Origin: Hamiltosporidium tvaerminnensis FI-OER-3-3
Lineage: Eukaryota; Fungi; Microsporidia
Direction: 5' to 3'
NCBI GenBank assembly: GCA_022605425.2
Contig: CM061251.1
Span: forward strand, 372,001-436,000
DNA: 64,000 bases
Part shown: piece after piece, positions 1 through 64,000 of the stretch
How the letters are laid out: each line of letters starts with the position of its first letter
How positions within the stretch are numbered: the stretch's first letter is position 1
Position numbers and translations under genes: made by a program
Notes under the pieces: model-generated
Told to the model about the DNA's origin: nothing
The model's database searches: none
What the model saw: only the letters and a program-made list of their open reading frames with translations

Positions 1-499
1 TTAAGTAGAGAAATCGGCTTATTAAAGTTGAAGTACTCTTATGAGATAGTTTATTTAAGATATCACATGTTGATTAAATTGAGAAAATATTTTTTGAGTA
101 TTTAATCTAGTATGGCAAAGTCTTTTGACCATTGATATCAGTTTATTCTGTACTTCTTCGAACGACTTACTTGTTTAAATTTCTCTGGTACCTTCTATTA
201 TTCCAAGGTATAAATAAACACATATTCCTTCAAGAAGAGTAGCTTTAGTTTCGTAACACGCATCATTTGTCGATAGCTTCTTTTTGTTATATCCCTAAGC
301 TAATTACATTTGTCGTAAACTCAGTTTTGACTATAGATCAACACCTCTTAAATGAATATTTCTTTTATTCCTAAGAAGGAGGGAAAATGAAACAAAACAG
401 AAGACCCTTATTAAATAAAAAATTTTCATTTATACTTCTCCATGCCGGCACACGGCAAAGAATTTTTTCACTTTTTAATTAGTCCTAGCATCGGTGCGT

Positions 500-1510
500 T
501 TTTTATACAAGAAATCCCTTAATCAAAATTTCTATATGGGATAATACGTTCAAAAGAAGCTACTTTCACATTTAAAAATCCTTATTTACTCCTGATTAAA
601 AACCATCGATCCTTAGATGCCCAATTTTGCGTAAAAAACGAATTCGAAAGAAAGGAAAATAATATAATTTTTTATTTTTAAAGAGCACGAAACACCAGAT
701 CGTTTAAATTACACGAAAATTTTTTATTTAATATGATCACAAAGCACTTGTGAAATTATTGTTGTATATATTATTTTCAACATAATTTCATAAAAAAACA
801 TGCTGTTGATTTGCACTTCAAATAAAAAATCTCAAATTAAAACTAGAAAAGAAATTTTGTATAGAATCTAAAGAAAATAAAAACATTTTAAATCTGAAAC
901 ACGAAAAAGCCACGAAAAAATGCGGTTTTGTTGTAAATATGAGTAAAAACGTACGCGGTGGAGATGCTATAAAAAAAATTAAACAAATTTATCGACAATA
1001 TTAAGCAGTATATTCTTGAAAAAGATATTGAAACAAGTGTTTTTAGAATTTCAGGTAAATATGGTGTTAAAAAGGCAGTCTCATATTCTCTGAGAGATAA
1101 TGGTCGATATAGTCTAAGGTATTAACAATAAATGATAATTCTAGTATATTCACGGCATATATCAGAAATAAGTTAACTGGAATGGTGCCAGAATATATAT
1201 ATAAAGAGCTTCTACAAGCATTTAAGGGCTCTGGAGATGCTAAATCAGTTAAATGGTAGTGATATATTAGATTTTGATTAGATGATAAGGATAGAGAGTT
1301 TTTGGTACATTTAAAACGAATCTCTGAACAGATTGAAAATTTTAAAGACTATAACAAGATGCCATTAGATGCTCTTGTAAAAAAAATTTAATCCAACTAT
1401 ATCCCGAACTATAGACATTATGACTTGAAAATGGTTAAAAAGCAAACCGACTAAAAAAAGATTTATTCGAATAAGATAGGAACAAGGCATTTTAGATAAT
1501 TTCAATACCG
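500..1510 (+). pseudogene. RhoGAP pseudogene, paralogue of 13768..14922
   Basis: Manual translation gives EKDIETSVFRISGKYG (~1018-1065) vs KEGIKTEGIFRISGRSS in the intact copy. Also IENFKDYNKM vs IENYKDYNKM, and K-CGFVVNM vs KSCGCIINM. Multiple stops and frameshifts; ends approximate. Confidence 0.8.
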
Positions 1511-1799
1511 TACTTTTAAACGTTGTACTAAACAAATAGGTAATTATAGTTTTCTTCCTTAATACATTTTTTTAAATAGAGTTTTGCATGAGTCTAGGTC
1601 ATAAGCCAAATCTATTTAATACTTCTATTTATTTTTACTACAATATTTTTTAAAATAAATCATTTATCATATAAATACGGTTAAATGTACTTTTATTTCA
1701 TTTTTTTAATCTAAGCCAATGTGTACATTTTATAAAGTTTACATTATAATTCATTTTTAAAAACATTGTATGAATGTAATTCATTGTAATATTATAAAT

Positions 1800-4250
1800 C
1801 TAAAGAAAATCCCCATTTAAAAAAAAATCTTTCATCTTGTAATTGGTTAGGGTTATCAAATAGATACTAAATCAAAACGTAAAAACCATAATGATATATT
1901 TTGATATAAAATTTCATACAAATTTTTTTACATTAAAACAAATTTGGTATATATATTACCGAGCAAATATAACAAGACATGTTAGCAAAAAATTAAGATA
2001 TAATTTCTGCAAATACTGTGCAGACTTTTTCTGCGAATAGACTTATAGTTTACATAACGATTTTGCTGAATATTCCCACGAAAAAGTCACATTTTTTTAT
2101 AAATAATCGATATGTCGAGGTTATCATACTTTTACAATTTTAAGGGTAGAAAATTATTTTTAATTTTATAGAATAATCTCAAGTTTGAAGTACAATTTAT
2201 ATTAATATTTCCTTTCTAATTATAAATATCCAATCTGACATAAATTATACTAAGGTTGTATTCTGTACAACATCTAAATCTTCAGGTTACACAATACGCG
2301 ATGCGAAAGATTTAAGATTCATTTCATTTGAATTATTGTTCTTCTTTTTTTAACATTTGGGAATTTTAGCATTCGAAATCAAAAAGAAGCTAGTGTTATT
2401 TTTCATTCATTTTCAATTACTTCGGAGTGACTTCGGTGAGGTATTTAACAAACTATAATCAAAAACAATGTTAACCGAAGCTAGATATTCACTTGTCGAA
2501 ATAGGAAAAATAAGGTCATGAAACTGTTTTTAAGCTTGTCTTCGGTATTCAATTCCAAATTTTATCTATCCTTACGCAAATATTAAAAAAAGTATTTAAG
2601 AGATTTATTTTTTTAATTTTATTTCTACGGTTAAATCCAAGTTTATAGAAAAGAAAAACTCCAAATCGAAATCTTATAGATTAGGAAGTTCCTGAAAATG
2701 TAATAAAAAATTAACATGTATAATATACTAGCAGAGCAACTAGCAAATACTTTAAATTTTGTATAAACGTATTTTAAATTTATCATAAATTCCTGTTCTT
2801 CGTAAAATTATAGGAAAACCAAATTTTTTCTTCAAAATGTCAATTTTTAATACAGATGTGATATTAAGAATGTTATAAGCAAAAAATAGCCGTATTCTTT
2901 TCTAACAATAAATAAATTTGTAGCCAAATACCCATTTATTTTGAAATATAAGATAAAATTTTGGATTAGCTGTCATAAAGGAAGAAGGAAACTATATTTT
3001 ACATTTATTTAACAGATGCTTAGACCAAAAGTATTCTTATACCTTCTTTAAAAAAATATAAGTGAAGATATGGAAACAATATGTAATACTCGAATTAAAT
3101 TTGATCTAAACGTTTTATACAATCTAAGATTGAGTCATAACAACTATAAATCGTTTGTTAATTATTTGAGCCTTAAAAATTAATTTTTTTATATTCCAAC
3201 CAAGACTTCAATATAAATAATTTTATATAATCTGTATATATTCAAAAACAATACAGACAATTGTATAAAAATTTATATTACAAAATCGCAAGCACGCTTC
3301 TGGATATAATCATATATTTATAAATATAATTTTACAAATCAACCATAGATTTTAGGTACGAAGCAAAATAAGTATACGACCAATTTTTTGCCCATAATTA
3401 TATATTTCCAGATTGAGATGAAGCATATATCTCACAATATATATTTTTTAAAGTTAATACCGTGGTAACAAATAAATAATCAAACATTTACACATCATTA
3501 ACGGGCATAATTGGGCAAACAAGTCTTGTAACAAACTATAAATTCTAATTATATATATTGAAGGGAAATAAATAAAACGAGATATCAATTTGTAAAGATA
3601 AAACTTAAAAATCCTATAAATACAACATATAATGATGGAAGAATAACGTTCAAGACAAACTTATACTCGAAATTTTTAGTTCTCGTGAAAAAAATTATTT
3701 AATATAACTAAGTTTCACATACGAAAAAAAACTAAAGTAAGTGATATTTTTTGATATTCTTAATTCATCAATAATAATGTGTAAATGTATGACATTCCAC
3801 GCCTAGAAAGATTTAGACTGTTCAGAAAAATATTGTTCTAACTATTATTAAACAAAATTTCCTGATTACACTATATCAGCCAAAAGAATTATGAGATATG
3901 TCTATACTTTTAAAGTTTTCTTCTAATCCGAAAAATATCTGTTTAAACATTCCCTTTTACGTCTTTATAAGCCTCCCTACTTGTACATAATGATATTAGA
4001 TTATAACTGGTATTCCAATGCTTTAATAGGAGCAAATAATGGCTTAATAGTAATCACAAAAATTTGATTTCATTTCCTTTATTAAGTAAATAGTTTTTTA
4101 CAGTAAAAAAAATATTGATGAGAAATAAGAAAAATAGATAAAAATGTATAATCGAGCAGAACTATCTATACCTCACATAACACGCATATTATAATAGGTA
4201 AGCGTTCATAAAAAATAAAATACAACATATATTAATTAGGTGAGTGAAAA
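1800..4250 (+). mobile_element. Highly decayed Ty3/gypsy pol relic (RT-RNaseH-integrase)
   Basis: Motif remnants in the right order: GYQI (~1851), FG (~1943), VYI-D-IL (YxDD site, ~2048), NYF (~2416), TDV (~2852), ILGT..N (~3348), H..GH.G (~3491), PDYTIS (~3861). No open frame. Confidence 0.55.
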
Positions 4251-5221
4251 AATAATTACACAGAATGCCTAAGCCAAAACAGGAACGAAAAAGAAGATAA
4301 AAATTAGTCTAAATTATTAGAAAAAAAGAGAAAAGCAAGCAAAAAATGTAGCAAAAAAACCAAAAGTAAACAAACTATATTATAAAGCTTTATAATAGGA
4401 TTTTTGAGTCACAATAAATCTATGTATAAAACAAATATTTTTATCTTTCCTTAAATATGAGTAAATATATTATATAAATCAATATTATTTGAATTGTACT
4501 AATTTATTATACTTGCTCAAAGTAAATTTTCAAAAAATTTAAGAGAAATTAGTATGCTTAGTTTATTAACCCAAGCATTACCCCACATAAAAAAAATACT
4601 TCCAAACGAGATATAATAACAGAGCCTCAAAGCTTGGCTAAAAATGTATAGTATATAAAAAAACTCTAAATATAAAAATAAGCTAAAAAAGCTTGAAAAT
4701 GTACAAGCCAATATAACAGATAAAAAAATAAAACTTGGAATAACTCTGAAATTAAATAAGCGAACGTCTAAGAAAAATTAAAAATATAGATATGCCGGTT
4801 CATTTTAATATACGAATATATAGAGTATGTAAGCTTATAAAAGTCTAAATATAAAACCCAAGAAACCATAGCTCAACCAAAGAGACCAAAGAAGATAGAT
4901 TTATGACAAATATTTTTATTTTTTTCTCTATATTATAGTACATTCGTTATAGAATAAAAACCTGCAATAATATATTACAAGATTAAAATGCAATAATTAA
5001 AAACTCCTTACCATGTAAAAACCCATCAACCATGTATTAAATTATATAAAATTATTCAATATTTTTTAATTCATGTATACTTTATATCTATTATTAGAAG
5101 TTAAATTTATTTTTTTGATTCTTTAAGAATAGCAAACAAACAATTTAAACTGTAAATTACATTCGATCAATTACTGAGGAATCAACGAGATAAAAAGTTT
5201 TAAATACAAAAAAAAACTTAA

Positions 5222-5600
5222 AAAAATGCATAAAAGTTAAAAGTATAAATAAACAGAAAGAAATGCATAAAAATTAAAAGTACAAATAAACAGAAAGAAA
5301 TGCATTAAAGTTAAAAGTATAAATACAATAGAAAATATTAATGCATGAAAAACAAAGAAGATAAGATAGAGAAGAATAAAAAAAATGCATAAAAGTTAAA
5401 AGTACAAATAAACAGAAAGAAATGCATTAAAGTTAAAAGTACAAATACAATAGAAAATATTAATGCATGAAAAACAAAGAAGATAAGATAGAGAAGAATA
5501 AAAAAATGCATAAAAGTTAAAAGTATAAATAAACAGAAAAAAATGCATAAAAGTTAAAAGTATAAATACAAATGAAAGTATTAATGCATGAAAAACAAAC
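5222..5600. repeat. Compound A-rich tandem repeat (~37-bp unit nested in a ~120-bp higher-order unit)
   Basis: aaatgcataaaagttaaaagtataaata recurs ~7 times; attaatgcatgaaaaacaaa recurs 3 times. Confidence 0.85.
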
Positions 5601-5661
5601 CTGAGAAATAGAGAAGAGAAGAAGAAAGAAAAAATATTAAATTCCTTTAATCCAACACCTC

Positions 5662-8600
5662 TTAAGAACTACCATCACTTATATCCCTCTCAATACTCTC
5701 CCCTACATCATTAACACACACTCTAATACCATCTACCTCATCAATATACTGTCCTTCTATCCTATCAACACTCTCTACTCTTACCACTTCCTTTACTAAC
5801 TTACTTATCACCCATAAATAACCTTCTACCCATTTATTTTCACCACATAACACCCCTACACTACACATCCTTATACCACTACTGTTAACTATACTTCTTA
5901 TTCTTTTAACAACTTCAACCATACTAGTAAATCCTAAATCATAACACCCTTTACGTATAGGAAAATCAGAAACACATATACTAATAGGTGTTAAGTCAGT
6001 CACCATATTTGTAAGAGAAGATATATCAGTATTAAAGGGGTGTTGTTTATTAGGTAAGTCGTTAACAGGGTGTAAAGTATTAGTACTGTTGTTAACGGGG
6101 TGTAAAGTATCGGTATTGTTCATAACACCCTCTTTACTACTACTGTTACTAGCACCCTCTTTACTACTATTGTTACTAACACCCTCTTTACTACTATTGT
6201 TACTAGCACCCTCTTTACTACTATTGTTACTAACACCCCCTACTATCTCTTTATTACTAACACCCCCTACTATCTCTTTACTACTCCTGTTATTAACACC
6301 CCCTACCATATCCAATCCACCATCACCCTCTTTATCACCCCCTCTTATATACTTCCCTTTAACCTCTTCATACCTCCCTACCATCTTCTGATATATCTCT
6401 TCACTTATAAAAGGCATTACAGTACTAAACATCTTTAAAATATCATAAAACACAGACACTAACACTACAACATACTCTCTTTCCTTTCTAACCTTACATA
6501 ACTCTATAAACACATCACAAAAGTCATAAATAAAATACTTATGAATAGAACTACAAACACCCATAAAATTATAAGAAGTAATACACTTAACATACTCTTC
6601 AATACATATATTTCTCTTTTCATATATCCATTGTAATATAAGGTCATACTCTATAGCACTATTAAGAATATTACTGTTATTCATAATAAAGTACATAGTA
6701 TTAGTTATATTATTAGTATTAGGGTTAGTGGTAGTGGTATTAGGGTTAGTAGTAGTTGTATTAGGGTTATTATTGTTAGTGGTAGTTCTATTAGGGTTAT
6801 TATTGTTAGTGGTAGTTGTACTAGAGTTGTTATTGTTAGTGTTAGTTGTATTAGGGTTAGTGGTAGTTGTAGTGGTATTGTTACTTTTGTTCTTATCACT
6901 AACACCCTCCAACCTATTACTATCCAACCTATTACTATCCAACCTATTACTATCTAGCCCACTACCCAACCTATTACTATCCAACCTATTACTATCCAAC
7001 CTATTACTATCTAACCTATTACTATCTAACCCACTACCCAACCTATTACTACCCAACCTATTACTATCTAACCTACTACATCCCAACCCACTACCCAACC
7101 TATCCTTATCATTAACACACATCTCCATAAACTTATAGGCATTCCATATCTTATTACACATCTTTCTATACCCTTCTATCCTTAACACATCTAAATTAAC
7201 ATCCTTAACACCACTACAATAACAACACAACCCAAACCTTAAAGCATCTGCTCCACACTCACCTATTCCTCTAGGAAAATCTATTCTTAAAGCTTCTATA
7301 CCTCTTTTAATCTCCTTATCACTCATATTACTATTACTAACACGTAATACTAACTTATCTATACTTATACCTTCTATAACATCTATAGGGTCTATAACAT
7401 TACCTACACTCTTACTCATCTTCTTACCATGACTGTCTCTTATCAGTCCATGTAATAATATTTTATTAAAAGGTATTTTATTGGTTAATTCTATACCTAA
7501 CATTACCATCCTAGCAACCCAAAAGAATAAAATATCAGAACCTGTCTCTAATACTGAGGTAGGATAGAAATAAGAATAATCTTTTGTATTATCAGGCCAA
7601 CCCATAACAGTAAAAGGCCATAAACCAGAAGAGAACCAAGTATCAAGAACATCATCATCCTGTACGAGATTGATATTAGGGTGTGTGTTATTATCATTAG
7701 GGATAGGGATATTAGGGATAGTGGTATGTATGTTAGTACTATCAGGGTTAGTACTATCATGGTTATTATTATCAGGGCTATTATCAGAGTTAGTACTATC
7801 CTTAACATGCTTAATATCCTTATTAATATTACTATTGTTATCCTTAATACTACCATCCTTATTATTACTATTGTTATCCTTATTATCCCAACTACTACCC
7901 CCACCACTACTACTACCCCCACCACTAGTACTACCCCCACTACTACTATCACCCCTATTATACCTGCTCATGTAATTCTTCATTGCCTCATCCTTGTCCT
8001 TTCCTACTACCCATCCTTGTCTAACATTATCAACATAAACTCTATAAGCAGGTACTCTATGTCCCCATACAAGTTGTCTACTTAAACACCAGTCACGTAT
8101 ATTTTCTAACCATTTAAACCATCTGTTTTTACACTCATCAGGTATAATTTCTATTTGGTTGGTTGTTACTGCTTGTATGGCTTTTTGTGCCATGTTGTTA
8201 CATTTAAGCCACCATTGTTTCTTAAGTATTGGTTCTATTATATCATTACTACGTGAACAGAATGGTAGGGTGTATGTATGTGGTTCTTCTTTTTTTAGGA
8301 GGTTTATGTTTTTTAGGTGGGTTAATATTTTTGTACGGGCGATAAATCTTTTAAGGCCATTAATAGATTTAAGGAAGTGTATATTGGGTGTGATGTTGGG
8401 TGTGGTAGTAGCGTTATCACCCTGTTGTATATTAGTAGTAGTATTATCACCCTGTTGTTTATTAGTAGTAGTATTATCACCCTGTTGTTTATTAGTAGTA
8501 GTATTATCACCCTGTTGTTTATTAGTACTAGTATTAACACCCTGTTGTACATTAGTACTAGTATTATCACCCTGTTGTATATTAGTACTAGCGTTATCAC

Positions 8601-10340
8601 CCTGTTGTTTATTAGTAGTAGTATTATCACCCTGTTGTTTATTAGTACTAGTATTAACACCCTGTTGTCATTGTACTGTTTATCCCCTGTTGTTATTAGT
8701 ACTAGCGTTAACACCCTGTTGTTTATTAGTACTAGTATTAACACCCTGTTGTATATTAGTACTAGTATTAACACCCTGTTGTACATTAGTACTAGTATTA
8801 TCACCCTGTTGTATATTAGTACTAGCGTTAACACCCTGTTGTTTATTAGTACTAGTATTAACACCCTGTTGTATATTAGTACTAGTATTAACACCCTCTA
8901 TAATATTACTCTCGCTGCTATCACCCCCCATCTTACCCACCCCTCTATCCACCCTATCGTTACTACTTTCTATTTCCTTTATAATATCTGTTATTTCTAT
9001 ATTATTATCTTCATTTAACACCCTTATAATATCAAGATTATACTTACGTGACAATTCAAAATCATTAAAGTCATGTGCAGGTGTTATTTTAAGTACACCT
9101 GTTCCAATATCAAGAGTAGCTTGTTCATCAAATATAATTGGTATTATTTTACCTGTTAAAGGGTTTATAGCCTTTTTACCTTTAAGGTGTGTTAATGAAG
9201 GGTTAGCACATAAAGCAGTATCACCTAATATTGTCTCTGGTCTTGTAGTAGCTATAGTTATATAAGTGGTGTTGTTATTAGTATTCGTATTCTTATTGGT
9301 ATTAGTGTTGTTATTAGATGGGTTAGAGGGGGTATTAATAGAAAGGTTACTAAAGGGGTGTTGTATATCAGTACTGTTACTAACCCTTTTATAATTATCT
9401 TTGCTAATATCTATATTACTCTTATTAATATCTTTATTACTCTTATAACTATTCTTATAACTTCCTTATAACTATCCTTATCACTAACAATATCTTTACT
9501 AATATCTATCACATCATTACCCTTACTAATATCTATCACACCACTACCCTCTTCACTACCTATCACACTACACTCGGTAATAGGATAGTCTATGTAGTAC
9601 ATTATACCAAATAAATACTCCCCTTTATCTACCTTAATAACAGTATTAGGTGTTACTTCTCTATTATCTACTTCTAAGTCAGAAATAGAAGTGTGTAAAG
9701 CACCACACCAATTAACAAGTCTATTATCTCTATAAATAAGATTTTTATTATAAAGAATTATAAAAGAATGAATAACTGCCTTATTAATAGAAGAATCCAT
9801 TGTAAACTTTTGTCTGGAAAAGTCTAAAGAAGCTCCTATACGTTTTATTTGACTGTAAATACGTGTTTGGTATAAAGAAGTGTGTTGGTATAACAAATTG
9901 AGTTTTTCTTTTTTAGAAAGTAAATTTAAATGAATATTTTGTAATAAAAGGTTTTTCTCAATAACAGTTTGTGTTGCTATTCCTGCATGGTCAGTGCCTG
10001 GTAAATAAAGGGTGGGTATTTTGTTCATACGGTAATATCTTATAAGAATATCTTGTAATGCTAACATCATGGTGTGTCCTATATGAAGAGAACCTGTTAC
10101 GTTGGGTGGTGGTAGTATTATGGTGAATGGTTTTTTTGTGGTGGTTATTTGTGGAGTGAAGAGGTTGTGGTGTTGCCAGAATGAGAACCAGTGTTTCTCG
10201 GTGGTTAGTGGGTTGTATTGGGTGGATTGTGATTTTGTTGGTGGTTTTTGTTTTTGTGGATTGTGGTGTGGTTTTGAGTGGAATTTTTGTAATTTTTCTT
10301 GTTTTTTTTGTAGTTTTTTAGATTTTCTATCAAGAGACAT
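5662..10340 (-). CDS. VAS1: Valyl-tRNA synthetase, ~1560 aa, with five low-complexity insertions; split by one frameshift (~9463) and one local stop (8680)
   Basis: PPPNVTGSLHIGH (HIGH), PGTDHAGIATQ, ATTRPETILGD (~9225-9255), GTGVLKITPAHDFNDF (~9060-9105), DWCLSRQLVWGHRVP, DVLDTWFSSGLWPF, KMSKS, GADALRF. The 9054 and 8193 ORFs share a frame; the 10340 ORF joins by restoring one base. Confidence 0.95.
6030..6350 (-). repeat. Coding repeats in ValRS: 27-bp EGVSNNSSK array then 30-bp HPVNNSTNTL units
   Basis: taacaccctctttactactattgttac units and gttaacagggtgtaaagtat units. Confidence 0.9.
6700..7100 (-). repeat. Coding repeats in ValRS: 15-bp RLDSN array followed by TTTNPN/Asn-Thr array
   Basis: ccaacctattactat units at 6908-7075; ttagggtta-containing units at 6715-6865. 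Confidence 0.9.
8410..8900 (-). repeat. 30-bp coding minisatellite (NTSTNKQQGV), ~16 copies, inside the ValRS editing (CP1) region
   Basis: Plus-strand unit caccctgttgtttattagtactagtattaa repeated head-to-tail. Confidence 0.95.
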
Positions 10341-10343
10341 GGG
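10341..10343 (-). promoter_or_regulatory. Microsporidian CCC-like transcription-initiation motif before the ValRS ATG
   Basis: taaCCCatg on the minus strand. The same motif precedes EF-1alpha (accccc-agaaa-atg), 30178 (accctca-atg), 44831 (atcccctt-atg) and 55664 (gccc-atg). Confidence 0.7.
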
Positions 10344-10404
10344 TTACAGTAATATAAAGTATTATAGTGGTAGGGTGTGTTGTGTGGATAGGGTGTGGTA
10401 GTGT

Positions 10405-10498
10405 GGATAGTAGTAGTAAGGATAGTAGTAGTAAGGATAGTAGTAGTAAGGATAGTAGTAGTAAGGATAGTAGTAGTAAGGATAGTAGTAGTAAGGAT
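10405..10498. repeat. 15-bp tandem repeat ggatagtagtagtaa x6
   Basis: Directly visible upstream of ValRS. Confidence 0.95.
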
Positions 10499-10985
10499 AT
10501 ATGTTTAATATCAAAGAATAGAAAATAATAAGGAAATATAAAGCTAATAAAAAAGGGAAATAAAGATAATAAAGATAAAGAAAAATAAGAAAGATAAAGA
10601 AATAATAGTAAAAGGAAAGAAATACAGATAAGAAATATAAAGAAAAGAAATACAAAGGAAAGAAATATAAAGAAAAGAAATACAAAGAACATAATAGATA
10701 ATAATGTTATATACTTACTATTCTATTTACTATTCTACTTACTCTTCTACTCCTTATTATCTCTTTCTAGTATTTTATTGTCTTTACTCTTCTATTTACT
10801 ATTCTATTTACTCTTCTATTTACTATTACTTACTCTTCTATTTACTCTTCTATTCCTTATTATCTCTTTCTAGTATTTTATTGTCTTTACAATTCTATTT
10901 ACTAATCTTAGATATTTAAGATTTTTAAATACTTTTTAATAGATTCTTAAATATTTTATATTTTATAGTGTTATTGTTGTTAGAG

Positions 10986-11714
10986 GTGGAGGGAGAATAA
11001 CCACATAAAAAACTTTCTGCTTGGCAATGAGTGTGTGAAACTGGTGTGAGAATTATTGTTTGAATTTTTAGTTGGAATAAAACCACACTACATCTTCGGT
11101 TGTTCCATGGGAGTTGTTATGAGGAGGAGAGGTCTAAGAAATGGAGAAACTTTTTCTACAAATTTATTTGTAGTTTTTTATGTAAGCAGATTGCAGACCG
11201 CAGCTTAACATGTAGGTAATTGCCATGTAAAAGCATGGAAACCTAGCCTTGCTCACTCGGGTTAGAAGACTTAGCGCCTGGGAGATACAAAACAAAAAAC
11301 CATTTAAAGCCAGGAAAGCTAAGTAGCAGGTTATACCTGTTGGTATGACATTGCACTGTCTAGGTGGACCCCATGTAAATCTCTGAAATATATCTTAGCT
11401 AGAAGTTTATTGGGTTCGGAAAGTGTAGAGTAAGTGGGAATGCTGCATAGTCTTGGGGGAGCCTAGGGGGGGCTTCGGCCTTCGATCAACACCATGCAAC
11501 GAACATTAACGAACTCCGGGCAACTGCCTCGCCTAGTAATTAGGTTCTACACACCTGGTAGATGAAAGCTTTGGGACGTAGGTATCGCAGGGGTTAGTGA
11601 TGGAGTGTTGGGGTAGCAGTCATTTATGTTAAACCTAGAACTGCGTTAATTTCATGAAAACAAATATACCGCTTGTCACTGTTTTAAAAAGATGTGATAT
11701 TTTTCAATAAAGTT
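10986..11714 (+). mobile_element. ~725-bp structured dispersed repeat, copy 1
   Basis: Collinear with 36990-37718, 47149-47874 and inverted 53542-54205. GC-elevated; begins GTGG..CCAC; ends aataaagtt. Confidence 0.9.
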
Positions 11715-22999: not shown

Positions 23000-25900
23000 C
23001 GTTATATTGTTCATAATTGTTCATTAAATTTTCGATTATTCTAAAATTATTTGGGTTAACAGTTCTCATAATAATATCAATCCTCCTTGAATTGTTAAAG
23101 AGTGACAATTTCTTTTGATAGTACATAGAGAAACATAGGTTTTGAAAGCATTTCAGTGATTCGTAATTAAGAATTAAGTGGTTGAATTGGTGTTAATGTT
23201 TTTAGTTAAATCTAAAAATCTTTTGTTAGGAATGATTTAGCAAAAGAGCGGTCGGCTGCAAGAAAAATCCAAAGCGCAAGATAATCCAAGCATTTGAAAC
23301 CCTTTGTTTTAAAAAGAGAATTTTCTTCTAAAAATCCAATGTGTCTTTCAATGCAACTAATATTGGCATATCACACTGTCATGGGTACTTTTTTTAAATC
23401 TCAATATTTACATTTAAGAAGTTTACAAAAAAAGAAACTTGTCGAAGTAAAAGTCCAAATAATAACAAAAGCTGAAGTTATAATTTAAACGTAATATTAA
23501 TTTATATTTTTGAATGAATTAATTCAAACGTTAAAAGGTGTTGATTATTTCACCTAACTATTGATAATGTCAACTGAAAAAAACAAAATTGCCTCCTTTT
23601 GTAAAGAATATTAATAAAGCCGATTGTTAAATATAAAAATCTATGTATAGATATTTTTAGAGAAATACTGAAAGTATTTGATCAAATTAACATTAAGATA
23701 AAATAGTTTATTTTCTAGCTGAACATACTGGTACAATTTTTGAAATGTGAAAGACAAATTGGAAGTAATTTGGCTGGTCAATATAACATACATGTTTTGC
23801 AAAACATCAGCGACTGGTTTCGACCAATATGGCCTTTAAATTGGTTTAGATCATTCGCAATGTCTTAGATATAGATTTCGCAAAAAAAATCTTTAGAATT
23901 CGTATATTTTTAGATCGGTAAACTCACCAATTCCTCATCTTTAGAGGCTAAACATTGATATACTTCGAATATAAATAGTAATATCAAGTAAACAACCGGT
24001 TTCCAAGCTTTTTGCTTTTAGCATAAATATAACGTAAATATACCTCACGGTAACATTAATCTTTTATTTGTATGTAATTTTTTGAAAATTCAAAAAAAAT
24101 TAATATTAAAATATTCAACCTTGTTTGGGTTTATTCATGACAGCTTTTCCGTATTTAAAAAGAAATTGTGGAATTTTTGGGTAATAAAAGAAGTTCGTCT
24201 GTTGCCTTACAAGTTTATCCCAGAATATTCCTGATCTTTGATTTTAAGAAATGGTTAAATTTGATTTCATGTTCATTCAAAAATTAATAAAGAATAGACG
24301 ATGAAGCCAATGAATATTTTAAAATATACATTTTTCAAAATGAATTTTTAGTCAAATAGTAACGGATTACTTAAAATGCTGGAAAAGTAGCTTTGATTAG
24401 GTTAATATTCATTGCCCGACCGACCAGAAGAATCATAATTGTAAAAAAATGCACGAGTATGTCTATAATAACAAAATTACTTCCGTTTTGTAATTTTTTT
24501 TTGAAAACAGCATGTTTAATATTCTTCAGCACTTAGGAAAAATTAGAGTTTAAAGCTAAAATACTGAAAATGAAGTGAAATTTCCATTGCGACAATCTAA
24601 ACTAACAGTTCGAAGAACATTATTAAATTTTTCGAATTTATTATTCATCAAAAAATTACTATTGCTAAATAAATTTCTTTTATATAAATTTATAAAGAGC
24701 TAAAACTGTAAGACTGCCTAACCCTGTAATATTTTTTTACTGTATAAATTAATTCTAATTTGTTGTGCTTCATCTTTAATAATATTATATAATGTAGTAA
24801 ATTCTTTTTTAGCACACTAAACATAATTAAAAATATAAAACAAAAAAATAATGAAGATCTACTTTGGTATTGATATGGAACCAATCAACAGAAAAGTTTT
24901 TAATTCGGTAATTTGATAAATTTTAATAGAATTTCTTCAGTGCTACAGATATTTAAATAGGAAACAAAATAAATTTTTAAGGCCAACCGATTTTTCTTTC
25001 AATTTGCTTCTATTATTCCTTTTTTCTGTAAAACACTATATTTCAAACATCAATCTTTCTTTTATAATCTACGCGGAATATTCAATTCATTTGTTTTACT
25101 ACGCATTTGAGTTTAAAAGATTTTGTATTTTTCTTAATTGCCTTCCTAATTGACGTGTATATTTAAACTTGACATATCTTTTCGTCGATTTGAGATATGT
25201 ATTCTAATTTTGGAATATCTTGAGCTGCATTATAACTAATTAATCCAATTCAAATCCTCTTAATAGATCGAAGGGAATTGTATCTAACGGCTATCCATAA
25301 TATATTAAATGTGTGACTATATTCTTTCAGGCGTAAGACTTTAAAAGTACAACTTGATGATTATAATAATATTGTCTATAGTTATTACATGAATGAATAT
25401 ATCTGAATAAAATCAACAAATTGACTTTTTAAAATTACCAAGAAAAACCTACGCTTAGCTTTCTGGTTTGAAAATTGCAGAAGAATTTAGTTTAGAATAA
25501 AAACAGCTGTAAAGTTTTATAAATCACAAACCAAACAAATGACCAGGCCATTATTAGTATATCTTTTCTAGAGGTTTAAATATGACCGCTTAATGCCTCA
25601 AATATTATCTTTCAAGAATTTCTTGAACCAAATAGATATTTATTTTGTTTGAAGCCAATATCATATTAATTTGAAGTAGATTACTCTGAACTTCAATCAC
25701 CTAATTAAGGCATTTTTTACGTTCATATTTGCAAATCTTTCATAACAAGTTGTTAAATACGTAACCGAACTTGTAGAAATGTTAAAATGTGCGTTTTTCT
25801 TAATATTCCAGGATCAATTTCTATTTTGGAATTAATAAAGACAAAAGACTGACCTATCAGTTGTCAATGCTTAGATTGTTAAGTTGCATATATTTTACTA
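23000..25900 (-). mobile_element. Highly decayed Ty3/gypsy pol relic
   Basis: Minus-strand remnants in order: LLIPK (~25835), DIGFKQ (~25655), FGL (~25532), IDNIII (YxDD site, ~25370), IRNILG..ATDEL (~24195-24235), GHIGRNQ..Y*P (~23775-23835), SVDI (~23570). Confidence 0.6.
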
Positions 25901-27009
25901 TAGCATCATATCTATTTTTTTCAGTACTATAAATTTTAAAACCTATTTTCTTTTTCGTTAGGTAATTTATGGTCTAAATCATTATATACTGCAATCTATG
26001 GCTTATTTTTTCCATTGTAGCTAACCTGAGATGATAATCTATCAAACAAAGTAGTTCAGTTTATAATTTTACACCCATTGGACCAGCTTCTCTTCTGGGT
26101 TAACTTTGTTGTTTTATGGTTCTGCCAAAATGCTTCTGATGTATACAATTTAATATTAACATTGCTTAAATTTTAAATATTTTTTCTAAAAAATTGAACT
26201 ATAATGTAGAATGATAAGGATTTGAGGGCACTGAACATGAATTGCGTTATATATTATAATGTTAATCCAATAACTGTAGCAATTTTTAACTATTTTGAAA
26301 ATAATTCTTGGCTAACGATTTTTGAAAAAATATTGTCTATATTTCTCAAGATATGTCTTTCAGATTTTTTGATTCGTATTTAAGAAATCAAATGTTTGCT
26401 CAATTCATTCGAATCCAGAAAAACACAGGAATTATTCTTTCAAATCAATATACACTCGAAAATATGCCAGCTTTCCAGATAATTCATGTTAAAATCATAT
26501 TTTATAAATGCTCATCTAAAATTGCATCCAAAAACCAATACGGAACACTAAAAAAACATGTATGCCATATTTGCGATAAGTTATTGTACATTCGCTATGA
26601 GCTCATCCGATGCTTAGATAAACATAAAAAACTCCCAAAAAATCGGTTTTTCCAATATAGAATCTTATACAAACAAATTGACTTTGATTGATTACATATG
26701 TATTTATATTTGTGATATTTGCCTAAAAATATCTAAGCATGATGATTTTCTTATATCTAAAAAGAAATAAGCCTATCACATTTATAGCATATATTTGTAC
26801 TTTGTGGAAAAAAAATATCGAATAATTATAAATCACTCGGATTCCATTAAACAAGTTTAACAGTAAGGGAAGATTCGGGTGTCTATATGGTAAAGAATAT
26901 GGATACACAATATTACCGTATTATTTTCCAAAAAAATTAAAATTCAAGTAAAAATTAAGACGAATAAAAATCTTGATAGATAAATCTAACGATACTATTA
27001 ATGTATATT

Positions 27010-27920
27010 AGAGGTTAAACTCGTAGAAACGAACCTTCTTTTACATTCATAAGAGAAAAATGCCGAAATAATCTTAAAATCTAATATCCGTGCTATTTTC
27101 ATAACCTTCGTAATAAGATTTTCTTATTCCCTCCCTGGTCTATTTCGTACTGTTTATTGGTCCTTCATTTCCAAATTATTACCCACATGAAGCAATTTCC
27201 CAATAAAAATTTAGGATTTTTTAATCTGACATTTCTCCGCTTATTTTATATTTACTTACAATTTTTCAGTGCTTCAGCTTTGTTAATAGTCAGTCTATGC
27301 ATTTCCATTTGTTTTTATTCATTCTGTATTTTTTTCTCGAAAAAATTTATTCTTGTGAAGTGTTTTTTTGTCCGAAAAAATCGTGTTTTTTAACGATGGT
27401 ACATTGATTAATCTATTTATTGTATAAATTTTTAGTCATTTTAATTAAAAATCTTTAAATTTCATCCAGTAAAAGTTCCAAGAAGCTATCCAAGCAGAAT
27501 TGTTTTCGCGATTATTATTCAGAATACAAAATCATTTCACATAAATATAGAAGAAAAGCATCAATCTTATCACATAATTGTTTACATAGCCGTAAACTTC
27601 TTTAAAAGAACACAGGCAAGTGATGTAATTTGTTTTTAAAATGAAAACTTTTAAAAATGTAAAAAGACAAATATTATGTTATTCTTGGAAAATAATTTAA
27701 TTTAGAAGAAAATTTACGAATTTTATTTAAATATTTTTTTGGACCAAATAGAATCTTTTTGATTGTTTTATGTTCAGTTCTACTTACATTTATTGGCTGT
27801 AAAGGATTTGTGAACAAATGGAAAGAGACATTTCTTAATTGGAGTACTCTGATTTGTTGTCTTATAATCTTTCAACCAATTAAACATTTTGAGGTGCGTC
27901 ATCGTCGTCGAGAAATTACA
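27010..27920 (-). repeat. ~880-bp dispersed repeat, inverted copy of 43225-44075 (possible Penelope-like 5' remnant)
   Basis: Shared blocks cttatgaatgtaaaaga.gttcgtttctacg, aaacacttcacaa.aataa, and gacgac..cacctc.aaatgtttaa. Confidence 0.75.
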
Positions 27921-28815
27921 TTTTTATTCCAATAATGTTTTCATATGTTTGAAAAGATCATTTACTTCTTAAAAATCTTAAATTCAATATTTCTTTAATA
28001 TAAATATTACTTTCTTACAATTGATATTTAGCTAATATGATTTAAAAATCTTAATTTTTTCAAGATATCTTAGTTCATAAAACATATCCTTAGCTATATT
28101 AGAATAATATTCTTTAAGGCTTGTTAAGGTTAGTAGATTCGCTTTTAAAATCAATTCAAGACTAAAGGCTCTTAGAAATATAATATCAGTAGACTAACAT
28201 ATCCAAAGTAAAATAAATTAATTGCTTTTTAGCGTTTTACCACGTTATTTTGTAATTATATTTAAGCTTGTTTCTCAGTGAATAATTAAATATTAAATAA
28301 AAATCTATTATAAATTTATTGTGCGAATATTAAAAACATTTGGAGTTATTTTTTCTATTAAGTCTATTAAATAAAAAAATTACTGAGGAATTTTAGGTTA
28401 AAAAGTGTAAATTACCGAAAAAACATAACGAATATTTTTGATTTCTGATTGATTTTACTTGCTTAAAATACAATAAATGTTAAATTTAAACTAATTATCC
28501 TGTTGTATTTACAACACTTTTCTACAATTTATACTTTCACTATTGTAAGTTTTTTAAACAAATATAAACAAAATATTTATTTTTATCGCTTCACAAAGAT
28601 CTTCAAATATAAGTACAATCATGTAATAATAAAAATCACTTTTGACAACAAATTCGGTTTCATATATTAAATCTCTATCATTTAATCAATTTGTGTCTTT
28701 ATGTTTTAATTAGGAATACTGACAGGTATTTTAACAAGAATGAAACATTGCACCAAACGCTTTCTATAAAAAATTTTGCATCATACCTGTAATACCACGT
28801 TTTTTTGTAAATAAA

Positions 28816-29799
28816 ATGTTAAAAATATTATTTTATTTATTACAGATCGTATGTTCAAAAGAAAATGCAGTCATTTTAGTTCTTTGTAGAAATAGCGATC
28901 TAAAAGGAATCAAGAAGACGATAATTAACTTTGAAGATACCTTTAACAAACAATACAACTATCCCTATGTATTTCTAAACGATAAAGTTTTTACCGAGGA
29001 ATTTAAAAACGGTATAAAAGAAGTTACATCTAGTTTGGTAGAATTCGGACAAATTTCATCTAAAGATTGGAATCCCCCACCGTGGATAGACATGGAAAAG
29101 GTTAAATATGGAATAGAAAAAATGAAAAAAACCAATGTTCCGTATGCAGATTCACTTTCATATAGAAACATGTGTAGGTTTTTTTCCGGTTTTTTTTATA
29201 GACATCCATTGGTTCAAAAATACGATTTTTACTGGAGATTAGAACCAGGCGTAACGTATTACTGCTATTTAGACTTCGATCCATTTAAATTCATGAGAGA
29301 AAAAAATAAACTTTACGGATTCGTCATCACAATGGTAGATTTTCTAGAATCGATTCCAACTCTCTGGCAAACAACATCAGAATACTTACATTTTTACGAA
29401 AATTATCTTCCCAATATTTTTATAGAAAGTTTTATTTTTGATGAAAATTTAAATTATAACGGCTGCCATTTCTGGTCAAACTTTGAAATTGCCTCTTTTC
29501 AAATGTATAGAAATACAACATACCAGACATATTTTGATTGGTTAGATAGATCAGGCGGTTTCTACTATGAAAGATGGGGAGATGCACCTGTGCATTCATT
29601 AGCAGCATGTCTTTTTCTCGGAAGAGATAAAATACACTTTTTTAATAATATCGGATATAAACACGGTAGTTTTATACATTGTCCGCCACAAGAAATACAT
29701 AGTTATAGATGTACATGTAAACCTGAAAAATCTATGAGTTTCAAAATGGATTATTCGTGTCTTAAAAATTATTTATACGAAATAAAATATTTATCATAA
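28816..29799 (+). CDS. Alpha-1,2-mannosyltransferase, GT15 (KRE2/MNT1/KTR family)
   Basis: YPYVFLND, SYRNMCRFFSGFF, YWRLEP, CHFWSNFEI, GGFYYERWGDAP. Confidence 0.95.
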   Translation: MLKILFYLLQIVCSKENAVILVLCRNSDLKGIKKTIINFEDTFNKQYNYPYVFLNDKVFTEEFKNGIKEVTSSLVEFGQISSKDWNPPPWIDMEKVKYGIEKMKKTNVPYADSLSYRNMCRFFSGFFYRHPLVQKYDFYWRLEPGVTYYCYLDFDPFKFMREKNKLYGFVITMVDFLESIPTLWQTTSEYLHFYENYLPNIFIESFIFDENLNYNGCHFWSNFEIASFQMYRNTTYQTYFDWLDRSGGFYYERWGDAPVHSLAACLFLGRDKIHFFNNIGYKHGSFIHCPPQEIHSYRCTCKPEKSMSFKMDYSCLKNYLYEIKYLS

Positions 29800-30177
29800 A
29801 TTTTTGTAAAATTGCCAATCAAGATTCTTTATGATTTAAAAGACTAAATTACTTTGTTATTTTAAAATATAATCCTATTAATGAACCCTTCATAAATTAT
29901 TCTACCTTTTATTGCTTTAGCAACAATGATTTAATTGTACTCCCCTGAATATTCTCTATTATTTAATTATCTTAAATCTATCTATTCTTCAATTGTTTGA
30001 TTATCTATTGGGTATGAAATATTTGCCGCCTAAATATTTATTTACAATATATCGATTAACACAGAACCATATCTTATTCTCAAACCTCTATTAAGGCATA
30101 ACCATCTATGTTTTCTATTAAAATCTGTAAATAAAACATTTTTCTATTCAATTTTCATCCTCTAATCTTTACCCTCA

Positions 30178-30765
30178 ATGGAAGACTTTACTATCGATAA
30201 TTTGTTAGTTCAAAAGAAATTTAAAAATGAAAAGGATTTAAAAGAATACGCTTTAAACATCCGTAGGTCAATACAAGACTACGAAATATTTTTATATGAA
30301 AATGACAAGTATTCAAACCAAGAAGAAGAAAAAATAAAAGAAATGAGAAAAAGATTATCAGAATATATAACAATAACAACCAAAAATATAAAAAACACGC
30401 CCAAAGAGGAAATAAAAGAAGAACATAAAGAAATATTTGAGACGGTTAAACTTGTAGCACGACAAGTAACCAAAGCAGATGTAAATACACAGTTATTAGA
30501 AAAAAGTACTTTAAAACTTAAAGGATTGAATTATTCTAATAAAGAAATTGAAAGAGAAATACAAAATACAAGAAATAATATACTTAGAAGTAAAAAAGAA
30601 GAAAGAAAAGAAATAATATGTTTAATTATAGGATTTCTTGTATTTATTGGTGTTTGTTTTTATATAATACTTGATAGACTTCATGTTGCTAAATTTATTG
30701 TATTTTTAATAAGAAATTGTTTATTTCGTCTTAATAATGTACCGAATAGATCAGATGAGACATAA
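30178..30765 (+). CDS. Sec20-like tail-anchored SNARE
   Basis: Heptad QVTKADVNTQLLEKSTLKLKGL followed by a C-terminal TM IICLIIGFLVFIGVCFYIILDRL, as in Sec20; CCC motif upstream. Confidence 0.7.
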   Translation: MEDFTIDNLLVQKKFKNEKDLKEYALNIRRSIQDYEIFLYENDKYSNQEEEKIKEMRKRLSEYITITTKNIKNTPKEEIKEEHKEIFETVKLVARQVTKADVNTQLLEKSTLKLKGLNYSNKEIEREIQNTRNNILRSKKEERKEIICLIIGFLVFIGVCFYIILDRLHVAKFIVFLIRNCLFRLNNVPNRSDET

Positions 30766-30849
30766 ATATTAAAATTTTTACTTTCCTATCTTATAAATTT
30801 TATATTTATCATAAATTAATGAGCAAGATTTATTTCTTAAAATCTTTTA

Positions 30850-31482
30850 TTTTATTTTCTATCTTATTGATCCATTATATTTTAATCGAGGATTTAAATC
30901 AAAAATCTATAATTTATTTTAAACATTATTTCATTTTCTATCTTATTGATCCATTATATCTTAATCAGGATTTAACTCAAAAATCTATAATTTATTTTAA
31001 AGATTGTTTTATTTTCTATCTTATTGATCCATTATATTTTAATCAGGATTTAACTCAAAAATCTATAATTTATTTTAAAGATTGTTTTATTTTCTATCTT
31101 ATTGATCCATTATATTTTAATCAGGATATATATCAAAAATCTATAATTTATTTTAAACATTATTTTATTTTCTATCTTATTGATCCATTATATTTTAATC
31201 AGGATTTAACTCAAAAATCTATAATTTATTTTAAAGATTGTTTTATTTTCTATCTTATTGATCCATTATATTTTAATCAGGATTTAACTCAAAAATCTAT
31301 AATTTATTTTAAAGATTGTTTTATTTTCTATCTTATTGATCCATTATATCTTAATCAGGATTTAACTCAAAAATCCATAATTTATTTTAAACATTGTTTT
31401 ATTTTCTATCTTATTGATCCATTTTATTTTAATCAGGATTTAAATCAAAAATCTATAATTTATTTTAAAGATTGTTTTATTT
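30850..31482. repeat. 78-bp tandem repeat x8
   Basis: tctatcttattgatcc starts at 30858, 30937, 31015, 31093, 31171, 31249, 31327, 31405; no unique spacers. Confidence 0.95.
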
Positions 31483-32638
31483 CAAAATTACATTTTTTAA
31501 TATTTACATATTTTATCTCTTATAATATATTTCTTCAATCAACATTAAATAAATTAAAAAAAATATAAATTTATTGCAAATTAGATTAATAAAAGAATTT
31601 TAGATAGGAAGGATGAAGTATTGATTTAAAGATTTTTTTACCTTAAAAAATACATTTAGTGTATTAAGAATTAATGGTAGAAACAATGATATCCTAATAA
31701 ATTAAAAATAATATTTTTTTAAATTATAGTAAATAGAATATAATTTATATTAATTTTGAGTTTTTTACTGTAGGAATACTTTATTTCTAATACATACTTT
31801 TAATTTTTGGTATAAATTTTCGTAAATAGAAATGCTTACAAAATTTATTTTATTAAAATTTTATTTCTTAAAAATTACTTTGGTTGGGAACAGGTCTAAT
31901 TTTACTTTGAGAATTACTTTAAAATGAACAAAATTATTTTATATTCGTTAATGAGATAATACATTTAAGAATTTTTGATGAGATATACTAATATGTATTT
32001 TATAATTAAATCAGCTCCAAAATCCGTATTTAAATACATGAATAACATCTGGTAAAAAAAATCAAAGGATAAACGACATATAAACCAAAATAATATCATG
32101 TGGAAACCATGAACTATTATTAGAAACAAGTAAGTTAGGCAAATACTTTTTTATAAAAAAAATATAAATTAACTTCAATAATTAGTTTCTAAATTTTAAA
32201 ATTTAAAATTTTCTTGTTTATCTAGTGAAGTAGATTTGTAAATGTGTACAATCTACAAAGCAAAAGTTTATTTTAATATATTTATTTACTTATAAGAAAA
32301 ATATAAATCCAGAGGAACTATTGAAAGAAAGCATTAGAATAAATATTCTATAATCTATACTAATTAAAACTTTTCTTAATATTTCTACTCATTTTATTTT
32401 ATTATTCTTTAAATCATAGTTGATTTTTAATACAATGTTGGATAATAATACAAATACAATTAAATAAAATTTAAGACATTTAAACATATATTATTCTATT
32501 ACAATAAAACTACTAAGTACTTGAATTTATTTTAGTCTGATAGGAATTCAAAAGAAATTTATAAAAAGTTTATTTATTTAATTAAAAATTTATTTTTAAA
32601 AAATAAAAAAAGTTTTACTACCTGAGTAAAATATTTAG

Positions 32639-32850
32639 TGTGGAAAGAAGATGTCCACATTTAAAACTATCTGATTGTGAATGTGTGCGTGAAATTGTTG
32701 TTAAAATCGATGTTGATATTTTAGTGTGATATAAACCACATTAAATCTATAGGAAATCCCTTATAATCCCGAGTTACAACTGATTAAAAGAGACAAGTGG
32801 AAAATTCGCTGTTTTTAATACTGGACACCGAAAGGTAAAAGAGGAAATGA
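32639..32850 (+). repeat. Short sibling of the 725-bp element (5' ~110 bp shared, different 3' part)
   Basis: tgtggaaagaagatgtccacatttaaaactatctgattgtgaatgtgtgcgtgaaattg...aaaccacatta aligns with the 5' end of 36990 and 10986. Confidence 0.65.
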
Positions 32851-33306
32851 ATAAATATGTAAGTAAAATATTTCCATTTAAAATTATTTAAGAACCGAAA
32901 ATTAATCTTGAAATCATAAGATTTTGTGAAATAATGGTTATTTCTTATAAATGAAAGATATTTTAGATATGAATATTTCTTATAAAATGAAAGATATTTT
33001 AGCTCTGTTTATTTCTTTAAACAGATAAAATATTAACTAGACTTAATATTTCTTTAAAAATTTTAAATGTTTTATAGATATAAATATTTCTTTACCTACA
33101 AAAAATATTAAATAGATCTAAATTTTAATTAAATTATTTCTTTTTATAATATTATTGATTATTTATACTTTTTGATTTTACAAGTCATCAAATTGTTTTA
33201 TCTGTGTTTAAGATTTAAAACGAAACAAATGTGTTTTTTATATAAAATACAAGGAACATAAATCTTTTAAAAATTATTTTGTAAACGAAATATAAACAAA
33301 GAAAAA

Positions 33307-34347
33307 ATGTTTTTATTGCTTTTTACGTTTTATTTTGTAATATATTTGGGTAAAGAAAATGCGGTAATAATCGTTTTAAGCAAAAATGACGAATTAGAGA
33401 AGATTTTAAAGTGTTTGAATACGTTTGAAAGAATGTTTAATTCAAAATATAGGTATCCGTATGTGTTTTTTAATGATAGTGAATTTAGTGAGGAGTATAA
33501 AAATAAGATTAGAGATGTGATTTCATCAACGGTTGAGTTTGGTTTGTTGAGTAGTGAAGAATGGGGAGTGCCTGGTTTTATTGATAATGAGAAAATGTTT
33601 AAAAAAATACGTGAGATGAAAAAGAAGAATATTAAATATGGTGGTTTACTTTCTTATAGAAAGATGTGTAGGTTTTATTCGGGTTTCTTCTATAGAAATG
33701 AGTTGGTAGCCAAGTATGATTATTATTGGAGAATTGAACCTGATATCGAATTTTTTTGTGAAATCAAATACGATCCTTTTTTATTTGTGAAGAATACTAA
33801 TAAGAAATACGGATTTGTGATCTCAGTTATTGAGATTATGGAAACTGTTCCTACGTTATGGAATGCTGTTTCTGATTTTATAGAAGTATACGACAAAAAA
33901 TATCCAAATTACAAAATGAAAGAAAGAATGAAGAATATTAAGAATAAAGATAAAGACGGAGATAATTATAAAGATGATTATGGAAATCTAAGGTTTGTGA
34001 CTGATGGGCATGGATTCAATGGGTGTCATTTTTGGTCAAATTTTGAAATTGCTGCTTTTGATTTCTTCCGAAGTAAAATTTATTCGGATTTTTTTAACTT
34101 TTTAGATCGTAAAGGTGGTTTCTTCTACGAAAGATGGGGAGATGCTCCGATACATTCGATTGCTGTAAGTTTATTTCTTAAGAAAAACGAAATTCATTTT
34201 TTTGGCGACATAGGATATTACCATCCGCCTGTAACTTATTGTCCCAGTTTTAAACAAAACTCATTGTGTAAGTGTGACAGAGAAAAATCTTTTAATTATA
34301 AACGGAAAACTTGCCTCGATAAACTTGAAATAAAACAATATCTATAA
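33307..34347 (+). CDS. Alpha-1,2-mannosyltransferase, GT15 paralogue 2
   Basis: SYRKMCRFYSGFF, YWRIEPD, CHFWSNFEI, ERWGDAP; extra K/D-rich loop before the HFWSNFEI motif. Confidence 0.95.
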   Translation: MFLLLFTFYFVIYLGKENAVIIVLSKNDELEKILKCLNTFERMFNSKYRYPYVFFNDSEFSEEYKNKIRDVISSTVEFGLLSSEEWGVPGFIDNEKMFKKIREMKKKNIKYGGLLSYRKMCRFYSGFFYRNELVAKYDYYWRIEPDIEFFCEIKYDPFLFVKNTNKKYGFVISVIEIMETVPTLWNAVSDFIEVYDKKYPNYKMKERMKNIKNKDKDGDNYKDDYGNLRFVTDGHGFNGCHFWSNFEIAAFDFFRSKIYSDFFNFLDRKGGFFYERWGDAPIHSIAVSLFLKKNEIHFFGDIGYYHPPVTYCPSFKQNSLCKCDREKSFNYKRKTCLDKLEIKQYL

Positions 34348-35271
34348 TAAATATTTGAAAGTTATCAAATCAAATATTTTAAAATGTTTAAAAGTTAGAA
34401 TATAAAAGCATTTTGTGATAAATAATAAAAAATTAAAATTAAACTAAACATTTGGTAAAAATATTATATATTGCATTAGAATATAATAAACACGGTACTT
34501 GTAATTGGGCTTAGTAATATTTTTATATTCAAAGACAGTTTAAATAAATCTATAACGTACTACAACAACAATTAATTATTTACAATAATTGTTAATAATA
34601 TTCTTTTAAATGTAATATGTTGAGAAGAAAACCACAAATTAAATTATTTTCATGTATTTTGTTTAATTTAAAAAATAAAATAAATTATACGTTATATTTT
34701 ATATAAAACCTATTATTAATCAAAGAAATTCAGTATTTTTAAAAACTAAGTTTGATTGTTTAGAAGCTGCACCTTTTAATACTTTAAATATTTCCGTTGC
34801 AAAAGACAAAAATATTTAAATAAACGTTTCGACAATAAAAAAAACATTTTTAAAGGTTTAAATAATATAAAACCAGATAGATATTAGTTTATTAAAATAT
34901 GTTTTAAATATAAATTTAATCTGTGGTTCTAAATATAGAATTTTAATTAATTTAAGACCCTGGTAATTAATTTATTGTAATACAATATCTTAATTAAATT
35001 ACAATAGTAGTAATTTTATAATTTACAAAAAAATTAAAAATAGGATTCGTTTTAAAACCTTGCTATGACCATAAGTAATTTTAGAAACAAATAACCAAAA
35101 ACAAAAAGAACTTTTTTCACAAAATAAATAAAAAAATATGAAAACTTAATTTTATAAACAAATTAAAAAAAATGGAAAATATTGTTTTTTTAAAATATAT
35201 AATACAATGTATCAAACATTTATTGTTATTTTAACAGAAAAAAAAGACTTGAAACAAAAAATAAACAAATT

Positions 35272-36240
35272 ATGTTTCTTCTTTTGTATTTTATTTTACA
35301 GATACTTACCAAAGAGAATGCCGTGATAGTAATTCTATGTAGAAATGAAGAGATGAACCAAATAAGTGAAAGTATAAAGAACTTTGAAGAAATATTTAAC
35401 AAGCAGTATAATTATCCGTACGTTTTTTTAAATGACAATGATTTTACCGAAGAATTCAAATCAAAGATTAAAAGTGTTGTTAGTTCAACAGTAGAATTTG
35501 GTAAAATAAATTATCCAATGTGGGGACCACCTAAACATATAAATATGGATAAAGCAAAAGAAAATATGAAATCTTTAGAAAGCCAAAATATAATTTATGG
35601 CGGTTCTCTATCGTACAGAAATATGTGTAGATTTTTTTCAGGATATTTTTATAGGCACGACTTAGTTAAAAAGTACGATTATTATTGGAGAATAGAACCT
35701 GGTGTTAAATTTTTTTGTAAGATGAATTATGATCCATTTAAGTTTTTAAGAGAATCCAAAAAAGAATATGGATTCGTAATTACGATTAGAGAATATATGC
35801 AGACAATACCCACACTATGGGATGCGACTAAAGAGTTCCTGTCTTTACACCGAAATAAAATTAATATACCTGTTTTGGATTTTATATTTAACGACGATTT
35901 ATCATATAACGGATGTCATTTTTGGTCAAATTTTGAAATTGCCGCATTCTCTTTTTTTAGATCAGATATATACCAAAAATACTTCGATTTTTTAGATTCT
36001 AAAGGTGGATTCTATTATGAAAGATGGGGCGATGCCCCAATCCATTCACTAGCTGCTAATTTGTTTTTAGGAAAAGATAAAATACATTTTTTTGAAGACA
36101 TAGGATATGAGCACCCACCATATCAACACTGCCCCAAATCACCTTCTAGATTAACGGAATGTACCTGTACGCCAAATAATTCAATAGATATGGCCCAGTA
36201 CTCCTGTTTAAAAGAATACTTCGTCAGTTTTTTAAAATAA
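35272..36240 (+). CDS. Alpha-1,2-mannosyltransferase, GT15 paralogue 3
   Basis: SYRNMCRFFSG, YWRIEPG, CHFWSNFEI, GGFYYERWGDAP. Confidence 0.95.
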   Translation: MFLLLYFILQILTKENAVIVILCRNEEMNQISESIKNFEEIFNKQYNYPYVFLNDNDFTEEFKSKIKSVVSSTVEFGKINYPMWGPPKHINMDKAKENMKSLESQNIIYGGSLSYRNMCRFFSGYFYRHDLVKKYDYYWRIEPGVKFFCKMNYDPFKFLRESKKEYGFVITIREYMQTIPTLWDATKEFLSLHRNKINIPVLDFIFNDDLSYNGCHFWSNFEIAAFSFFRSDIYQKYFDFLDSKGGFYYERWGDAPIHSLAANLFLGKDKIHFFEDIGYEHPPYQHCPKSPSRLTECTCTPNNSIDMAQYSCLKEYFVSFLK

Positions 36241-36989
36241 ATCATTCAATTTCATAATAAGAGTATGTAAAAGATTTACTTACTCGTTGGTTTTTTTCAT
36301 TGTTCAAAATAAAAATTTTTTGTTAAGTTTTTTAACATTTATTTACATTCTAGAATGATTTAATCTTCTTATATATTATAAATATCAATTTATATACACA
36401 CACTTTCAATAGAATCAAAAGTTGTTTACAGCAAATATTTTGAGCTTTACAGTTCATAAAAAAAACCTATTTTTTCGTAAGACTAGGCTTACAAATTAAA
36501 ATTAATATCATGAAACTATTTTTTAAATAAACAGTTGCGAAATATATTTATGTTAAAAATATCTAAGTCTGCACATATTAATTTCTTAAATAAAACATAA
36601 AAAGTAATAGTAAGCAGTAGTTTTTTTAAAAAAAATAAATTATTATCGATTTCAACCATGTTTTTGAAAATACAACTGTATAACAATCATTAGATTTCAA
36701 AGATATGATACTTTGAATCTTTATCAAAATCTTTTTATTTGAATTGAAGCACGGTAAACACCATTTTAAAGTAGCAGTATACCAACTGTTACAATTTAAG
36801 TGAACGACTAATTTTTTTATAAAAGATTTAAAATCATGTCGTTAATATGTTTCCAAACCAATTTTGTTCTATCTAATAGCTTTTAATTATGAAAGACTTA
36901 AGAACCGATATTAAAATATTTTTTTTTGTAGATTTTTTTTTATAAAAAAGTAAAAAATAAAAATTTAATTCTCTTCTATTTCTTATGAA

Positions 36990-37718
36990 TGTGAAGCAGA
37001 ATGTCCACATAAAAACATTTTGCTTGGCAATGAGTGTATAAAACTGGTATGAGGATCATTGTTTAGATATTTAGTGGCAAAAAACCCTCACAGCATCTTT
37101 GGTTGTTCCATGGGAGTAGTTATGAGGAGGAGAGGTCTAAGAAATGGCGAAACTTTTTCTACAAATAAATATTTGTAGTTTCTTAGGTAGCTTGATTGCA
37201 GAACGCGACTGAAAATATAGGTAATTGCCATGTAAAAGAGTGGAAACCCAATCTTGCATACTCGGGTTAGAAGATTTACGCCTGAAAGATATAGAAAACA
37301 AAACCATTTAAAGCCTGGAGAGCTAAGTAGCAGGTTATAATTGTTGGTATTACATTGCACTGTCTAGGTTGATCCCATGTAAGTCTCTGAAATATATCTT
37401 AGCTAGAAGTTTATAAGGTTTAGAAAGTGTAAAGTAAGTGGGAATACAGCATAATATTGAGTGGGTTTGGGGTAGATTTTATTCTACGATACACATCCAT
37501 ACAACGGAAACTAACGAAATCGAGGCAACCACCTTGCTTATTAAATTGTTAACACAGCTTTTAGATGAAAGGATTTGGGATGTAGGTATCTTAGGGGGTA
37601 CCGATGGGGTGTTGAGATAGCAGTTATTTATGTTAAACCTACCACAGCATTAATGCTATGAAAACAAATATAACACTTGTCACTGTTTTAAAAAGATGTG
37701 ATATCTTTAAATAAAGTT
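36990..37718 (+). mobile_element. ~725-bp structured dispersed repeat, copy 2 (more diverged)
   Basis: Collinear with copy 1 from tgtgaagcagaatgtccaca to aataaagtt. Confidence 0.9.
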
Positions 37719-38518
37719 TTAAACCAATATAAAACCGCTTTTATCATTAAAAATGGTGTTTTTGTAGCTTTTTTAAATACAATCTTGCTTTTTATTTCTT
37801 AGAATAATAAGAAAAATAAAAATAAGAAAATGAAAAGTGAGTTATAGTTTACGGAGATTTCAAATAAGAATAAGAAAGAATAAATAAAAAAAAATATAAA
37901 AGATATTCTTAAAAATAAAATGCCAAAAAATTGTTGCATTTATGATTTATAAAATAACAATCAAAATAACTCTAAAATTTGTATTGTGTGTTCCACAGTT
38001 ATAATTGTTTAGTGTAAATAAGAAGAACTGAAAAAAAATTTCTTTAATACTGCACCACACTTTAAAAAATACATTAAAATGTCATAAATATCAATCTATG
38101 CATAAACAAAAAAATTATTTAAGAAAAAAAGGCATGGAAAAAGCATGAAAAAGCAGAAGAGAATGTAGTAGAATATAAGTAATTCTCACTCTATAACTTT
38201 GAAGTAACCGTTGAATAAAAAAATAAAATAAAAACAAATAAAAAAAAAGCATTAAAATTAAGAAAGTTAATTACAAAAATAGAAATATAAAAGAATAGAA
38301 ATACAAAAATTAAAAAATAAATAAATACAATAAACCAAACCGAAGAAATACAAAAATAGAAATATAAAAAAATATAAAGAATAACCAAATATAAAGAATT
38401 AAAATTCCAAATTAATACAAAAATAGAAATATAAAAGAATCTAAAATTAAAAATTAAAAATTACTAAAAGAAAACAAAGAATAAAATAAAATTTTTTCCG
38501 AATTAAACCCTTTAATCT

Positions 38519-39949
38519 TTAACCAGCTGGTGCTTTAGACCTTCCAACTGGTGCCTTCTTCTTATCAACCACCTTACCCTTACCTTCAGTCTTAGCAGAA
38601 ATACCCGTTACTTCCTTGAACTCATCCGCAGAATATCGATGCTCAATAGCCCCAATTCCTACAACAGCACCACCATCACGAAGAGCAAACTTAGCCAAAG
38701 AAGGATACTCGGTCATTACTTCCATTACTGTAGACTTCTGTGGTTGTATGACACAAAGAAGTGTATCTCCTTTAGAAGCCAAATCAGGATCAGTAATAGT
38801 CTCTTTTACTCCCTGTGCTTTCTTACTAAGAAATTTAACCAACTTAACAGGGACATGATGAGTTCCTAAATCCATTACAGGACAGTAACCCGGTTTTATA
38901 CCCTTAGGATGATCTATAATCATAATCTTAGCTCTTGCACCCTCAAACATAACAATTGGAGAATTCTTAGCCTCACTTACCACATTACCTGCCTTTATCT
39001 GAGTAATATCTCCTTTAGTAATACTTTTAAGTGCCAACCCACAGTTATCACCTGCCATTACCTCTGTCTGTGCCTCCTTATGAATTTCTAAGGATTTGAT
39101 TTCTGCACAGATATCTGCTGGTTGTATTGTTACTTGCATACCTGGCTTAATAACACCTGCATCTACTCTACCTGTATAAACAGTACCAATACCACTTATC
39201 TTATGAATAGAAACAATAGGCATTCTAAGGGGTTTACCGATAGGTCTCTCGGGCACAGATTGGAAATCAATTGCTCCTTCCAAAGTCTTAATGTTTTGAC
39301 CTTCTTTCATTGTACCTTCGAACCAACTAAACTTTTCTCCTTTCTCCACAATATTGATACCTTTATATCCACTAATAGGTATAATAATTGGATCTTTGTC
39401 CGGATGTATCTTAGAAATAATACGTTTCATCTCATCTCTGACTTCTTCAAATCTTTGTTTCTGAGAACCTTCTGGTACTGCATCTGTCTTATTAATACCT
39501 ACTATAAGTTTTTTAACACCTACAATACCACTAATAGTAATATGACTCTTAAGTGTTCCACCAGAAATCGCCTTTTCAAATTCATTAGCAGCACATGGTA
39601 CAATAACAATACCTACATCTGCTTGTGCTGCTCCAGTAACCATGTTCTTAATAAAATCTTTATGCCCGGGACAATCAATAATATTCAATTCGAATTTAGA
39701 TGTCTTAATATGAATAAGTGTATTGTTAATAGTAATACCTCTATCACGTTCAGAGTCACTCGTGTCAGTGACAAAAGCGTAGGAAAAAGATTCTTTTCCT
39801 TTTGTTTCTGCTATGTTCTTCAGTTTTTCCATAACACGTTCCCCCACGAATCCTAGTTGGTATACCAAGTTACCTACTGTTGTACTTTTGCCGGAGTCTA
39901 CGTGTCCGATGACACACATATTTATAGCGCGTCTAAATGCTGTTGCCAT
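38519..39949 (-). CDS. TEF1: Translation elongation factor 1-alpha
   Basis: GHVDSGKSTT, ERDRGITI, DCPGHKDFIKNMVTGAAQAD, NKTD, PLRMP..HKISGIGTV, FALRD. Confidence 0.98.
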   Translation of the reverse strand: MATAFRRAINMCVIGHVDSGKSTTVGNLVYQLGFVGERVMEKLKNIAETKGKESFSYAFVTDTSDSERDRGITINNTLIHIKTSKFELNIIDCPGHKDFIKNMVTGAAQADVGIVIVPCAANEFEKAISGGTLKSHITISGIVGVKKLIVGINKTDAVPEGSQKQRFEEVRDEMKRIISKIHPDKDPIIIPISGYKGINIVEKGEKFSWFEGTMKEGQNIKTLEGAIDFQSVPERPIGKPLRMPIVSIHKISGIGTVYTGRVDAGVIKPGMQVTIQPADICAEIKSLEIHKEAQTEVMAGDNCGLALKSITKGDITQIKAGNVVSEAKNSPIVMFEGARAKIMIIDHPKGIKPGYCPVMDLGTHHVPVKLVKFLSKKAQGVKETITDPDLASKGDTLLCVIQPQKSTVMEVMTEYPSLAKFALRDGGAVVGIGAIEHRYSADEFKEVTGISAKTEGKGKVVDKKKAPVGRSKAPAG

Positions 39950-40424
39950 TTTCTGGGGGTAAAAAATTTAAGAATTTATATTTGTAAAGAAATGGTAGTA
40001 TGGGGTGTTATTTATAATAATATTGATGGTGTTAAATTTATATTAAAATATTTATTAGTTGGTTTATAAGAAAAGCGGTTTTATTTACACAAAAAAATTG
40101 ATAAAATATTTCAATAGAAATTGTATTTTTACTTGAAATTGTACTTTAGTAGAAATTGTATTTTTAGTTGAAATTGTATTTTTATGAGAAAAGTACATAT
40201 TTCTAAGAAAGTAGTTCATTTAGTAGAATTATGTTTTAAAATCAAGACGTTTTAGTAAACAGTTTTATAAAAGAAGAATATATTTATAAGACATAACAGT
40301 AATATTTTCTTAGTATTTAACGAATGTATTTTTAAAAAGAAGAAAAAGGTGTAGTTGTGTGAATGAGAGAAGGTTTGTGTATGTGAAAGACAGAGTGCAA
40401 GATAGTTGGTGTCTGCGAGGAGTA

Positions 40425-40622
40425 AGATAGAGTGTGGGAGATAGAAAGAGAGTGTGGGAGATAGAAAGAGAGTGTGGGAGATAGAAAGAGAGCAGAGAAT
40501 ATGAGAGATGGTATGAAAGATAGAAAGAGAGTATGAAAGAGAGAAGAGTGTGGGAGATAGAAAGGAGCAGAGAATATGAGAGATGGTATGAAAGATAGAA
40601 AGAGAGTATGAAAGAGAGAAGA
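40425..40622. repeat. Purine-rich tandem repeats (20-bp gagtgtgggagatagaaaga x3 plus a ~70-bp duplication)
   Basis: Directly visible upstream of EF-1alpha. Confidence 0.85.
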
Positions 40623-41289
40623 GATAAAGAGAGAAGAAACAATATGTGATATATCATATAACTAATCATAAAATTCAAAGAAGAAAGAGAATGAATAAAG
40701 AGAAGTAAAACGAAAAGAAAGCGAAAAGTTACGTTTATAAAAGAAAAGAAACGTGTTTTAATATTAAAAATATTTTTATAATAAAATAACAGTTAAAGAA
40801 ATATTTAAAAATCGATATAAAGAAAATATAATTTATTTTTAAAAGGAAAGAATTATTGTCTGATTTAATATTAATAAAGTGATTGTTAAATTAAATTTTA
40901 TTTAATAGAAAATAAAGGAAATAAAATATAAAATATAAAATATAAAATATAAAATATAAAATATAAATAGAATATGAAGCAATTAAAAGAAAATTATAGA
41001 ATGGCAATAAAATATAAAAAATAATAAAGGAAATAAGAAATAATATGAATTAAAAGAAAATTATAGAATGGCAATAAAATATAAAAAAAAAATAATAAAG
41101 GAAATAAGAAATAATATGAATTAAAAAATGAAAAGGAATATGTAAATAATAGGAATATAATAGAATATGCAGTAATAAAAAAATAAAAGAGATTCAAGAA
41201 AATAAAATATAAATTGTAGGAATATAATAGATAATATATAGATAGAATATAAGTACTCTGAGATAACAGTATGCACTTATTATAAAGTA

Positions 41290-43200
41290 TTTATTATAAA
41301 TATTTTACAAGAAGATTGATAGAAGGATTTTACAGAGAGACTGTCCGTTACCATTGATTGTTGTTTGTGTTGGATATGGATCTATTAAGACGAAATATCA
41401 ATGTGTAATACACAAAAGGGACATACATAATGATCCATTTTCTTACTCAACCAATAATTAGTTTTTTATTGATGATCTCCAGCTTCTTGCTAAAGATGGA
41501 ACTACTCTTGAAAGATGGCTGAGGAGGTGAAGAGATTTATGAACAACTAGGTTGGAAATAAACAAAGAGAAGTCGGCCACGAATGATCCATGTTGTGATG
41601 ATACTGCTAGTCTTTTTAAAAGAAAAGGCATTTACAAAAAATTTGGAATAATAGAAGATTGCAGATGAATTAACACTTGTGTCCTTTGAAGAAGTACAGA
41701 TTAAACTGATAGCCCAGGTGGAGAGACTTTTACGCACGAGCTTGAATTCAAGAAATTTATTTTAAGCCATTGAACAACATGCAATATCCTTCCTAAATTA
41801 TCACTAAGTGTACTTCACGTGAAGCTGCCAGCTTTTCTAAGTTATATGATGGAGTGCGTTGCGGGCTTAGCAAAGAATACGATCACCTCAGGCCATAGTG
41901 TAAAGAACGTCTATATCATTCCCGTAGATAACTTAGAAGCGGTTTACATAGTGTTAAGTTCAATCGCAAACATATGCTTTTACCATTCTTGGATTGTCTA
42001 GAAAAATCTAAAGATACATCGACCAGAAGAGCAGCAATTCTAAAGCTTGGGAATAATAATAAAACCCACCTTTCATTAATTAAAAACGCTTAAAAGTAAA
42101 ATACGGATTGGAAGAGGAAGTCTAAAAGTAGAAATTAGAAGAAGCTCAATTAGTCAAGTTATATAACGAAATCGAAAACCGAAATGAATTCAAAGTTGTA
42201 TAATGCTAGAAGTAACGAGCTGCTATATGTGAATAACTCCTTGAAATGTTAAAGAAAGAAAGTGTAAGGCCATGTGATGAAGCATTGCTCTGCTATGTCC
42301 AGGATAGAAATATATTCCGAGGAGCAGAAGATGTTGATCAACACAGCAACACGTCTAACAAAACCTTATATCATGTAGCAACGAGAAGTGAAAAAAATCT
42401 CAGTCACGACTATACTATACGACATAATGAAGTGTTATGATGCATATATTTAATCTTAATAAATAGATATCATATTGAGTTTTCAAAACGAATTAGAAGT
42501 CACTCATTTAGGAAATTCTTCATAAAATGTAGACAGAGATTAGAGTAAACACCAGAATAAAAACCATTTTCAAGATTTGAAGCAATACACTTACATTTTA
42601 TTTTAGATAAGAGAAAAAAGAAGATGACACTCATTTAAGTAGGAATTGCTTCCTGGAATTCACTTCAAATAGGGGAAACGGAAAGACTTAGGAGGTATGA
42701 CCTATTGGCCAATGAATTAGGTCTTAGTTATAAATGTAGTGGGGAGATAATTCCTTACATGATGACTTTGGGCGGTCTTGTGACCAAATATCATAAGACG
42801 TATGCCAAAAGACTACAAATACCCAGAAATGTAGAGGCATATATACAATCTATAGTTCTCAAGGAGACAATCTAAACACTTTCCTTTGATCGACGAAGAG
42901 AACTAAGCCAGGTCTGAATGCCGAAAAGAGCTGGAAAAGAGCGTCATTTAGTGTTATTGAAGGAGCTGAGATGCAGGAACAACCAGCAAACCCTTTAAAG
43001 CAATGAATAATGATGAAAATGGTGTTAAACATGATAATAGGAAAAACATCTTACCTCCTATTATTTTAGATGGCGTAATCACAATGCAGCAAACGAAAAT
43101 AACATAAAGGAAGACTCGGATTTAGAAGAAGAAAATGAAGCGGTGAAAATGGTTGAAGATAATATACAAAAGAGATAAAATTTATTACAAAAACCATAAA
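41290..43200 (+). mobile_element. 5'-truncated, decayed RT-RLE non-LTR retrotransposon
   Basis: FIDDLQL (~41466), LEINKEKSATNDPCC, HDYTIRHNEV, LRRYDLLANELG. Collinear with ~59540-61460. Confidence 0.9.
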
Positions 43201-43224
43201 TATCATCTATATAATTCAGTAATT

Positions 43225-44075
43225 TAATGTCCTGACGACGACTCACCTCGAAATGTTTAAGTGATTAAAAGACTAAAATACACTAATAAGAGTGTTCCAA
43301 TTATGATATGTCTCTTTGTATTGATGCAAAATCTTACAATTCCAATGATAGTGAGTAGAACTGGACATAAATCAATTAAAAAATTTCTATTTGTTCAAAA
43401 AAAAATAATATATTTCTTTTTTAATTTTTCTAACGCTTTCATTTTTAAAAAAATTACATAATCTTGTTAAGATCTCTTCTTTACTAAGAATTTACAGTGG
43501 TATAAAAAATTGTATGCTAAGATTTATGTTTTTTTTCCAAGCTTCTGTTTAATATATTTATATTCTCAATAATAATTCCACAAAACAATTTTGCTGGAAT
43601 AGCTTCATGGAACTTTATACTTGATCTAAATAAAAGATTTTTAATCCAAACAACTGAGAATTTATACAATGAATAACCAATACAACATATTTTTAAAAAG
43701 CACGGTTTTTCAAACAAATAAAACACTTCACAAAAATAATTTTTTTCGAAGAAAAGCACATAATTGAATGAAAATGGGTTAAAAGTAAAAAAACTAAATA
43801 TAAAACGCCAAGCTGAAGTTTTGAAAAATAGAAAGTAAATATAAAAGAAGAAGAGAAATAGGCAGGTTGATAAAGCTTAAGTTTTTGTTTGGTAAATTGC
43901 GCAAAGTAGGTTAATATTTGCAAATGAAAGACTAAAAAAGGTTAAAGAAAGAGACCAGGTGAGGCTAAGAAATCTATCTTGGAAAATTAAGAAAATATAG
44001 CGGTGATAATAAAGTTTAAGATTTTTTCCGGGATTTTTTTCTTATGAATGTAAAAGAAAGTTCGTTTCTACGGGC
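43225..44075 (+). repeat. ~850-bp dispersed repeat starting with a hammerhead-like core
   Basis: Inverted homologue of 27010-27920; starts cCTGACGAcgactcacctcGAAAtgttta. Confidence 0.75.
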
Positions 44076-44830
44076 TTAGCATATAGTTTTATATATAACC
44101 ATACATTAGTTTTTTATATAGGTAACCAATCATATGACAGTATTATGAATATAAATAAATAGTTAAGAAGAATACTTTGTTACTACAGATATCGAAATAG
44201 AAACTACTAGATACTTTTTATTTGATAATACTTCATATATACCTCTCATATACCGTTAAGTAATTAAAAAATTTTAAATTAACTTAATACTCACATTACA
44301 TTAGTAATAAATACTTTATTTAAAATATTTTAATCAAATAACTTAATAATAAAAGCATATGTTGATTCTAGAGATATAAGTTGTTCAAACAAGTAAAGCT
44401 ATTCAAACATAACTGATATTTTATAGTTGTTTATAGTTAGTTATATGAAACAAAACTACTGTATTAATATAAGCGGAATATAATATTCAACCTATTTAAG
44501 TTATATGACTTATATTTAATTTATCTCGTAAATATTTATGTAATCACTAACATTTTATTCTTAGAAATAGATTATTTAAGAAGCAATAAAGAAATGCAAA
44601 TAGTAGATTAGTAATAGTAATAAAAATATAAAAATATATTGTATTTCTCTATGAGTTACTTAAATATTTTTATTTTCAAAGAAAATAATTATATTAAAGA
44701 ATAAGATATAATATCAACTATATCATATTATATTGTATCATGTCATATATCATATCCTCCTACATCATACATTACCATACACTTTCAATATTATTATAGT
44801 ATTATTTGTACTTATTAAAACAATCCCCTT

Positions 44831-46255
44831 ATGAAAATAGAAGATATAAACGAATCAAACATAAATTCACTTCTCCTTCATATTTCTACAGACAAGAATC
44901 TTTATAATAGTTGTACTGATACTCTTATTCTTTATCTTTTATATAACTATAATACACAGCATGATATTATTCTTAGTAAGATTAAGATTTTATTACTTGG
45001 AAAAAGAAATAAGAAAAATAAAAATTTACATGAAGACAGAGAGTGTGATAGAGGGAGTGATAGGGATGAAGCTAGTGATGAAGGTAGGGATGATAAAAAA
45101 GATAGAAAAAGAAGAAGAAGCAAAATTAGACATACCAAAGCAAAACACACCAATCACACTAGTGATAAAGACTTTAATATATCTTTCAATTCAAATAAAA
45201 TCATAAATAAAATATTTAAAAAAATATTAAAAATAAAAAATAAAGAAATAGAAGATACTGCTATCGAGACATCTTTAAGTGTTTTAGAAGAAAAGAGTTT
45301 AGTTTTACGAGAAACTGTTTATTATTATTTTGAAAGTATTTATTTAAGTTGTGATGAGGTTAGTGAATATGGAATAGAGGTATTAAAAAGAATATTAAGT
45401 GTATATAAAATAGAATTTGATAATAAAGATGTTGATAGTGATAATGATAGTAGATGTATTGATAATAGAAGTGCTGATATTACTGATACAACCTATACTA
45501 ATACAAATATATCTAAAATAAAAGATACAAATGTAAACCCACCTTTTAAAATTAGTAAGACATCACAGAATCCTAGTGAGGATGGTTTAATTGATATAAC
45601 AAATATGGATTTTGATCTTTGTAAAGAAAATAATGTCTTCAAATTAAATTTAAAAAAGAAAGGAGATAGAGATGTTTATATAGAAAAGTTATATAAATTA
45701 TTAACTGTTATATTAATTGGTAGAGAATATAAAGGAAGTATTATGTTTTTAATGTTAATTTTGTTGGTAAATAAAGTGGAAGAAAAAAAAAGTTTAAGAA
45801 AATTAATCAAGGTGTTCTTTATGGGTGTGAGCGATATGTTGGAGGTTTTGAGAGAGTGTTATAAGGGCGTGGGCAAATATGGGATATTTATATTGAATAG
45901 AGTTATTTATGAGTGTAGGACGCGAAATATAAAAATTAAATATAAAAAAATGTTAAAAATGGTTGGTTTTTTAGAGATTAGGAATAAAGGGGTTATTTCG
46001 GGTGTGGATTGGAAAGATTTAAGACTTAGTGATATGAGAAGGGTCTTTGGGAAATTTAAAAAACCGGGTGTTTTTATTGATTTGTGTAAAAAACTTATTA
46101 AACGTGAAAATGATGTTAAAAAAATCCAGAAATTTAAAGAAACTGTAATTTCTGTTTCTGAAAAGAAATTAAGCAATTATGATTATAAAAGAGTAAATAT
46201 ACTTAAAGATTTTATTGATAGAAAATTAGAGGTTTGTAATGGAAAGTTATTATAG
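44831..46255 (+). CDS. Hypothetical protein, 474 aa, with two low-complexity inserts
   Basis: Long ORF in very AT-rich DNA with a CCC motif before the ATG; no family recognised. Confidence 0.8.
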   Translation: MKIEDINESNINSLLLHISTDKNLYNSCTDTLILYLLYNYNTQHDIILSKIKILLLGKRNKKNKNLHEDRECDRGSDRDEASDEGRDDKKDRKRRRSKIRHTKAKHTNHTSDKDFNISFNSNKIINKIFKKILKIKNKEIEDTAIETSLSVLEEKSLVLRETVYYYFESIYLSCDEVSEYGIEVLKRILSVYKIEFDNKDVDSDNDSRCIDNRSADITDTTYTNTNISKIKDTNVNPPFKISKTSQNPSEDGLIDITNMDFDLCKENNVFKLNLKKKGDRDVYIEKLYKLLTVILIGREYKGSIMFLMLILLVNKVEEKKSLRKLIKVFFMGVSDMLEVLRECYKGVGKYGIFILNRVIYECRTRNIKIKYKKMLKMVGFLEIRNKGVISGVDWKDLRLSDMRRVFGKFKKPGVFIDLCKKLIKRENDVKKIQKFKETVISVSEKKLSNYDYKRVNILKDFIDRKLEVCNGKLL

Positions 46256-46395
46256 AAGAATATGCTATATGTTTTATTACCGAATTTATTTAATGAAAAT
46301 TAGAGGTTTGTAGTAGAAAGCTATTATAAAAGAATGAGCTATATGTTTTATTACCGAAATTATTGAATGAAAATTAGAGGTTTGTAACGGAAAGT
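46222..46395 (+). repeat. ~72-bp tandem duplication (2.3 copies) of the gene's stop region
   Basis: aaattagaggtttgta recurs at ~46223, ~46297 and ~46370. Confidence 0.85.
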
Positions 46396-47148
46396 GATTT
46401 TTTAATAAATTATATATTTTTGATTTTACGTTTAGCGAGAAGAAAATGTGTAAATATTAGTTTTTAAGTTTACTTATCATTCACTAAGAATCAGTTAATT
46501 CATTTTAAAATACACAGGTAAATATTTAATTTCAATTCCTTTCCTTTACATTTACATTTATATAACATATTTAATTTAGATTACAAAAGATAAACTTTTA
46601 TTTTTGTACAATTTTTTTTGTGTTAAATAAATGTAAATGTAAACGAAATTTTAATTATAGAAATAATATTTTTTAATCCAAAACCTTGGTTTAATTGCCT
46701 CATATTCCATTATATCGAATACAGTATTTCTTCTGTTATTTTGTAATGTTGATAGACTAGTTTAAAACTTTAAAAAGAATTTATAAATAATTATACTTTA
46801 CATTAAAGAGGTTTTTAAACTTTACATCAATATAAAATTAGTCCTATTAAATATTTTACAACAAAAATTTTAGCTTTTTAAATGTAAGTTATATCAACCA
46901 TTAATATTTTTAAGTATTTTATAATCAAAGAAAACAAATTATATTTAACTAAACTTAGTTTGTAATGTTTTATTTTATATATGTGTACGATTAATTGCTA
47001 TATTTTATATTCTTATGTTTTTTAAGTATGGCAGTCATTTGGAAAACAGAAAAAAATATGTTTTCTTTATTTATTATTACTATATGATTTTCGTTTTTTT
47101 TCTTTGTTTAAAATTATCTAAATTTATATTTTTTTTTGATTTAAATAT

Positions 47149-47874
47149 TGGGGAGGGAGGATAACCACATAAAAAACTTTCTGCTTGGCAATAAGGACGG
47201 AAACTGGTGTGAGATCATTGTTTGGATTTTTGGTGGGAATAAAACCACACTACATCTTTGGTTGTTCTATGGGAGTTATTATCAGGAGGAGAGGTGTAAG
47301 AAATGGAGAAACTTTTTCTACAAATTTATTTGTAGTTTTTTATGTAACCAGACTGCAGACCGCAGCTAAGCACGTAGCTAATGGCCATGTAAAAGCAAGG
47401 AAACCTAGCCTTCACTCGGGTTAGAAGACCCAGCGCCTGGGAGATATAAAAATAAAAACCATGTAAAGCCAGGAACGCTAAGTAGCAGGTTATACCTGTT
47501 GGTATGACACTGCACTGTCTCGGTGGACCCTATGTAAGTCACTGAAATATATCTTAGCTAGAAGTTTATTGGGTTCAGAAAGTGTGGAGTAAGTGGGAAT
47601 GCTGCATAGTCTCGGGGGAGTCCAGGGGGGCTTCGGCCTTCGATCACACTCCATGCAACGGACATTAACGAACTCTGGGCAACTGCCTCGCCTAGTAATT
47701 AGGTTCTACACACCTGGTAGATGAAAGGCTTTGAGATGTAGATATCGCAGGGGTTACCGATGGAGTGTTGGGGAGCAGTTATTTATGTTAAACCTAGAAC
47801 TGCGTTAATGTGATGAAAACAAATATAACACATGCCACTGTTTTAAAAAAGATGTGATACTTTTAAATAAAGTT
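47149..47874 (+). mobile_element. ~725-bp structured dispersed repeat, copy 3
   Basis: Very similar to copy 1 along its whole length; ends aataaagtt. Confidence 0.9.
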
Positions 47875-50509
47875 CAACGTTATTAATAAAATCTCGTTAC
47901 ATAAAATTTAAAGTTAAATTGAAATCTAGTTTACGTTTATCAAACAATCGAAATTTCTTCTATTTAAATAATATATAGAAAAGTAAGAATTAAAGAAAAT
48001 TCGTTTTTGTTATTACACAATAAAATAAATGAAATGACAAAAATTTTTAGAAATAATTAAGATTCGATAGAATATTTTTTTGTTATAAAAAATATCAAAT
48101 TGAAAGGATAAAATAGAAAAATATTTGAAAAAAATTAGATTATTTTAAATCGGTTATAAATATGGGTTTTACCTTGCTTAACTGAAAAATAATTTAAATC
48201 CTTCCCTTAAGAAGGATACAAATATAAAAAATGTTTATTATGAAAGTTATTTTTTATTTTTAAAAAATCTACTCAAAATAAAGTCTAAATACCGTATTTT
48301 TTTGGTAGTAAAAGCGCTTAATAATTTAAAATAGAAATTAAATGTTATACTGACAATGTTTTTTAAAAAAAGCGGTGTATATTTGATTAAATTTACCATT
48401 TAGTCAAGAATAAGTCATCAACCATTTGTATAATACAAATATATAAATTCAAAACCATTTTTGCTAAAATTATAACAACTTCCATGTTATATGAACTCCT
48501 AGAAACATTTCTGTAACTTGAAATTGTGTTAATACCACCTCGAAACACCCCCTCCCCCTTAAGCAGTAAATAAATGTAATTCATTGTATTTACAACATCA
48601 TTCATCATAGTCTTTCTTTCTACTCATTACCTTGGTATAATATTATTTCTTACAAAAACAAGATCAAAGCTGCAAGAAAATCTCTCTTTAGCATTACTTA
48701 ATGATTTATAATGGAAAACACCGTTTTCAAATCTCAATCATAGCTAAATTAGTTTAAAAAATCCAAGTAGCTAGACCATTTTAAAATATTTTGAGATATT
48801 ATTAAATTAATCCGAAATTCAACCTTCATAGCGAAAGTATCAGATGTTAAATTATGTATAAAAGAATAGAACTATCGAATATTTTTAAATTCCGTTTAGG
48901 TTTTTTAAAAATAAAAACAAATCCCTTCCTTATAAAAAAACCCGTTCAATTTTCAATCAAACTATCTTTTTGTGATCCAATTTAGCAGGTACTTTAGCCA
49001 TAACGACATTTGAATTAAAACCTTTGACAATTTAATTTATTTTCGATTCAGTTTACTTCAGGTAATTACTGAATAAAAAATAGGGTTTATCGTCATGAAG
49101 TAGATGTTTAACCTCATTCAATAGCGAATTATTAACGGATTTGGCAGAAAATGTTAAAACCTGTTCGTAATAGAATATTTAGAGCCTCGAAAAAACATAC
49201 CCTTAGCTGAAAAAACACAAAATATAAAAAAATATATTTTGTATTGCATACATTTGAAGTGTTATGTGAGATCATAATGATGAAAAAAAAAATTTATGTT
49301 CACTACAGATATACTAAGCTTTTGGATACTTTGAATTGCTAAATTAAAGAGTGTAATCAATAAAAAACTCCCTGAAATATGTATAATCATTGACAAGCAA
49401 ATTTCGATTCTTTGAAGACAAAAGTAAGGAAATTAAAAACGGTTCTTAAATGACATCCCAGGAGTTTAAATAAAAGCAAAAATTAACGAAAAATAAAAAT
49501 TAGTGTGTCCAAGAAAAAATAGGAAACAATATTCAAACAATATAAAGATGATGATTAAAAACTCTTTCAAACATCAAAGAGAAAATATTGTAAAAATTTT
49601 ACAGTTTATTACCCAAAACAACATCAATTTTTAAATTGCAATAAACCTTTCTTTTTTTGTTACCTTTCATAAGAAAAATGAAAATAATACTTAATTTCAA
49701 TCTCCAGATCTTAAATAAATATTGTATTTTTCTGAAATTAATACAGAAACGAACTAATAAAAGAAAATATGGGATTAATTACAATCGAAATAAATATTAT
49801 CGTGCTATAATTCACCTTTCCTCTTATAAGAAAACATTATTCGATAGAAAACCCAATCGATATTGAATTTATTTCAAGGTGTGGGATATTATGTTCTATT
49901 ATAAAAAGATATCTATAATAATATATTCAACCGATGATTTTTTATAGATATTTTGAATGCCTAAAATCTAGTATTGTAGATTTTCTTAGTAGAAATATGA
50001 AAAACATACAAATCAAAAATACGCAAACTATAAACCCAGTTTAAAAAGGATTAGAAGATGCACAATAAAAATAAAATAAAAAATTTCTTTCTTCAGCTTT
50101 TCTGATTATGCCTTCTTGTTAAAGTAAGAAAATGTAGCAAAAACACCATTTATAACATTGAAAAAAACCAAAGTTTTGTTTAACCTTTTCTATTATTTCA
50201 TAAGTGTATGCTTTTTTTTATTTAAAATAGTCAAATATCAAGTAACGATTAAAAATACAAAGAGATAATATAAAGCAAAGAACTGATAAAAGAAAAAACG
50301 GATATTGAATAATGTTAAAAATTTTTCTTACATACCTTCTAAAACATTTTATTGTAAATATTGCATTATATTTTACATTTTATACCAAAAGCTTATATAT
50401 TAGTCTTTCAACCTATACGATCTTGTAGTAAAAACAAACTGCTTAATTTTACTTTCATTTAGCAGTAAACCTCTACAGATAAGTATGACGAGGAATAAGA
50501 GTTTTTATG

Positions 50510-51720
50510 AAACACCACAGTTTTGGTGGAATATCGAATCAAAGGTAAGAGACGAGAGTTTTAAGAAAGAGCCGATTCAATAGCAATATATAATCCGTAT
50601 ATATATTTTTATAATCTTTAAAAAACAAAGTACAAGGAAATAAGCCACAAAGTTTCAATATAGATACAATCTGACAATTTTTTTTTATTTTTATTGCCTA
50701 ACCATTTTTTTTATTTTAGTGGTTGTATATTGTAAAGTGAAAATGTTTCAAAGCACACTTCATGGCTTAAAAGAGTTTGCCAATATGTATAAATCTTTCA
50801 GGAGATCCATTTATTATTTTTGTTTATGGTAATATTATTATAGAAAAAAAGATCAAGTCTAGCGAATGAAAACATCCAAACAGGTACTGTTTTTAAAAAT
50901 TAAAAACAATAGTTTGGCTTGTAATAGTAATACGAACAGGATTAACTCATTACAAGAAAAACATGTTTACATATAGAAGGCAAAGAATTTGTAATTGTTC
51001 TGTATTACAAATAAAAAAGAAACAGGTGTCTATTTATATCGATTTAGAGTTTGAAAAAAAAATCAGATATGTGATAAAACGAGACATCATTTACACATCC
51101 CAAAACAAAATAAATAATATCTTTAATTGTCCTAAGCGACTATAGGATTTCAAGACGATCATGAGCGAAAATTACATTATGAAACATAGAAATATTTATT
51201 TCGTTGTTAGCGATTTGTTCAGTGTATATCTTTAATTTAGTTAAACAGTATAATATTTTCGAAATAGAATTTTCGATATCTGAAAATATTCAGACCAAAA
51301 CAACCAATATTTCAGCATCTAACTTAAAAAACATCGCATGAGATATAAGATAAAAAAAATATTTTTTGCCAGTTATTTGATGTAGGCAGTTCAACGTGCT
51401 TTGTTCCAATAGAAATACAATATCATGATGTTAAGTATTTTAATATATCCGTCATACAAGTGTTTAAAATAGTGGCGATTTTAAGATTTCACAAAAAATG
51501 TCTTGAAATTCGAAGATGTAAGAACAATTCAATTATATATGTTAGATTAGAACGGCGACTAAAAAATTTTTTTGGAATTTGTTTAAAAAGTTGATCAAAT
51601 ATTGAGATATTTGTTTCAGCATTTAAGATAGCCTTAACAGCGAAGCTTCAAAATAATTATTTTAAGCACATTTGTCATCAAACGAGCATAAAATTATACT
51701 TTCTATGGATACGATGACAA
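50510..51720 (+). mobile_element. Possible LTR-retrotransposon 5' relic (PBS-like site, aspartic protease)
   Basis: ccaca-gttt-TGGTGGA at ~50515-50530; LFDVGSSTCFV (~51373) and ILSMDTM (~51697) resemble the LxDTGAS and ILGxD protease motifs. Confidence 0.4.
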
Positions 51721-52720
51721 AAATAAAGTGATAACAAGACTTATCTAAAATATCTTTGGTTTTTATTTACTTATTCGGTTATTATTAAAAATAAATAATT
51801 TTAATAGTTATATGATGAATAATTGAATGAATAAATCAGTACTCCTATACTACAAATACAATGCCGATCAAACTAAAAATTAGGCATAAACTCATATAAT
51901 TTTTTTTATGTATATTAAAAACACAAACAAAATATCATGCGAGGCACAGTTTTTGGAAGCTTAAGAGATATAATTATTTAAAACGAGGCTTTTATTTGTC
52001 AATCTCTATATATAAACAAAGTTAAAACGTTTTTTTCAACTATTTTTAGAGTAAATTTTGTTTTATGATACGACCATCTTACTGAACTTCTTTGAAAAAG
52101 ACAGCATGGTACTGGCGTAACAAGAATATTGGGCAGAAGTTAGAAAAATATTTTTGTATATTTTTTTTTGATTTAATTTAGAATTTTTAGAAAAGCCAAA
52201 ATTTATTATTTAGATACTGAAATGCCGATGAATATTTGGCTTCTAATCAATATTGTATCAAATTTTTTTGTATATACTTGAGCTACATGAAACGTCTTAT
52301 ACTTTATTATGAGCTGGATTAAATTACCTCATTTCCTTATAATGCTCGTTAGTTCTAATAAGCGAGTTTGAGATTTATAAGGCCTAGAAGATTGAGTATT
52401 TGCTTTAATATCGCATACAATAAAAATAATTAACTAAATATATTTTATATTGTAAAAAGGCTAAATTGAGAGAAACTTGGCAAAATAAACTTTGTGCAAG
52501 TCTCATAACCATTTATTTCTTCCAACGCATTCTTTATATAAAAGTAAAACGGTTCTAAATTTCGCTAATAAGACCAAACGGTCTTCAAATCAATTGTAAT
52601 CATAATTTCAAAATTAAATTTTGTAAAAAATTCATTGCATCCATCAAAGTTAAAAGTAAATAAGCCATTTAAAAACCTCCTTTTTTTTAATTTTTACTTT
52701 ACCGAATTCCCAAAAGCAAA

Positions 52721-52952
52721 AATTGGATCTAGCGCTAAGAATCTAGTTGTGTGATATCGAAATTTACTCTAAGAGCCGGGTTTGATCACCTGTCGGTACA
52801 CTCTTTATCTTTTCGTATAAGAAAGTTTGCGTTGGACTGACAACCTAATCAATCAAAAGAAAAAGGTCCAAGGAAAGCCTATAACTTGGCGCAGCCTTGA
52901 TTCACTCTTGGATTATGTTCCATCAGTAGGGAAAAGAACGAGATAAAAAAAA
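52721..52952 (+). mobile_element. tRNA-headed SINE-like element, copy 2
   Basis: gccgggtttgatcacc B-box-like; body aaagtttgcg..ctga.aac.taa.caatcaaaagaaaa shared with 22215; A tail. Confidence 0.7.
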
Positions 52953-53541
52953 TTGCAAGCGAGTGAATATAAATATTTTGTTTTAAAGATATTTAATTTT
53001 TTAATTTGTAACTAATATTTTAAGAATTGTATATTCGCAAAACAATCTTGCAAAAAATAATTTACGAAACTTATAAATCAAACATGAATAGAGAATAAAA
53101 AACGCACTTTGAATTTATTTGCAGAAATTTTTTACAATAATTCTTCTTCTTTGATTACTATATTTATAAATAAATTTATTTATTTAATATTACTTCTAAA
53201 AATATTTTTTAAAACTATAATTTTGCGCAACTCATTTAAAGTATTTGCTTTTAAAAATTCTCTAAGCACCGTAAATTTTTTTTCTAACGAATTAAAAGAT
53301 TCTTGTCAAAAAAATATCTTCTTTCATATTGAAATATATATTTTAACATTGCCATATTTTTCTGGAAGGCAGCCAAGTTAAAAGTACATCTCATATAGAA
53401 GATCGTCTTTCAGTTCACCGTTACTTTGTAATTAATAAATGGTTTTGTAACTGTGAAAAAATCGTGTTTATTTATTTATGCATCCTGGTACCTTTTTTTG
53501 GCTTGGAAATATATTTATATTTATTAATTTTTAAAAGATAT

Positions 53542-54205
53542 TTTATTTAAAAATATTATACATTTTTAAAACAGTGGCATAGTTATTTTTGTTTTTATGA
53601 TGAAAACGCAGTTCTTGGTTTACCTCGAACTGCTCCTCAAGACTTTATCAGTATCACCTACAATACCTACACCTCATTGCCTTTTTTCTAAAAACTGCGT
53701 AGAATCCAGTTAACGAGCGATGCAGTTGCCTGATGTTCGTTAAGGCTCGTTGCATGAAGTGTGATCGTAGATCGAAACCTGCACTCGGCTAATCGAATAC
53801 ATGCAACATTACCAGTTTTCTACACTATAGAATCTCATAAACTTCTCGATAAGATATATCTCGGCGACTTACATGAGACACCTAAAAAAGGCAATGTCAT
53901 ACCAACAGGATAATCTACATCCTAGCTTTCGCGGCCTTAAATATTTTTATTTTTATATCTCCCAGGCGCTAAGTATTCTAACCCGAGTGTGCAAGGCCAG
54001 ATTTCCATGCTCTTGTTTGGCCATTATCTGTATGTTCAGCTGCGGTCTCCTCTCTAGTTACATAAAAAACTACAAAATAGATTTGTAGAAAAAGTTTCGC
54101 TATTTCATAAACCTTAACCTCCTCAAAAAAACTAACCTGAAACAACCTAAGATGTAGTGTGGTTTTTTCCCAGCAAAAAGCCAACAAGATTTCATGCATC
54201 AATTC
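53542..54205 (-). mobile_element. ~725-bp structured dispersed repeat, copy 4 (inverted, most diverged, 5' eroded)
   Basis: Reverse complement contains aaaccacactacatctt, ttttctacaaatctattttgtag, cactcgggttagaatacttagcgcctgggag, gccactgttttaaaaa. Confidence 0.85.
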
Positions 54206-54971
54206 ATTACTTTATTATCGTAATCCTAACGGCCCCTTTTATTTATAGGGATTTTTTTTTCACACGAAGGGAAACTATTGAAATAGGGGTTTAATAAAAA
54301 GAATTTATATATTTTTCCTAATAAAATTGCTTTCCGGTTGTTTTAGGTGGAAAAATTTCAAAGAAAGTTTAAAATTCGAATGCAGAAATGAAATAAAGTC
54401 AATGCATGAATTAAAGGTTTTTTATTCTTCCTTTAAAAACAGTTTTTAAAATACTAATCCTGTTTCTTATTTTTACCATGTCGTTACAGTGAATTTCAAG
54501 AATGGTAAAAGTACTTTCTTCTTTAAAAGTTTCATATGTTTTTTCTTTGTCAAAACCACTTTTTGATCTTTTATAAGGGTGTTTAGGTATTTCTTACTTT
54601 TAAAAGCTAATTATTTGCTTTTCTTTTTTTTTCACCATTACTTTGCTTTGACATAAAGGGTTTTAAATTCGATCTAAAGAGAAACTAATAGTATATATAA
54701 AGATACTATTAAATAAACAGCATATTTGTCCAAATGATTACTTTAGGCGTTAACCATATTTTTACAGTTGTTTGTCACATTTTATAGCTTCTTTTCCACA
54801 AAAAAATCAGTGCCAAAATATTAAATTCAAGTAAGAAAATATAAAGAAAAAAACGCAAAAAGAAGGATAAAAAGAAATATAAGTAGAAAGCAGAAATAAA
54901 ACCTTGAAATTTAAATTTTACTATACAGACAGTTTTAATAATCTTCTTCATCATTCTTTCTAAAAAAAAAT

Positions 54972-55235
54972 CCCTACAAATAAGAGAGGCCGATATAACA
55001 TAGGGGTAACGATAAGATTACGAAATTAATTCACAGGCAGAAAGTTTTTTATAACTCCGCAACAGATACGATGAGCTCTGCTCTGCCATCCTAAGCCCGG
55101 ATAAAGGAGAAGGGTTGAGCATAGGGCCAACACTCCTATCTTACAAAACCATATTGTTACGAAACCGAAACGAATAATATAAACTTAAAAAAATCGTTAA
55201 GGAGGCATGGGCTCTTTGGAGGCTATAGCGCCAAA
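54972..55235 (+). mobile_element. RTE-derived bipartite non-autonomous retroelement, second family
   Basis: aagcccggataaaggagaagggttgagcatagggccaacactcc..tgttacgaaacc (RTE 5'UTR-like) joined to ggaggcatgggctctttggaggctatagcgcca (RTE 3' end-like). 5' boundary uncertain. Confidence 0.65.
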
Positions 55236-55663
55236 TAGTCGTGGAAAGTTTTTACTGTGGATATTTTATCTCAAACCAATTTTTAAAAAGCATATTTATT
55301 CTTCTAGAATAACCAAATCTAAAATAAAAATACAAAATCAATATTTTGTAGTTAAATAATACGAAAAATATGTATACCAAGTTAAATTGAAAGTAAATTT
55401 CTTTTTTAGATCTAAAAAACCGAGATATTAATTTTAAAAGATTTAAGGTAATATTATTTATGATTTTTAGCTACTGATATAAAATAGAAATACATAACAA
55501 CTTTTTAAATAAAAGAATAGATTTATTTTTTTAAAAAATCATTTATCGATCTAATCTAAGACATACTATAAAAATTATTAAAATTAATTTCCCGATATAG
55601 AAAAAAAAATTAAGCTATGATAAGAGATAGTAATAGTATTTAAGCAGAAAAAAAAGCGGCCCC

Positions 55664-57098
55664 ATGGAAATTTCAAAAAAAGAAATCATAATTATATGTT
55701 GCATACTTGGTATTTTATCGACCATGGCTATAACTTATAAACTTATTCAGAATAAAAAAGACAGTAACAAAAAAAATGATGGAAAAAAACCCGAAAACCA
55801 AAAGTTGAAAGCGAAAGAAAAAGAATCACCGAATATAACTAAAAATATACCAAAAATTTCACATAATGTTTCACCACATAACGTATCACCACCACCTTTA
55901 CCAAGTGATATACCAACACCGCCACCTTTACCAAGTGATATACCATCACCACCACCTTTACCAAGTGAAATACCAACACCACAACCTTTACCAAGTGATA
56001 TACCAACACCACCACCTTTACCAAGTAATATACCGACACCCCAGCCTTTACCAAGTGATATACCAACACCACCACCTTTACCAAGTGATATACCAACACC
56101 ACCACCTTTACCAAGTGAAATACCATCACCACCACCTTTACCAAGTGAAATACCAACACCACCACCTTTACCAAGTGATATACCAACACCACCACCTTTA
56201 CCAAGTAATATACCGACACCCCAGCCTTTACCAAGTGATATACCAACACCACCACCTTTACCAAGTGATATACCAACACCGCCACCTTTACCAAGTGATA
56301 TACCATCACCACCACCTTTACCAAGTGAAATACCAACACCACCACCTTTACCAAATGATATACCGACACCCCAGCCTTTACCAAGTGATATACCAACACC
56401 ACCACCTTTACCAAGTGAAATACCAACACCGCAGCCTTTACCAAATGATATACCGACACCCCAGCCTTTACCAAGTGATATACCAACACCACCACCTTTA
56501 CCAAGTGATATAACAACACCACTACCTTTACCAAGTGATATACCAACACCACCACCTTTACCAAGTGATATACCATCACCACCACCACCAAAAAAAAAAA
56601 AAACACCCCACCAACCAAAAAAAAAAAAAAAAAAACAACCTTAACAAAAAAAAAAACCATCACCACCACCACAGTGAAATACCAACACCGCAGCCTTTAC
56701 CAAATGATATACCGACACCCCAGCCTTTACCAAGTGATATACCAACACCACCACCTTTACCAAGTGAAATACCAACACCGCAGCCTTTACCAAATGATAT
56801 ACCGACACCCCAGCCTTTACCAAGTGATATACCAACACCACCACCTTTACCAAGTGATATACTGACACCCCAGCCTTTACCAACTGACATACCACATAAT
56901 GTTCCGACGGGGAATTCCGGAAACATTCTTCCGGTACAGGGATCTAGTTCCACAACCGGATCTCATCCTGGAGCACATAATACACCTTTATCAAATGAAG
57001 CTAACAGCCTTGAAGAGGTACTTAAAAAAGGTATTCTAAGCAAGTTTCATAAAGTTGTGAGCCCTTCATCAGTCTTGTCATCATATTCATCTGACTGA
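55664..57098 (+). CDS. Signal-anchored proline-rich repeat protein, ~30 x [10 protein letters not shown]; interrupted by an A-run scar at ~56590-56670
   Basis: N-terminal [20 protein letters not shown]; 30-bp repeat array 55887-56890; the same repeat resumes in another frame after the A-runs. Confidence 0.85.
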
Positions 57099-57899
57099 TT
57101 TTCTTGAGCGAAAGAATTTCTAAAAGTTAATTGGTGCCCAAAAAAGCGTAGGTATAGAAAGACTAAAGAAAAAATATATTTGAGACGCGCTTTTGAATCT
57201 CCAGATTTGCAATAAAGTAAGTATTTCCTTTTTTCCTATATTTTATCTAATTTATTATATATCGCAAAAGAAATCGTATACCATTCTGTTACCTAATCGT
57301 CAAAAAAAAGCTGTTATAAGATGAGTTCATCTCGCTCTTAGACCAACATTTTCGAGTTTAAAAAAAAACTAATATTTTCACAGTCTCAACTAAATTCGTA
57401 CATTATATATTCTAAGTGAAGGAAAAATTGCTCGCTAAAAATTTATGTGAATTAATGTTGTTTTATTATTTCCTTCTATTTTTCTTTAATGCATTCACTT
57501 GTTAATTGCATAATTCAGAGTAAAAATACTTACTTACATATTCCTGTCCTCTTTTAATCTGTTATGACTCAAAATTATATAGAAGATGCCTATATTTCCA
57601 AAGTGGTTTATATTTACTGAAATGACAACAATGATCTTTACACCATTTAAATAAATCGTTGCCAAGTAGATAATTTTTAATGTGGCTATCCTCCCTCCAC
57701 TTAAAGTTAATAATACGTTAATAAAAGCATAAAAACGATATATTCCGGATACCCAGTTTTTAAAACAGTATTTTCGTAACTTAGAGCTTATTTTCTTTAT
57801 AATTTGAAATTTCCATATTTTAAGATTAAAATACAAAAAAAAGTGTCATATATAACTGAAATGTAAAAAAAACCGGTGAGAAGACAGATATTAAAAAAA

Positions 57900-60800
57900 A
57901 AGAATAAAATAAAATGAAATAAATATTTGTCATATTTAAAAACGGCATGACAAAACTCAATACAGATGCCATTCTAGAAGGAAATTGACTGATGGTATTG
58001 CACTCAATACTTGACTTTGTCACAGCCGAAGAGCAGGAATGGCCTAGATCTGCTATTCTAGCAGTTCAAAAGAGGTTTAGAGAATGCCCAGAAATGGCTG
58101 GCCCGCTACTCTGAGGTACTATAATGAGAAATTTGGCTGCACATTAGATATCGATGCGTTTAAAAAACTCGCACAAAATGAAGCGGGAAGGGAAATAAGG
58201 CAATAAGAGAATGGAGAGCGACGTAGAATTGCCACTTGTCTCACTAAGCCATGTACCCTGACTGACACCACGGAGTACATAAACTTGAGAGATAAATTTT
58301 TGAGTAAAATCAAAGAAATATCGGAGAAGGAAATTGGAAAAGTGGTGGTCTGAACTCGAAAGCTTAAAGTGAATTGGTTGACAGTAAAGTTTTGGACCTT
58401 AGTAATCGAATTAGCGGTGAGTATGCTGATTCTTATGTGCCGATGACAATAACTGCAGTGGCACGGATAATCCAGGCAGCCCAGGTATGCCATGACGAGG
58501 CAACACGTAAAATGAAGCCTTGATCCGCTTGGAAGGAAAACATAGAAAGTAAAATTTCTAAGTTAGTACTTTCCAAAGATCTTCTCAAGAAGGCTCGTAG
58601 GCAGGAAAAGCTCTCCACTTCGTAAACGAAGCGCCTTAAGAAAATCATGCGAGATTTTAATTTAAACTTAGGTAGTGTAACTGATCTTTCCGAGGCTTTA
58701 ATTAAGAAGAATGAGTCTTTGAATGTTTATAAAAAAAGTTACAATGCATGAAAATAGGAAGCGATTCCGAAAAGAGAATCGTATGTTTGAGCTTTTCCGA
58801 CGTCGATTTTATCTAGGGTTATCTGAGCGTGTGGAATCCGAGCATGTGGTCAGCCGTGATGAAATCGTGAGTTTTTGGTCTACAATGTGGAAAAAAAATG
58901 ATGATACAGTCAAGTATGATGATTATTTGATTCCATTTGTATCAGATAATCATTCGACCACGTTTCCTTCACGATGAATTTGTAAATATCATTAATTGGC
59001 TTCCTAATTGGAAAGCTGCTGGAATTGATGGTATTTACAATTTTTTCATTGAGAAACTTACAATTCTTCACAAATATCTTTATGATATTGTGAAAGTTAT
59101 ATGTTTAGAAAGAACACCTCGAGCTGATTGGTTTTACTGCAGGCTTACCTATTTGATACCCAAAGGAATTCCACGAAGAGGCTCTGACTACAGGCCAATC
59201 ACTTGTATGTCCAACCTCTATAAGTTAACGACAAAGTTGTAACGAAAGTAGTTCAACTTGAAGTGGAAAGGCGAGGGTGGCTTTCAGAGAATAAATTAGA
59301 AGGCGATAAGAGGTGTGCAGGGAGCGAAAGAGCAGGCTCTACTAAATACTGCCATAAATAAAGAGTACGGAAACAATCTTAAGGCAAGATGGATTGATGT
59401 TAAAAAAGCTTATGATTCACTAGATTATGCTTATTTAACTCAATGCATTGAAAACCATAATTTACCTGATTGGATCCTGAAATTTATTAAGGTAATTATA
59501 TCAAAATGGAAAATTGATATATCAGTAGGGCCTGAAAAAATCATGAGCAAGAAGATCGAGAGAGGGATTCTGAAAGAAGATAGTTTGTCACCATTGTTAT
59601 TTGTGTTGTGTATGGACCCATTAAGCCGAAAGCTTAATGAAAAATACACAAAAGTGACAGTACTCAACAGATGCAGAATCTCATTCTACCAATCATCTCT
59701 TGTTTATTGATGATCTTAAGCTCCTTGCAAAATAACTCTACATTGAGTGCTATTATAGGAGAGGCAAAGGAATTTTTAAAGGTGATTGGGTTAGAGATCA
59801 ACAAAGAGAAGTCAGCCACAAATGATACGTGTTGTGAAGATACTGCTACTCTTCTAGAAGGTATTAGTGTAGACAAAAATTAAACAAAGATAGAAAATAG
59901 CAGAGGAATTCCAACACGTAGCTCATTTGAAGAAGTACAGAGCAAACTTTTATCAAGAGTTGAAATACTTTCTCACACTAGATTTATGCAAAAAATTTAT
60001 TTTCAGCAATCAATCAATCAACCTGCGATATCGTTAACAAACTATCACATAGGAGTACTTCGACTTGAACCGGCTGACTTCTCTTAGTCAGATGATGCAG
60101 TGCGTACGGTGTTGGTGAAGAATAAGATACATCTTCGCTCGGGATGTAAAGAGCGGTTGTACCTTCCCAGAACAGAACTTGGAAGACGCCTACATAGTGT
60201 TGAGTTGCGAAGCAACATATGCTTCTGAAACTCTCGAATGTTCTTGAAAAAAGTAAAGAAAATTCAACTAGACGAGCAGAAATCCTTAAGGTGGAGAATA
60301 ATAATAAAACCAATCTCTCACTCATAAAAGGCTTCTTAAAAGTAAAGTACAGGTTGGTAGAAGAAGTCACTAAGAAAAGTTTAGAAGAAGCTCAACTTAC
60401 AAAACTATATAACGAAATAGAAAAACAGAAACTCTATTCAAAGTTATATGATGCAAAGAAAAATGTGCTTGAAGTGAGTGTTAGTGACTCTTCAAGATGG
60501 CTAAAGAAAGGGAATATTAGGCCACGCAATGAAGCCGTGTTCTGCTATATCAGGATAGAAATGTATTCTGGGGGGCAGAATGTATGTGTCAACATTTGAA
60601 TAAATCTGGTAAGACTTTAGATCATCTAGCAGCTCGATGTAAAATGGCTGGGACATGACTACACCAGACGGCATAATGAAGTGGTAAGATGCCTACACTT
60701 ACTTCTCCTAAATAGATATAAGTTTAAGTCCTCAAAACGAATTAGGAGTCACTCAGTTCAAGAAATTCTTGATAATGAGTATGCAGAGATAAGAGTGGAC

Positions 60801-61463
60801 ACCAGAATTAAAACTGATGTTAAATTTCGGAATAACAGACCGGACATATTTATTTTAGATAAGAAGAAGAATAAGATAATACTCATTGAAGTAGAAATCA
60901 CTTCCCAAGATTCACTTCAAATAGTTGAAACTGAAAAACTTAGGAAGTATGACCTGCTAGCCAATGATTTGGGTCTTATTTATAAGTGTAGTGTTGAGAT
61001 AATCCCTTATGTGATGACCTGGGACGGTATTGTGACAAAATACCATAAATCTCATCTTAAAAGACTAGAAATACCCATGAATGTAGAGGCATACATTCAG
61101 TCTATAGTACTTAAGAAAACAGTCGAAACAATTTCCTTTGATCGACGAAGAGGACTTGAGTCAGGACTAAATGCCGAAGAGAGCTGGGAGAGAGCGTCAA
61201 TGGGTGTTATTATGAGATCAGAGATGCATGATGAATCAACACCCCCTTTAAAAGGAGAGAAGAGAGAGGAAGATGGTGCAAAAAATTTTAAACCGAAAAA
61301 TAAAGCACCCTTCTTTCACAAGGAGGAACCACTTTAGAGGAACCGACCAATAACATAAATGAAGAGTCGGATTTGGAAGAAGAGACAGCAGTGGTTAAAG
61401 AGGTAGAAGAAAACATAAAAAGATAGTAAAAATATTTTAACCCAGAATTTTATTAAATAAAGT
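57900..61463 (+). mobile_element. Near full-length, inactivated non-LTR retrotransposon with RT and C-terminal restriction-like endonuclease (R4/Dong/NeSL-type)
   Basis: NWKAAGIDGIYNFF, LIPKG..SDYRPITCMSNLYK, WIDVKKAYDS, RGIL..DSLSPLLF, LFIDDLK, LDHLAARC, RHNEV, NRPDIFILD..LIEV. Many stops and frameshifts; ends aataaagt. 5' end approximate. Confidence 0.93.
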
Positions 61464-63589
61464 CATATTTAAAAATGCCCCAATATATATTGTACCGTTT
61501 AATTTATTCAATTACTAAAATTATAAATGCAATTATAAAAACATATGAACTCGGTCAAAAAAATTACAAACATTAATAATATAAAATAGAACTAAAAATT
61601 TTTATTTTTCCGCGTATCTGCTGTGTCTTTTGTGGTATTTTTAAAAAATTTCTGTTGTTCTAAAATATATAGAAAAACATTTTTTTATGGTGATCTTGAA
61701 TGCCAAAATTTGCGAAACAGTTGCAGTATATACAAAAAATAAAATATTTCCGACTTAAAGCCATAAAGTTCTATTATATTACATTTTGTTATTCAATTAT
61801 GTATAGCATCTTAAAATTTTATAAGCAAAAATATAATATTACAGGATTTTATACATCTATAGAATTACTCCTTATAATAATCATTCACAAATGAGCATTC
61901 GAAAGAACATAAAAGCGTATTAGACGGAAAACAACATCGTTTGTATTATATCAATGACTAATTTTCTAGAAAAACCAGGATGAAATAAAGTTAAATACTT
62001 ATGTGACTTTCTCGAGTACATTTCGGCAAGTAGTTTAATCATACAGGAGACTTGTTCAAACTGTATTCAGACAAAGCAAACAATTGGTTAAATTTTTTTT
62101 TAAAAAATAAGCTGGCTTTTTTAGGCCCAATTTTTTTAAAGAATTTAACTACAGAAGTGGTTAAGAAAGATTTTCATATTTGTTTAAAACTCATATAAAT
62201 GATAATTGAAACTGAGTATGAGAGTGACTAAATGACTATAGTAAGGGAATCTGCTCTAACGAACAAAAATACTGTGGAATGTCACTAGCCGCCGTAAAAA
62301 ATTATGTATACACGTGGTAATTGTAGAAATTTGGCTCTCAAAAGAATTGAAAGCACCAATCCCCTTCATATGTATCTTGCTTATAATATTAAACATAGCT
62401 ATTTAAGTTTCTAACTACAATCATACAACGCTACGGAATTTCTTCGACTCATTTTCTGAAGATTAAACATATATTTAAATTGATTTATTAGATGACCATA
62501 GTATGTTAATAGTCAAAAACATGCGAAAAAATGAAAAAGCAAAACATATATAAAGAAAGAATTTAAAAGAAAAAGATAATGAATTTTAGTTTAAAATTAT
62601 TTTTGCTACAAATACATTTTTCCAGATTTTTTTATATTTTCTTATTTTTTTTAGGTTGAATTCTAATCTCTATATATTAATTTAATTATTTAAGATCTTA
62701 GTTCCATAATTTTTTCATTTTTTTTGTTTTTTTTCATATATTATTTATATATGTTGCTAAGCAATCACCCGCCAAATTTCCTAAAATAGTCTTTCCGGGC
62801 AAAAAACGCATAAATACATTTATTTTTCAAATTATCCTCATCATAATTAGCTCAGAAAATTTCTACGTTGAATTACCATTGGTTTATTGTAAACAGCAAT
62901 AAAGGAGATGGAAGGAGGGAATGAAATTTGAAATATGACAATATTTAACCTTTTTTAGCAGTAATTTTTCTTGATTTGATTTTTCTGATTTTTTTTGAAT
63001 CATTTTTTTAATATGTGTGCAACCCTTTCAGATTGGACTTTAGATAAAGTCCGGAAGAAAAAAAAGTTTTTAAGTTTATTTTTACTCTTATTTAATGTCA
63101 CGGACCAATAAACCCTCTCCCATATCCAATAAAACCCCGTTATTTCATATAACCTTTTATAGTTGATAACACACCTTATTTTTGTATAGCTCTTTTATTC
63201 CCATACTCTATTGTCCTATTCTTCTCCGGTTATTTCTATATACATCTGATTTCAAATTCCTTGGTATTATTTTTTATCCATCCTTTCTTAATATTTTTTT
63301 GCATAAAATGTTAGGATGTGTTAATTATGAATATAATTTCAAATTAAACTTACTTCTTCTTTTCACTTCCCTTTTTGCTTTTTTGTTTCAATTAATGTTT
63401 GTAAACAAAAAATTTATTTAAAACTTATAGGCACAGGTACTTAACAACATAACACAATATACAAATTTATTTGAAGTTTGTTTTTTATTTTTCTTTTCTT
63501 TTATGTTTTCATTATATCTATAAACAAGTGTTGGTGTATATTAACTAATTTGCCAAAATTGTAAGTTGTAGAAACAAAAGAAATGAATG

Positions 63590-64000
63590 TTCAACAGGCT
63601 ACTTTAAAACCGGATGTATACAGGATTGTGTAGATCATGGAGATAACCAGTTCAACGGTTATTATTTCTGTATTAATATAACTAACACATACACCGAAAC
63701 TTTTAATTTAATAAGATATCTAATAAGACTTTACAATTTGTAAAAGATTCATTGAACTTTAGTTTTAAAATTTATTGTTAAGTTGTTACAAAATATGACA
63801 AGTCGATATAATAAGAATTTACTTCTTGAAATGCTATTGAATTGTCTAGGTATTGAAGTTATACATAGAACACATCGATTTACAAAGTCTAAAGTCAAAG
63901 AAAACGTACCAATCAGACCATAATAGGATGGCTAATAATGAATTTACACCAAATAGATTGAAGAAGATCGATCAGGCATTCTAAACATGCTATTTATTCA
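63590..64000 (+). mobile_element. Possible gypsy RT N-terminal relic
   Basis: aaaccggatgtatacaggattgtgtagatcat resembles KPDG..RxCVDY; weak support downstream. Confidence 0.3.

What the first reader, a model, noticed from the sequence alone, without database searches (positions are those of the whole stretch)
5640..10720. Strand-symmetric sawtooth G/C skew: every ValRS insertion sits on a G-rich to C-rich switch
Seen: each of the five insertions reads G-rich then C-rich, and does so on either strand. On the plus strand the switches are near 6120, 6895, 7780, 8400-8900 and 9370, with more outside the gene at ~5640 and ~10700. Conserved blocks between them drift back from C-rich to G-rich, changing codon and amino-acid choice (H/P/T/Q at block starts, V/G/E/R at block ends). 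Left halves carry GGGTG or TTAGGG words; right halves carry CACCC or TAACCC. Transcription cannot explain a pattern that flips within one gene. Inference: recurrent break or initiation points with bidirectional strand-asymmetric mutation and repeat growth. The polarity matches C loss on resected 3' overhangs or G-rich 3'-end extension; fold-back hairpin formation is an alternative.
Basis: partly seen in the sequence, partly recalled or inferred. Interest (0 to 1): 0.8.

Follow-up and report, generated by a model that had tools for sequence, protein, structure and literature searches.

The report
Sawtooth G/C skew around gene inserts
In the Daphnia parasite Hamiltosporidium tvaerminnensis, each repeat insert in the valyl-tRNA synthetase gene, and in many other genes, reads G-rich then C-rich on both strands, and this bias spreads into the conserved coding sequence, which points to an unusually strong local mutation process that reshapes essential proteins.

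Summary
The window is H. tvaerminnensis contig 6. The single-copy ValRS gene (minus strand, 10340-5665) has five in-frame tandem-repeat inserts. 100-bp GC skew reaches +1.0 and -1.0. G-to-C switches lie at 5636, 6119, 6890, about 7766, 9378 and 10710, and a graded one spans 8414-8897.

Conserved blocks drift from C-rich to G-rich at all three codon positions. At fourfold sites G:C is 0:18, 2:7 and 8:2 along a block.

Genome-wide, G-core units followed by C-core units outnumber the reverse order 301 to 23. Skewed DNA is about 6% of an unbiased sample, and 88% of it lies within 300 bp of arrays. On the G-rich strand C is replaced by G while A and T barely change.

Independent short-read contigs and H. 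magnivora confirm the sequence. Four other microsporidian ValRS genes have inserts but no sawtooth.

Fold-back, telomere-repeat, replication-origin and Rev1 readings were tested and not supported. The best reading (0.45) is single-strand exposure beside unstable arrays, from break resection or fork stalling, that converts C:G pairs to G:C.

Other first-reader notes report the same pattern in RPA1, UFD2, P5A-ATPase and CTR9 of this genome. No searched paper describes it.

The parts
5665..10340 (-). Single-copy valyl-tRNA synthetase gene of H. tvaerminnensis: conserved blocks B1-B5 plus the C-terminal part, interrupted by five in-frame repeat inserts
   Evidence: Pfam tRNA-synt_1 and Anticodon_1. 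Best hit is H. magnivora ValRS at 82% identity. Block coordinates come from tblastn. There is only one copy in the genome.
9576..10247 (-). Conserved block B1. The sense strand drifts from C-rich (skew about -0.7) to G-rich (about +0.7).
9262..9575 (-). Insert 1, with a sharp G-to-C switch at 9376/9380. The assembly changes frame near 9413-9468.
   Evidence: Short-read contig X16 record 7 has 2 fewer bases across 9417-9547, which restores the frame.
8953..9261 (-). Conserved block B2 (C-to-G drift in the sense strand)
8365..8952 (-). Insert 2: 16 units of a 30-bp direct array (TTATCACCCTGTTGTATATTAGTACTAGTA). The skew change is graded, through AGTAGT versus AGTACT variants. An irregular 54-nt double unit at 8658-8711 carries two in-frame stops (8682, 8670).
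   Evidence: Word depth here is 25-100 times single copy, so the unit family is dispersed.
7981..8364 (-). Conserved block B3 (C-to-G drift in the sense strand)
7672..7980 (-). Insert 3, with a G-to-C switch between 7736 and 7796
7108..7671 (-). Conserved block B4 (64% identical to E. cuniculi). The sense skew rises from about 0 to +1.0, and the last ~320 bp are almost free of C.
6637..7107 (-). Insert 4. On the plus strand a G-type 21/30-bp array (6696-6859) is followed by a C-type 15-bp array (6908-7088), with the switch at 6889/6892.
   Evidence: In H. magnivora the arrays differ by 72-, 3- and 6-nt indels while the junction is conserved.
6391..6636 (-). Conserved block B5 (anticodon-binding domain), with C-to-G drift in the sense strand
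5950..6390 (-). Insert 5. On the plus strand a 30-bp GGGTG-type array (6048-6110) is followed by a 27-bp CACCC-type array (6114-6306), with the switch at 6118/6121.
5603..5660 (.). Non-coding G-to-C switch at the 3' end of the gene (5628/5644, just beyond the stop codon at 5662-5664)
10350..10910 (.). Upstream non-coding G-to-C switch at 10706/10714. Purine-rich arrays lie on the left and pyrimidine-rich arrays on the right. A perfect 15-bp x 6.3 array lies at 10405-10499.

Best explanation
The ValRS gene, and many other long genes of H. tvaerminnensis, carry translated in-frame minisatellite inserts in tolerant loops. I propose that these arrays are unstable sites where DNA repeatedly becomes single-stranded on the strand that runs 5'->3' towards the array. 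This could happen by 5' resection of breaks inside the array, or by gaps on the lagging-strand template when forks stall at the array from either side. Damage on that exposed strand, or its error-prone refilling, converts C:G pairs to G:C with G on the exposed strand. Each strand then becomes G-rich and nearly C-free as it approaches the array, and C-rich as it leaves it. The effect fades over about 150-350 bp into the flanking conserved code. The arrays themselves keep changing by unit slippage.

Shown: the anatomy, the polarity, the synonymous-site gradient, the C-for-G composition change, the link to arrays, and the restriction to this lineage. Inferred: the single-strand exposure, the breaks or stalled forks, and the enzyme responsible.
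For: - The skew flips sign sharply inside inserts and decays outwards. In a meta-profile of 15 junctions it is +0.76 at -100 bp, -0.82 at 0, and about 0 by -400 and +200 bp.
- The gradient is present at third and fourfold-degenerate positions of conserved blocks, so it comes from mutation and not from amino-acid selection.
- The same polarity is seen at two non-coding junctions.
- Across the genome, GGGTG..GGGTG..CACCC occurs 301 times against 23 for the reverse order. Junctions between two arrays are 11 G-to-C and 0 C-to-G.
- 88% of strongly skewed DNA lies within 300 bp of an array, against 29% of the background.
- In family arrays the spacer orientation continues across the junction and only the core flips, and AGTACT becomes AGTAGT or ACTACT. 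This points to single-base C/G transversions and not to inversion.
- Net composition change is C -0.107 and G +0.132, with A and T changing by less than 0.02.
- There is a human precedent: the flanks of meiotic breaks show strand-asymmetric C>N and A>N changes (including C>G) on the resected single strand, with the same polarity, and tandem-repeat indels at the centre (PMC7615360).
- The sequence is confirmed by independent short-read contigs and by H. magnivora.
Against: - There is no direct evidence for breaks, single-stranded DNA or stalled forks.
- The C-to-G spectrum usually needs Rev1. The only Y-family polymerase found is Pol kappa-like, and no Rev1 was detected.
- H. magnivora and H. 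tvaerminnensis are identical in the conserved blocks, so no substitutions could be polarised.
- The indels between the two species lie inside arrays and not at the junction.
- Other genes in the same window (RhoGAP, three mannosyltransferases, an EF-like GTPase) show no skew, so the process is very local.
- The sense strand carries more G-domain than C-domain (10.4 vs 6.1 kb), so coding or transcription adds a second effect.
Confidence: 0.45

Rival explanations
1. Strand-biased mismatch correction or gene conversion. Recombination starts at the arrays, and heteroduplex always uses the 3'-ended strand. G/C transversion heterozygotes then give G.G on one side and poorly repaired C.C on the other. 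Conversion therefore favours one orientation of the G:C pair on each side of the initiation site.
For: It accounts for a pure C-for-G exchange without an A/T change, for the higher GC content in skewed domains, for the sign flip at a centre, and for a tract-sized decay.
Against: My own working-through of C.C versus G.G repair gives, if anything, the opposite sign. H. tvaerminnensis is reported to be largely clonal (my own knowledge, not checked here). No heterozygosity data were examined.
Confidence: 0.1
2. Selection on the product. Inserts are built as a Gly/Asp/Glu/Ser/Val/Arg-rich peptide followed by an Asn/Thr/Pro/His-rich peptide, or as a G-rich then C-rich mRNA stem. The DNA skew would be a by-product.
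For: Inserts are translated: the frame is open for about 3 kb, unit lengths are multiples of 3, and all five indels against H. magnivora are multiples of 3. Sense-strand G-then-C order automatically makes the antisense strand read G-then-C too. One RPA1 insert folds better than its controls (z=-3.6).
Against: The gradient is present at fourfold-degenerate sites of conserved blocks. The same polarity occurs at non-coding junctions 5636 and 10710. Six of seven inserts fold no better than halves shuffled separately. Inserts at the same loops in four other microsporidia lack the pattern.
Confidence: 0.1
3. Structural origin. Each insert is an inverted duplication (fold-back priming or template switch), or a foldback-type mobile element whose arms are tandem repeats in opposite orientation.
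For: The C-type family unit is the reverse complement of the G-type unit. The core AACA-GGG/CCC-TGTT has palindromic arms that could mediate strand switching. The unit family is dispersed at 25-100 times single-copy word depth. One RPA1 insert has complementary halves.
Against: In ValRS the two halves have different units and are not complementary. The spacer orientation often continues through the junction. Inversion within an array would give equal numbers of both junction types, not 13:1. No shared termini or junction motif were found. It does not explain the skew in the flanking unique code.
Confidence: 0.1
4. Classical replication skew. Switches mark fixed replication termini (G-to-C) and origins (C-to-G).
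For: Exposure of the lagging-strand template gives the right sign at a fixed terminus. A sawtooth skew is known from human N-domains (my own knowledge).
Against: Units here are 0.4-1 kb, far below any replicon size. In N-domains the sharp jump is the upward one at origins, and here the sharp jump is downward. About 94% of the genome has no such skew.
Confidence: 0.07
5. Healed breaks. Telomerase or another 3'-end extension activity adds G-rich repeats to both ends of a break, and the ends are then rejoined head to head.
For: The polarity equals chromosome-end polarity. The telomere repeat is TTAGGG. TTAGGG words occur in the left halves of inserts 3 and 4.
Against: TTAGGG ranks low among its letter permutations in G-domains. 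GGGTTAGGG occurs once in 24.5 kb. The dominant word is GGGTGTTA. CCCTAA is absent from the locus. This reading does not explain the skew in conserved code.
Confidence: 0.05

Closest known systems
Strand-asymmetric mutagenesis on resected single-stranded DNA beside double-strand breaks (human meiotic hotspots, Hinch et al. 2023, PMC7615360; yeast single-strand DNA hypermutation, Yang et al. 2008, cited in that paper)
   Same: The sign of the asymmetry flips at a centre. The strand running 5'->3' towards the centre loses C. C>G changes are prominent. The scale is sub-kilobase to kilobase. Tandem-repeat indels sit at the centre.
   Different: In humans this is a faint excess of rare mutations. 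Here the composition is driven almost to saturation (skew about 1), it alters conserved protein sequence, it sits inside genes at translated repeat inserts, and A>G makes little net contribution. Breaks are not demonstrated here.
Replication-associated skew sawtooth (human N-domains; bacterial origin/terminus skew)
   Same: Sawtooth profile of (G-C)/(G+C) with abrupt jumps and gradual returns.
   Different: The jump here has the opposite direction, the scale is about a thousand times smaller, and only about 6% of the genome is affected.
Low-complexity Asn-rich insertions in housekeeping proteins of AT-rich parasites (Plasmodium; Asn-rich in-frame expansions in Hamiltosporidium MCM noted by Haag et al. 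2019, PMC6944219)
   Same: In-frame, repeat-built and fast-evolving insertions in surface loops of conserved enzymes.
   Different: Here every insert is bipartite with a fixed G-then-C polarity, and the bias extends into flanking conserved codons. The searched papers on this genome do not mention this.
N-region polarity at V(D)J junctions (TdT prefers dG, so junctions read G-rich on the left and C-rich on the right; my own knowledge)
   Same: G-then-C polarity on both strands at a joined break.
   Different: N regions are a few untemplated bases. Here the inserts are hundreds of bases of tandem units, plus skew in the flanks.
Foldback elements and palindromic inverted duplications
   Same: Arrays of tandem units in opposed orientation around a centre, within a dispersed family.
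   Different: The arms are usually not complementary, the spacer orientation can continue across the junction, and no termini or target-site duplications were found.

Membership tests
Break- or single-strand-DNA-centred strand-asymmetric mutagenesis | The mutational or compositional asymmetry changes sign at a point centre and decays with distance | tested here: met
   Meta-profile of 15 junctions; ValRS profile
Break- or single-strand-DNA-centred strand-asymmetric mutagenesis | Polarity: the strand ending 3' at the centre loses C | tested here: met
   G-rich on the left and C-rich on the right on both strands. Genome-wide 301 vs 23. The polarity stated in PMC7615360 matches.
Break- or single-strand-DNA-centred strand-asymmetric mutagenesis | Spectrum of C>N and A>N changes on the exposed strand | tested here: inconclusive
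   Only equilibrium composition was available: C -0.107, G +0.132, A -0.015, T -0.008. Unit variants AGTACT to AGTAGT/ACTACT indicate C/G transversions. No polarised substitutions were available.
Break- or single-strand-DNA-centred strand-asymmetric mutagenesis | Physical breaks, resection tracts or stalled forks at the centre | not testable with these tools
   Needs END-seq, single-strand DNA ChIP or Okazaki-fragment sequencing in infected Daphnia
Replication origin/terminus skew | The abrupt jump is upward (C-to-G) at origins, and domains are of replicon size | tested here: not met
   The abrupt jump is downward. Units are 0.4-1 kb.
Fold-back / palindromic duplication or foldback transposon | The two arms are reverse complements of each other | tested here: not met
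   Inverted-repeat search. Different units in the two halves. Folding z-scores from -1.3 to +0.5 in 6 of 7 inserts.
Fold-back / palindromic duplication or foldback transposon | Conserved termini and target-site duplications | tested here: not met
   No shared motif at 16 junctions. The outer ends merge into the variable loops of the orthologues.
Interstitial telomere repeats / head-to-head telomere fusion | Runs of the organism's telomere unit (TTAGGG)n facing each other | tested here: not met
   Telomere unit confirmed. GGGTTAGGG occurs once in 24.5 kb of G-domains. No CCCTAA in the locus.
Introns or other excised intervening sequences | Removed from the mRNA, so free of reading-frame constraint | tested here: inconclusive
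   The frame is open from 9468 to 5664 apart from one irregular unit. Unit sizes and all five interspecies indels are multiples of 3. One frame break is removed by a short-read contig. Iso-Seq-confirmed introns in this species average 28 bp. No RNA reads were available here.

The most novel reading that the evidence does not exclude
Hamiltosporidium genes are tiled by sub-kilobase mutational domains, each centred on a fragile in-frame minisatellite. Recurrent break repair or fork stalling has flipped C:G pairs to saturation and rewritten conserved protein sequence. The genome would then carry a natural base-resolution record of fragile sites and of how far single-strand exposure reaches. The enzyme making the C-to-G change without a detectable Rev1 would be unknown.
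Probability: 0.35. Interest if true: 0.85.

Novelty: new variant of a known kind. Interest (0 to 1): 0.78.

Why it matters
Local strand asymmetry this strong (one strand almost free of C for hundreds of bases, flipping every 0.4-1 kb inside essential genes) has not been reported for a nuclear genome in the papers I could search.

It shows that mutation pressure can override amino-acid conservation over short distances. It explains the odd composition of Hamiltosporidium protein inserts: Gly/Asp/Ser/Val-rich halves followed by Asn/Thr/Pro/His-rich halves.

It also offers a system in which break-associated or fork-associated mutagenesis, faint in humans, can be read directly from the sequence.

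There is a practical point for annotation. G-free stretches contain no ATG, GTG or TTG, and the arrays hold residual assembly errors, so gene models in this genome need care.

Tried and rejected
- Rev1 and abasic-site bypass as the source of C-to-G. The genome search found one IMS-domain gene, which is Pol kappa-like by PDB and Pfam comparison, plus one UDG. There is no Rev1 support.
- Deamination signature (G+T against A+C). AT skew in the G orientation averages 0.00.
- Hairpin or fold-back. Inverted-repeat search and half-wise shuffled folding gave no support.
- Telomere-repeat origin. Word statistics gave no support.
- RNA evidence. No RNA run holds the locus, and the one transcriptome laid gave 2 poor reads.
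- Polarising substitutions with H. magnivora. The conserved blocks are identical.
- Strain differences from short-read contigs. There are too few single-copy sites, and the repeats are swamped by paralogous units.
- A larger unbiased genome sample.
- A genome-wide purine-run then pyrimidine-run pattern. Locally there were only 2 R-to-Y and 0 Y-to-R junctions.
- DNA methylation. Low-complexity and coding DNA are hypomethylated in this species, so this was not pursued.

Full report
**Identity of the sequence.** The window is G000 contig 6, 372001-436000, of a 21,638,905-bp, 17-contig genome. The best hit of the large ORF is H. magnivora ValRS at 82% identity. The assembly statistics (21.64 Mb, 17 contigs, N50 1,444,059) and the (TTAGGG)n telomeres match the published H. 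tvaerminnensis assembly.

**The gene.** ValRS lies on the minus strand. tblastn with E. cuniculi, Binucleata and Conglomerata ValRS gives these conserved blocks:

| Block | Coordinates |
|---|---|
| B1 | 10247-9576 |
| B2 | 9261-8953 |
| B3 | 8364-7981 |
| B4 | 7671-7108 |
| B5 | 6636-6391 |

Five inserts lie between and after these blocks. Pfam confirms tRNA-synt_1 and Anticodon_1. The gene is single-copy.

**Reading frame.**
- One frame is open from 9468 to 5664, apart from two stops (8682, 8670) inside an irregular 54-nt double unit. Another frame is open from 10346 to 9413.
- An independent short-read contig has two fewer bases across 9417-9547, and that restores the frame.
- All tandem units have lengths that are multiples of three.
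- All five indels against H. magnivora (72, 3, 6, 9 and 9 nt) are multiples of three.
- The inserts are therefore coding expansions, and the frame breaks are most likely residual assembly errors. No RNA reads were available.

**The observation in ValRS.**
- GC skew in 100-bp windows runs from -1.00 to +1.00, although the window as a whole is balanced.
- An HMM finds direct G-to-C switches at 5628/5644, 6118/6121, 6889/6892, 7736/7796, 9376/9380 and 10706/10714. Every C-to-G return passes through 57-460 bp of neutral sequence.
- Insert 2 is a single direct 30-bp array. Its skew changes gradually, through AGTAGT versus AGTACT unit variants.
- The skew holds at all three codon positions.
- In conserved blocks, third-position G:C goes 23:43, 27:23 and 41:10 from 5' to 3'. 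Fourfold-degenerate sites go 0:18, 2:7 and 8:2. The bias therefore acts at the nucleotide level and drags amino-acid choice along with it.

**Generality across the genome.**
- In 234 kb of essentially unbiased sequence (the window plus 17 arbitrary 10-kb pieces), 6.2% is strongly skewed. Of that, 88% lies within 300 bp of a tandem array with period 9 or more, against 29% of the background.
- RPA1 (L020) and UFD2 (L022), both flagged by other first readers, show the same bipartite inserts.
- Junctions with arrays on both sides are 11 G-to-C and 0 C-to-G.
- The meta-profile of 15 junctions rises to +0.76, jumps to -0.82, and returns to zero within about 350 bp on one side and 200 bp on the other.
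- An unbiased whole-genome pattern count gives 301 cases of two GGGTG cores followed by CACCC (or its mirror) against 23 of the opposite order. GGGTGTT..AACACCC gives 235 against 47 for the reverse, although the first count includes an unrelated dispersed element.
- Six further loci fetched this way all lie in long open frames and show G-core units followed by C-core units.

**What the process looks like.**
- In the G-rich orientation, mean composition is A .357, C .028, G .268, T .348, against a background of .372/.135/.136/.356. C is exchanged for G. AT skew does not follow (mean 0.00).
- The dispersed 30-nt family has a core AACA-GGG/CCC-TGTT with palindromic arms. Its spacer occurs in either orientation with either core. 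At many junctions the spacer orientation continues while only the core flips. This favours point transversions or very local flips over inversion of arrays.
- The arrays evolve fast by unit indels. The junction and the conserved blocks are identical between H. tvaerminnensis and H. magnivora.
- Conglomerata, Binucleata and two unnamed relatives have ValRS inserts at the same loops but no sawtooth. The phenomenon is therefore specific to the Hamiltosporidium lineage.
- Other genes in this window show no skew.
- Sense strands carry somewhat more G-domain than C-domain (10.4 vs 6.1 kb). This is a secondary effect of coding or transcription.

**Mechanism.**
- The polarity, the centre-and-decay shape and the scale match strand-asymmetric mutagenesis on single-stranded DNA beside breaks. 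This is documented in humans, where C>N and A>N changes (including C>G) occur on the resected strand, and tandem-repeat indels sit at the centre (PMC7615360).
- Forks stalling at the arrays from either side would expose the same strands, so I treat the two as one class and give it 0.45.
- Four other readings were tested and not supported: Rev1, deamination, telomerase and fold-back.
- Classical replication skew has the wrong jump direction and the wrong scale.
- Product-level selection is contradicted by the fourfold-site gradient and by the non-coding junctions.

**Literature.** Haag et al. 2019 mention in-frame Asn-rich expansions in Hamiltosporidium MCM proteins, of unknown nature. None of the searched papers on this genome mentions GC skew or polarity of inserts. 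Other first-reader notes of this scan report the same pattern elsewhere in the genome. I checked RPA1 and UFD2 myself.

Noticed in passing
window 8658-8711 and 9413-9468: These are the only frame problems in ValRS, and both lie inside repeat units. One is a 54-nt irregular double unit with two in-frame stops. The other is a 2-base excess that a short-read contig lacks. They are probably residual long-read assembly errors.
   Followed up: partly
window 5944-6287, 8352-9039, 9212-9383; loci L025-L030: A dispersed family of 30-nt minisatellites (GGGTGTTAA..AGTACT..AACAACA and its complement) has 25-100 times single-copy word depth in short-read data. It sits inside many long open reading frames.
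   Followed up: partly
G000:C1:131149-131191 and about 20 further places listed: A high-copy element carries GGGTGTTGGTTCCTCATGCATCTCTG..CATAATAACACCC, a 7-bp inverted pair around a conserved 29-nt loop. It probably belongs to the dispersed structured repeat noted by other readers.
   Followed up: no
L031:658-2259 (-) and L032: The genome search found a single Y-family DNA polymerase, Pol kappa-like and not Rev1 or Pol eta, and a single uracil-DNA glycosylase.
   Followed up: partly
window 10405-10499: A perfect 15-bp x 6.3 array (GGATAGTAGTAGTAA, 100% identity) lies just upstream of the ValRS start codon. It looks like a very recent expansion in non-coding DNA.
   Followed up: no
window 39955-41253, 45039-46468, 55839-56851: These are further long one-letter domains. 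One is a G-only stretch upstream of the EF-like GTPase gene. One is a G-rich 474-aa ORF with no Pfam hit. One is a 1-kb C-only stretch encoding a proline-rich ORF.
   Followed up: no
window 5400-5571: 37-bp tandem units containing ATGCAT lie in the purine-rich spacer just downstream of ValRS.
   Followed up: no
G000:C1:1059317-1059658: A second class I tRNA synthetase (30% identical to ValRS block B4) lies in a 1572-codon open frame. It has family minisatellite junctions nearby (C1:1059898), so it is probably another gene with expanded inserts.
   Followed up: no
L024, L035, L033, L034: ValRS of Conglomerata obtusa (1421 aa), Binucleata daphniae (1135 aa) and two unnamed relatives carries inserts at the same loops as in Hamiltosporidium, without the polarised skew.
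   Followed up: yes
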